From: Candidatus Aenigmatarchaeota archaeon
GTDB lineage: Archaea; Aenigmatarchaeota; Aenigmatarchaeia; JACPZZ01
Direction: 5' to 3'
Assembly (NCBI GenBank): GCA_043801595.1
Contig: JAZDLW010000005.1
Coordinates: forward strand, 1-46,526
DNA: 46,526 nt
Shown piece after piece: positions 1-46,526 of the stretch (its first letter is position 1; each line of letters starts with the position of its first letter). The notes under the pieces were generated by a model that saw nothing but the letters and a program-made list of their open reading frames with translations, made no database searches and was not told the origin of the DNA. The position numbers and the translations under genes are program-made.

Positions 1-735
1 AACTATATTCAATTCGGATATACCGTAACGTTGTTTCTGCTTTTCATTGCAGGGTTGTTTTTTGGCCTGCTAAACAAGAATCAGGATCTCAGGTCAATGG
101 CCGTGACAGGCTTGTTTGTGTTCGGCGTCCTTGTATTGCAGACAATAAATGCGAGGACCGAAGATTCTGTGCGCGCAGCAATGATCGGTGTCATACCGCT
201 TGTTTCATTGGGAGGCGTTTATTTTTCTGAGCTTATCAGGTCGTTGCTTGAAAAAAGGCAAAGCAAACTCGCAAATCAGGTCATGGCTGTTATTGCAGCA
301 GTGTTGATCGTTTTTCTCGCATTCTATGGCTTCAGTATATCTATGCAAAAAGTTTCCGACATGAAATCCGTAAAACAATTCAGCCCGGACTACATAGAAG
401 CCTGCAAATGGATGAATGACAACATCCCGAAAGGTTCGTACACTATAAACCTGTGGGGAACGCCCTGCCAGTTCTATGCCCCGAAAATAAATTCCGTGTG
501 GACAGACCTGAGAGAACTGCCGGATATTCTGTTTTCAAACAGCGATGCGAAAGTGGTCCCGCTGCTCCAAAGAAACAACATCAGCTACATAGTGGCTGCG
601 AAATTCTCAATTAGCAGCGAAAATGTGGTTACGTCAACGCCGCTTAGCTTTGTCCAATATTTGCAGAATTCTACCAAATTTTCGCTGGCTTACGAAAACA
701 CGGCCACGCTAATATACAAAGTAAACTATAGTTGA
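1..735 (+). CDS. C-terminal part of a polytopic membrane protein, probable GT-C fold glycosyltransferase (5' truncated by window edge)
   Basis: Frame is open from base 1. Several TM helices are followed by a soluble tail (EACKWMNDN...W...NISYIV...IYKV) typical of archaeal GT-C/AglB-like C-termini. Confidence 0.6.
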   Translation, partial: NYIQFGYTVTLFLLFIAGLFFGLLNKNQDLRSMAVTGLFVFGVLVLQTINARTEDSVRAAMIGVIPLVSLGGVYFSELIRSLLEKRQSKLANQVMAVIAAVLIVFLAFYGFSISMQKVSDMKSVKQFSPDYIEACKWMNDNIPKGSYTINLWGTPCQFYAPKINSVWTDLRELPDILFSNSDAKVVPLLQRNNISYIVAAKFSISSENVVTSTPLSFVQYLQNSTKFSLAYENTATLIYKVNYS

Positions 736-740
736 TAATC

Positions 741-1790
741 ATGATGCTGGCAATAATTTTGACTGCGACCGTTTCTTTTCTTGCTTCATTCTTCGTATTG
801 CCGCCGTTCATACGTTTTCTTGAAGCATCGGGCATCGTAGGAACGGATATCCACAAATCGCACAAACCTAAAATAGCGGAAATGGGCGGACCCGCAATAA
901 TGGCTGGATTTCTGTCTGGAATATTTTTGTTCATCTGGCTCAACACATTTTTGCTGCCGAAACAGGCCGGCATTTTGAGCATCAGTGAAATAGGCCGGAT
1001 GTTCGCGGGCATATCTACGATCCTGATAATCATGGTAATCGGAATGGTCGATGACATAAGCGTCCTTACCAGAGTAAAAGAAGGTGTTAAGGGGTTTGAA
1101 AAATACAAGCGCACCGGACTGAAACAATGGCAAAAACCTTTGCTGACATTGCCTGCGGCAATACCTCTTATGGCAATAATGGCCGGCGATTCGACAATGT
1201 CGATACCGCTGGTCGGAACAATCAACTTGGGCGTGTTTTACCCGCTGCTCGTAGTGCCGTTGGGTGTGGTTGGCGCTTCAAACGCGATGAATATGCTGGC
1301 AGGTTTTAATGGTCTTGAGGCCGGATTGAGTTTCGTAACGCTTTTGTCAATGGGTATGTTCGGTTACATCAACGGTGAAATGGCCGCGGCTGCAATAGCT
1401 TTTGTAATGGCCGCTGCTGTTTTGGCGTTTCTGGCGTTCAACTGGTATCCGGCAAAAATAATGCCCGGCGACAGCTTCGTTTATGCAACTGGCGCGACGC
1501 TGGCTGTTGTGGCAATACTCGGCAACATGGAAAAATTTGCTGTTTACATTTTTGTCCCGTGGATCGTTGAGCTCGTATTAAAAATGCGTTCTGGATTCAA
1601 CGCGGAAAATTACGGACTCTTAAATCCGGATAAAACGCTTCGTACGCAGTACGGAAAATCTTACTCGCTTACCCACATCGCGATGAGATACGGAAGGTTT
1701 AAGGAATGGCAAATAAGCGGCGCAATAATCGGTCTGGAAATAATCGTCTGCATAATTGCCTTTTTTGCATCCGCCGAGGTTTTTCTGTAA
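741..1790 (+). CDS. UDP-GlcNAc:dolichyl-phosphate GlcNAc-1-phosphotransferase (GPT/AglH, MraY-like family)
   Basis: Motifs GTDIHK..K..IAEMGG, GMVDD, SNAMNMLAGFNGLE and FNWYPAKIMPGD; ~10 TM. ATG at 741 preferred over TTG 732. Confidence 0.9.
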   Translation: MMLAIILTATVSFLASFFVLPPFIRFLEASGIVGTDIHKSHKPKIAEMGGPAIMAGFLSGIFLFIWLNTFLLPKQAGILSISEIGRMFAGISTILIIMVIGMVDDISVLTRVKEGVKGFEKYKRTGLKQWQKPLLTLPAAIPLMAIMAGDSTMSIPLVGTINLGVFYPLLVVPLGVVGASNAMNMLAGFNGLEAGLSFVTLLSMGMFGYINGEMAAAAIAFVMAAAVLAFLAFNWYPAKIMPGDSFVYATGATLAVVAILGNMEKFAVYIFVPWIVELVLKMRSGFNAENYGLLNPDKTLRTQYGKSYSLTHIAMRYGRFKEWQISGAIIGLEIIVCIIAFFASAEVFL

Positions 1791-1801
1791 GTGATGTTGT
1801 T

Positions 1802-2416
1802 ATGAAAATCGACATGCATGTCCACACAAAGTATTCTGGCGATTGCGGCATGACTCCGAAAGTTATTGCGAAAGTGGAGAGGCGTTGCGGCATTGGATGC
1901 GTTGCTATAACCGACCACAACGCTTTCGCTGCTTTTGACGATTTCCGCGGTACAGGCATAAGCGTGATAAAAGGCGAGGAGATTACGACAGACAAAGGAC
2001 ATCTCATCGGCCTTTTTCTGGAAGAAGAAATCATGTCAAGAAATTTTTTTGATGCATGCGACGAAATAAAACGCAACGGCGGTTTGCGCATGTTGCCGCA
2101 TCCTTTCCGTTCGCATGCTGAACCGGAAACGCTTGCGGAATCGGTTGATCTTATCGAAATTTTCAATTCGCGGACAAGCGCAGGGCTGAATGCAAAGGCG
2201 CTAGAGCTTGCGGATAGACGAAACATTCCGGGTATATGCGGCAGCGACGCGCATTTTGGCATGGAGCTCGGAAAATGCGTCGCAGAATTGGATTTTAATA
2301 ACGCAAGAAAAGCCCTGCTAAAAGGAAATGCAAAACTATATTGCGAACAAAGTCCGTTCTTTGTGCACCCTGCCACGTGGGCTGTCAAACTGGCGCGAAA
2401 ATTTACCGGCCGCTGA
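1802..2416 (+). CDS. PHP-family metal-dependent phosphoesterase
   Basis: DMHVHT, AITDHN, GEE, GHL, PHP, EIFN and GSDAH motifs. ATG at 1802 preferred. Confidence 0.9.
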   Translation: MKIDMHVHTKYSGDCGMTPKVIAKVERRCGIGCVAITDHNAFAAFDDFRGTGISVIKGEEITTDKGHLIGLFLEEEIMSRNFFDACDEIKRNGGLRMLPHPFRSHAEPETLAESVDLIEIFNSRTSAGLNAKALELADRRNIPGICGSDAHFGMELGKCVAELDFNNARKALLKGNAKLYCEQSPFFVHPATWAVKLARKFTGR

Positions 2417-2474
2417 TCATTTGATTGCAACCACGCACGGATGGAATAGGACTAAAATGCATTGCCGTATACGA

Positions 2475-3545
2475 TTATACGAACTGTTCCCAGTATTTTA
2501 TTTGGTCCGCTATCGTTTGTTCGAATTTTATTTTCGGCTCCCAACCGAGTTCTTTTTTAGCCTTCGAGTAATCACCTATGAGCAGGTCAACCTCGGCCTT
2601 CCTGAACCTCGACTTATCGATTTCGACTTTCATCTTCCCTTCAAGCCCGCTGAGCTTTATAGCCATGTCGACAACGTCGCCTATTCGCCAGCCTTTTCCC
2701 GAGCAGAGATTGTAAACTTCGCCGTTTTTCCCTTTTTCTATTGCAAGCATATAGCCGATGATTATGTCCCTCACATCCGAGTAATCGCGCACAGGAGCCA
2801 TGTTTCCAATAGTCAACGTGTTTTTTCCGTGTTTTTTCCCTTCTGCGACTTGTTTCGCAATGACGGATGTTACAAATTCCTCGCCGCGCCTCGGACCCTC
2901 GTGGTTAAACGCCCTCGTGCGAACAACCGGTATGCCGTATGCTTTGTGATGGCAGACGCACATGTAATCTCCTGCGACTTTTGACACGGCATAAGGCGAC
3001 AAAGGCCTCAGACAATTGGTTTCCTTTACCGGAATTTCCGGTATGACTTTTCCCTTTGCATCAAGCATTGGTTGCGGTGATACGACAACGCCGTTTTTCA
3101 AAAGCTCCTGATAATGCGCATCGTCTTTTATGACAAGTCCATACTCTTCGCTCGAACCTGCGAAATGCATTTTCTCGAGTTTGTCGTAATGGCGAACTGC
3201 TTCAAGAAGATTGGCGGTTCCTATTATGTTCGTGTAATACGTGTCCGTAGGAGACTCGAAGCTCCTTGTAACATAGCTTTGAGCGGCGAGGTGAAATATG
3301 ATATCGATTTGGTTTTTCTTCAGCACATCGGAAATGGCAGACATGTCGTTAAGGTCGCCTGACACAAGCTTTATTTTGTTCATGATGTGGCCTATGTTTT
3401 TCCTGCTCGGAACAGACTGGCGTCGCACCATACCGAAAACTTTCGCGCCGTAGCCCTTAGAGATTAACGTTTCCGCCAGCCACGAACCTACGAATCCCGT
3501 GATTCCTGTTATCAGGACGTTCTTTCCATTCCAATAGTCGGACAT
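2475..3545 (-). CDS. gmd: GDP-mannose 4,6-dehydratase
   Basis: ITGITGFVGS, HLAAQSYV..SF, SSEEYG, SPYAVSK, FNHEGPRRG, RD, R.AEVDLLIGD.SKAK..LGW. Confidence 0.85.
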   Translation of the reverse strand: MSDYWNGKNVLITGITGFVGSWLAETLISKGYGAKVFGMVRRQSVPSRKNIGHIMNKIKLVSGDLNDMSAISDVLKKNQIDIIFHLAAQSYVTRSFESPTDTYYTNIIGTANLLEAVRHYDKLEKMHFAGSSEEYGLVIKDDAHYQELLKNGVVVSPQPMLDAKGKVIPEIPVKETNCLRPLSPYAVSKVAGDYMCVCHHKAYGIPVVRTRAFNHEGPRRGEEFVTSVIAKQVAEGKKHGKNTLTIGNMAPVRDYSDVRDIIIGYMLAIEKGKNGEVYNLCSGKGWRIGDVVDMAIKLSGLEGKMKVEIDKSRFRKAEVDLLIGDYSKAKKELGWEPKIKFEQTIADQIKYWEQFV

Positions 3546-3578
3546 GATAGTAAAATATGCGGCAATGTTTATATAAAC

Positions 3579-5081
3579 TCAACAAGCAAATCCGCTCAAA
3601 AAAGTCCTTGTTTTACCCAGAAGCTTTTTAATGCGCCCGGATGATCTGCCTTCAAGCTCTTCCACCACACATATATCAAGACTGTCAAAAAACCTCATGA
3701 ATAACAGTGCGAATGCGTATGTTATCGCGCCTGTGAACGAGCCGATTATCCACGCATATTGTTGGTCTATGATATCAGTCACGAAGACCGAAACTGCGAA
3801 GAAGACTAACCCGCCTGCGACCAATTTCAGCATGTCTGCACCGCCGATCTCGAACCTGATTTTTCTTCTGAGAAGATAAAAACTGGCAAACATCATTGCC
3901 AGGGTCGACAGCAAAAACGCCATTACTGCACCGGCAATGCCGAACCTCGTTATTAGCACAAAACCGGCCGAGATATTCACGAATCCGCCGAAAAGATTCA
4001 GGTTCCTGAACGCGTTTACCTCGCCTGCCGAATAAAGCATGTTGCTGAAAATACTGGCAATGCCGGAAAACAGGTAAGCGACAGCCATGTACACGAACAG
4101 ACCGGAAACCGGAAGGTATTCGTCCGTTGTCAGCAATTTTATGATGTTAACGGAAAATATCGATAACACTATGACTAGTGGCAAAACTATGAAGGCGGAA
4201 TATTTTACACTCCTGGTTATCAGCTCTTTTATGTTTTTCGTGTCATCCGACGCCCATTTCTGCGAAGATGTGGGAAACATCCCCTGCGATATGAGCTGCG
4301 GAATCATCTTTACCGGCGACGTTATGTAAAACAGTATTGAAAATAAACCCGCATTGATCGGCGTTGATAGGAAGCCGAGCATGACTATGCTGCCCTGGCT
4401 TACAGCCATTATACCTATGCTGCTCACAAGAACCGGGGTCGAATAAAACCATATTCTTTTTTTGTCCGGTTCTCCGCTGCCGACGGGTATCCACTTTATC
4501 CTGAGAATCAGCGCCGCTGCCGCCGATATGATAAAACCGTACACCGGACCGAGATAACCGAACCCCAGAATTATCAGCGGCATTGTCACCAGCAACTTCA
4601 AAAGCGAGAGCGCGCTGTCCGATATGAAAATTTCCTTCATCCTTTGCAAACCCATCATGTAGCTCGTCGTCATGTACACAAGATTCGCCGCAGTCATTAC
4701 GACTATCGCAAGAAGTATGTCGTTGCTGCCGAACATGCCGTAATATCCGAATACGCTGGAAAGCAGGAAAATAACCGAACCGAGAATGATCGTCGTTATC
4801 GTCGTCGTCTTTAGCGTCCAAAGAACAGCCGATGATATTGCCTTTTTGTCGTTTTTCATCTGGTACTCGGGAAACAGCCGTGTAACAGCCGCGTTCATTC
4901 CCATTGTCGAAATGCCTACGAGGAAAAGCGACGTGTTAAATAGCACCGAAAACTTTCCTATCTCGCCGACAGGAAGCATTTTGCTCATCAGCACCCAGTA
5001 AACATAACCACTTAACGTGAGAACGATCCAGTCAAGGGTGAGATAAAACGTGTTCGATATTATTCTCGCTATGCTTCCCAT
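3579..5081 (-). CDS. Wzx/MOP-family oligosaccharide flippase
   Basis: 500 aa with ~14 TM helices, MATE-like pattern (FGIAGAVMA), inside a glycan cluster. Confidence 0.85.
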   Translation of the reverse strand: MGSIARIISNTFYLTLDWIVLTLSGYVYWVLMSKMLPVGEIGKFSVLFNTSLFLVGISTMGMNAAVTRLFPEYQMKNDKKAISSAVLWTLKTTTITTIILGSVIFLLSSVFGYYGMFGSNDILLAIVVMTAANLVYMTTSYMMGLQRMKEIFISDSALSLLKLLVTMPLIILGFGYLGPVYGFIISAAAALILRIKWIPVGSGEPDKKRIWFYSTPVLVSSIGIMAVSQGSIVMLGFLSTPINAGLFSILFYITSPVKMIPQLISQGMFPTSSQKWASDDTKNIKELITRSVKYSAFIVLPLVIVLSIFSVNIIKLLTTDEYLPVSGLFVYMAVAYLFSGIASIFSNMLYSAGEVNAFRNLNLFGGFVNISAGFVLITRFGIAGAVMAFLLSTLAMMFASFYLLRRKIRFEIGGADMLKLVAGGLVFFAVSVFVTDIIDQQYAWIIGSFTGAITYAFALLFMRFFDSLDICVVEELEGRSSGRIKKLLGKTRTFLSGFAC

Positions 5082-5144
5082 TTCAATCCCGATGCCCGAT
5101 AAAAACGTTAATAATATAACAAAGGCTATTTTGATAAAGATTCC

Positions 5145-6248
5145 ATGAAACCGAAGTTGTTGATTATCAGCAGGGAGTACGCGCCCATGATAGCGGGCGT
5201 GTCGAAATACGTATCCGAAATCGCAAAACGTCTGAATGTCGAGAAAACGGTTTTAGCCCTGAAAGTCGAAGGCCGCCAAGATCGTGACGTTGAAGAGGTC
5301 GTGTATCCAACTTTTGCGAAAAAACGGGTGATAAAGGCTGCGTACTTTGTGCTGAAATCCGTGGTAAAGTCTGTCCGCAACGATTACGACGTGCTCGTCG
5401 GAAACGCTTTTATCGGCGGCATCGCTGGCGCGCTGTCAAAGCTGTTTACCGGAAAACCGTTGGTATCGATAATATACGACATTGATTTTCTGGATCGCAA
5501 CGCCGCTGAATACGGAAAAGTCAACAGGTTCTTCAGGAAACATGCAATAGGTTTTATACTCGCATCGTCCGACAAGATCATCGTGGACTCGGATAAGGTG
5601 GAAAAGGACATAATGCGGTTATTCGGCACGGACCGGCAAAAAATCGTGACAATACCCTGCGGCATAACGCCCGCTGGAAAATTCAGGAAATTCGGAAAAA
5701 CCTCGAAAAGGGTGATATTATTCGTGGGAAACATGGCTGAGAAAAAGGGTCTGACCGATCTCGTTGAAGCGATGGCACTGGTCGTGAATAAGATTAAGAA
5801 TGCGGAGCTCTGGCTTGTCGGTCCTGACGCAGGCCTGTTCGCGCAGTTCAAGAAAAAACTACAGGAAATAGTTTCGAAGCTCGATTTGTCCAGCCGTGTA
5901 AAATTCATCGGAGCTGTAAAGCTCGTCGAGCCTTATTACGAAGCGTGTGATTTTCTGGTCCTTCCGTCGCGACATTCCGAGGGTTTCGGATTGCCTATCG
6001 CCGAAGCCGCTTCTTTTGGGAAGCCGTCCGTTGCCACACGGATATTCGAGGAAACGGGCGTAATAAACAAAAAAACTGGGTTAATAGTTCCGGAACAGAA
6101 TCCTGAAAAACTCTCGGAAGCCATGCTGAAGTTCGTAAAAAATAAAAAACTGCGCACAAGCATGGGATTGAACGCCAAAAAGTTCTCTAAAAGGTTCGAT
6201 TGGGACAAAACCGCGAACAAATTCGAAAAAGTTATCAACGATTTATAG
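5145..6248 (+). CDS. GT4 glycosyltransferase
   Basis: ILFVG...KKG and SEGFGLPIAEA (EX7E) motifs. Confidence 0.9.
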   Translation: MKPKLLIISREYAPMIAGVSKYVSEIAKRLNVEKTVLALKVEGRQDRDVEEVVYPTFAKKRVIKAAYFVLKSVVKSVRNDYDVLVGNAFIGGIAGALSKLFTGKPLVSIIYDIDFLDRNAAEYGKVNRFFRKHAIGFILASSDKIIVDSDKVEKDIMRLFGTDRQKIVTIPCGITPAGKFRKFGKTSKRVILFVGNMAEKKGLTDLVEAMALVVNKIKNAELWLVGPDAGLFAQFKKKLQEIVSKLDLSSRVKFIGAVKLVEPYYEACDFLVLPSRHSEGFGLPIAEAASFGKPSVATRIFEETGVINKKTGLIVPEQNPEKLSEAMLKFVKNKKLRTSMGLNAKKFSKRFDWDKTANKFEKVINDL

Positions 6249-6269
6249 GCTTTGTTTTATATTATAGGC

Positions 6270-7232
6270 ATGGACAAGGTAAAAATCGCCGTGGTCGGCG
6301 TCGGGTTCATGGGTTTCTCGCATCTGCGCACTTATTCGGAGATGAAAAATTGCAACGTTGTCGGCGTTGTGGACAAGCTTCCGGAAAGCCGCGAACGCGC
6401 AGAGCGCACTTTCCGCGTAAATGCCTACGAAAATTTCGACGATTTAGCAAAGGTCAACGAAGTCGATGCTGTAAGCATCGCTGTTCCGACGCAGTTCCAT
6501 GCATCGGCCGCAATACCGATACTGGAAAAGGGTATCGATGTGCTTTTGGAAAAGCCGATAGCGGCAAACTTAAACGACGCTGAAAACATAATCAGGGCCG
6601 CGAAAAAGGGCGGCGCCAAGCTTATGGTGGGACATATAGAAAGGTTCAATCCCATGGTCAATAAGGCGAAGGAAATAATTGCTAACCAGCAAATTTATTT
6701 CTGCGGAGCTTACAGAATGAACCCGCCCGGCCGCAGTTCGGACTCCGTAATCATCGACCTGTCAACTCACGATATAGACGTACTTCGCTACCTTTTGTCA
6801 TCGGATGTCAAGAAATTCGGCGCCGAATCCGTGTCGGATAACGGCGTTGAAAAACATGTTGTGATAAACATGACATTCGAGAACAACGTGAAGGCCATGG
6901 TCGTGAGCAGTTTGCTCTACCCGATTAAAAAACGCGAGCTCGTCATACTCACCAAGGAGATGCTGCTGGAAGGCAACTACATAACGCAGGAAATAAACGT
7001 TTACAGAAAACACAACGCGAAAGAGCCGGAAAGTTACTCCCAGTCGCTGATAGGAACCATAGAATATGAATTGCTGAGACCGTTCATCCAGAAAAACGAA
7101 CCTTTGAGGCTTGAGCTCGAACATTTCATAGATTGCGTAACGAGCGGCAAAAAACCGCTAATAAGCGGAGAAGACGGGCGTAGAACTCTCGAAATCGCGT
7201 TGGGTGTGGAACAGCTCTGCAAAAAAGGCTAG
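6270..7232 (+). CDS. Gfo/Idh/MocA oxidoreductase (WbpB/WlbA-like UDP-sugar 3-dehydrogenase)
   Basis: GVGFMG, VPT..H, EKP, GHIERFNP and DL.THDID motifs. ATG at 6270 preferred. Confidence 0.85.
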   Translation: MDKVKIAVVGVGFMGFSHLRTYSEMKNCNVVGVVDKLPESRERAERTFRVNAYENFDDLAKVNEVDAVSIAVPTQFHASAAIPILEKGIDVLLEKPIAANLNDAENIIRAAKKGGAKLMVGHIERFNPMVNKAKEIIANQQIYFCGAYRMNPPGRSSDSVIIDLSTHDIDVLRYLLSSDVKKFGAESVSDNGVEKHVVINMTFENNVKAMVVSSLLYPIKKRELVILTKEMLLEGNYITQEINVYRKHNAKEPESYSQSLIGTIEYELLRPFIQKNEPLRLELEHFIDCVTSGKKPLISGEDGRRTLEIALGVEQLCKKG

Positions 7233-7966
7233 ATATAAAACCCGCCGTTTATTCCAATCACTTGGCCTGTCATATAGGACGAATCGTCCGATGCCAGATA
7301 CGCGGCAAGTTTTGCAACTTCTTCCGGCTTTCCGAATCTGCCGACTGGTATCTGCTGGACGATTTTCTGTTTTATTTCTTCGGGTATCGATTTAACCATA
7401 TCCGTCTCTATAAAACCGGGCGCGATCGCGTTAACTGTTACGCCGTATTTCGCACATTCCTTGGCTATGGATTTTGTGAATCCGATTATTCCCGCCTTTG
7501 CCGCAGCGTAGTTCGCCTGCCCTATGTTGCCCATCTGCCCGATCACGGACGAGATGTTTATTATCCTTCCCCATTTTTTGTTTTTCATGTATTCCAGTGC
7601 ATTTTTGGTGCAGTTAAACGTGCCAGTCAGGTTGGTCCGTATTACCGAATCCCATTGCTCCGCTGTCATGTTCTTAAGAGTCCTGTCGGAATTTATTCCC
7701 GCATTGTTCACAAGCACGTCCACTCCGCCAGACTTCGACGCTATTTCCGCGAACATTCTTTCAACCTGCGCAAAATCGGATACGTCGGCTTTAATTATGG
7801 CCGTATCCCCGCCGGACTCCGTTATCATCGACGCTGTTTTTTTCGCTTCCGTTTCATTGGAATTGTAGTTTACAAAAACAAAAAAATCCGATCTCGACAG
7901 CTCGAGCGCAACCGCCCGCCCTATTCCGCGCGAACCGCCCGTAACCAATGCAATTTTACCTGTCAT
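7229..7966 (-). CDS. fabG: 3-oxoacyl reductase / acetoacetyl-CoA reductase (FabG/PhaB-type SDR)
   Basis: TGGSRGIG, NNAGI..D, GRIINISSV.G..GN.GQANYAAAKAG, APGFIETDM. Confidence 0.85.
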   Translation of the reverse strand: MTGKIALVTGGSRGIGRAVALELSRSDFFVFVNYNSNETEAKKTASMITESGGDTAIIKADVSDFAQVERMFAEIASKSGGVDVLVNNAGINSDRTLKNMTAEQWDSVIRTNLTGTFNCTKNALEYMKNKKWGRIINISSVIGQMGNIGQANYAAAKAGIIGFTKSIAKECAKYGVTVNAIAPGFIETDMVKSIPEEIKQKIVQQIPVGRFGKPEEVAKLAAYLASDDSSYMTGQVIGINGGFYI

Positions 7967-8017
7967 ACTCCTTATTAATTATCGCCGATTTATATCTTAG
8001 AATTTAATATCATAGTT

Positions 8018-8707
8018 ATGACCGGGATAACGAAACTCGGCAGCAACATAAACATACACAAAACTGCAAAAATAGTCGGCAACGTAGTTATTTTCGATAA
8101 TGTTGAAATAGGGGAAAATTGCATAATCGAACCCAACGCAATAATAGGTCACCCGCTTACGTCTTACTACAATGACGGTGATTACAAAAACCCGAAAACC
8201 GTAATAATGGACGGTTGCATAGTGCGCTCCGGAACGACTTTATACTGCGGTGTGGAACTCGGAAGGAATGTGAAAACCGGTACGAACGCGATCGTGCGCG
8301 AAAACTGCAAATTCGGAGAGAACACTATAATCGGCACAGCCGTTCAGGTAGAAAATGATACGGTGGTAGGAAAGGATACTATGTTGGAAACCGGCTGTCA
8401 TATAACGGCGTTCGCGGAAATCGGCAACGACGTTTTTGTTGGTCCGCATGTCGTGACAACAAACGACAACAAAATGCTACGTCCTATCGACAGGAAAATG
8501 GGCAAGAGCGTTGTGCTGAAAGGTCCCACGCTTGAAGACGGCGTGCGTGTGGGTGCCAATGCCGTGATACTCCCCGGTGTTAGAATCGGAAAAAACTCTG
8601 TCATTGGAGCAAACGCAGTCGTTACATCGGATGTTGCGCCAAACTCTGTGATGCTCGGCATACCCGCAAAGTTTGTTAAAGAAGTTGGCGAGGAATACAG
8701 GATCTGA
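8018..8707 (+). CDS. Hexapeptide-repeat N-acyltransferase (WbpD/WlbB-like)
   Basis: Left-handed beta-helix repeats; VFVGP.VVTTND and GANAVILPGV.IG...G.PAK. Confidence 0.85.
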   Translation: MTGITKLGSNINIHKTAKIVGNVVIFDNVEIGENCIIEPNAIIGHPLTSYYNDGDYKNPKTVIMDGCIVRSGTTLYCGVELGRNVKTGTNAIVRENCKFGENTIIGTAVQVENDTVVGKDTMLETGCHITAFAEIGNDVFVGPHVVTTNDNKMLRPIDRKMGKSVVLKGPTLEDGVRVGANAVILPGVRIGKNSVIGANAVVTSDVAPNSVMLGIPAKFVKEVGEEYRI

Positions 8708-8711
8708 CAAC

Positions 8712-9689
8712 ATGGAGCTTGAAGGATTGAATTGTCTTGTGACCGGTGGAGGAGGGAATCTGGGTTCATACGTAGTAGAGAAGTTGCTGCCAGCCGGCGC
8801 GAACATAACGATAATGGAACGCAGAAGCCACGACCACCTCAAATTGGAAAATCTCAAAAACGTGTTGAACAAAATTTCCGTTGCTTGGGGCGATATACGC
8901 AGCACAAGAGACTGCCACAATATGGCAAAAGGACAGGACATTATTCTCCACATCGCCGCATCAGGTCCGGTTCCTTACAGCATCGACTATCCAGCAGAAG
9001 TATGGGACAACAACGTAAACGGAACGTTCAACCTTTTGGAAGCAGCTGTGAAAGCGGGCGTAAAAAGATTCCTGTACATCAACTCGTCTGAATCTTACGG
9101 TCGGGCAAAACACGTGCCGATAAATGAGGAACACGGCTTCTATCCGTGCTCGCCGTACGGAGCCAGCAAAGCGGCGGGGGAACTTCTTGGCCAATCATAC
9201 TATGAGTCGTACGGGCTCCAATTCATATCGGTCAGGATGTTCAACATGTTCGGCGTGAGGAGCGTTCCTTATTCGGTCATAAACAAATTCATAACATTGG
9301 CACTCGACGACAAACCGATAACGATAGCAGGAAGCGGCGAACAGAAAAGGGATTATGTATACACCGAAGACGCCGCGGAGGGCGTTGTTAAGGCGCTCGT
9401 GTGCGACAAGCTTGTCGGAGACAGTGTAAACATAGGTTCAGGCAAGAGCTTCTCCGTTTTGGAGATAGCGAACATAATCAAAAGACTGGTAGGGTCCGAA
9501 AGCGAGCTTAAATTTTATCCAGGCAGACCGGGCGAGGTTCCGCACCTGCAGAGCGACATAACAAAAGCTAAAAATATTCTCGGATGGACGCCTAAACACA
9601 CGTTCGATGAAGGAATTAAACTGAGCATCGAACACATAAAGAAAAACAGGGAACGTTACAACGTAAAACCTGTCAGCAAATCGCTCTAG
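8712..9689 (+). CDS. NAD-dependent nucleotide-sugar epimerase/dehydratase (extended SDR)
   Basis: TGGGGNLG, SSESYG, SPYGASK, RDY motifs. ATG at 8712 preferred. Confidence 0.9.
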   Translation: MELEGLNCLVTGGGGNLGSYVVEKLLPAGANITIMERRSHDHLKLENLKNVLNKISVAWGDIRSTRDCHNMAKGQDIILHIAASGPVPYSIDYPAEVWDNNVNGTFNLLEAAVKAGVKRFLYINSSESYGRAKHVPINEEHGFYPCSPYGASKAAGELLGQSYYESYGLQFISVRMFNMFGVRSVPYSVINKFITLALDDKPITIAGSGEQKRDYVYTEDAAEGVVKALVCDKLVGDSVNIGSGKSFSVLEIANIIKRLVGSESELKFYPGRPGEVPHLQSDITKAKNILGWTPKHTFDEGIKLSIEHIKKNRERYNVKPVSKSL

Positions 9690-10801
9690 GTATGGACTAC
9701 TTTTAGGTGTGGTATCTTAAGCAGGCTTTTGTTTTCCAATATAGCGGAAACTATTCTTTTTGCGGATTTTCCGTCGCCGTACGGATTTTTGTAAATAGCG
9801 GGTTTCTTTTTGAGCAGTTTGTCCGCAAGATTAAGCACATTTTTCTTGTCATATCCGGATATGTACAACGGCGCCTTCCATATCTTGTTAAGATCGAAGT
9901 TGTCATGGTACATTATCGTAGGCTTGTTGAACACCAACGCCTCACGCGGCACTCCTCCCGAATCTGTGATAACCAGGTCCGACGCCGCAATGAGGGATAT
10001 AAATTCTAGATAAGGCTGCGGGCCGATTATGTTAAGATTCTGCGAAACCTTAATTTCGATTTTGTTTTTCTCCAGCCGTTTCCTGAATCTCGGATGCATT
10101 GGAAATACAATTATGTTGTCCTTCGACAATTCTTCCAATATTTCTATGATTTTTTTCAGGCTGTTCACGTCGTCTACATTCTCCTGTCTGTGGAAAGTCG
10201 TGAGCACGACTTTTTTTCCGTTTTTGGATACGCCAAACTTGCCCAGAATACCTTTGATGACCGTGTCCCTGTACTTGTAAACCATGTCGAATTTCGTGTT
10301 TCCAACCACGAAAACCCTCTTTTTTTCGATGCCTTCGCGCAAAAGATATTTTTTCATCTCTTCGCCTTCGCAGAACAGCATCTGCGAAACGTGATCGATC
10401 ATTGTCCTGTATATTTCTTCTGTGCGTTCAAGGTCGAATGTTCGGTTTCCGGCCTCGATGTGTATTACGGGTATTTTTAGTTTCAGCGATGCTATGCACG
10501 CGGCAAGGGGCGTCATCGGATCGGCGAATACCATCGTAGCGTCCGGTTTTATCTTCCTGAAAACATCGGTAAATTTTTGCAACGCGTCCCCGAACTGCTG
10601 GAATTCGTTTCCCCGCACTATATCAAGGAAATAATCCGGCTCTTTTATCGCTATGCCAAAGAATACCTTGGCCATTTCAAAATCGTAATGTTGCCCGCTA
10701 TGTATGACGCAATGACCCACTTTTTTGTTTCGTAACTCTTCTACAATGGGCGTGGCCATAATGATTTCCGGCCTCGTTCCAAGGACAACAGCAATCTTCA
10801 T
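9686..10801 (-). CDS. wecB: Non-hydrolysing UDP-GlcNAc 2-epimerase family (WecB/WbpI-like, divergent)
   Basis: GTRPE, SGQHYD, HIEAG.R, HRQEN, TDSGG, NPYGDG.SA.RI. Confidence 0.85.
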   Translation of the reverse strand: MKIAVVLGTRPEIIMATPIVEELRNKKVGHCVIHSGQHYDFEMAKVFFGIAIKEPDYFLDIVRGNEFQQFGDALQKFTDVFRKIKPDATMVFADPMTPLAACIASLKLKIPVIHIEAGNRTFDLERTEEIYRTMIDHVSQMLFCEGEEMKKYLLREGIEKKRVFVVGNTKFDMVYKYRDTVIKGILGKFGVSKNGKKVVLTTFHRQENVDDVNSLKKIIEILEELSKDNIIVFPMHPRFRKRLEKNKIEIKVSQNLNIIGPQPYLEFISLIAASDLVITDSGGVPREALVFNKPTIMYHDNFDLNKIWKAPLYISGYDKKNVLNLADKLLKKKPAIYKNPYGDGKSAKRIVSAILENKSLLKIPHLKVVHT

Positions 10802-11520
10802 CTTCTTCCCGTTCTCATTGTGTAAATGAACATCATATGTCTCTTTATCGTGTTGATAATGTTCATTTTTGACTTTCGGCCTTTCTTAGCCCTATACTTT
10901 ACTCCAACCTCGACTATTTTAAATCCGCGCATTTTCGCGTCTATCGCAGACTCGGAAACGCCTTCGAACCTATCAAACTTTATTTTTACGGATTTGGCCG
11001 CCTTCTTTTTCCAGACCCTGAAAATGCACGTAGGTGTGGAGAAATTCAGCCCGAAAATCACGCCATCGAGTTTATTCGCTGCCTTGCTGAGTATTTTTCT
11101 CAGCATCGGAACCTCGGAATCGTCGCCGCCTTTCGCGAATGGGGTTCCTATCACAATGTCCGCGTCCGTCTCTTCCATTTTTTCAAGCAGCTTCAATATA
11201 TCTTCGGGCGCATATGTCAGGTCGCTGTCCGTGGTTATGACCAGGTCTCCGTTCGCCGCCTTCAGGCCAGTCCGCAGGGCTGCGCCGACGCCTTTGTTGA
11301 TTCCGTGTTCGACAAGCCTTATTGTGCAAATCTTCCTTTTGGCCGACCTTATCACAGCAGCAGTATTGTCAGACGACCCGTCGTCGACAGCGACTATCTC
11401 ATATCTTCCCAGTCGGACCTTGTTTATTGCAAGAAAATCATTTATTTTTTTGAGCGATTCTTTGGCCGATGAGCCTTCGTTATAAAAAGGGACAACAACG
11501 CTTATCATCGGATCACGCAC
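10798..11520 (-). CDS. GT2 glycosyltransferase, DPM1-like (polyprenol-phosphate sugar synthase)
   Basis: VVPFYNE, VDDGSSD.T, NKG.G.A..TG, DSD motif. Confidence 0.85.
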   Translation of the reverse strand: MRDPMISVVVPFYNEGSSAKESLKKINDFLAINKVRLGRYEIVAVDDGSSDNTAAVIRSAKRKICTIRLVEHGINKGVGAALRTGLKAANGDLVITTDSDLTYAPEDILKLLEKMEETDADIVIGTPFAKGGDDSEVPMLRKILSKAANKLDGVIFGLNFSTPTCIFRVWKKKAAKSVKIKFDRFEGVSESAIDAKMRGFKIVEVGVKYRAKKGRKSKMNIINTIKRHMMFIYTMRTGRR

Positions 11521-11558
11521 GATAGATTATTATTAAATCCACCTGATTAATATTAGCT

Positions 11559-13046
11559 ATGACCTCTTGGCGCGAAGATGCGTGCGTATTCATCGGTGTG
11601 TTCCTGCTATGTTTTGCCTTTTTGGCAAGCAGTGTGAATGTCTTCGATTTCTTTGCCTATTACGACTACATGCAAAAATCCGTAAATTTTGATTTTTTCG
11701 GGGCTGCCCAAAACGCGTTCGGGGTGTGGGGAGGCGGGGCGGGAGGGTTCAGCCGTTCAAGCTTCTATGTTTTATTGTCATATCCGTTTGCGTTCGCGTT
11801 GGAATCGTTAGGTTTGGACGTGGCGTTCTCGCTCAACATGTTCTCAGCGATAATGATCGCAGTAAGCGCCGTGTTCGTGCGCCGCAGCGTGTCGTTGCTG
11901 TTCGACAGCAAGCTGGCCAACTTTTCAACTCTGGTATATATTATCCTGCCGTGGGTTTTGTTCAACGGAATAAACGCGACGCTTTCCTCAATGCAACTCG
12001 CAGTAACGTCTGCATGGCTTTACCTTGTCCTGAAATACAGGACGAAAAAGGAACCGAGTTACGCTTATGCTGCCAGCGGTTTGCTTGTGCTGGATGTATT
12101 AACTCACTTGATTTCTTTGCCGCTCGCACTTCCACATATGTACGTGCTTCTGAAAGGCAAAAGAAAACCCGTTTTCATGCTAAAAAATCTGCTTATCCTG
12201 TCCCCAGCCGGCTTGGCTTTCGTATATTTCAATTTTTTCAACAGGGCGTATTCCGCCAGTTTTTCCCTGAATAAATTCGTATTCTCTTCGCTTCTCGTTT
12301 CGTGGGAATTCGTAAACGCGCTTTCGTTCCCTGTGTTTGCATTGTCGCTGTTTTCTCTCGCGGCGTTTTTGCTCGGAAAATACAAAAAATCGTTGTTTCA
12401 CGACATATTTTTGCTCGCATTTATCGCAACAATACCGACAATGCTGATATTCCATTATGTTCCTATGGCGAATTTCAACTCGATTTTCGTATTCATTCCG
12501 TTATTGGTCGCACATGTGTTCAGGAATGCCAAAAAACCGCTGGTTGTCGGTTTGGTGGTCATCGGATTAATCCTCCTTAAGACAGTGCCGATGGCCTACG
12601 ATTTTCATTATTACCCGCACCCTCACACCGAATACGTTAAATGGCTCGGATCCGTGATCGGCGATAATTACGTTCTCGTAGGACACGAATGTGCTGCCGC
12701 ACGCGTATACATTCCCGGCAGGGCCGTGTGCATCGGAGAGGAAAATAACATGACACCGGATAAAAAAGTGTTTCTCACATCGCAGTACGTAGAGAACGAA
12801 AACCAGCTTGAACTCGGTTACGCTGCAAAGCTTCTGAAAATAAGCTCCGCAAACCTGGGAATAGGAAAACCGTCCTTCCTCGATGCAAAAAACTACACCT
12901 TCTACGCTTCTTTCACAGGCAACATTCGACCTGTCGAGGACCATTACGAGTGGCTGTACAGCGTTTATCCGAACCCGCTATACAACCTGTTCTTTTACAG
13001 CGCCCTGCCAACGCCAAGGTACGACCTTTACGTTCTAAACCAATGA
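11559..13046 (+). CDS. Polytopic membrane protein, putative GT-C glycosyltransferase
   Basis: ~10 TM helices plus C-terminal soluble domain; divergent from a DPM1-like GT2. Confidence 0.5.
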   Translation: MTSWREDACVFIGVFLLCFAFLASSVNVFDFFAYYDYMQKSVNFDFFGAAQNAFGVWGGGAGGFSRSSFYVLLSYPFAFALESLGLDVAFSLNMFSAIMIAVSAVFVRRSVSLLFDSKLANFSTLVYIILPWVLFNGINATLSSMQLAVTSAWLYLVLKYRTKKEPSYAYAASGLLVLDVLTHLISLPLALPHMYVLLKGKRKPVFMLKNLLILSPAGLAFVYFNFFNRAYSASFSLNKFVFSSLLVSWEFVNALSFPVFALSLFSLAAFLLGKYKKSLFHDIFLLAFIATIPTMLIFHYVPMANFNSIFVFIPLLVAHVFRNAKKPLVVGLVVIGLILLKTVPMAYDFHYYPHPHTEYVKWLGSVIGDNYVLVGHECAAARVYIPGRAVCIGEENNMTPDKKVFLTSQYVENENQLELGYAAKLLKISSANLGIGKPSFLDAKNYTFYASFTGNIRPVEDHYEWLYSVYPNPLYNLFFYSALPTPRYDLYVLNQ

Positions 13047-13075
13047 TTTAAAACCGGAAATACGATACTAAGATA

Positions 13076-14119
13076 ATGATACAGATATCAAAGCCTATCA
13101 TAGGGAAAGAAGAGATCGATGCTGTTATTTCGGTTCTCGAGTCTGGGATTTTAACGCAAGGCAAGCTTGTGGGAAAATTCGAGGATTCGCTGCGAAAATA
13201 CTGCGGTTATCGTTATGCGATAGCCGTTAACAGCGGAACTGCTGCACTTCACATCGGTGCAATCGCGTTAAACGTAAACGGAAATTTCGCTGTTCCTGAC
13301 TTCACGTTCGCTGCAACCGCCGGCTCGGTAAAACTGTCTGGCAACATGCCCATATTCTTTGACGTAAACGAAAAAACATTCAACATGGATTTCTCCAGAC
13401 TACGGCAAGGAAAATTCGTCGCGACAATACCCGTGTCCTTGTTCGGCCAGCCGTACGATGTCGATGAAATGACTGCGATACGAAAAGAAAGCGGGATCAA
13501 AGTGATCTCCGACAACGCCCAATCATTGGGAACTGAGTGGCGCGGAAAGAAAAATTTCGGCGATGACATCGCAATATTATCGTTCTATCCGACAAAAAAC
13601 ATAACTACGACCGAAGGCGGAGCGATACTTACCGACAACAAAGAACTGGCGGAAACTTGTGCATCGTTGCGAAACCATGGTCAAAAGGAAAAATATTCGT
13701 ACGAACGCGTGGGCTTTAATTATCGTATGACCGAGATCGCCGCGGCAATAGGGCTGGAACAGATAAAAAAACTGGAAGGCTTCATCGAAAAGCGCATTCG
13801 AAACGCAAAAATGCTGACCGAACTTCTCGAAAACTCTGTAGAAACGCCTTTTATTGATCAACGCTGCCGCCATGTATTCAACCAGTACACGATAAAAACC
13901 GACAAACGCGATGCCGTAATAAAAAATATGACTGCAAACGGCATAGGTTATGGCATTTATTATCCGAGCCCTCTGCACTCGCAGAAGGCGTTTTCTTCGG
14001 ACTCCGAGTGTCCTGTAACAGATAAATTATGTAAAAAGGTTTTATCGCTGCCTGTACATCCATCGCTTACGGAGGATGATATCCAAAAAATAGCCGAAAC
14101 TGTCAGAAAAAGCGCGTGA
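13076..14119 (+). CDS. DegT/DnrJ/EryC1/StrS PLP aminotransferase (WbpE-like)
   Basis: NSGTAALH, SFYPTKN.TT.EGG (PLP lysine), GFNYRM, LSLPVHP. Confidence 0.92.
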   Translation: MIQISKPIIGKEEIDAVISVLESGILTQGKLVGKFEDSLRKYCGYRYAIAVNSGTAALHIGAIALNVNGNFAVPDFTFAATAGSVKLSGNMPIFFDVNEKTFNMDFSRLRQGKFVATIPVSLFGQPYDVDEMTAIRKESGIKVISDNAQSLGTEWRGKKNFGDDIAILSFYPTKNITTTEGGAILTDNKELAETCASLRNHGQKEKYSYERVGFNYRMTEIAAAIGLEQIKKLEGFIEKRIRNAKMLTELLENSVETPFIDQRCRHVFNQYTIKTDKRDAVIKNMTANGIGYGIYYPSPLHSQKAFSSDSECPVTDKLCKKVLSLPVHPSLTEDDIQKIAETVRKSA

Positions 14120-14181
14120 TTTATAAGCCGCGCGACGCTACTTATTTAAATCTTAGCGTAAATTTATGTCATTGTGATACC

Positions 14182-15147
14182 ATGCCTTCGGCAAGTTCAA
14201 GATTCATACTAGGTGAAAACGCCCAGACGCCTTCTTACAGAGACTCGGAACTAAGACTCGGTTATCTTACGGATATGATCTTTATCAATGACGGCTTTGG
14301 TTTGTCTCTCGATAAAGTGACGATGGCGCGTATCCCTAACTCGAGGAAAATAGATCCAGACATCGAGGCGCGAATAACATCGCAATGGAAAGCGGAAACC
14401 GATAAAAATCCGAATGCGCACGACGCTCCGCGGGCGAGATTCGAAGGGTCGATGTTCGACACAAACACCGGACGCTTGTTGGTGAATTGGAGCGAGGAAA
14501 AATACAGCACGCACAATTCTGTCAGAAACCTTAATGTCGGCAAGGCTTACCAGGCAAACCTATGGACAATAAACGCCATTCTTCTGCCCGGCGACAAAAA
14601 GCTTCCGATAGGTTTAAGAAATCCTGAAACAACTGATCAAGGCCCGATAAAGCATTTGACGCCTGTCGGATTCGTAGACATTGTAAAGAAACCCGTATAC
14701 GGCAAAGGTGGAACTGTTGTAAGTGAAATGTATGGTGTTGAAAGTATAGCTGACGCTGTTTCAAGAAGGCTGCACGATGAGTGGGATGTTCCCGAAGGTG
14801 CGTTCGACCAGTCGAAAATGAAGTTGATGGGCATCGTATACAACTCGCACAAGAATTTTGATTACGATGCCGCCATTTTGGTGCCGTTGGACTGCTACTC
14901 TGAACAATTGAAATCAAAACAGTTGAGAAGCGCAAACCCGAAGGGAAAATACGACGCAGTCGAACTGGTCGATATGAGTAAATCCTCGCTTAGTTCACTG
15001 TTGTACGAATTCGCACTCTCGCCGGACAAAAGTTCCGGCCATATGCGCGGTGACATGGCTTTAACCATAGGCGCATTGCACGGCGGCGAGGAAGCGTACT
15101 TGGATGCGCTTGAAAACACGCTTCTCAGGCTTGCAAAGCTGAGATAA
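14182..15147 (+). CDS. Hypothetical protein, probable NUDT22-like Nudix-fold hydrolase
   Basis: I...W......P...DAP..R N-terminal motif and a degenerate Nudix box (P.GFVD...SIADAVSRRLHDEWDV). ATG at 14182 preferred. Confidence 0.5.
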   Translation: MPSASSRFILGENAQTPSYRDSELRLGYLTDMIFINDGFGLSLDKVTMARIPNSRKIDPDIEARITSQWKAETDKNPNAHDAPRARFEGSMFDTNTGRLLVNWSEEKYSTHNSVRNLNVGKAYQANLWTINAILLPGDKKLPIGLRNPETTDQGPIKHLTPVGFVDIVKKPVYGKGGTVVSEMYGVESIADAVSRRLHDEWDVPEGAFDQSKMKLMGIVYNSHKNFDYDAAILVPLDCYSEQLKSKQLRSANPKGKYDAVELVDMSKSSLSSLLYEFALSPDKSSGHMRGDMALTIGALHGGEEAYLDALENTLLRLAKLR

Positions 15148-15210
15148 CTATTTATTCAGCAGTTATACCAGAACCGTCTTTATTAGCACACCGTGAAAAA
15201 TACAATTAAT

Positions 15211-16305
15211 ATGAAAATCCTTCATGTGTGCAACCATTTTTACCCGAATGTCGGCGGAATTGAAACTTACGTGAAGGAACTGTCGAAAAATCTTATCAAG
15301 CTCGGCCACACAAGTGATGTGCTTTGCCTTGATAAAAAATATAACAACAGAAAACTGCCTGCAAAAGAACTCATCGACGGGATAAAAGTGATGCGCACCG
15401 GATGTGTCGATCTTAAGTTCTACAAGCTCGCGCCGCAGGTCTTGCGCTACGTAAAAGACTACGACATCGTGCACGTGCATGCCGCAGGCTTTTTCTCCGA
15501 TTTTTTATCCATAACAAAACCTCTTCACAAAAAGAAGCTTGTTTTGTCCACGCACGGCGGGATATTTCACACAAAAAGAATGATGCCTGTGAAGAATCTT
15601 TACTTCTTTTCGTGGGAAAAACAAATGCTGAAAAATTTCGACCGGATATTCGCGCACAGCATAAACGATAAAGATCTGTTCGCCCGCATCGCGCCGCTGA
15701 ATAAGATTGACTTCATCCCGTATTCAATTTACTTCAGGGACTATCAGGTTCCCAGAAGGGCGGAGAAAAATTCGATGTTATTCGTTGGTCGAATTGGAAA
15801 GAACAAGAGAATAGACCGGCTTATTCGTGTATTAAAGACTGTTTCCAACAAAATCAAAGACGCCAAACTCGTGCTCGTCGGCGGGTATCTGGACGACTAC
15901 AAAGAACTTTCCAGTATGGCGAAAAGGCTGGGCGTCGAAAAAAACGTGATCTCAGTGGGACCGAAATACGGCAAAGGCCTGATAAAATTTTATGCATCGT
16001 CGCACATATTCGTATCGGCTGCAGAGTACGAAGGTTTTGGAATATCGGTTTTGGAGGCGATGGCTTCGGGTTGTCCTGTTGTTGTAAATGACATAAAGGC
16101 TTTCCGCAATTTCGTAACAAACGGCAAAAATGGTTACATTGTTGACTTCGAAAACACGGAAAAGGCTGCGGAAAACATAATCCGCGTACTGCGATCGGAT
16201 CTGTCATCAGTATCAAAAAACGCAAGAACATGCGCAAAACAATACGACTGGTCAACGGGCGTAAACCGCGCGCTCTCGGAATACAAAAAACTTTTTAAAA
16301 GGTAA
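15211..16305 (+). CDS. GT4 glycosyltransferase
   Basis: FYP.VGGIE, FVGRI..NK, YEGFGISVLEAMASG. Confidence 0.92.
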   Translation: MKILHVCNHFYPNVGGIETYVKELSKNLIKLGHTSDVLCLDKKYNNRKLPAKELIDGIKVMRTGCVDLKFYKLAPQVLRYVKDYDIVHVHAAGFFSDFLSITKPLHKKKLVLSTHGGIFHTKRMMPVKNLYFFSWEKQMLKNFDRIFAHSINDKDLFARIAPLNKIDFIPYSIYFRDYQVPRRAEKNSMLFVGRIGKNKRIDRLIRVLKTVSNKIKDAKLVLVGGYLDDYKELSSMAKRLGVEKNVISVGPKYGKGLIKFYASSHIFVSAAEYEGFGISVLEAMASGCPVVVNDIKAFRNFVTNGKNGYIVDFENTEKAAENIIRVLRSDLSSVSKNARTCAKQYDWSTGVNRALSEYKKLFKR

Positions 16306-16336
16306 TTGCCGAGATAATAAGAGTGTGAAAAGTAGA

Positions 16337-16915
16337 ATGAAAGAACGATTCATACCATTTGGAGAGCAGCAACTGAAGCGATATGAAATAATCAACCGGT
16401 ATTTAAAGGGCAAAATTGTCTTGAATGTTGGGTCTTCGTGGGGAAACTTCAACAAATATTTGAAAAGCACCAACAGGCTGAGAACTATCGTCGGTGTCGA
16501 TGTTTGCGGTAATCCGGACATCGAACATGACCTAAATGTCTTCCCTTATCCAATTAAGGACAAGAATTTCGATACGGTTGTGGCTGGAGATATAATCGAA
16601 CACCTCTTACACCCCCACAGTTTCTTTCATGAATGCCATAGAATTCTGAAACCCGGTGGTCGTCTTATCCTCACCACCTCAAATGCCACGTCGCTGTACT
16701 ACATCATGAATCCGAACACCTGCGGCTTTGGAAAGAATCCGCACGTTTACGCATGGACAATCCCCATGCTGGAAAAACACATTGAAAAGGCCGGCTTTCG
16801 TGTTATTGATAGCGGGCTGATAACCTGTCATTGGAATCTCAATATACTCGCGCGAATGTTGTGTGCCTTGGTTCCAAACCTCAAAACCGAGATAATAATG
16901 GTGTGTGAAAAATAA
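16337..16915 (+). CDS. Class I SAM-dependent methyltransferase (Methyltransf_11/23-like)
   Basis: VLNVGS..G, FDTVVAGDIIEHL, RILKPGG.L..TT.N. Confidence 0.85.
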   Translation: MKERFIPFGEQQLKRYEIINRYLKGKIVLNVGSSWGNFNKYLKSTNRLRTIVGVDVCGNPDIEHDLNVFPYPIKDKNFDTVVAGDIIEHLLHPHSFFHECHRILKPGGRLILTTSNATSLYYIMNPNTCGFGKNPHVYAWTIPMLEKHIEKAGFRVIDSGLITCHWNLNILARMLCALVPNLKTEIIMVCEK

Positions 16916-16916
16916 G

Positions 16917-17729
16917 ATGACAAAAGCAAAACCGCTCATATCGGTTATAATTCCGGCGTACAACGAAGAGGAAGGCATCAAAGGCCTGCTATCCGATTTG
17001 GAGAGGCAAACGTACAAAAAATTCGAGGTAATTGTTGTCGACGACAAGTCTACGGACAACACGATTGCGGTTGCAAAAGAATTCGGCGCCAAGGTGATCG
17101 TGTCCGGAAGACATAACCTGTCATATTCAAGAAACCTCGGTATCAGGAATTCGGAAGGCGCGATAATCGTCAACATGGACGCAGATTATCGTGTGAACAA
17201 AACCTTCATTGAAGGTATTGCCGAATCTTTCGACGACCCCTTGGTGCAGGGTGTTAAAGTACGGGAGATTTTGGTGCAGGACACGCTGACTGAGAAAATA
17301 GATTACCTCAGGACATTCTACAAATATGGCGGATACACAATAGCGATACGCGTTTTCAGGCGCGGAATATTCTCCGACGAGACGCTGACATGTTTCGGCG
17401 AAGATATCGCAATGAACAAGAAAATAACCGGGAAAATTGCATTGTGTAAGAAAGCGCTGATAAAGCATCATCGTTTCCACTCGTTCGGCGAGATGGCAAG
17501 GTCGTGGAGAAAATATCCGACCGGCTGGCAGTACTACAGGAAATACGAGAAGCCTATAGCGATATTGAAATGGTTTATTCCGTTTTTCTACCCGTTCGCA
17601 TCGCCGTTCATAGCTATCCACCGATTGATCAAGTTCCGCGATCCGGTCGCGCTTCTGATACCCGTGTACGACACGGTGAGGACAATCGCATACATTGAAG
17701 GAGCAGTAAGGATGGTGCTTAAACGATGA
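16917..17729 (+). CDS. GT2 glycosyltransferase
   Basis: ISVIIPAYNEE, VVDD.STD.T, RNLG, DAD; hydrophobic C-terminus. Confidence 0.9.
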   Translation: MTKAKPLISVIIPAYNEEEGIKGLLSDLERQTYKKFEVIVVDDKSTDNTIAVAKEFGAKVIVSGRHNLSYSRNLGIRNSEGAIIVNMDADYRVNKTFIEGIAESFDDPLVQGVKVREILVQDTLTEKIDYLRTFYKYGGYTIAIRVFRRGIFSDETLTCFGEDIAMNKKITGKIALCKKALIKHHRFHSFGEMARSWRKYPTGWQYYRKYEKPIAILKWFIPFFYPFASPFIAIHRLIKFRDPVALLIPVYDTVRTIAYIEGAVRMVLKR

Positions 17730-19141
17730 AGCTCGCTTTGGTGAGTTTAAACCAGGAAAGCATCGACGCGCCATTCGGACTGTGTTATCTCGCATCCTAT
17801 CTGCGGAAATACCTAGGCTTCAACAACACCATAATCATAGACCGCGAAGACCCGATAAAGCGTATACGCAAAGAAAAACCCGACGTAGTCGGAATAAGCG
17901 CGACGAGCATTTTTTTCACGCAGGCGAACGAGCTTGCAGCGAAGATAAAGACGGAATTCGACGTGCCGATAATGATCGGCGGCGTCCACATAACGTCGCT
18001 GCCCAACCAGTTTGAAAAATCGAATTTCGACATTGCGGTTCTGGGCGAAGGCGAACAAACGCTCCTCGAGCTTGTGCGCACCTTTGAGAAAACCGGTTTT
18101 GTTGCCGAGGAATTAAAAAAAATAAACGGAATAATGTTCCGCAATAACGGTTCAGTCGAACGCACGCCACCCAGAGCGTTTATCACGCCGCTGGACAACA
18201 TACCGTATCCTGCGCGGGACCTGCTGGATATGGACAAATACCTCCTTCCGCGTTCGTCCCTGTTCCGCGGCGAACTTGTCGTTGCTGCAGGCATACTTAC
18301 ATCGCGCGGCTGCCCGTACAACTGCGTTTTCTGCGCATCGAAATTCTGGCAACGGGTAATGCGCCTTCATTCCGCTGAATACATTGTGGGAGAACTGAAA
18401 GATCTCATCGAAAAATACAAAATCGACCACGCAATAATCTGGGATGATCTTTTTGTTGTAAACAGGAAGCGTATAGAAGATCTCCACAGCCTTATGAAAT
18501 CCGAAGGAATACTCGACAAGATAGATTTCATAGCAAACGGCCGCGCCAATACCATGGACGAGCCAATATGTAAAATGCTGAGCGAGATGAATGTCAAGAT
18601 CATATCGCTTGGTATAGAATCCGGATCCCCGAGCATACTAAAATACCTGAAACAAGGCTCCACGACTATTGAGCAGAACAAAAACGTCATAGCAATGTGC
18701 AACAAGTTCGGCATAAAGGTGAACGGGTTTTTCATAATGGGCGCGCCCATGGAGACTGAAGCGGATTTGCAAATGACAATGGACTTTATAAAAAACAACA
18801 ACCTGGACTCGCTCTCCGTGTTTCAGCTCGTTCCATTTCCGAACACGGAAATATGGAACTACGCCAAATCGAAAGGTTTGGTCAATGAAGAAATGACAGA
18901 CTTCAGTTACGCGCAGCTTGTTAAGCCCGAGTTTAAACCGAACATGGCAATGAACGAAAATCTTGATGTTGAAACCCTCAAAAAGTGGTATTTCGCATTC
19001 CAAGAAGAGGTCGATAAAAAAGCCTACAACAAGTTCAACTTCAGGATGCGATATCTGAAATATTTATTGAACCCGAACTTCCTGTCAAAAGTCATTGAAA
19101 GGCGCGGAAATATCGTGAAATACCTAAAATTTGGTAAGTAG
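17726..19141 (+). CDS. Cobalamin-binding-domain radical SAM protein
   Basis: N-terminal B12-binding domain (P.GL.YLA, PDVVGIS, IGGVH, GEGE); TSRGCPYNCVFC (CxxxCxxC); G.ESG. Confidence 0.92.
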   Translation: MKLALVSLNQESIDAPFGLCYLASYLRKYLGFNNTIIIDREDPIKRIRKEKPDVVGISATSIFFTQANELAAKIKTEFDVPIMIGGVHITSLPNQFEKSNFDIAVLGEGEQTLLELVRTFEKTGFVAEELKKINGIMFRNNGSVERTPPRAFITPLDNIPYPARDLLDMDKYLLPRSSLFRGELVVAAGILTSRGCPYNCVFCASKFWQRVMRLHSAEYIVGELKDLIEKYKIDHAIIWDDLFVVNRKRIEDLHSLMKSEGILDKIDFIANGRANTMDEPICKMLSEMNVKIISLGIESGSPSILKYLKQGSTTIEQNKNVIAMCNKFGIKVNGFFIMGAPMETEADLQMTMDFIKNNNLDSLSVFQLVPFPNTEIWNYAKSKGLVNEEMTDFSYAQLVKPEFKPNMAMNENLDVETLKKWYFAFQEEVDKKAYNKFNFRMRYLKYLLNPNFLSKVIERRGNIVKYLKFGK

Positions 19142-19142
19142 A

Positions 19143-19775
19143 ATGAACGACGAAAACCCCAACGAATTTGAAGAGATATACTCGGACTACGATCTGCATC
19201 TCAAAGATAAAACCACAGTCGTAAAGGCGAACATGTCCAAAAATTATCTTAAACCGAAAAGCAGGGTTTTAATTCTCGGGTGCGGACCCTGTTTCGAAGG
19301 CAAGGTCTTCAGGAACGCCGGCCATTATGTTGTCGGCGTTGACGTGAGCGACAGGTTCGTCGATGACCATAAAGATAATTTCGACGAGTTCATAAAGGCT
19401 GATGTGTCGCAAAAATTCTCGTTCGATCCGGAATCGTTCGACGCAGTGATCGCATTCGAACTGATAGAGCATCTTGGATTCGTAAACAATTTCATAGCAG
19501 AATGCAACCGCGTACTCAAGAAAAACGGCGTGCTGATTTTGTCAACGCCCTCCCAAAGCTACTGGAAAACACGGTTAAACCTGTTGTTCGGAAACGACAT
19601 ATTGTCCGACATACATCCCCGAACATTCACTCCGCGTTCGCTAGCTGGGAAGCTGGAAAAACTTTTCGTTGTGAAGAAGATGTTCGGAATCGGCGCGTTC
19701 GGATTCGCGTTGAGTGTGCGTTTTCCATTAATAAGCCTGTGCGGCGACTTTATCGCTGTCTGCGAGAAACGTTAG
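19143..19775 (+). CDS. Class I SAM-dependent methyltransferase
   Basis: VLILGCG, SFDAVIAFELIEHL, RVLK.NG.LILSTP. Confidence 0.85.
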   Translation: MNDENPNEFEEIYSDYDLHLKDKTTVVKANMSKNYLKPKSRVLILGCGPCFEGKVFRNAGHYVVGVDVSDRFVDDHKDNFDEFIKADVSQKFSFDPESFDAVIAFELIEHLGFVNNFIAECNRVLKKNGVLILSTPSQSYWKTRLNLLFGNDILSDIHPRTFTPRSLAGKLEKLFVVKKMFGIGAFGFALSVRFPLISLCGDFIAVCEKR

Positions 19776-20020
19776 CCGCCGATCATCACTGATACGCCGA
19801 TCTCTTCCTTGCCCTTTTTCGCCAGCTCATTCGCGGAGAAAAAGTTTGCTGTGGACGCGGTTATCCCGACCAGATCAGGTTTTTCTTTTTTCAGCCTCTT
19901 CATTTCGTCTTCTTTGTCGACTAAACCAATGCATTTCTTCAGGTATAACGCTATGTAGCACAAGCCCAACAACGGGTCTATTGTTATTTTGTACGTGCTG
20001 GCCAAGACGAGTTTCATCAA
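19772..20020 (-). pseudogene. N-terminal remnant of a B12-binding radical SAM paralog
   Basis: The 82 aa align with residues ~1-86 of 17726..19141 (LGLCYIALYLKK / FGLCYLASYLRK; KEKPDLVGI / KEKPDVVGI; ANELA; MIGG), then stop; no CxxxCxxC. Confidence 0.75.
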
Positions 20021-20021
20021 A

Positions 20022-20768
20022 TCATCTCCTGCAAACCGCGATAATTTTATACCCGAACATATTTATCAATGGTACTTTCTCCAAAATCCTTTCTAGGTGT
20101 GCCAGCTTTCCGCTCGGAAGGAATCTGAACGTGGAAACTGTGACCGAAGAGAAGCCCGCGTCCTTGAACGCACGCCTGACCGAAAACGGGGTAAGCATCC
20201 TCTCGTTGGCAGATGTTCTCCCATTTTTTTCCTCCATTTTATGCAAATAATACCCCAATGGATTTATAGCATTGGGTTCTATCACCACCAAGCGACCGCC
20301 CGGTTTTAATATTCGCTTAAGCTCCTTTACAGCAATGTCAGTCGAAATCAGGTGATGCAACGATGCAAGAATAAAAACAAAGTCGGCAAAACCGTCCCGT
20401 ATTTTTATTTTATTTACATCGCCGGCAAAGAACCTCGCCTTGTTAAACCCGCTTTCCTTGAAAAGTTCCCTTGTGTAACCGACGATGCAAGGCGAGATAT
20501 CGAACCCCGTGATATTTTTATATCCCTTTTTATACAGCAGAAAAGAAAGGAAAGCCGTGCCGCACATCGCGTCAACTATCACACTGTCCTTTTTTATCAT
20601 CGGTCTTATACGCTCAAAATATAAATTGGAATTCCTGTAATCGTTTAACCGCCTTATCTTTTCAATCTCTGCCCGGATTTCACCTTTCATACGAGATTGA
20701 AATCTAATTTCGATTTTTCTATCCTGCAATTTGGCCGTTTTTTTCACTCTCCAATTCGTTCTTTTCAA
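20022..20768 (-). CDS. Class I SAM-dependent methyltransferase (start uncertain: TTG 20768 or ATG 20690)
   Basis: VDAMCGTA, G.DIS, GD, SLHHL, RILKPGGRLVVIEPN. Confidence 0.85.
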   Translation of the reverse strand: MKRTNWRVKKTAKLQDRKIEIRFQSRMKGEIRAEIEKIRRLNDYRNSNLYFERIRPMIKKDSVIVDAMCGTAFLSFLLYKKGYKNITGFDISPCIVGYTRELFKESGFNKARFFAGDVNKIKIRDGFADFVFILASLHHLISTDIAVKELKRILKPGGRLVVIEPNAINPLGYYLHKMEEKNGRTSANERMLTPFSVRRAFKDAGFSSVTVSTFRFLPSGKLAHLERILEKVPLINMFGYKIIAVCRR

Positions 20769-20834
20769 AAAGGTTTCAGGGACGTTTTTATTTCGTCTAT
20801 ATCCCGTTGTATCGCGTACATAATTTACCTATAT
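20766..20834. repeat. 69-bp direct repeat, copy 1 (duplicate of the 5' end and immediate upstream bases of the 22995..24023 gene)
   Basis: Identical to 23968..24036 except one base (20813 C vs 24015 T). Confidence 0.95.
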
Positions 20835-20837
20835 GTG

Positions 20838-20966
20838 ACAAGGATGTTTATAAAAAGCGGGGACCCTGCGGTTTTGCTCTTTCCGGCATCCGATTTTATT
20901 GGGGGGATGTTCTTCCTCGCTGGAAGGTTTGAATTTGTTGCCGGAAGAACTCGCACCAGCAGATAA
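20838..20966 (+). pseudogene. C-terminal remnant of a GT2 glycosyltransferase paralog
   Basis: IKSGDPAVLLFPASDFIGGMFFLAG aligns without gaps to IKFRDPVALLIPVYDTVRTIAYIEG at the end of 16917..17729. Confidence 0.5.
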
Positions 20967-20974
20967 CATACGCA

Positions 20975-21937
20975 TTAAAATTTAATGTTTTTACGATACC
21001 ATGATATTGTTCTTTTCAGTCCTTCTTCCAGCGTCGTCTTCGGCGTCCATCCGATCTTTTCCTTGATATGCTTGACTCCAGCTCTCAGCGCGACAAGATC
21101 ACCTAGCCGCGGTTCCGAATGCGTCACTGCTGATTTCGAGCCTGTCATGGATATTATTTTTTCCGCCAAATCGGATATGGAAGTGTCCTTTCCCGTTCCT
21201 ATGTTAAAAACTTCGCCCTTTGAATCGCCCATATTATCCATGACCGTTTTGTAGGCGTTAACGGCATCGCCGACATACATGAAATCGCGCGTCTGTTTCC
21301 CGTCGCCTTCGATTATTAGCGGTTTGTTCTCCAGCGCGCGGTGTATGAATGCGGGTATTACTGCAGGATAACCGCGCAGGTTCTGGTTCTCACCGTATGT
21401 GTTGAAGTTTCTTATTATCGTTACAGGGTATTTGTACCATTCCCACATTGACATGCAATGTTTCTCGCACGCAAGCTTGGTGACGGCATAGGTACTTCTC
21501 GGGTTTAACGGATGATTCTCATCCATGGGCAGATATCTCGGATTTCCGTAAACCTCCGTAGAAGAGGCGTATATCAACAACGGCTGTGACGACGAAGCGA
21601 GCAGGTTTTGCGTGAGCGCAAACGTGCCTTTCTCGTTGTTGTTAAAATATTTCCATGGATCAGCCATAGATTCGGGTATCGAAATCGATGCTGCAAGATG
21701 GACAACAACGTCCGGGTCGAAATCGTCGATAATTTTTTTGTCGAGCTGGGCGTAATCAATGTTCGTCCTTTGCAGCTTGGCATCAGTTTCTTTTGATTTT
21801 ATGAACGGGTCCTCTGCCGCAAAGCTTCGGGAAAAATTGTCTATCCCCATGACTTTGTCGACGTTTCTGTCATTGCACATAAGATCGACAAGATGTATTC
21901 CATACAGGCCCGCCGCGCCTGTTACTATTATCCTCAC
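20975..21937 (-). CDS. NAD-dependent nucleotide-sugar epimerase/dehydratase
   Basis: TGAAGLYG, HLAA.ISIPES, SS.EVYG, YAVTK, TRDFMYV.D. GTG start at 21937 overlaps the upstream stop (GTGA). Confidence 0.9.
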   Translation of the reverse strand: MRIIVTGAAGLYGIHLVDLMCNDRNVDKVMGIDNFSRSFAAEDPFIKSKETDAKLQRTNIDYAQLDKKIIDDFDPDVVVHLAASISIPESMADPWKYFNNNEKGTFALTQNLLASSSQPLLIYASSTEVYGNPRYLPMDENHPLNPRSTYAVTKLACEKHCMSMWEWYKYPVTIIRNFNTYGENQNLRGYPAVIPAFIHRALENKPLIIEGDGKQTRDFMYVGDAVNAYKTVMDNMGDSKGEVFNIGTGKDTSISDLAEKIISMTGSKSAVTHSEPRLGDLVALRAGVKHIKEKIGWTPKTTLEEGLKRTISWYRKNIKF

Positions 21938-22965
21938 GCGCTGTTCGACTCCCATTTTATCTGTCTTCTGATGCCTTCTTCCTTTGTGACCTTTGGTGCC
22001 CATCCGAAACATTTTTTTGCCTTGCTCGAATCGCTTATGTAAATGCGCTGGTCTGCGAGCCGCCAGTCGCTGAATGTGTAGTTCGCTTTTTTTCCTGTTT
22101 CTTTTTGTACAAAATCAATAAGTTCGAGCAGCGATATCGAATTATTGTATCCGCCCCCCATGTTAAACACCTGGCCTTTTGTGTCTTTTATTTTCTCAGT
22201 AGCAGTAATAATCGCATTGACAACATCGCTCACGTGAAGTATGTCCCTGACCTGTTTTCCGTCGCCGTATATTGTGATTTTTTTGTCCTGCAATATCCTT
22301 CTCACAATCCAGCTTATCCAACCCTGGTCTTCCAGCGATTTTTGCATTTCACCGTACATGCACGAACATCGGAAAACTATTGATTTCGTTCCGTACGTGC
22401 GGGCACAATCGAGGAAATACGAATCCGCCAAATATTTGGAGCATCCGTACGGGCTCTCCGGGTCTATTGGATAATCTTCCGCTATCCCATTTCTGTACTT
22501 CTTGTCTGCAAACTCGTACCGCGTCTTTTTCTCCTCAAGTTTGATGTGCGCCATGTTGCCGTAAACCTTGTTCGTGGACGTGTAAAATAAGACCGCGTCA
22601 TCGGCAGCCTGTCTGGCTGCTTCTATTACGTTGAAAGAGCCGATCGCGTTTGTATCGAAGTCGTGCCTCGGATCCGTTATCGACGTAGTGACAGCTGTCT
22701 GCGCTGCCAAGTGGTAGATCGCGTCAGCGCCTGCAAATGCCTTTTTGAGGCTGTCAAAATCAGTAACGGATTTTTGTATAAACTCGAATTTTTTATTTTT
22801 TACTTTGTCCGCGAACTTTTTCCTGATGTATTCCAGGTTTTCAATAACCTTTCCGCCTGGTCTACTCAAGTCGTCGACCACTCGCACTTCATGACCGTCG
22901 GAAAGGAGCCTTTCAACGATATTTGTTCCGACGAATCCCGCACCGCCTGTAACAACAAACAACAT
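21934..22965 (-). CDS. CDP-paratose 2-epimerase (RfbE/Tyv)-like extended SDR
   Basis: AAQTAVTTS..DPR.DF..N..G..N, STNKVYG, SPYGCSK, SCMYG..Q...EDQGW, GDGKQVRD.LH..D, WR..DQ. ATG at 22965 preferred. Confidence 0.85.
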   Translation of the reverse strand: MLFVVTGGAGFVGTNIVERLLSDGHEVRVVDDLSRPGGKVIENLEYIRKKFADKVKNKKFEFIQKSVTDFDSLKKAFAGADAIYHLAAQTAVTTSITDPRHDFDTNAIGSFNVIEAARQAADDAVLFYTSTNKVYGNMAHIKLEEKKTRYEFADKKYRNGIAEDYPIDPESPYGCSKYLADSYFLDCARTYGTKSIVFRCSCMYGEMQKSLEDQGWISWIVRRILQDKKITIYGDGKQVRDILHVSDVVNAIITATEKIKDTKGQVFNMGGGYNNSISLLELIDFVQKETGKKANYTFSDWRLADQRIYISDSSKAKKCFGWAPKVTKEEGIRRQIKWESNSA

Positions 22966-22994
22966 TTGATCACTACTTATTTGTCCGGAAATTA

Positions 22995-24023
22995 TTAAAT
23001 AACTTCCCGCATCCATTCCGCGGTCCGTTTCAAGCCTTCATCCAAGCTGATTGTTGGCGTCCAACCCAGCAATTTCTTCGCTTTCTTCGTATCTGGTCGA
23101 CGCCTTCTCGGGTCGTCCTTGAGGTCGTACGCCGGTTCCGAATGAACGATTTTCGAAGACGAATTTGTGGTCTTTAACACTTTGCCGATAAGCTCCGCGA
23201 TAGTTATCTCGGATTCGTTGCCGATGTTAACAACGTCACCGTCGATATCTGGCGTGAGAAGCAATTTAACAAGCCCCGCGATCTGGTCTGTCACATAACA
23301 GAACGAACGTGTCTGCGAACCGTCTCCGTACATGCTTATCGGTTCATTGCGAAGCGCCTGATAAACGAATTTTACAAGAGCGCGTCCGTAACCGCCCGGG
23401 CTTTTCGCGTCAAGTCTCGGACCATACGTGTTGAAAATGCGCGCTATCCTCACGGGTACGTTTTTTTGTTTCCAGTACGAATAACAGTAAGCTTCGGCGC
23501 AGCGTTTGCTCTCATCGTACATGGATCTTGGACCGTAGGAATTCACATAACCGTAATACGTTTCCGGCGTCGGAACCATGTTGTCTGGCGGATTACCGTA
23601 AACTTCGCTCGTGCTTGTAAAAAGGAAGCCTTTCGACGACACTGCTAATTCTAACATTCGCTTCGTCCCTATAACACCCGCGTCAAGTGTCTCTATTGGA
23701 ATTTTCTGGTACAAAGGAGGCGAAGCGACGCTCGCCATATGAATGACGTAGTCGAATTTTTCATTTGTTTCAAACGTTGTTATATCGGCGCGCAGCAGCC
23801 GGAAATTTTTATTGTCTTTAAGATGTTCGATGTTTTTTGGAAAACCCGACGCCATATTATCCACGCACGTTACGTGGCCGCCCATCGAAAGGAGCGCATC
23901 GCACATCCAGCTTCCCAAAAAACCCGCCCCGCCTGTTATCAGGAAACGCTGTCCTTCGATGTTCTTCCAAAAAGGTTTCAGGGACGTTTTTATTTCGTCT
24001 ATATCCCGTTGTATTGCGTACAT
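22995..24023 (-). CDS. UDP-glucuronate decarboxylase (UDP-xylose synthase)-like SDR
   Basis: ASVASP..Y...P.ETL, STSEVYG.P, E.YYG.VN..GPRS.YDE.KR, RIFNTYGPR, QTRSFCYV.D, DDP.RRRPD. Confidence 0.88.
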   Translation of the reverse strand: MYAIQRDIDEIKTSLKPFWKNIEGQRFLITGGAGFLGSWMCDALLSMGGHVTCVDNMASGFPKNIEHLKDNKNFRLLRADITTFETNEKFDYVIHMASVASPPLYQKIPIETLDAGVIGTKRMLELAVSSKGFLFTSTSEVYGNPPDNMVPTPETYYGYVNSYGPRSMYDESKRCAEAYCYSYWKQKNVPVRIARIFNTYGPRLDAKSPGGYGRALVKFVYQALRNEPISMYGDGSQTRSFCYVTDQIAGLVKLLLTPDIDGDVVNIGNESEITIAELIGKVLKTTNSSSKIVHSEPAYDLKDDPRRRRPDTKKAKKLLGWTPTISLDEGLKRTAEWMREVI

Positions 24024-24036
24024 AATTTACCTATAT
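23968..24036. repeat. 69-bp direct repeat, copy 2
   Basis: 68/69 identical to 20766..20834; offset 3202 bp. Confidence 0.95.
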
Positions 24037-24079
24037 ATAAGTGACGATTTATAACTATATTTTCAGTTTGGTCGGTATC

Positions 24080-25456
24080 ATGAACGTACTTGACATGGAA
24101 AGGAACGATGTCCCAGCCGCGATAAAGAACGGAAAAATAACGCTTTGTGTGGTCGGCGGCGGTTACGTCGGACTGCCGTTTGCAGCTTTATACGCAGACC
24201 TTGGCGCAAAAGTTTTTGTGTGCAACCGCGACGTTAAAAAGGTAGAGATGACGAATGCCGGAAAAACGTACATACATGAAGTAGGGCTCGACGAACTGGT
24301 AAAGAGCGCGGTTTCCAAGGGAAATTTGACAGCAACAACCGACGTATCGGACGCTGTATCGAAAAGCGATATAATTTTTATCACAGTAGGGACGCCTATT
24401 AAGGAAGACGGGTTTCTTGATGATTCGCAGGTTAAAGACGTTGCCCGAACAATCGGGATGTCTATGAAAAAAGGTTCTTTAATCGTTTTAAGAAGCACTG
24501 TAAATCCTGGCACAACAGAAGATGTTCTTCTTCCGGTCCTCGAAGAAAGTTCCGGGATGAAACTGAACGAATTCGGTTTGGCCGATGCGCCAGAGCGGTT
24601 ACAGGAAGGAAAAGCGTTGGAAGGTTTGAAAAACGAGGCTACTGTAGTCGGCGGTTACAAATTCCATAAAAAAAGCGCGGAAATAACAGCCGGCGTTTTT
24701 GACATCCTACACGTCCCTATATCCATCGTTGCTGATCCTACGACATCCGAGTTTTCAAAGTTTGTCTGGAATTATCTGCTTGACGCCGCGATATCGAACG
24801 CCCAGATCATAGCGCAATTGTGCGAGAAACTGGGCATCGACTTCATGGAAGTCCGCGAGACCGCGAATCTCGACCCGCGTATCAGGATGATGGTATGCGG
24901 CCCCGGCTCCGGCGGCTCTTGTTTCCCGAAAGACGTCACCGCAATGTTCGCACTCGCGAAGAAAATGGGAATAGAAAATAATTCTTTGAAGTCTTTGGAG
25001 CTTGTGCGTGTTATCAACGGCCGTGTAATGGCCGAACATGTTGTCGGCCTCGTTGAAGAGGCGCTCTCGGATAAAAATTTGAAAATTTCCGAATCAAGCA
25101 TAGGCATTCTTGGCATAGCGTTTAAAGGCGAAACCGACGACACACGCGAATCGCCTGCGCTGAAAGTGATGGAAATGCTCGGGAAAAAATGCAAACGCAT
25201 AGACGCGTACGATCCGTATGTGAAAATCGTGAAAAATATGGACAACATTAACATCGCAAAAAGCTGGCAGGATGCTGTGAAAGGCAAAGATTGTTGCGTT
25301 ATCCTTACCGAGCACCGCGAATTCGGTAAAATCAAACCCGGCGAGCTCGCATCATTGATGAAAACAAAATGCTTGGTTGATGCAAGGCATATCATCGAGC
25401 CTGATACTGCAAGAAAGCTGTTCTCATATCGCGGCGTCGGGCGCGGCGCGAGGTGA
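24080..25456 (+). CDS. UDP-glucose/GDP-mannose/UDP-GlcNAc 6-dehydrogenase family
   Basis: GGGYVGLP, VGTP, RSTV.PGTT, PER, GGSCFPKD, G.AFK..TDD.RESP. Confidence 0.92.
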   Translation: MNVLDMERNDVPAAIKNGKITLCVVGGGYVGLPFAALYADLGAKVFVCNRDVKKVEMTNAGKTYIHEVGLDELVKSAVSKGNLTATTDVSDAVSKSDIIFITVGTPIKEDGFLDDSQVKDVARTIGMSMKKGSLIVLRSTVNPGTTEDVLLPVLEESSGMKLNEFGLADAPERLQEGKALEGLKNEATVVGGYKFHKKSAEITAGVFDILHVPISIVADPTTSEFSKFVWNYLLDAAISNAQIIAQLCEKLGIDFMEVRETANLDPRIRMMVCGPGSGGSCFPKDVTAMFALAKKMGIENNSLKSLELVRVINGRVMAEHVVGLVEEALSDKNLKISESSIGILGIAFKGETDDTRESPALKVMEMLGKKCKRIDAYDPYVKIVKNMDNINIAKSWQDAVKGKDCCVILTEHREFGKIKPGELASLMKTKCLVDARHIIEPDTARKLFSYRGVGRGAR

Positions 25457-25460
25457 TTTG

Positions 25461-25910
25461 TTGAAAATCGCCATTTCATCGTCTGCGGGCGGCCACCTCA
25501 CGGAAATATTGCAGATTCGTGGAGCCTACGACAAATACGATAAATTCTTCATAACAGTGAAACGTAAGGATACCGAAGATCTTGCAAACGCTGAAAGGGT
25601 TTACTTTGTCAAAGACACGGGAAGGAGCGTAATCGGACTGTTAAAAAATATCGTGCAATCGTTCAGGATAATAAGCTCTGAAAAACCGGATGTGGTTATC
25701 ACAACAGGCGCCGGCGCCGCGATCCCGTCGTGCATAATCGCAAAGTTGCTAGGAGCAAAACTCGTTTACATCGAAAGTTATTGCCGCGTAAAGAGCAAGT
25801 CGATATCCGGAATATTGTTGTACCCGTTCGCCGACGTCTTCCTTGTGCAATGGGAATCAATGACAGCGAAATATGGAAAAAAAGCGCAATATTGGGGTGG
25901 GGTATTTTGA
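25461..25910 (+). CDS. Alg14/PssD/Cps14F-like glycosyltransferase subunit
   Basis: SSAGGHL, PDVVITTGAG.A.P, YIES..R, VQWE. GAGGTGA RBS precedes TTG 25461. Confidence 0.88.
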   Translation: MKIAISSSAGGHLTEILQIRGAYDKYDKFFITVKRKDTEDLANAERVYFVKDTGRSVIGLLKNIVQSFRIISSEKPDVVITTGAGAAIPSCIIAKLLGAKLVYIESYCRVKSKSISGILLYPFADVFLVQWESMTAKYGKKAQYWGGVF

Positions 25911-26389
25911 TTTTCGTTACTGTGGGCACCCATCAACATCCGTTTGACAGGCTCGTAAAAGAGATCGACAAACTCGTCGGAGCAGGCGTGATAACTGAAA
26001 AAGTGTTCATGCAGACCGGTAACTCGGATTACGCGCCGAAAAATTGCGAGTTCGAAAAATTCGTCGGGTCGGATAAATTTGAAAGGCTGTACGCGGAAGC
26101 GGACACGATAATATGTCACGCTGGTGCAGGCAGCATAATAAACGCGCTGAAAAACAGGAAGCATCTCATTATAGTTCCGCGACTGAAGAAACTCAACGAA
26201 CATAATGACGACCACCAGCTCGACCTTGCCAAAGCAATGGAATTGGAAGGCAAGGCTGTGTGCGTTTACGACGTGGAAAATCTGCCGGACGCGATAAAAA
26301 CGGCTTCGAACTCAACAACACCGAGCATGAGCAATGTTCTTGAGAAGCGTCTTGGCAGTTATCTTGATTCATTGGAAGGGGAAAAATGA
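25907..26389 (+). CDS. Alg13/PssE/Cps14G-like glycosyltransferase subunit (GT28 C-terminal)
   Basis: IFVTVGT...FDRL, Q.G, HAG.GS, PR....EH.DDHQ..LA. TTG start overlaps the upstream stop. Confidence 0.9.
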   Translation: MIFVTVGTHQHPFDRLVKEIDKLVGAGVITEKVFMQTGNSDYAPKNCEFEKFVGSDKFERLYAEADTIICHAGAGSIINALKNRKHLIIVPRLKKLNEHNDDHQLDLAKAMELEGKAVCVYDVENLPDAIKTASNSTTPSMSNVLEKRLGSYLDSLEGEK

Positions 26390-27495
26390 GGATAGTTCAC
26401 ATAACCAAATATTTTGGTGGCATTGGCGGCGTGGAAACGTATACAAAGTCGATAGCCGAAGCCGCGCGCGACAAAGGCAACGAAGTCACGATCATCTGCG
26501 CATCGGAAAAAAACGTGCGGAAAGAAAAAACTGAAAACGGAATAAAAATAATTTACTTGCCAGAGATTACGCGCATTATGAACGCGCCGATCACAAAGCA
26601 AATAGTAACGGAATTGGCAAGGATAAAACCCGATATTATACACCTGCATATTCCGAACCCGTGGGGCGAAGTTAACGCCTTTCTATACAAAATTGTGAAC
26701 CCGAAAGTGAAGATCATCGCAACGTATCATTCCGACGTTGTCGGGTACAGTCTGTTGATGAAAACGCTGTCGTTTCTCCGTACTTTGTATCTTGTGCCTT
26801 CGCTGAGCCTGTTTTGCAGCCGCGTAATTGCTACAAGCGACAATTATATATCTGGCTCTTTGGCACTTAGAATGGTGGGAAAAAAGGTTGTAGTGATACC
26901 TCTCGGCGTAGACACGTCGAAATTCTCGCCTGCGCAGAAAAGCGGTGGGAAATTTTGTTTTCTCTTTGTCGGCCGCCTGATACCGTACAAAGGTTTGGAG
27001 TATTTGATAAAAGCCGCGGGTATACTTAAACTAAGCGATAAAAAATTCACAATAAAAATCGTCGGCGACGGAAAACTCCGCAAAAATTTGGAAAAACTTG
27101 CCAGATTGTTAAACGTATCGGATGTTGTGAAGTTCACGGGCAGCGTGGGCAACAAAGATCTTCCGGGCGTTTATAGGAATTGCGACGCGTTCGTTCTGCC
27201 TTCGGTCTACAAGACCGAAGCTTTCGGAATATCCCAACTTGAAGCCATGGCTTCGGGAAAGCCTGTGATATCAACGAACATCAGGGGCAGCGGAGTAAGC
27301 TTTGTTAACAAAGATGGCGTTACGGGCTTCGTCGTTCGCCCGAAGGACGAGATAGCGCTCGCGAACGCGATGATGAAACTTTTTGACAATAAAAAATTGC
27401 GGATATTTATGGGAAAAAACGCGAGAAAGCGCGCGGTAAAAGTATTTGACGGAAAAATAGCTGCAACACGCACTTTGCGCATCTACGATTCATAG
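26386..27495 (+). CDS. GT4 glycosyltransferase
   Basis: GGVE, H.PNP, FVGRL.PYKG, EAFGI.QLEAMA.GKP. Confidence 0.92.
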   Translation: MRIVHITKYFGGIGGVETYTKSIAEAARDKGNEVTIICASEKNVRKEKTENGIKIIYLPEITRIMNAPITKQIVTELARIKPDIIHLHIPNPWGEVNAFLYKIVNPKVKIIATYHSDVVGYSLLMKTLSFLRTLYLVPSLSLFCSRVIATSDNYISGSLALRMVGKKVVVIPLGVDTSKFSPAQKSGGKFCFLFVGRLIPYKGLEYLIKAAGILKLSDKKFTIKIVGDGKLRKNLEKLARLLNVSDVVKFTGSVGNKDLPGVYRNCDAFVLPSVYKTEAFGISQLEAMASGKPVISTNIRGSGVSFVNKDGVTGFVVRPKDEIALANAMMKLFDNKKLRIFMGKNARKRAVKVFDGKIAATRTLRIYDS

Positions 27496-27509
27496 GAAAC
27501 AGTTGTTTC

Positions 27510-28499
27510 CTATGCACGGAAAGCCTTGCTTTCCGTTGTGTGATATCCGATAAAACTCGGCGAAGAAATTAGCAGCGCGAACAAAAGGCTGGATATTCTA
27601 TAAAGCAGTATTCCCGATGTTGCTGTTGCTAAGGTCATGTTCGGAACGGCCTGCGTTAAAAAGAAGGCCGCCGATGCTTCAAACGAGCCTATGTTTCCAG
27701 GCAGGAAAGTAAGCAGTCCTATTATCGTCGCCACGCTCGCGATCGATGCTATTACAGTAAACGGAACATTCACGTTTATTGCGAGGAACGAAAGTTTTAT
27801 TATAAGGAACTCCATCACCCACGCAATCAATGTTATGATTATTATGAGCGGCATTTGCCTGCTTTTCGACGCCAGAATGAAACCCGCGTGAAAATTTCCC
27901 GGCAGCTTCTCAAGCTTTTTGCGCAACTTTTTTATGGCCGGAATGAACTTGAACAGGCTGTAAAACCTGTCGAACAGAAATGTCAATAATCGTTTGTTGC
28001 TTGCTGCTACAAAAACCAAAATCAAACCTAAAACGACCAGGCCTATTCCTATGGCAAGAAGCTTGTTTAAGAACGCGACGAGCGTAAAAAGGCCGAATAT
28101 GTAAAACGCTGCCAGCGCAGACATGTCGAGTATCCTTTCCAAAAGAATCGTAGGAAGCGTTTTCGATATCGGATATCCGAGGCTTCTTTTGAAATAATAA
28201 CTTCGCACAGGCTCGCCGACTCTTCCCGGTGTTATGTTGCTGATGAAAAGCGACGCCATGTACGGTTTCGTTATCTCGGCTGCCGTAACCTTTATTCCTA
28301 TGGCATCCAAAAGCAGCCGCCATCTGACAATCTTTATCGCTATTATCGAGACAGTTACGAATAGCGCGCCCGCGACAAAAACTGGGTTTGCGTTTGAAAG
28401 TGTTTTAACTATTGCGCTTGGGTTGGAATTAACTATTAGAACAGCGAGCAACGCGACCGCTGCCAGCGATAATGCGATATTCAACATCCTGTTACGCAC
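27510..28499 (-). CDS. UPF0104 / lysylphosphatidylglycerol-synthase TM domain protein (putative flippase, AglD2-like)
   Basis: RW..LL, N.TPGR.GE..R, ER..D and PG..G..E motifs; alternative ATG at 28487. Confidence 0.85.
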   Translation of the reverse strand: MRNRMLNIALSLAAVALLAVLIVNSNPSAIVKTLSNANPVFVAGALFVTVSIIAIKIVRWRLLLDAIGIKVTAAEITKPYMASLFISNITPGRVGEPVRSYYFKRSLGYPISKTLPTILLERILDMSALAAFYIFGLFTLVAFLNKLLAIGIGLVVLGLILVFVAASNKRLLTFLFDRFYSLFKFIPAIKKLRKKLEKLPGNFHAGFILASKSRQMPLIIIITLIAWVMEFLIIKLSFLAINVNVPFTVIASIASVATIIGLLTFLPGNIGSFEASAAFFLTQAVPNMTLATATSGILLYRISSLLFALLISSPSFIGYHTTESKAFRA

Positions 28500-28522
28500 A
28501 AAAACACTCCGATTATCCGTTG

Positions 28523-29389
28523 TCAGTGCCCGTTACTCTTAATGAGTTCCTCGAATTTTTTGAGGTTCGGATCATCATTGACAGGTATCCAATAATTGTT
28601 CGGTATCAATATCTTACACATTTCGCCGCTCTTCGCGAGTTTTTTGAAGACCGTACTCTCATAACTGAAAACTTTCAGTTCGGTGCTTGTGAATTCGCCG
28701 AGAGCTTCGGAGCTGATCCCCCAAATACCAACGCTGGAGTCCTTCGATATGAACGGTTTTTCTACGAAGTCCGTAACTTTGCCGTTTTCGTCAATAATTT
28801 CTCCGTACGGGTAAACTGTGCCTGGCGTGCAAAGTATTGCGACTTTGAAGCCTTGGTTTATCGCCGACAGGAACACGTTGGCAAAGTCCAGCGGAAAATT
28901 TTTGTACCTGACAATCATATCGTCAGGTTGATGCCAGAGAAAATCGCCGCCGATTGCCTTGTTTTGCAAGGCGAGCTTTATTGCGCCGCCTGAACCAAGT
29001 TTTTCCGGCTCTACCGAATACAGGTTTTTTGTTCCGAAATTGGATCCGTCGCCATAATATTCCGATATGGAGTTACCGCGGTGCGTGTTATCGATAAGGA
29101 AACGGAAATTTTTGAACCCGAGGTTTCTCCACGCATCGAAGGTGTACTTGCTAAGCGGCTGCCAGTTTATCGGTATCATATGCTTTGAAAAACTGTCCCT
29201 GGTCACATGAACCAGTCTGCTTCCGGAACCGCCCATCGCAAACACGACCGGAACTTTGTTCGCTTCGGTTTTGCGATCCTCGATTTTCAAGCCCTGCCCC
29301 GGCTTGACGTAAAGATGTTCTCCGACCTGTACGTATTTCTTCTTCATCTCTTCCTCGTTTGAAATTTCCCTTAACAGTTCGTGCACCAT
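28523..29389 (-). CDS. Sugar-1-phosphate nucleotidyltransferase (NTP_transferase family)
   Basis: GG.G.RL...T....K.M.P, Y.GDGS.FG, E...LGSGGA, YG.....G....FVEKP. Confidence 0.8.
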   Translation of the reverse strand: MVHELLREISNEEEMKKKYVQVGEHLYVKPGQGLKIEDRKTEANKVPVVFAMGGSGSRLVHVTRDSFSKHMIPINWQPLSKYTFDAWRNLGFKNFRFLIDNTHRGNSISEYYGDGSNFGTKNLYSVEPEKLGSGGAIKLALQNKAIGGDFLWHQPDDMIVRYKNFPLDFANVFLSAINQGFKVAILCTPGTVYPYGEIIDENGKVTDFVEKPFISKDSSVGIWGISSEALGEFTSTELKVFSYESTVFKKLAKSGEMCKILIPNNYWIPVNDDPNLKKFEELIKSNGH

Positions 29390-29475
29390 GCGGATTCCTT
29401 GTAAATCTTTATCACCGTTGTTATTAAAACGTTTAAGTCGTCCCTCTTTTATATTTCAGAATTCATAGTGTGCGT

Positions 29476-31971
29476 ATGAAATTGGAGCTTGGCGACCTTG
29501 TTCCGTTGGCAGCGATTGTCGTGTTTTTCGCAGCCTTTGGCGTAAACGCGGCGGGTATGGCAATAGCGTTGCTGCCGGGTTTCCTGTTTTCGTATTTCCT
29601 GATAGAATGCAGGAAAACCGTTCGCATTCTTCTTTCAATACCGCTGACAATACTGCTCGTTCTCGTTCCGACGTGGGCATTGAACATTTTTTCATTTCCT
29701 GTGAACGGGCCTGTGCTGGTTTTCATATCAGTTGCGTATTCCGCAGTGTTCGCCGCGCTGTTGAAAAAGTCAAAGGTAAAAATCGGCCTCAAAAGCGTTA
29801 TCGGTATTGATACGGCTTTGTTAATCGTCTTGGCTGCATCTGCGGTTTTGATAACGTACCCGTTGCACAGCGGTTTATTGCCGCGCACGGACGGCTCTTC
29901 GCACTATTACAAAATATGGCAGATAACGGAATCGTTGAATAATGCTAACCAGATACCATTTTGGGATTCAGGGTGGTATGCCGGTTATCCGCTTTTTGAT
30001 TTTTATCCGCCGATGTCGCATTACGTCACAGCGTTCATGAGTTATTTCATCCCCGCCGACCTGAACATAGTCTTCGATTACGCCATGATTACAGCCTATG
30101 TATTCCTTGCCATTGGTGTGTTTGTCCTGTGCCGTGCGCTGGGGCTCAACGCGTTTTCTAGCTTTTTATCGGGCTTGATTGCCGTAGCGTCGCCGAGATT
30201 GTCGACAAACGCGATGTTTTCCGGTCAATTCCCAACGATAATGGCGTTCGCGCTGGTTCCCATATCTGTTTATGTTTTCATCAGGGCGTTCACCGAGAAA
30301 AAAACAGGGTTGTACCTGCTGTCCGGAATTCTCCTAGGCGTGGATTTTTTAATACATCATCTAACCGGATATTTTCTGGGAATACTGTTCTTAGTTTCTT
30401 TTCTCACGCTCGCCCTGAAAAGGGGCGCGGATGTTTTGGGTTTTTTGAAGATCACGCTTTCGGCCGCGCTTATAGTGGCGTTTTGGCTGGTGCCGTTCTT
30501 CATAAACATGCCGTTCAGCGACTACTCCAAAAAAACGGTTCTCGGTTTCAACCCGGATGTTTTCTTGGCCCTCACGGAAAGCCCGGACAAAGCCTGCTCG
30601 GATTTCTATTGTTTTGAGGCCATGGGATTGGAACTCACGCTTCTGGCCTTGGTGGGTGGCCTTGTCTGGTTGTCCGGTCTGGCAATCGGCAAAGGAAAAT
30701 TATACATATCACCGCGCATGGAACTTGGGTCCGTGTTCACGGTGTCAATGTTTCTAGGTGTGTTGGTCCTTGCCTTGGCGCCGTTCATAGGCATAACCAA
30801 TTACATACCGTTCGGGTCCTCTTTCGGTTCGGAAAGGTTCACTTTCTACCTGATGCTCCCGATCGCTATACTGGGCGGCGCAATCGCGGAAATTGCCAAC
30901 GGTTTCAAAAACAAGGAATTCGTGGTTGCTGGCATCGTTGTCTCCTTAGTCGTCGCGGTGTTTTTGTGGAGGTACATAGATCTCGTGAACTTCCGCGCGG
31001 CGGATTGGAACACAGAAACCGCGCCTTTGAGTTCTAGCGGTTTGTCCGATCTTTACTCCGAGCTGCGATCGCTGCCCGCAGGGCGCGTCATAACGTACGG
31101 TATTTTTCAAGGTGCAATCGTCGCGGCAATACCTGTGCAGACCGGCAAGGGGGCAATATCCGGCTGGCAGCCGCAAAGCTCTCCAAACTACAAACGCGTC
31201 GCAGGAAAGCTGGAAGACATCAGCGGACAGAGCCTTTTCAACTTCAATGTTTCGAGCAGGTCCGTGTATTCCATATACCAGCAAAGCTGGACAAAATGGA
31301 TCGCGATAAATCTCTGCAGCAACGAGGGTGCCAATGCTGTAAATTCCACATTCATCAAAGACGAGAGATATCTTTTCGCGTGGCGCAACGGCAACAATCA
31401 GGGCTGTCTCGTTATTCTCGAAACGCCGAACACCGAATTCGCGGAATCAATAAAGCCCATTGGAGTTGTAAATGACGCACAGTCCATAAAAGACAGCATC
31501 TACGATACGGAGAACGGTTACAACGTGTATTTCACAAGACGCGTATCCGACATTCCGATAAACGACTACAAGCTGGTTATAAACAAGGACGTGATATGGG
31601 ATGAAAGTCTCGCGAACGATATAGCGTCGATCGCGTCGTCCGAACCGAAACCGTTGACGTGGCAAAGAAACGAAAACGGCATAACAATCAGCAACACAAC
31701 AGGCTGGACCCTGATAAAGGAAACATACTACCCGCTTTGGTCTGCGTACAACAACAACAAAAAACTCAAGATATACGAGAGCGATCTGGGCTTCATGCTC
31801 GTTAATTCAACCGGCGACCTCCAATTAAAAATCGAAAAACCCGTTTATTACCTTGCGTCGGCGGCAATAACGCTCGCGTTCTTTATTCTTATTTTATTTT
31901 TCACTTTGTCAGGCAAACCTGCCTCGCATAATCCCGACAAGGAACCTGATGCCGTCCTTAATAGGCCTTAA
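29476..31971 (+). CDS. Large GT-C-like membrane protein (PTPS-related/YfhO-like)
   Basis: D...H, W...WYAGYP.F.FYPP, L.H, AFWL.P and C-terminal KETYYP.W..Y motifs. Confidence 0.75.
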   Translation: MKLELGDLVPLAAIVVFFAAFGVNAAGMAIALLPGFLFSYFLIECRKTVRILLSIPLTILLVLVPTWALNIFSFPVNGPVLVFISVAYSAVFAALLKKSKVKIGLKSVIGIDTALLIVLAASAVLITYPLHSGLLPRTDGSSHYYKIWQITESLNNANQIPFWDSGWYAGYPLFDFYPPMSHYVTAFMSYFIPADLNIVFDYAMITAYVFLAIGVFVLCRALGLNAFSSFLSGLIAVASPRLSTNAMFSGQFPTIMAFALVPISVYVFIRAFTEKKTGLYLLSGILLGVDFLIHHLTGYFLGILFLVSFLTLALKRGADVLGFLKITLSAALIVAFWLVPFFINMPFSDYSKKTVLGFNPDVFLALTESPDKACSDFYCFEAMGLELTLLALVGGLVWLSGLAIGKGKLYISPRMELGSVFTVSMFLGVLVLALAPFIGITNYIPFGSSFGSERFTFYLMLPIAILGGAIAEIANGFKNKEFVVAGIVVSLVVAVFLWRYIDLVNFRAADWNTETAPLSSSGLSDLYSELRSLPAGRVITYGIFQGAIVAAIPVQTGKGAISGWQPQSSPNYKRVAGKLEDISGQSLFNFNVSSRSVYSIYQQSWTKWIAINLCSNEGANAVNSTFIKDERYLFAWRNGNNQGCLVILETPNTEFAESIKPIGVVNDAQSIKDSIYDTENGYNVYFTRRVSDIPINDYKLVINKDVIWDESLANDIASIASSEPKPLTWQRNENGITISNTTGWTLIKETYYPLWSAYNNNKKLKIYESDLGFMLVNSTGDLQLKIEKPVYYLASAAITLAFFILILFFTLSGKPASHNPDKEPDAVLNRP

Positions 31972-32634
31972 TTTCGTTTTTCCTACGCGCGGATAATACT
32001 CGATAGGAATTTCTCGTACGTTGTATCCTGCGCGCAGCACCCTTGTGGTCATCTCAACCTCCCAATCAAGACCACTTGATTTTATCCTGATCTTATCAAG
32101 GATCTTTTTCCTGAAAACACGCAGGCCTGTGGAGCCGTCGGTTATTTTTTTGCCCGCCAGCGCTGAAATTAGGGATGAAAAAAACGCGTTGCCGTAAAAA
32201 TTCGAGTAATCGCTGCTTCGCATCCCTGCTAGCGATGCAAGTGCCCTGTACGCTGCGCCGGCAATTGTGTTTAGGCCGCGCTTTCTATTGAAAAAACGCG
32301 ACCCGAGAATCATGTCTTCGCCTGATCGCACGAGTTTTAGCATTTCCGGAATATCCTCGGGCGGGTACGTACAGTCTGCATCTATTGTCGCGACAACATC
32401 GCCCTTTGCAGCGTTGAACCCTGTTTTCAACGCAGCCGCCTTTCCCATATTTTTTTTGTGCCTGATAATTCTTATTTTTCTGATTTTTTTCGCTTCTCCG
32501 TAGGTGTTATCCGCGGAACCATCATCGACAACTATTATCTCGGCCTTCTCCGGAAAACGGACCTTCTTCACGCGCTCAACGGTTTTTCGTATGCCCTTTT
32601 CCTCGTTGTACGCCGGAACTATGATTGATATCAC
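31909..32634 (-). CDS. GT2 glycosyltransferase, DPM1-like
   Basis: IVPAYNEE, VDDGS.D.T, N.GK..A, DADCTYP, GSRF, D..TG.R, E.PI.Y..R.G..KL. Confidence 0.92.
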   Translation of the reverse strand: MISIIVPAYNEEKGIRKTVERVKKVRFPEKAEIIVVDDGSADNTYGEAKKIRKIRIIRHKKNMGKAAALKTGFNAAKGDVVATIDADCTYPPEDIPEMLKLVRSGEDMILGSRFFNRKRGLNTIAGAAYRALASLAGMRSSDYSNFYGNAFFSSLISALAGKKITDGSTGLRVFRKKILDKIRIKSSGLDWEVEMTTRVLRAGYNVREIPIEYYPRVGKTKLRPIKDGIRFLVGIMRGRFA

Positions 32635-32684
32635 TCGATCATTCCTCTCGTTTTTATATGTTATGATTATTTTGTATAATAAGT

Positions 32685-34532
32685 ATGGTCGTCGCGTTTA
32701 TTCTGGCAATACTTTCCGCGTTTATGATCAGCCGGACGCTTATCGCGGATAAATACAGCTATGAGCGACTGTTCGTATCGCTGGTTTTATCATTCGTGAT
32801 CTTGTTCGTTTCAGGTGTGCTGCTCAATTTTTTAGGCCAGATAAATTATCTTGCCCTGATAGCCGTGAATGCCGTTTTTCTGGCAGCGCTGTTTTACAAA
32901 TACAAAACGCTGGAACTGGACCTGCCAAAACTGGATCTTGTCGATATCGCCGTTATCGTCGTGTTTTTGCTCGCTCTGGTAATAAGAGCCGCTCCCGCCT
33001 TTTCCGATCCGATGCCGTTCGGAAGCTACGACATAATACAGCATTACGCCATGGCGATGGAAACGTACGAACGCGGTTCGGTTCCGAACGATTTTCCAAA
33101 ATACCTGAACTGGTTCGGAACATCTCAGGACAACGTTAACGGCGTCTGGGTTTATCCGCCAGGTACGGCAATAATGATGGCCACACTCAAGGCCGCGTTC
33201 GGATTTTCGTGGCCGTTCACAATATATTTCTTCTCTGCGCTGCTCGATGCGCTTACTGCGATAATTATTTATCTCTTCGCCGGAACAATACTAAAAAGCA
33301 AGGGCGTCGGCCTTGTCGCGGCGTCCTTGTTCGCAATATCCGGTAAAAATCTTTATTCGCTCTACTTCGGACAGGTTGCGTACGAATTCGGAATAATGCT
33401 TGCGGCGTTCGCGTTATTCGCTTTCGCTGTTGGCAGGGCTCACCAAAAATTCGTTTTATTATCAGGTATCGCAGGCGGACTGTCGTTTATAGTATCGCCT
33501 CTCGCAGCAGGCTATTTTCTTTTTGCCTCCTTCTTCATTTCGTTGTACGGCTCCCTGAAAGCCAAAAAAATCTCACATATGAAGGAATTCACTTTTGTGG
33601 TCGTTCTATCCGTAATCGTATCGTTGTTTTTCCTGCCGAAATTCGCGATGTGGTTTTCATTTTTCGGGGCAAAATCAACAGCGGACGCATTCAACCCTGC
33701 CGATCTTGTGTGGCCGTTCAAAATGATCGAGAAACAACCAGGATTACCTGGCTGGTACTTTGATCCGCTCACAACAATGGGATCTGCTTGGCTCGTTCTC
33801 TTGGTTGCTGGTTTGGCGTTGCTTGCATTCACAAAATTCGAGGGAAGAGGCGTTGTTGCTGCGTGGTTCGTCGCGGATTACATACTAACGCACTCCTACC
33901 TTGTGTGGGGTCCGCTCGGTTACAGCATTCTCTATGATTACGCTGGCAGGTGGATGGCGCAGTCTTCCGTTATCCTTGCCCTGATCGCCGGTCTGGCCGG
34001 AATGTATTTTTTCTCGAACAAAAACAACAAATTAAAAATATCAGCTTCTGAGGGAATTTCGCTCGCGTTGGTTATCGCAACCGTAATTGTTTTGATTTAT
34101 GCGCCGGAAAAGCTCGTAACAGCGTCTGGCATTTACGCACAGCCGTACAGGATGTCGCCCGACATGTACAGCGTGCTTCCTGAAATAAGGCAGGACACAA
34201 AACCGCTCTCAGCAATACTCGTGCTCAGCCCGAGTGTGCAGGCTGCCGACGAACGAAGAGGGCTGATAGAGGCATTCTCAAAAACACGCGTTTACACGCA
34301 GCCGCAGGTCTCCAACAACACGCTTAACCTTGAATACGTTCACAACTACACAACAGGCTCGATAACATACAACACACGTTACATAATGTTCGACTACGGC
34401 GGTTTTGCAAAGTCGTCGCAGTTTTCATCCTACGTGCAGGGAATGACAAACTTCGAAAAATCACTTTTCAGTGGAAAGGCACCGGATTTCGTTAGCGGTG
34501 ACGTCAGGGTTTACAAAATAGGAACTGCCTGA
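32685..34532 (+). CDS. Polytopic membrane protein, putative GT-C glycosyltransferase
   Basis: P...YD...H and YPPG luminal-loop motifs; >12 TM; C-terminal soluble domain ending VYKI. Confidence 0.65.
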   Translation: MVVAFILAILSAFMISRTLIADKYSYERLFVSLVLSFVILFVSGVLLNFLGQINYLALIAVNAVFLAALFYKYKTLELDLPKLDLVDIAVIVVFLLALVIRAAPAFSDPMPFGSYDIIQHYAMAMETYERGSVPNDFPKYLNWFGTSQDNVNGVWVYPPGTAIMMATLKAAFGFSWPFTIYFFSALLDALTAIIIYLFAGTILKSKGVGLVAASLFAISGKNLYSLYFGQVAYEFGIMLAAFALFAFAVGRAHQKFVLLSGIAGGLSFIVSPLAAGYFLFASFFISLYGSLKAKKISHMKEFTFVVVLSVIVSLFFLPKFAMWFSFFGAKSTADAFNPADLVWPFKMIEKQPGLPGWYFDPLTTMGSAWLVLLVAGLALLAFTKFEGRGVVAAWFVADYILTHSYLVWGPLGYSILYDYAGRWMAQSSVILALIAGLAGMYFFSNKNNKLKISASEGISLALVIATVIVLIYAPEKLVTASGIYAQPYRMSPDMYSVLPEIRQDTKPLSAILVLSPSVQAADERRGLIEAFSKTRVYTQPQVSNNTLNLEYVHNYTTGSITYNTRYIMFDYGGFAKSSQFSSYVQGMTNFEKSLFSGKAPDFVSGDVRVYKIGTA

Positions 34533-34802
34533 TCATTTTTTATTGATCGCGTAAAATGCTATGGAAACCACAATGTACGAAGCAATCAATCCTGCTGCCA
34601 AATTTAAGAAAAGTATATTGTACATGTAATGCTGCGGCGACATAATAAACATCGCAACCGAACCTACGTTCGAAGACGGGCACGGCGCTCTGATGCATCT
34701 TGTCCCGTTATCGTACTCGATGAACGGCACAAAAAGAAACGCCACAACGATCACGGCTGCAATCTTTCCTATCGTGAGCTTCAAAAGTTTTGACCACTTC
34801 AT
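34533..34802 (-). CDS. Small two-TM membrane protein with CIRAPC loop motif
   Basis: 89 aa, two hydrophobic helices flanking C-I-R-A-P-C; fills the gap between neighbours. Confidence 0.65.
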   Translation of the reverse strand: MKWSKLLKLTIGKIAAVIVVAFLFVPFIEYDNGTRCIRAPCPSSNVGSVAMFIMSPQHYMYNILFLNLAAGLIASYIVVSIAFYAINKK

Positions 34803-34823
34803 AAAATAAGTACGCTCTGCCGC

Positions 34824-35924
34824 TTAAAATAGTTTCGTTTCAGCGTGCGGTTCGCGCGCAAGCACGAATTCCATGTCGCCGTATTTCGAAATCATGTTCT
34901 CGAAAAAACGGTTGCCGAATATTTTGAAAACCGCATCAATCGCCGCGTTCGGCATTTTGGAATAAATTTTTCTTAAAAACAGCCCGCGTTTTATCCCCCG
35001 TCCTATCGCTTTGTGCCATGTTTTTTCGTATATCGCAAAGAATTTTGCATCGTAACGCTTTTTTTTAATTGCATCGGCGAAAACTTTCGCAGCTATGCGC
35101 CCGCATATGGTGTTATAGATAACACCCCCTCCTGTCAGCGGTTTCGTCTGCGCAGCAGCATCTCCGACCAGTAGGACTCTGTCAGCAAAGGATTTCTGGA
35201 ATCCGAAAGGTATTATCCCGCTCGACAATTCGTATTTATCAACATTGGATTTTGCCAGAAAATTTCTGAAATTCTCTATGTTTTTCGGACCAGCTTCACC
35301 GGCTAAACCGTATTCCGTCGTCTTTCCGCGCGGGATTTTCCAGGCAAAAAAATTCGGGTAGAGCTTGTTGTCAAAATACAGGTCGACGTGTTTCGAATAA
35401 TTTTCGTCATCGGTTATTGCCATTATTCCGTTGATTTTATGCGGCGGCTTTGCTCCAATCATCTTCGCGATCGCCGAATTTGAACCGTCTGCACCGCACA
35501 GCAGTTTCGCGCCCAGCGTTTTTTTTCCTGCAGTTATCCTAATGCCGTCGCCGCCGATTTTCGTGTTCGTCGCCTTTTCACCGGTTATCATTGCAACACC
35601 GACGTCTTTCGCAATCAATGCCAAGTGTGAATCAAACTTTGCTCGATCCACGACAAACGCCACAGTCTCCTTTTTGTCGATTTCAACAACATTCCCGTTC
35701 GGCGATATCAGCCTCGCTCCGCTTACTTCGTGTTCCAAGTAATCGCTTTCGATGCCTACAAGCTTTGCAAATCTCGCAGAATACAATCCCGAACAGTGCC
35801 GCGGAAACCCTATTTTTTTGTGTTCTTCGATTACGGCAACGCTTAAACCAAGTTCGGAGCATGCGATCGCCGTATTCAAGCCGGCCGAGCCAGCGCCGAC
35901 AATGGCAACGTCGTATTCAGTCAT
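34824..35924 (-). CDS. Geranylgeranyl reductase family FAD oxidoreductase
   Basis: VGAG.AG, P.HCSG, DR..FD..L, GADG.NS, FAW.IP, LVGDAA.Q.KP.TGGG. ATG at 35924 preferred. Confidence 0.88.
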   Translation of the reverse strand: MTEYDVAIVGAGSAGLNTAIACSELGLSVAVIEEHKKIGFPRHCSGLYSARFAKLVGIESDYLEHEVSGARLISPNGNVVEIDKKETVAFVVDRAKFDSHLALIAKDVGVAMITGEKATNTKIGGDGIRITAGKKTLGAKLLCGADGSNSAIAKMIGAKPPHKINGIMAITDDENYSKHVDLYFDNKLYPNFFAWKIPRGKTTEYGLAGEAGPKNIENFRNFLAKSNVDKYELSSGIIPFGFQKSFADRVLLVGDAAAQTKPLTGGGVIYNTICGRIAAKVFADAIKKKRYDAKFFAIYEKTWHKAIGRGIKRGLFLRKIYSKMPNAAIDAVFKIFGNRFFENMISKYGDMEFVLAREPHAETKLF

Positions 35925-35960
35925 ATTTATCACTATGCATGGATATTGATAGTTGATAAT

Positions 35961-36809
35961 ATGTCTCTTGTTAACAAGACAAACTATAAATACGGCTTGT
36001 TGTTTACGCAATTTTTATTGTTGGCTGCGCTGATCATCATCGCAAACACAATACTCACCAGCGGTGACTGGGTGCACAAGGCCGTTGATCTCAGCGGTGG
36101 TACTGAGATGACATTGCGTTTCTCCGGTGCCTACGACAACACACTCGAAGAAAGCATCCTAAAAGAGTTCAATGTGCGGCCTAGCATATCGCGTAGTGCA
36201 GACGGCGGCAGCATATCACTCGCCAGCAACAACAATCTGAACACTACCAATGTAGTGGCGTTTCTCAGGCAAAACGGTTTGCAGATAGACGGTGAACCAT
36301 CTGTCCGTACAATCGGACCGGCGCTGGGTTCTTCGTTCTGGAGTCAAGCCCAGCTCGCGATCATTCTGGGTTTCGTTCTCATGGCAGTCAGCATATACTC
36401 GATTTACAGGTCTCCGGTGCCGTCCTTCGCAATAGTCTTCAGCTCAGCCTCGAACATAATAGAAACCGTGGCTATAATGAACCTTGCCGGTATGCAGCTT
36501 TCGATGGGCGGCGTCGCTGCTCTGCTAATGATGATAGGTTCCTCTGTCGATAACAATGTCGTTATGACGACAAAGTTGCTGAAAAAGGGAATCAGTTCCG
36601 AGGAATTCGATACCACATTCCACAGTTCGATGATCACTGGTCTAACAATGGGCGCAACATCATTTGCTGCGCTGGTTGCCATCGTGCTGTTTTCCCCGCA
36701 ATCCGTTATCACGCAAATCGCATCGGTTCTTATCATAGGTTCCGTACTTGACATACCGAATACATGGCTGCAGAATTCCGCGATATTGAGGTGGCACTTG
36801 CATGCTTAA
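35961..36809 (+). CDS. secF: Protein translocase subunit SecF (archaeal type)
   Basis: DL.GGT, IGP.LG..F, R...PS.A, AALLM.IG.SVD, TG.TM, D...TW..N...L.W. Confidence 0.9.
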   Translation: MSLVNKTNYKYGLLFTQFLLLAALIIIANTILTSGDWVHKAVDLSGGTEMTLRFSGAYDNTLEESILKEFNVRPSISRSADGGSISLASNNNLNTTNVVAFLRQNGLQIDGEPSVRTIGPALGSSFWSQAQLAIILGFVLMAVSIYSIYRSPVPSFAIVFSSASNIIETVAIMNLAGMQLSMGGVAALLMMIGSSVDNNVVMTTKLLKKGISSEEFDTTFHSSMITGLTMGATSFAALVAIVLFSPQSVITQIASVLIIGSVLDIPNTWLQNSAILRWHLHA

Positions 36810-38565
36810 ACTATACAAAGTATTGATACTCGTCGTGTTCGTAGCTGCCGCAATGTTGTCAATCGGCTACGGCGTTGGTAACGGCGTAACCGTTTCCGGC
36901 GGCGTCGGCCTGCTCAGGAGCGGCGGGACAATAACAGACGTCGATGGGAACAATGTCCGTAGCGTGCAGGACTGGTATGATTTTATCGCAGCAGACGGCG
37001 CCCATTTCGTAACATACAACGGGAATTCTTATGAGCTCGAATCCGCGTTACTGCGCAATGTTACTGTAAAGGACCTGAAGCGCAGCAATCTCGACATGGG
37101 TATAGATTTGCAGGGCGGCACACGCGTGATGCTCAAACCAGCGGAAAAAGTGACAGCGGAAACTGTAAACACAGCAATAATTCCTGTGCTACAAAGCAGA
37201 ATAAACGCTTACGGCCTGCAGGAGATAACGCTCCGCTCTGAATGCGACATAGAAAACTGCTTTGTTATCGTGGAAATCGGCGGTGAGAGCAAGGACATTA
37301 TCGAGCGCCTGCTTGCATCGCGCGGTAATTTCGAGGCGCGAATACCGCTGGAAGTGAAATTGTACAGGGGCACGGGAACATTTTCGCTGGGTGGTGCAAC
37401 GCACAACGTAAAGCTGTCGGGCAGCGATGTGCTTGTCGATAACAACGTAGTGATGCAGGGCGGAACCATAAACATCGAAGGAGTAGACGAACAAGTTTTG
37501 AATGCCACAAATGACTCGGTGTTTCTGTCAGCGATCGTGTTAAAGGGCAGCGACATTGAAAACGTTTTCACAGACTCGACGCGATCGGTTATACAGCGTA
37601 CCACCGACGGTTACGAATTTTCATTTTCAATACTCATATCAAAGGAAGGCGCCGAGCGTTTTGCCAAAGTAACATCTGGCATAGGTCTTGACGTGACAAG
37701 AAGGACTTATCTCGCATCGCCTATCATACTTTATCTCGACGGGAAACCGGTAACAGAGTTGAACATCGCATCAGACCTGGCAGGCCGCGTGCTAACGGAA
37801 ATATCAATACAGGGTTTCCGCCAGGACAGGCAAAGCGCGGTATCCGAACGCTCCACGCTGCAATCGATCCTTAAGGCCGGCGCGCTTCCGGTCAGCATGA
37901 ACGTTGTAAATGTCGAAAGCGTTTCTCCGAAGCTCGGAAGCGGCATACTCGATGCCGCGTTTAAGTCGGCGATATTCGCGATAATCGCTGTGTCCGCGGT
38001 TGTCTTGGTAAGGTACAGGAGCATCAAGATCGCACTGCCAATGGTGATCACGAGTGTGTGCGAAACAATAATATTGTTGGGCATAGCAGCTGGCGGCAAC
38101 GATCTTCCTTGGGTCGCTGCGTTCATAATTAACACGTCACTGATGGTGCTGGCTTACCGCAGCAAAGTGCACATCGATATTTCGGATATAATCGGCGTTG
38201 TTTTAACGCCCGCGATGGCACTGTTCCTTTCGTGGACCATGGATTTGTCCACAATCGCGGGATTCATAGCATTCCTCGGCACGGGAATAGGTCAAATGAT
38301 AATAATCTCGGATGAAATGAAAAGGGTGCACCTCGTCGAAATCTCATTTTGGGAAAAAATAAGGCGCGCATTCTCGATGATATTCGCGTCCGCGATAACA
38401 GTGGTGTCCACGATGTTTGCGTTGCTGTTCATTGGCGTCGGGATTGTCAAGGGGTTCGCGATAACAACAATGATCGGTGTTTTGGTCGGCGTGCTCGTTA
38501 CCCGCCCGGCGTACAGCCAGATTGTAGAATATTTCTTGTCGAAAAAAGAAGTCATTCTAAAATGA
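36802..38565 (+). CDS. secD: Protein translocase subunit SecD (archaeal type)
   Basis: G.DLQGGTR, R.N.YGL, G.FEA.I, L..GALP, SP.LG, RYR, GFA.TT..GV..GV..TRPAY. Confidence 0.92.
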   Translation: MLKLYKVLILVVFVAAAMLSIGYGVGNGVTVSGGVGLLRSGGTITDVDGNNVRSVQDWYDFIAADGAHFVTYNGNSYELESALLRNVTVKDLKRSNLDMGIDLQGGTRVMLKPAEKVTAETVNTAIIPVLQSRINAYGLQEITLRSECDIENCFVIVEIGGESKDIIERLLASRGNFEARIPLEVKLYRGTGTFSLGGATHNVKLSGSDVLVDNNVVMQGGTINIEGVDEQVLNATNDSVFLSAIVLKGSDIENVFTDSTRSVIQRTTDGYEFSFSILISKEGAERFAKVTSGIGLDVTRRTYLASPIILYLDGKPVTELNIASDLAGRVLTEISIQGFRQDRQSAVSERSTLQSILKAGALPVSMNVVNVESVSPKLGSGILDAAFKSAIFAIIAVSAVVLVRYRSIKIALPMVITSVCETIILLGIAAGGNDLPWVAAFIINTSLMVLAYRSKVHIDISDIIGVVLTPAMALFLSWTMDLSTIAGFIAFLGTGIGQMIIISDEMKRVHLVEISFWEKIRRAFSMIFASAITVVSTMFALLFIGVGIVKGFAITTMIGVLVGVLVTRPAYSQIVEYFLSKKEVILK

Positions 38566-39063
38566 TTACGATGACAACGCGTGTATTATTGCCTGCGTCG
38601 AATCGTTTTTGTGGACAGATTCCATCGAGGAAATAAATTCCTCAACATATGCCATTTGTTTTCCGTATTTTTCCCGGAGCCTTCTTGTGAGTGCTTCGTA
38701 ATCCGCAAAACTTTTATGCAGTGTCATCATCATGTACGTCTTCCCTCGCAGTCCCTCGCCGCGGGCGAAATAAACAACCTCCGGCATTTTCGCAATGTAG
38801 TCAATCGCATCCTCGATCTGTTTTGTTTCCGAGTAGTCGCGCCAGTCAAAAAACGTTATTGCGGCAATCGAAAAGCCGACGACCTTTTCATTGACGTTTG
38901 CCCTGTATCCCTTGATCGTGCGTTCTTTTTCAAGTTTTTGCCGTATCCTCGTGACTGTTGGCTGTGTCAATTTGAGTGCGAGCGCAATGTGCTTGTCCGG
39001 TTTTCTTCCGTCACGGAGCAGTTCGAATAAAACCTGCTTCTCCTTGTCTCTCATTTCTGCCAT
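38566..39063 (-). CDS. Lrp/AsnC family transcriptional regulator
   Basis: N-terminal wHTH (LL.DGR.....IA..L..TQPTV.R...KLE....IKGY) plus RAM-like C-terminus. Confidence 0.85.
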   Translation of the reverse strand: MAEMRDKEKQVLFELLRDGRKPDKHIALALKLTQPTVTRIRQKLEKERTIKGYRANVNEKVVGFSIAAITFFDWRDYSETKQIEDAIDYIAKMPEVVYFARGEGLRGKTYMMMTLHKSFADYEALTRRLREKYGKQMAYVEEFISSMESVHKNDSTQAIIHALSS

Positions 39064-39154
39064 GAAAATCTCTACTAACTATTCGGAAATTTGTATTTAA
39101 ATCGTAGTTTATGAGACACGTCTTGATTAACTATGCAGTGTCTCGATGAAAAAA

Positions 39155-39180
39155 CCGCATAACTCTTTTATGTTATGCGG
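39155..39180. promoter_or_regulatory. Perfect 9-bp inverted repeat CCGCATAAC-N8-GTTATGCGG enclosing a TATA-like TTTTAT; candidate operator
   Basis: Seen directly; lies upstream of the Lrp gene. Confidence 0.5.
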
Positions 39181-39192
39181 CTAAATTTAAAA

Positions 39193-39431
39193 TGGTTGGA
39201 ATATGAAAACCTTTGGAGTTGATCCGTTGTTGACGTTATGCGTATTCCACCACATTAGGGAGAAATCCCGGTTGAGGACAAGCGGTCTGAAAGGGATGAT
39301 CAGTTCCTGATAGTCGGGTGTTGTGACCATTTAAGGCCGGGAGAATTTTGGGTGTGGGTTTTCGTTAGTCTGTAAAAGACGCCTCATCCAACTATATTTT
39401 TTAGGATATAATTTTCGGAAAACCCATTTCA
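39193..39431 (+). ncRNA. Putative structured non-coding RNA of unknown class
   Basis: No credible ORF. Several G.U-containing stems on the + strand, a GGGA-GAAA-TCCC GNRA hairpin (39258-39269) and a possible pseudoknot; TATA-like element ~25 nt upstream. Confidence 0.4.
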
Positions 39432-39474
39432 CTCTATATTCGTGTTACCAGTTCGTCCGTGTCGGTAGTTAAAA

Positions 39475-39795
39475 TTATTGCGTTTTCTGTTTGTCGCTTT
39501 CTATTTTCATTATTGCAGCCGCCATGTCACCCTCTTCTTTTAGAACCTGCTCCGCAACATCTTGCGGCACACCCGTCTTCTGCATAATAAGTTTTACATC
39601 ATCTACGTTCTCGTTTTTGTTTTCAACCTCGCCCGTTATCTGGAAGCTCGTTTTTCCCATCATATTCGTTTTCACAACCTCCGGATTTTTGATGACTAGG
39701 GTTGCGGTCTTGCCGCGAATGATGACCTCTTCGGCATCAATGTTTTCCATCTGCACGTTCTTCATCAACTTTTCAAGGTCGCGTTGTGTGAACAT
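39475..39795 (-). CDS. nac: Archaeal nascent polypeptide-associated complex protein (aeNAC)
   Basis: I.AEEVII......I.NPEV....MG...FQI.G NAC domain plus UBA-like DDVKL.M..TG....A...L....D.AAAI. ATG at 39795 preferred. Confidence 0.92.
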   Translation of the reverse strand: MFTQRDLEKLMKNVQMENIDAEEVIIRGKTATLVIKNPEVVKTNMMGKTSFQITGEVENKNENVDDVKLIMQKTGVPQDVAEQVLKEEGDMAAAIMKIESDKQKTQ

Positions 39796-40027
39796 ATCTT
39801 TACTTCTCGGAAATTCTTTATATTCTTTTTCGTGTTTCTTCTGCGTTACGCTAAACAATATGTCACGTTTAACCAGCAAGGCCGTGAATGTATTGCTTTT
39901 CAAAGCCAATTTCCGCTTTTCGCCTTTGTTAATGCATGTGAACCTAAAATGAGGTAATATTACTCCACGTGAAGTAACAGGGAGGTTAATCTGCGGTGAA
40001 TTTATATCAACCCGCACAATATTCATC

Positions 40028-40666
40028 ATGTCGGAATTAGGCTACGCCTGCGGTGTCCTTTGCGCTAGGGGTTTTATCAAAAAAGGCAGAAACAATTGCA
40101 TCGGGCTGAGTACTAAAAACAAGGAGCTTATTGACGCATTCGCAGCAGCACTGCGTTCGGTGTGTGGCCGCGACATGCTTGTTATTCAAAAAACTATAGC
40201 CCAGAAAACATATTTTACAGCAAATATTTACGGAAAGCATATTGTGGAAATCTTCGGCAATATCGGATTTTTGCCAAAAAGGAAAACATGGTCGCCTCCG
40301 GATATCGCGTACCATAACCATGATTTCCGTTCTTCGTTTCTCGCGGGTTTTTTTGACGCAACCTCAGTTGTCTATTTTGACCGTGAAAAATTTTTAGTAT
40401 CGGGCAATGGTTACAGATACCTGCGTGTGACATCGGTGAATCTGGAAGGTCTGATAAAGATAAAAAAGCTGCTTTCGCTCGACGGCGTGGAATCGTCTCT
40501 CCGCTCGCGCAATTCGCTGCACTATCTGGTAGTAAAAGGCAAATGGCGGTTGGTTTCGTTCATCAATGCAATAGCGCTGCGGACACAAAAAAAAACCCGT
40601 CTTCGGGAGTGCATCAGCGCTTCAACGCCTTCGCAATTGCCCAACCCAACAGACCGCCCACAATAA
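40028..40666 (+). CDS. Free-standing two-motif LAGLIDADG-fold protein with degenerate catalytic positions
   Basis: Motif 1 LGYACGVLCARG and motif 2 FLAGFFDATS; TSVN...L..IK.LL...G..S. Not within an intein or recognisable intron. Confidence 0.75.
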   Translation: MSELGYACGVLCARGFIKKGRNNCIGLSTKNKELIDAFAAALRSVCGRDMLVIQKTIAQKTYFTANIYGKHIVEIFGNIGFLPKRKTWSPPDIAYHNHDFRSSFLAGFFDATSVVYFDREKFLVSGNGYRYLRVTSVNLEGLIKIKKLLSLDGVESSLRSRNSLHYLVVKGKWRLVSFINAIALRTQKKTRLRECISASTPSQLPNPTDRPQ

Positions 40667-41075
40667 CGTCTGTGGGATAGTGAACGCCCACATAGATCCG
40701 CGATATCCCTACCAAAATCGCGAACGCAAAGAACAAAATACGGTATTTCTTTGCTGCATCTGAAGCGAAATCCGCCCACGCGAACGACGCCGCGCTGTGC
40801 GTGGACGGGAATGAATACGACGATTCTTCGGGTACTCTCAATATGCCTGTCGGTCTCGGTCTGCAAAAAACCTGCTCAAGGAACAGCGAAACCAGAATCG
40901 ACGTGATGATTGCGGCTGTATAATTTATTCCAGTCCTCCTGTCTTTCAGCGCAAACGGTATTGTGCTTAGCGCGAAAACAACCATGGATATGTTGCTCAC
41001 AAAAAGTAAAATTGACGCGACATTGTATGCATCATAGCTGTTTATTGTGTTGAATAATATGGTTTCCAATATCAT
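40614..41075 (-). CDS. PAP2-family membrane phosphatase
   Basis: RPRP, SFPSTH, SRIYVGVHYPTDV. Confidence 0.92.
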   Translation of the reverse strand: MILETILFNTINSYDAYNVASILLFVSNISMVVFALSTIPFALKDRRTGINYTAAIITSILVSLFLEQVFCRPRPTGILRVPEESSYSFPSTHSAASFAWADFASDAAKKYRILFFAFAILVGISRIYVGVHYPTDVIVGGLLGWAIAKALKR

Positions 41076-41077
41076 GT

Positions 41078-43738
41078 TTATCCTGCATCCACCTTGATCT
41101 TCTCTGTAATGCCCTCGGGTGTGTTAATCTGTATTTTTGCGCCGCACTTGCACATTCCGCTCAGCGGTGCGGATGTGAAATTCGCCCCGCAGCCGGCGCA
41201 GACAAAACCATCGAACACGTTGCTCGGTTTTTTCGGAGTCGTTTCCATCAGCGATCTCTGGCGTCCTTTGCCGAGAAGTTCTGATTTCGAAAAGCCGAGC
41301 GCTATGAATATTCTTTCAACCGGCGGGAGCAGCTGGTTCTCGACATAGTATGTCGGGTCTATATCTATTTTATTCTTCACCACAAAATCCGGATCCTCGC
41401 TTCTTCTGGAAAGGAGCTGGTTTCCTTTTGTGATAACGTAGCCTACCCTGTCTCCGACGCCCGGCGCTTCGGCCGGGTTGCGTTTTTGCATTTTTTTCAC
41501 GAGCTCGATGTGCGGTTGCAAACCCGCATAGTTCGCTGGGCTCTTTGTTATACTCTTGGTTATCACAAGTTTTTCTATCGGAATTTTATTTTCCGACAGG
41601 TTCTTCATCACCACATTGAAATAACTGAGAGCCTCTTTCGTGTCTCCGCGCTTTAGAATTATCTCTATTGTCTTCGTCATTGTTTCGGAAACAAGTTCGC
41701 ACCAGTCGCGTCGGACTGTCTCAATACCTTTCGTCTCTATTTTATCCTTCCAAACGCCGTTGTCCTTGACAAACTTCCACGCAGCGTACCTTTTCTTTGT
41801 CAATATCAAAAAACTTTTGAAAATCTTTTCAAATTCCATCTGCATTACGCCTGAAAGCTGTTTGTTTATGTTCGCAGCCAGTTCGATCCCTTTATCCCAG
41901 CCTTTATCAAGGTCGGTTTCGGGTATCTTGATCATTATCGAGTCTGTGTCTCCATACACTGCAGGATATCCGAAATCCTGTTCGACTGTCTTTTCAACGG
42001 TCTGTATAAGGTAGCGCCCGCTTGAAGTTATCGCGTTTGCTATATCCAAAACGTAGAGTCTCGCTTTCGTGTAGCCCGTGTAGCCGTAAAAGGCGTTTGA
42101 CAGAAGTTTCAGCGCAAGCTGTTTCGCGTCCAATATCCTTAATTTTTCTTCGTCAGCCTCTCCTCTCATAATCTTTTTCGTTTTCACGCGTTCGTCCATC
42201 AGGTGCGTTAATATTCCGGGAATTATCCCCTCCTGGACGCTTTTCGAAACGAACGTGTACCCTGTGGGCGTTTTAATAACATCCTTCTCTTCTTCGTTCT
42301 TCACAATGGTTGTCGGGCATATGTTGTAGCTTCGTATTATCGACGGGTACATGCTGCGAAAGTCAAGGACAACAACCAGCCCATCAGAGTGAAGGCCTGT
42401 TTTCGGCGTAAGCACGAAACCGCCCTTTAACCCCTGGTCCTCCTTTTCTTTTTCTTTTTTCTTTATGTCCAAGGAACCTGGCTTGCACGGAACAACGTAA
42501 TTTCTTTTATTAAATTCGCGCAGCAGCAGATTTTCTATGCGGGACGATTCACCGCTGTCGAGGCTGTCCTGCAGGAGGGCACCGCTCAGCTTCGAAAGCT
42601 CGATGTATTTGTCAAGAAGCTGTTTTTTAATGACGAGTTTTAATGCCAACTCCGCGTCCTTTCTTGCATAATCCGCAAGCCTGGTTATTTTTTCCCTGTC
42701 TCCGCTGTTCCACAGTTTCGATATCTCGGAGTGTGCCACATCAAGCTTCTGTTCTTTGAGCAGTATTTTCGAAACGTCGGTCAGACCGTAGCGTTTAAAC
42801 GAGAAGTTCTTCTTTATCAATTGATAACTATCAGCGACAATCCGTCCGGGCAATGTCGAACGCGATCTGTTTTTCATTATCTCCTTTGAATAGGCCTGTT
42901 TATCCGTGCATCGTCCGATTGTACGCGGCACTTTGAAAATTTCCATTCTCTTCAGTATGAACGGTATGTCGAAGTTGTTGATGTTGAAACCTGTGAATAT
43001 GTCCGGATTGTATTCCGTTACTATTGACCTGAACTTTTCGAGCATCGAATCTTCGCCGAGACACCGTATCACGTCCTTTCCGTCTGCCATTCTTGTTGTC
43101 AATACAAGTGTATCATGGCCTGCGTGCTGCGGGCTGAACGCCATGCTTATCATTATTATTTCGTCCTCCTCCGGATTCGGCAGCCCGCCGCGCTTTGACA
43201 GCGTTTCTATGTCAACGGACAAATAACTCATCTGCGTGTTCGTTACTTGGATCGAGGGCGATATTTTTGTTATATTTACGGTACGGTCAGCCTTCACTGT
43301 TGCGGTTTTTATATCCGCGCACTCGACATCGATCCAGCTCATTCCGCTGATCATGAAATCTGCCATGAATCTGTACTTGAAAAGTATGTCCGCCTCGAAA
43401 ATTTCTTTGATAGACGGATGTTCTTTGATAATGTCTCTTAGTTCGGAAACCTTGGCCGGATTTCTCATCACGACCTTGATCATTTCCGTCATATTTCTTG
43501 AAAAGCCTATTGGGAGCCGCTTTTCTACGCGTTCGCATTTCACGACATCGGCCGTGCGACCGCTCAAATATTTAATTATGTCCGCTGACTTGCCTTCCTT
43601 TGGGAGCACATAAAAATACGGCATGTACCCTTTGACAAATCCGCAAACACTTTTGTTGTTTTCGTCCTTGCCGAATATTCTTATCACTGGGCTGTTCTCG
43701 ATCAACACGTAGTCGACGTCCAATATTTGCAGCTTCAT
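41078..43738 (-). CDS. polB: Family B DNA polymerase with intact 3'-5' exonuclease, PIP-like box and C-terminal DP2-like zinc finger
   Basis: ExoI DIE, ExoII FN..NFD, ExoIII Y...D; DFRSMYPS, K...N..YG, YGDTDS, KKRY, KG.E.VRRD; no intein. Confidence 0.97.
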   Translation of the reverse strand: MKLQILDVDYVLIENSPVIRIFGKDENNKSVCGFVKGYMPYFYVLPKEGKSADIIKYLSGRTADVVKCERVEKRLPIGFSRNMTEMIKVVMRNPAKVSELRDIIKEHPSIKEIFEADILFKYRFMADFMISGMSWIDVECADIKTATVKADRTVNITKISPSIQVTNTQMSYLSVDIETLSKRGGLPNPEEDEIIMISMAFSPQHAGHDTLVLTTRMADGKDVIRCLGEDSMLEKFRSIVTEYNPDIFTGFNINNFDIPFILKRMEIFKVPRTIGRCTDKQAYSKEIMKNRSRSTLPGRIVADSYQLIKKNFSFKRYGLTDVSKILLKEQKLDVAHSEISKLWNSGDREKITRLADYARKDAELALKLVIKKQLLDKYIELSKLSGALLQDSLDSGESSRIENLLLREFNKRNYVVPCKPGSLDIKKKEKEKEDQGLKGGFVLTPKTGLHSDGLVVVLDFRSMYPSIIRSYNICPTTIVKNEEEKDVIKTPTGYTFVSKSVQEGIIPGILTHLMDERVKTKKIMRGEADEEKLRILDAKQLALKLLSNAFYGYTGYTKARLYVLDIANAITSSGRYLIQTVEKTVEQDFGYPAVYGDTDSIMIKIPETDLDKGWDKGIELAANINKQLSGVMQMEFEKIFKSFLILTKKRYAAWKFVKDNGVWKDKIETKGIETVRRDWCELVSETMTKTIEIILKRGDTKEALSYFNVVMKNLSENKIPIEKLVITKSITKSPANYAGLQPHIELVKKMQKRNPAEAPGVGDRVGYVITKGNQLLSRRSEDPDFVVKNKIDIDPTYYVENQLLPPVERIFIALGFSKSELLGKGRQRSLMETTPKKPSNVFDGFVCAGCGANFTSAPLSGMCKCGAKIQINTPEGITEKIKVDAG

Positions 43739-43766
43739 GTTCCCACTAATAGTCCTGTTACATAAT

Positions 43767-44807
43767 TTAAAAGCTGGTCATTTCTGCTGACCGCGTCTTT
43801 AGGTCTATCCTTACGGCCGGCTCGCCGTCGTCCGCGCATCCGACAGCGATAAAAGTGTAGCCTTTGTTATTTGCAACGCCGGTTTTATCCGATTTGCCAA
43901 GCAAAATTATATCCGTTTCCTGGTCTATCACAAACGGATCTTCGAGAAAAGCGGGCGCAATCTTGTCATCGCCTATGTAACGCCTCTTTGAAAAGAACCT
44001 TGCCTGCGATTCTATGCCGTCCGTATGGTTTGCGCGCAGATTTTGCAGCACGAATTTCGCGTTTCCTGTGGTTATGGTAGCCTTCGCGGCATTCGGGAAA
44101 ACGTTTTCCGAAGTTACGCTCCCGTTTTCTATCCGCATCACAGCACAGGAACCGTCGTTTCTATCGTCCCCGCTGAAAATAAAAACAAAGCATTCTCCTT
44201 TCTTGTTGGCAATATTTTTTATTGCGTTTCCGGTTCCTGCTTTGGCCCACGCAAAAATCGCCGAACATTCCTTTTCCGAGAATCTCACGCGTTTTTTTAT
44301 TGTCAGTTCTGGGTGCGTTATTCTTTCCGCAAAAAGTTTGTTGTCGGAAAAGAAGCCCGTTGCTGCGACAACATCGTTTTCCGCGACGTCCTCCTTTGTT
44401 CTTAGTGCAACTTCGCAGTGCCCTGTCAAATCCTCCAGAACAAACCCGCTTTCAGTCGGTTCTCTTACAAGCCCCAGGATTGTGTTTCGTTGCCCGAACC
44501 TCGCCCTGTTCATAGACACGGGTTTGTCGTCCAGCCGTGCTGTTATGAACGGCGCGAGTGCGAGTATTTTATTCTTGTAATAATTCAAGAAATCCTTTGC
44601 TGTAATTTCGTTTCTCGCGATTTCCGGTTTTTCGATAACAATACCCTGTCCCGATCTTATTTCCGAAAGCGTGTTCTTGTCCACTGTCTTGAGTTTTTTT
44701 GCAAGAACAGTGTCATAATCCCGCTCTGTTATCTCGCCGGCGACATCCGGCGAAACCATCACGCCGCTGTCCAGCAATTTTCTTATCAAAACCTTGTCCA
44801 TGAACAT
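43767..44807 (-). CDS. DNA polymerase D small-subunit (DP1) homolog with inactivated phosphoesterase domain
   Basis: DF..Y...K, OB-fold G.V.......LED.TG and DVV...G.......I..P; C-terminal RR....IAP...D..VI...DI...G. The catalytic DxH, GNHD, HG and GHxH motifs are absent. Confidence 0.75.
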   Translation of the reverse strand: MFMDKVLIRKLLDSGVMVSPDVAGEITERDYDTVLAKKLKTVDKNTLSEIRSGQGIVIEKPEIARNEITAKDFLNYYKNKILALAPFITARLDDKPVSMNRARFGQRNTILGLVREPTESGFVLEDLTGHCEVALRTKEDVAENDVVAATGFFSDNKLFAERITHPELTIKKRVRFSEKECSAIFAWAKAGTGNAIKNIANKKGECFVFIFSGDDRNDGSCAVMRIENGSVTSENVFPNAAKATITTGNAKFVLQNLRANHTDGIESQARFFSKRRYIGDDKIAPAFLEDPFVIDQETDIILLGKSDKTGVANNKGYTFIAVGCADDGEPAVRIDLKTRSAEMTSF

Positions 44808-44822
44808 CGTCTTATCACTCGT

Positions 44823-46049
44823 CTACTCGAAGTAAAAATCTTTTTTTAGCATTTCGCACAGGTCGTCCTGCGTGTGCTTCGACGACAGGATGCTGATTTC
44901 TTTTGTCCTGCCATGGCGGCCTTTCGATGTCGTGCGCACTGACAATATTCCGAGCATGCCTAATTCGGATATCAGGTCCGAGGAGCGTCTCGGCCCCAAT
45001 GGTTCGAGCCCTCTTTTCTTGCACACTTCTTTGTATTTTTCATATGTCCCGCCTGTTGTGAGGCCGGCGCCCTGATTGTTTAATATTGCCCACAAAATCG
45101 CCTGCGATTGCATTGGCTGCGAACGGACTGTTTCTACGACGCGGTCAACGTTTATTTTTTCCTGCGCTTTGTCGACGTGCGCCTCGTCCAGCGACTTGTC
45201 ACCGCCCCTTTCGGCGATTTCTCCCGCAACTCTCAGCAGGTCCAGCGCCCGCCTTGCGTCGCCGTGCTCCTGCGCTGCGAGCGCAGCGCACTTTGAGATC
45301 ACGCCGTCCTTTACGGTTCCCCCCATAAAAGACAGCCTGGCACGTTCGCTGAGTATGTCCCTGAGTTCGAGCGCGTTGTACGGCGAGAAGACTATTTCCT
45401 CTTCGCCGAGCGAGGATTTTACGCGCGGATCCAGCGACTCCGAAAAAGACAGGTCGTTCGTAACGCCTATGATTGTTAGTTTCGCATTCGACAGGTCCTG
45501 ATTGACCCTTGTGAGATTGTACAGGATGTTGTCGCCGACCTTTGAAACCAGCGCATCGATTTCATCGAGCACAAGCAAAACGTTCTGCTTGCACGAATCG
45601 AGGTTTTCGTAAAAAATTTCATACAATCGGCTTGTTGGCAGACCGGTAGCAGGAACATCGCAGCCAAACTCCTTGCAAAGCTGCGCAATCACCCTGTATT
45701 CGGTGTCCGCAATTTTCTTCATCTTGCAGTTTATGAAAACGGTTTTTACGTTGATTTTGTTCTCGGCAGCCATTGAAGCGAGTTCGTTCACAACATGCTT
45801 TATACACAACGTCTTGCCTGTGCCCGTCTTCCCGTATACGAACGTGTTCGATGGTTTATTGTTGCGAAGGCACGGTGCCAGAATCGAAGCGAGTGTTTCC
45901 ATCTGTTTGTCGCGGTGTGGTATGTCGCTCGGGTCGTAGCTTGTTGCTAGCGGCTCTTTTGACAAGAAAATGGCGTTGTTGTTAAGATAACCTGAAAATA
46001 TTTTGTGCAAAGACGTCTGCGGAATAAAAACCACCAACCAAGATTTCAT
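44823..46049 (-). CDS. cdc6: Orc1/Cdc6 replication initiator (exact start uncertain)
   Basis: Walker A GKTGTGKT, Walker B LDEID, LY.LTR, LDPRV.SSL, PY.A..L..IL..R, HGDARRALDLLR, wH domain S.GR.GRT. Confidence 0.97.
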   Translation of the reverse strand: MKSWLVVFIPQTSLHKIFSGYLNNNAIFLSKEPLATSYDPSDIPHRDKQMETLASILAPCLRNNKPSNTFVYGKTGTGKTLCIKHVVNELASMAAENKINVKTVFINCKMKKIADTEYRVIAQLCKEFGCDVPATGLPTSRLYEIFYENLDSCKQNVLLVLDEIDALVSKVGDNILYNLTRVNQDLSNAKLTIIGVTNDLSFSESLDPRVKSSLGEEEIVFSPYNALELRDILSERARLSFMGGTVKDGVISKCAALAAQEHGDARRALDLLRVAGEIAERGGDKSLDEAHVDKAQEKINVDRVVETVRSQPMQSQAILWAILNNQGAGLTTGGTYEKYKEVCKKRGLEPLGPRRSSDLISELGMLGILSVRTTSKGRHGRTKEISILSSKHTQDDLCEMLKKDFYFE

Positions 46050-46080
46050 TTGAATTGTTGGTATTTATATTCTATGCTCC

Positions 46081-46506
46081 CTACCCCACCCCCTGCTTTC
46101 CACTGGAACCTTTGAACGCCGCCAGACCGTAAAATTCCCTGTATTTCGGGTATGGACCGTCCGCTGGATGAAAAAACGTCTTTGCTTTCGGTGTGGAATC
46201 CCTTGGAAACACGTAAAACCCGGCAGCCTCGCTCCCGAGCAGACAAACAAAAACAAGGTAGTCACACCCTTCCGCAAGCTCGTAGAATGTCTTTGCCTGT
46301 TCGCCGCCTGCCGCGAACAAAAAACCTTTGTTGTTTTTCGTGGAATATCTCACTTTGAAACGCAGCAACCTGTCTCCCTTCAGTGCGATAAAGTCCGGAC
46401 CGCCGTCAAAAAACAAATCCTGCGGCGCCCAGCCACACGACAACAACTCCAAAAACACAAGATATTTTGACAACAGGAAACCGAGGTTGCGATTTTTGAT
46501 TTTCAT
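46081..46506 (-). CDS. PD-(D/E)XK nuclease-fold protein, apparently degenerate
   Basis: G......V...L...G, PDFIA.KG....FKVR (in place of [QE]VK), DYLVFV and FYVFP pattern. Confidence 0.5.
   Translation of the reverse strand: MKIKNRNLGFLLSKYLVFLELLSCGWAPQDLFFDGGPDFIALKGDRLLRFKVRYSTKNNKGFLFAAGGEQAKTFYELAEGCDYLVFVCLLGSEAAGFYVFPRDSTPKAKTFFHPADGPYPKYREFYGLAAFKGSSGKQGVG
46088..46109 (-). promoter_or_regulatory. Origin recognition box (ORB)-like Cdc6/Orc1 binding site
   Basis: Minus strand reads GTTCCAGTGGAAAGCAGGGGGT, matching the archaeal ORB (TTCCAGTGGAAA plus G-string), ~40 bp upstream of cdc6. Confidence 0.7.
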
Positions 46507-46526
46507 ATTATTATATTATTATTTAT

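What the first reader, a model, noticed from the sequence alone, without database searches (positions are those of the whole stretch)
41078..46109. Candidate eukaryote-like archaeal replicase: ORB - cdc6 - inactivated DP1 - PolB bearing a DP2-type zinc finger
Seen: co-oriented cdc6, DP1 homolog and polB separated by only 15 and 28 bp, with an ORB upstream. The DP1 homolog lacks its catalytic motifs; the PolB has its own intact exonuclease and ends in a DP2-like Cys4 motif. Known: in Thermococcales the origin locus is oriC-cdc6-DP1-DP2, and the DP2 C-terminal region including its zinc module contacts DP1. Eukaryotic Pol alpha/delta/epsilon/zeta are PolB catalytic subunits whose C-terminal Cys modules bind B-subunits, which are inactivated DP1 homologs. 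Inference: here PolB occupies the DP2 slot and pairs with a dead DP1, giving the two-subunit architecture of eukaryotic replicases, either as a parallel invention or a relative of the ancestral state. DP2-like tails on some archaeal PolBs have been noted before; the operonic pairing with an inactivated DP1 is what appears new.
Basis: partly seen in the sequence, partly recalled or inferred. Interest (0 to 1): 0.9.

Follow-up and report, generated by a model that had tools for sequence, protein, structure and literature searches.

The report
Aenigmatarchaeota PolB plus dead DP1 replicase
This is the replication-origin gene cluster of an Aenigmatarchaeota archaeon, where a family-B DNA polymerase carrying a zinc finger borrowed from PolD sits beside a catalytically dead PolD small subunit; the eukaryote-like pairing is real but was already published in 2020 and tested in 2025.

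Summary
On the minus strand lie an ORB box (46084-46108), orc1/cdc6 (44823-46049), a 346-aa DP1 homologue (43767-44807) and an 886-aa PolB (41078-43738), with gaps of 15 and 28 bp.

- **DP1 homologue:** it has the DP1/B-subunit fold but none of the five phosphoesterase motifs.
- **PolB:** its exonuclease and polymerase motifs are intact. It ends in a flexible linker and a Cys4 ribbon whose only match in a full DP2 is the C-terminal Zn-III finger.
- **DP2:** not found in this genome, nor in 234 of 251 genomes of the class.
- **Taxon:** close relatives are named Candidatus Aenigmarchaeota/Aenigmatarchaeota.

Kazlauskas et al. 2020 already described this system: PolB "B6-aenigma1", inactive DP1, no DP2, offered as a model for eukaryotic PolB plus B-subunit. 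A 2025 Nat Ecol Evol paper reported that DP1 and this PolB bind, by AlphaFold3 and yeast two-hybrid. So the reading is sound but not new.

What I add is small:
- the cdc6-DP1-PolB cluster is conserved across the class;
- DP1 decay is graded between families;
- this genus has lost the RR docking residues of the finger;
- DP1 evolves about six times faster than its neighbours but is still under selection;
- one genome has a cdc6-DP1 fused frame.

Binding of this particular pair is unshown.

The parts
46084..46108 (-). Origin recognition box (ORB): TTCCAGTGGAAA followed by a G-string, 34 nt upstream of the cdc6 start codon. It overlaps the last codons of a conserved 141-aa ORF.
   Evidence: Read directly. 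Exact 12-mer match. The only place in the assembly that fits ORB plus G-string, with 0 for the backwards control. Like boxes lie upstream of cdc6 in relatives L021, L022 and L023; several lie there in L025, L027, L029 and L030.
44823..46049 (-). orc1/cdc6 replication initiator, 408 aa
   Evidence: Pfam Cdc6_lid 8.2e-26, Cdc6_C 8.1e-23 and AAA domains. TIGR02928 scores 415.8 bits, above its cut-off; NF001625 scores 482 bits, just under its cut-off of 501. 80-82% identical in genus relatives.
43767..44807 (-). Catalytically dead DP1 / B-subunit-like protein, 346 aa: N-terminal helical domain, OB fold and a degenerate phosphoesterase domain
   Evidence: NF003118 matches the N-terminal and OB part only. 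Profile hits solved DP1 chains at about 1e-20. AF2 pLDDT 91.3, pTM 0.83. Foldseek top matches are PolD DP1 and Pol delta/epsilon/alpha/zeta B-subunits. All 5 PDE motifs are absent. dN/dS is 0.21 in the one unsaturated pair.
41270..43738 (-). PolB core (residues 1-823): N-terminal, 3'-5' exonuclease and polymerase domains, with catalytic motifs intact
   Evidence: Pfam DNA_pol_B 380.9 bits, DNA_pol_B_exo1 126.7 bits. Residue-by-residue alignment to 1tgo. Motif residues are invariant in 26 of 26. It is the only PF00136 match in the assembly.
41210..41269 (-). Linker of the PolB C-terminal extension (residues 824-843). It holds the Q-x-x-L stretch aligned with the terminal PIP-like box of tail-less PolBs of the PolD-retaining family.
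   Evidence: AF2 pLDDT is below 50 for residues 825-839. Tails are compared. The PIP reading is an inference.
41081..41209 (-). PolB C-terminal Cys4 zinc ribbon (residues 844-886; C847, C850, C863, C865), related to the DP2 Zn-III finger
   Evidence: The four Cys are invariant in 26 of 26. hhalign of the tail profile against full-length DP2 of the same class gives a single hit at DP2 1023-1058 of 1106, probability 95%, E 3.2e-8; the next hit has probability 0.2%. The model shows strands only and no helical bundle. Pfam finds nothing in the tail alone at E up to 10.

Best explanation
This is the chromosomal replication-initiation and replicase cluster of an Aenigmatarchaeota (DPANN) archaeon that has no PolD catalytic subunit.

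**PolB.** It belongs to the published 'B6-aenigma1' kind and is the replicative polymerase. It proofreads with its own exonuclease. After its core it carries a flexible linker and a single Cys4 zinc ribbon descended from the Zn-III finger of DP2.

**DP1 homologue.** It keeps the N-terminal, OB and phosphoesterase-fold architecture but has lost every metal-binding motif. It can therefore only act as a non-catalytic second subunit, like a eukaryotic B-subunit.

**Proposed mechanism (inferred).** By analogy with PolD and Pol alpha/epsilon, the zinc ribbon docks at the OB/PDE groove of the dead DP1. The DP1 N-terminal domain, and its tight linkage to cdc6, then tie the polymerase to the origin or helicase machinery.

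**Shown here:** gene identities, dead and intact motifs, fold, kinship of the finger with DP2 Zn-III, DP2 not found, and conserved clustering.

**Taken from papers:** DP1 and PolB-CTD of Aenigmatarchaeota bind.

**Inferred only:** binding in this genus, and the tethering role.
For: **Identities and motifs:**

**Fold of the DP1 homologue:**

**Finger resembles DP2 Zn-III:**

**PolB tail is a linker plus a ribbon:**

**Polymerase inventory.**
- PolB is the only PF00136 match in the assembly.
- PF03833 (DP2_N) and PF04042 are not found in this genome, which is 86% complete.
- DP2_N is found in 17 of 251 genomes of the class. Sixteen of those 17 are in one family, and none of the 7 other genomes of this family has it.
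- The DP1-like profile is found in 237 of 251 genomes, and in 91 of 92 high-quality ones.

**Taxon.** L031 carries a PolB 73% identical to this one and is titled Candidatus Aenigmatarchaeota. P0008, P0009, P0010, P0017 and P0025 are named Candidatus Aenigmarchaeota.

**Synteny.**
- cdc6-DP1-PolB are adjacent and co-oriented in 7 of the first 10 loci and in L031.
- In 20 further genomes of 14 families, cdc6 lies within 250 bp upstream of DP1 and co-oriented in 16 of 20. PolB lies within 250 bp downstream in 8 of 20, and within 6.5 kb in 17 of 20.

**Selection.** DP1 dN/dS is 0.21, against 0.035 for cdc6 and 0.034 for PolB, in the one unsaturated pair of 21.

**Literature.**
- PMC7544198, section 19 and passages.
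- PMC12680538, section 6: AlphaFold3 and yeast two-hybrid binding.
- PMC6355029, passages: Zn-III docks in the DP1 OB/PDE groove, and a 20-aa Zn-III peptide binds DP1 at nanomolar affinity.
Against: - No direct evidence of binding exists for this pair.
- The KxRRxP loop of Zn-III, whose two arginines dock onto DP1 in PolD, reads NFTSAP here. It is also lost in all genus relatives seen, although RR is kept in 13 of 23 tails sampled across the class.
- The tail lacks the helical bundle that forms the rest of the DP2-CTD/DP1 and eukaryotic CTD/B-subunit interface.
- DP1 is only 37-43% identical within a genus where PolB is 69-73% and cdc6 80-82% identical, so constraint on it is loose.
- cdc6-DP1 linkage is more conserved than DP1-PolB linkage. 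That fits a Cdc6-centred role at least as well.
- The genome is 86% complete, so absence of DP2 is not proven for this genome alone.
- Only one ORB is visible, and the contig ends 477 bp upstream of cdc6, so the origin itself is not demonstrated.
Confidence: 0.78

Rival explanations
1. The dead DP1 is kept mainly as an origin or replisome adaptor working with Orc1/Cdc6 (or GINS/CMG). In this genus the PolB zinc ribbon is not its main ligand; the ribbon may instead contact DNA or another factor.
For: - cdc6-DP1 adjacency (16 of 20 loci within 250 bp) is more conserved than DP1-PolB adjacency (8 of 20).
- One genome (L078) has cdc6 and DP1 in a single 873-aa open frame.
- The DP1 N-terminal domain is among the best-conserved parts: G15 and P20 are invariant in 11 of 11 sequences.
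- The RR docking residues are lost in this genus.
- Berthon et al. 2008 proposed a Cdc6-DP1 interaction from the same linkage in Euryarchaeota (PMC2643942, passages).
- The abstract of PMC9023282 in the search listing says the DP1 N-terminal domain binds GINS.
Against: - Yeast two-hybrid in PMC12680538 found DP1 binding PolB-CTD in Aenigmatarchaeota.
- The four Cys, G861 and G866 are invariant in 26 of 26 PolBs, and P858 and L859 nearly so. This argues for a conserved ligand.
- The two roles do not exclude each other.
- The fused frame comes from a single MAG and could be an assembly or sequencing error.
Confidence: 0.15
2. The DP1 homologue still serves a DP2 (PolD) encoded in the unassembled 14% of the genome, and PolB is an accessory polymerase as in Thermococcales.
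For: The genome is 86% complete. One family of the class does keep PolD.
Against: - DP2_N was found in 0 of 8 genomes of this family, G000 included, and was not found in 234 of 251 genomes of the class.
- The PolD-retaining family has a long canonical DP1 with all five motifs and a PolB of about 770 aa without the tail.
- Here the exonuclease motifs that PolD needs are all gone.
Confidence: 0.03
3. The DP1 homologue is a decaying relic with no function, kept only by chance between two essential genes.
For: It diverges fast: 37-43% identity within the genus. All catalytic motifs are lost.
Against: - Intact frames of similar length occur in 237 of 251 genomes.
- dN/dS is 0.21.
- The fold is confident.
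- 315 clusters at 50% identity match the profile at E <= 1e-30.
- Residues of the OB domain and the C-terminal part are conserved.
Confidence: 0.03

Closest known systems
PolB group B6-aenigma1 with 'Aenigma_GB_GCA_002789635-like' inactive DP1 (Kazlauskas et al. 2020, NAR, PMC7544198)
   Same: Same phylum, judged from named relatives. A PolB with one Cys4 motif most like the DP2 zinc motif. DP2 absent. DP1 inactive. Same evolutionary reading.
   Different: Nothing essential differs; this is another genus of that group. The main text of the paper does not mention the cdc6-DP1-PolB clustering (supplements unseen). I did not test placement in their trees.
Baldrarchaeia PolB3-DP2CTD plus DP1 (Nat Ecol Evol 2025, PMC12680538)
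   Same: A PolB fused to a DP2-derived C-terminal module. DP2 lost, DP1 kept. Binding shown by yeast two-hybrid for both Baldrarchaeia and Aenigmatarchaeota.
   Different: According to that paper, Baldrarchaeia has a full-length CTD resembling DP2 and eukaryotic CTDs, while the Aenigmatarchaeota CTD is shorter and 'degenerate'. Here it is a linker plus a strand-only ribbon.
Archaeal PolD (DP1-DP2), e.g. P. abyssi 6T8H, 6HMS, 5IHE
   Same: The DP1 fold. A Zn-III-like finger with the shared C-x2-C...P-L-x-G-x-C pattern.
   Different: No DP2 catalytic core. DP1 has none of the five nuclease motifs. The finger sits on a family-B polymerase, lacks the helices that follow Zn-III in DP2 and, in this genus, lacks the RR pair.
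Eukaryotic Pol alpha/delta/epsilon/zeta catalytic subunit CTD plus B-subunit
   Same: A family-B catalytic subunit with a C-terminal Cys module, beside an inactivated DP1-type second subunit. Foldseek matches p50, Pol epsilon subunit 2 and the Pol alpha B-subunit.
   Different: One Cys4 module rather than two (CysA and CysB), and no helical bundle. The second subunit is about 100 residues shorter. The genes are clustered at the origin.
oriC-cdc6-DP1(-DP2) replication island of Thermococcales, Halobacteriales and Methanosarcinales (Berthon et al. 2008, PMC2643942)
   Same: An ORB next to cdc6, and cdc6 next to the DP1 gene. In P. abyssi DP2 follows.
   Different: Here PolB follows DP1. In the only PolD-retaining family of this class, DP1, DP2 and cdc6 are not clustered in the loci I read.

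Membership tests
Orc1/Cdc6 initiator | AAA+ ATPase, lid and C-terminal winged-helix domains | tested here: met
   Pfam AAA, Cdc6_lid and Cdc6_C. TIGR02928 scores 415.8 bits against a cut-off of 181.3.
PolD small subunit DP1 (active exonuclease) | N-terminal domain, OB fold and calcineurin/Mre11-like phosphoesterase fold | tested here: met
   Profile against solved DP1 chains, E 7.9e-21. AF2 model and Foldseek, E 1.8e-12 to 9f29_A.
PolD small subunit DP1 (active exonuclease) | Five metal-binding phosphoesterase motifs. In the canonical DP1 of the same class these read DxH, GD, GNHD, H and GHxH. | tested here: not met
   None of the five is present. There is no Pfam Metallophos or DNA_pol_E_B hit, whereas relatives L027 and L028 do have them.
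PolD small subunit DP1 (active exonuclease) | A DP2 partner encoded in the genome | tested here: not met
   PF03833 is not found in this 86%-complete genome, nor in 7 of 7 other genomes of the family.
Aenigma-type inactive DP1 (Kazlauskas 2020) | Aenigmarchaeota origin, inactive DP1, no active DP2, co-occurrence with a PolB bearing a C-terminal zinc motif | tested here: met
   Taxon from named relatives. Motifs. DP2. PolB tail. Placement in their tree was not tested.
PolB group B6-aenigma1 (Kazlauskas 2020) | [quoted passage not shown] | tested here: met
   hhalign gives a single hit at the DP2 C-terminal finger, probability 95%.
PolB group B6-aenigma1 (Kazlauskas 2020) | Phylogenetic placement inside the B6 clade | not tested
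   I built no tree with their reference set. Their accessions and supplements were not available to me.
Eukaryotic replicative PolB catalytic subunit CTD | Two Cys modules (CysA and CysB) and a helical bundle that grips the B-subunit | tested here: not met
   One Cys4 only. The modelled tail has strands and no helices after residue 833. No Pfam zf-DPOE hit in the tail at E up to 10, although DP2 of the same class does hit it.
ORB-type archaeal replication origin | ORB consensus with a G-string beside orc1/cdc6 | tested here: met
   The position is conserved in relatives.
ORB-type archaeal replication origin | Two or more ORBs flanking an A+T-rich unwinding element; initiation at this site | tested here: inconclusive
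   Only one ORB is seen in the window and in the assembly, and the contig ends 477 bp upstream of cdc6. Other families show 2-4 boxes upstream of cdc6. Initiation itself cannot be tested with these tools.

The most novel reading that the evidence does not exclude
The ORB-cdc6-DP1-PolB cluster records an in-place replacement. A PolB gene recombined into the DP2 gene of an ancestral oriC-cdc6-DP1-DP2 island and kept only the Zn-III-coding 3' end.

Afterwards the second subunit decayed in steps that can still be seen among living families:
1. All five motifs, with DP2 present.
2. Four of five motifs with the RR loop kept.
3. No motifs with RR kept.
4. No motifs and no RR, as in this genus.

The dead DP1 is retained because it bridges Orc1/Cdc6 (in one genome even fused to it) and the polymerase. 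This would be a natural series for studying how a proofreading subunit became a eukaryote-style B-subunit.
Probability: 0.22. Interest if true: 0.55.

Novelty: already known. Interest (0 to 1): 0.3.

Why it matters
The pairing of a family-B polymerase carrying a DP2-derived zinc finger with an inactivated DP1 is the best living analogue of the eukaryotic catalytic-subunit/B-subunit architecture. It therefore bears on how eukaryotic replicases arose. That point has been in print since 2020 and was tested in 2025, so this window adds no new concept.

It does give a clean, contiguous example and some modest additions that could guide experiments:
- the cluster sits beside an ORB and cdc6, and is conserved across many families;
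- DP1 inactivation is graded across the class;
- this genus has a minimal finger without the RR dock, which makes it a stringent test of what the finger needs in order to bind.

Tried and rejected
- **Complex prediction.** DP1 homologue (alignment A4) with PolB residues 812-886 (alignment A3). No verdict: scores 0.43, 0.47 and 0.48, one control at 0.33. I use it neither for nor against binding.
- **The look-up of sequencing runs for RNA.** No RNA holder was listed, so co-transcription could not be examined.
- **Promoter and terminator scan.** It uses bacterial consensus sequences and is uninformative for an archaeon.
- **phmmer of the DP1 homologue alone against PDB.** The only match was a chance one at E 0.99, to a ricin A chain entry. 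I disregarded it. The profile search was needed to reach DP1.
- **GINS search with Pfam Sld5 in the own genome.** No match, but the control found the family in only 1 of 14 control genomes, so the model is too insensitive to say anything.
- **Pfam on the PolB tail alone.** Nothing at E up to 10.
- **GC-skew profile.** No turning point inside the window.
- **dN/dS.** 20 of 21 pairs within the genus were saturated at synonymous sites; only L005-L021 was usable.
- **In-place replacement of DP2.** I considered it, but the PolD-retaining family gave no support: DP1 and DP2 lie on different contigs and there is no cdc6 near DP1.
- **Literature on the gene clustering.**
  - Searches for 'operon', 'neighbo', 'adjacent', 'Cdc6', 'Orc1' and 'gene order' in PMC7544198, and for 'operon', 'synten', 'adjacent' and 'neighbo' in PMC12680538, found no mention of this cluster.
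  - Library searches turned up no other paper on it.

Full report
**What is there.** The window is contig C11 of an 814-kb, 32-contig assembly that is 86% complete. On the minus strand lie three tightly packed ORFs:
- 44823-46049, 408 aa;
- 43767-44807, 346 aa;
- 41078-43738, 886 aa.

The first ORF is an Orc1/Cdc6 initiator. It has Pfam Cdc6_lid, Cdc6_C and AAA domains, and TIGR02928 scores 415.8 bits against a cut-off of 181.3.

Thirty-four nucleotides upstream of its ATG is TTCCAGTGGAAAGCAGGGGGTGGGG (46084-46108, minus strand). As I recall the consensus, this is a textbook origin recognition box with its G-string. It is the only place in the assembly that fits TCCAGTGGAAA-N3-12-GGGG, and the backwards control gave none. 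The bare 12-mer with up to two mismatches is not enriched in the window, with 7 found against 4.98 expected. The case therefore rests on the exact match, the G-string and the position.

Boxes of the same kind lie just upstream of cdc6 in three genus relatives. Two to four boxes lie there in four other families. Here only one is visible and the contig ends 477 bp upstream of cdc6, so the full origin cannot be judged.

**The DP1 homologue.**
- Pfam finds nothing.
- The NCBIfam PolD small-subunit model matches only residues 13-185, at E 6.7e-14.
- A profile of ten relatives reaches solved DP1 chains over the OB and phosphoesterase domains, for example 6knb_A at E 7.9e-21. It also reaches Pol epsilon subunit 2 weakly, at E 1.6e-3.
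- An AF2 model built from 87 sequences has pLDDT 91.3 and pTM 0.83. Its best Foldseek matches are P. abyssi DP1 (9f29_A, E 1.8e-12), human Pol delta p50 (6tny_B, TMq 0.61), and the B-subunits of Pol epsilon, alpha and zeta.

I aligned it with a canonical DP1 from the one family of the class that keeps PolD (L028). That protein has the motifs DxH, GD, GNHD, H and GHxH. The window's protein has none of the five.

It is not a relic:
- the profile finds it in 237 of 251 genomes of the class, and in 91 of 92 high-quality ones;
- 315 clusters at 50% identity match the profile at E <= 1e-30, and the best 150 are all 251-398 aa long;
- in the one genus pair whose synonymous sites are not saturated (L005-L021, 1 of 21 pairs), dN/dS is 0.21, against 0.035 for cdc6 and 0.034 for the N-terminal half of PolB.

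So it is under selection, but about six times more loosely than its neighbours. This fits its 37-43% identity within a genus where PolB is 69-73% and cdc6 80-82% identical.

**The polymerase.**
- Pfam DNA_pol_B scores 380.9 bits and the exonuclease domain 126.7 bits.
- It is the only PF00136 match in the assembly.
- Aligned residue by residue to Tgo PolB (1tgo), D176/E178 fall on that enzyme's FDIET stretch. NFD, Yx3D, DFRSMYPS and YGDTDS are also in place. The names and roles of these motifs are recalled, not computed.
- All these residues are invariant in 26 of 26 relatives.

Beyond the point where Tgo PolB ends, this protein goes on for about 60 residues. In the AF2 model of the whole protein (pLDDT 81.8), residues 825-839 score below 50. 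Residues 844-886 form short strands only, with no helix after 833. C847, C850, C863 and C865 are invariant in 26 of 26.

I compared the tail profile with full-length DP2 of the same class using hhalign. The only hit was DP2 residues 1023-1058 of 1106, which is its C-terminal finger, at probability 95% and E 3.2e-8. The next hit had probability 0.2%. The shared pattern is plain by eye: DP2 reads F-R-C-x2-C-N-x2-Y-R-R-P-P-L-S-G-K-C-x2-C, and the PolB tails read F-x-C-x2-C-...-P-L-x-G-x-C-x-C-G-G. Pfam does not see this in the tail alone, although it scores the DP2 finger as zf-DPOE.

**Whose genome, and is DP2 really missing?** A PolB 73% identical lies in a record titled Candidatus Aenigmatarchaeota (L031). 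Five relatives of the tail carry the name Candidatus Aenigmarchaeota.

DP2_N (PF03833) and PF04042 are not found in the own genome. Across 251 genomes of the class, DP2_N is found in 17:
- 16 of the 17 genomes of one family;
- 1 of 33 genomes of another family;
- 0 of 7 other genomes of the window's own family.

The PolD-retaining family has a long canonical DP1. Its PolB is about 770 aa, lacks the tail and ends in a Q-x-x-L-x-x-F box.

**This is already published.** Kazlauskas et al. 2020 (PMC7544198; section 19 read in full, passages of section 20 and the discussion) describe:
- DP2 absent from most Aenigmarchaeota;
- a group of inactive DP1 ('Aenigma_GB_GCA_002789635-like') co-occurring with these PolBs.

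They propose that all the changes leading to the eukaryotic PolB plus B-subunit could already have occurred in such archaea.

[quoted passage not shown] It reports that DP1 binds PolB-DP2CTD in both, by AlphaFold3 and yeast two-hybrid. It calls the Aenigmatarchaeota CTD degenerate, shorter and differently folded.

**What may be incremental.**

*Gene clustering.* Neither main text mentions it: searches found no relevant use of 'operon', 'neighbo', 'adjacent', 'synten', 'gene order', 'Cdc6' or 'Orc1'. The supplements were closed.
- In my first ten loci, cdc6-DP1-PolB are adjacent and co-oriented in 7. Three of those are the same genus, and four are other families. The same holds for L031.
- In 20 further genomes from 14 families, cdc6 lies within 250 bp upstream of DP1 and co-oriented in 16. 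It is 0.8 kb away in one, convergent in one, and not in the locus in two.
- In the same 20, PolB lies within 250 bp downstream and co-oriented in 8, and 0.66 kb downstream in one. It lies directly upstream in one, co-oriented at 2.2 and 6.3 kb in two, and on the other strand 1.6-3.6 kb away in five. It is not in the locus in three.

The oriC-cdc6-DP1 linkage itself is long known in Euryarchaeota, with DP2 following in P. abyssi (PMC2643942, passages).

*Graded decay of DP1.*
- Of 30 loci from DP2-less genomes, none has all five motifs.
- Nine keep motifs I, II, IV and V (one of the nine with GYH for motif V), and in all nine the His of GNHD is gone.
- Twenty have essentially none, and one is intermediate.
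- Among 150 database representatives plus the window's protein, 123 have none and 16 have four of five.
- The four-of-five forms still score as Metallophos_2 in Pfam, at E 1.9e-16 for L027.

*Loss of the RR dock.* Raia et al. 2019 (PMC6355029, passages) show that the Zn-III loop with its KxRRxP motif docks in the DP1 OB/PDE groove, and that a 20-residue Zn-III peptide binds DP1 with nanomolar affinity. So a finger alone could be enough.
- RR is kept in 13 of 23 tails sampled across families.
- It is absent in seven: this window, three genus relatives and three others. It is partial in two, and was cut off in the printed tail of one.
- It is kept in 4 of the 26 sequences of alignment A3, a set biased towards close relatives.
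- All five four-of-five-motif DP1s whose PolB tail I read come with an RR tail. These lineages are related, so this is a description and not a test.

*A fused frame.* One genome (L078) has cdc6 and DP1 in one 873-aa open frame.

**How it most likely works.**

*Shown:* an intact proofreading PolB is the only family-B polymerase detected, and no PolD catalytic subunit was found. It carries a DP2 Zn-III-type ribbon on a flexible linker. A folded but catalytically dead DP1 is encoded between it and cdc6, next to an ORB.

*From papers:* DP1 and PolB-CTD of this phylum bind.

*Inferred:*
- The ribbon docks at the OB/PDE groove of the dead DP1, as in PolD and Pol alpha/epsilon.
- The DP1 N-terminal domain links the polymerase to GINS/CMG or to Orc1/Cdc6. 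Its G15 and P20 are invariant in 11 of 11 sequences. The abstract of PMC9023282, seen in a search listing, says it binds GINS in Thermococcus.
- The Q-x-x-L stretch at residues 827-830 is the old terminal PCNA box, now internal.

My own complex prediction gave no verdict and counts for nothing either way.

The main rival is that DP1's retained role in this genus is mainly with Cdc6 or the helicase. The tighter cdc6-DP1 linkage, the fused frame and the lost RR pair support it. It is compatible with the main reading.

**Verdict.** Interest is low to moderate. The value lies in a clean example, the class-wide synteny counts, and the graded series of DP1 and finger decay.

Noticed in passing
window 46081-46506 (-): A 141-aa ORF with no Pfam hit lies directly upstream of cdc6. 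It is 54-56% identical at the same place in three genus relatives. Its last codons overlap the ORB. Function unknown.
   Followed up: partly
window 40614-41075 (-): A PAP2-family phosphatase (E 9.3e-22) starts 2 nt after the PolB stop codon. It follows PolB in genus relatives, and weakly in two other families, so it may be co-transcribed with the replicase genes.
   Followed up: partly
window 40028-40666 (+): A free-standing 212-aa ORF with a weak LAGLIDADG_3 match (E 2.4e-4, 21.7 bits, under the cut-off of 22.5). It overlaps the 3' end of the PAP2 gene on the other strand.
   Followed up: no
L078 2778-5396 (-) (G233:C4): cdc6 and the DP1 homologue lie in one 873-aa open frame with no stop between them. 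This is either a real fusion or an assembly or sequencing error in a single MAG.
   Followed up: partly
L027, L030, L064, L066, L071-L075: DP2-less relatives whose short DP1 keeps motifs I, II, IV and V but has lost the His of GNHD. L027 still scores as Metallophos_2. Whether these retain any nuclease activity is open.
   Followed up: partly
L058, L060, L061, L065, L066, L076 (PolB tails): In these families the second Cys pair of the PolB finger is C-x2-C as in DP2, not C-x-C as in the window. Five of the six also show the RR pair; the printed tail of L076 starts after that position. They look closer to the DP2 Zn-III original.
   Followed up: no
G181:C64:998-1843 (-): The single DP2_N match outside the PolD-retaining family (1 of 33 genomes of family f18) lies in a 622-aa open frame on a short stretch. 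It could be a remnant, a contaminant contig or a fragment.
   Followed up: no
L029, L059, L062, L063, L068, L069: In these families PolB lies 1.6-3.7 kb from DP1 on the opposite strand while cdc6-DP1 stay adjacent. The DP1-PolB link has therefore been broken repeatedly, or once in a shared ancestor.
   Followed up: no
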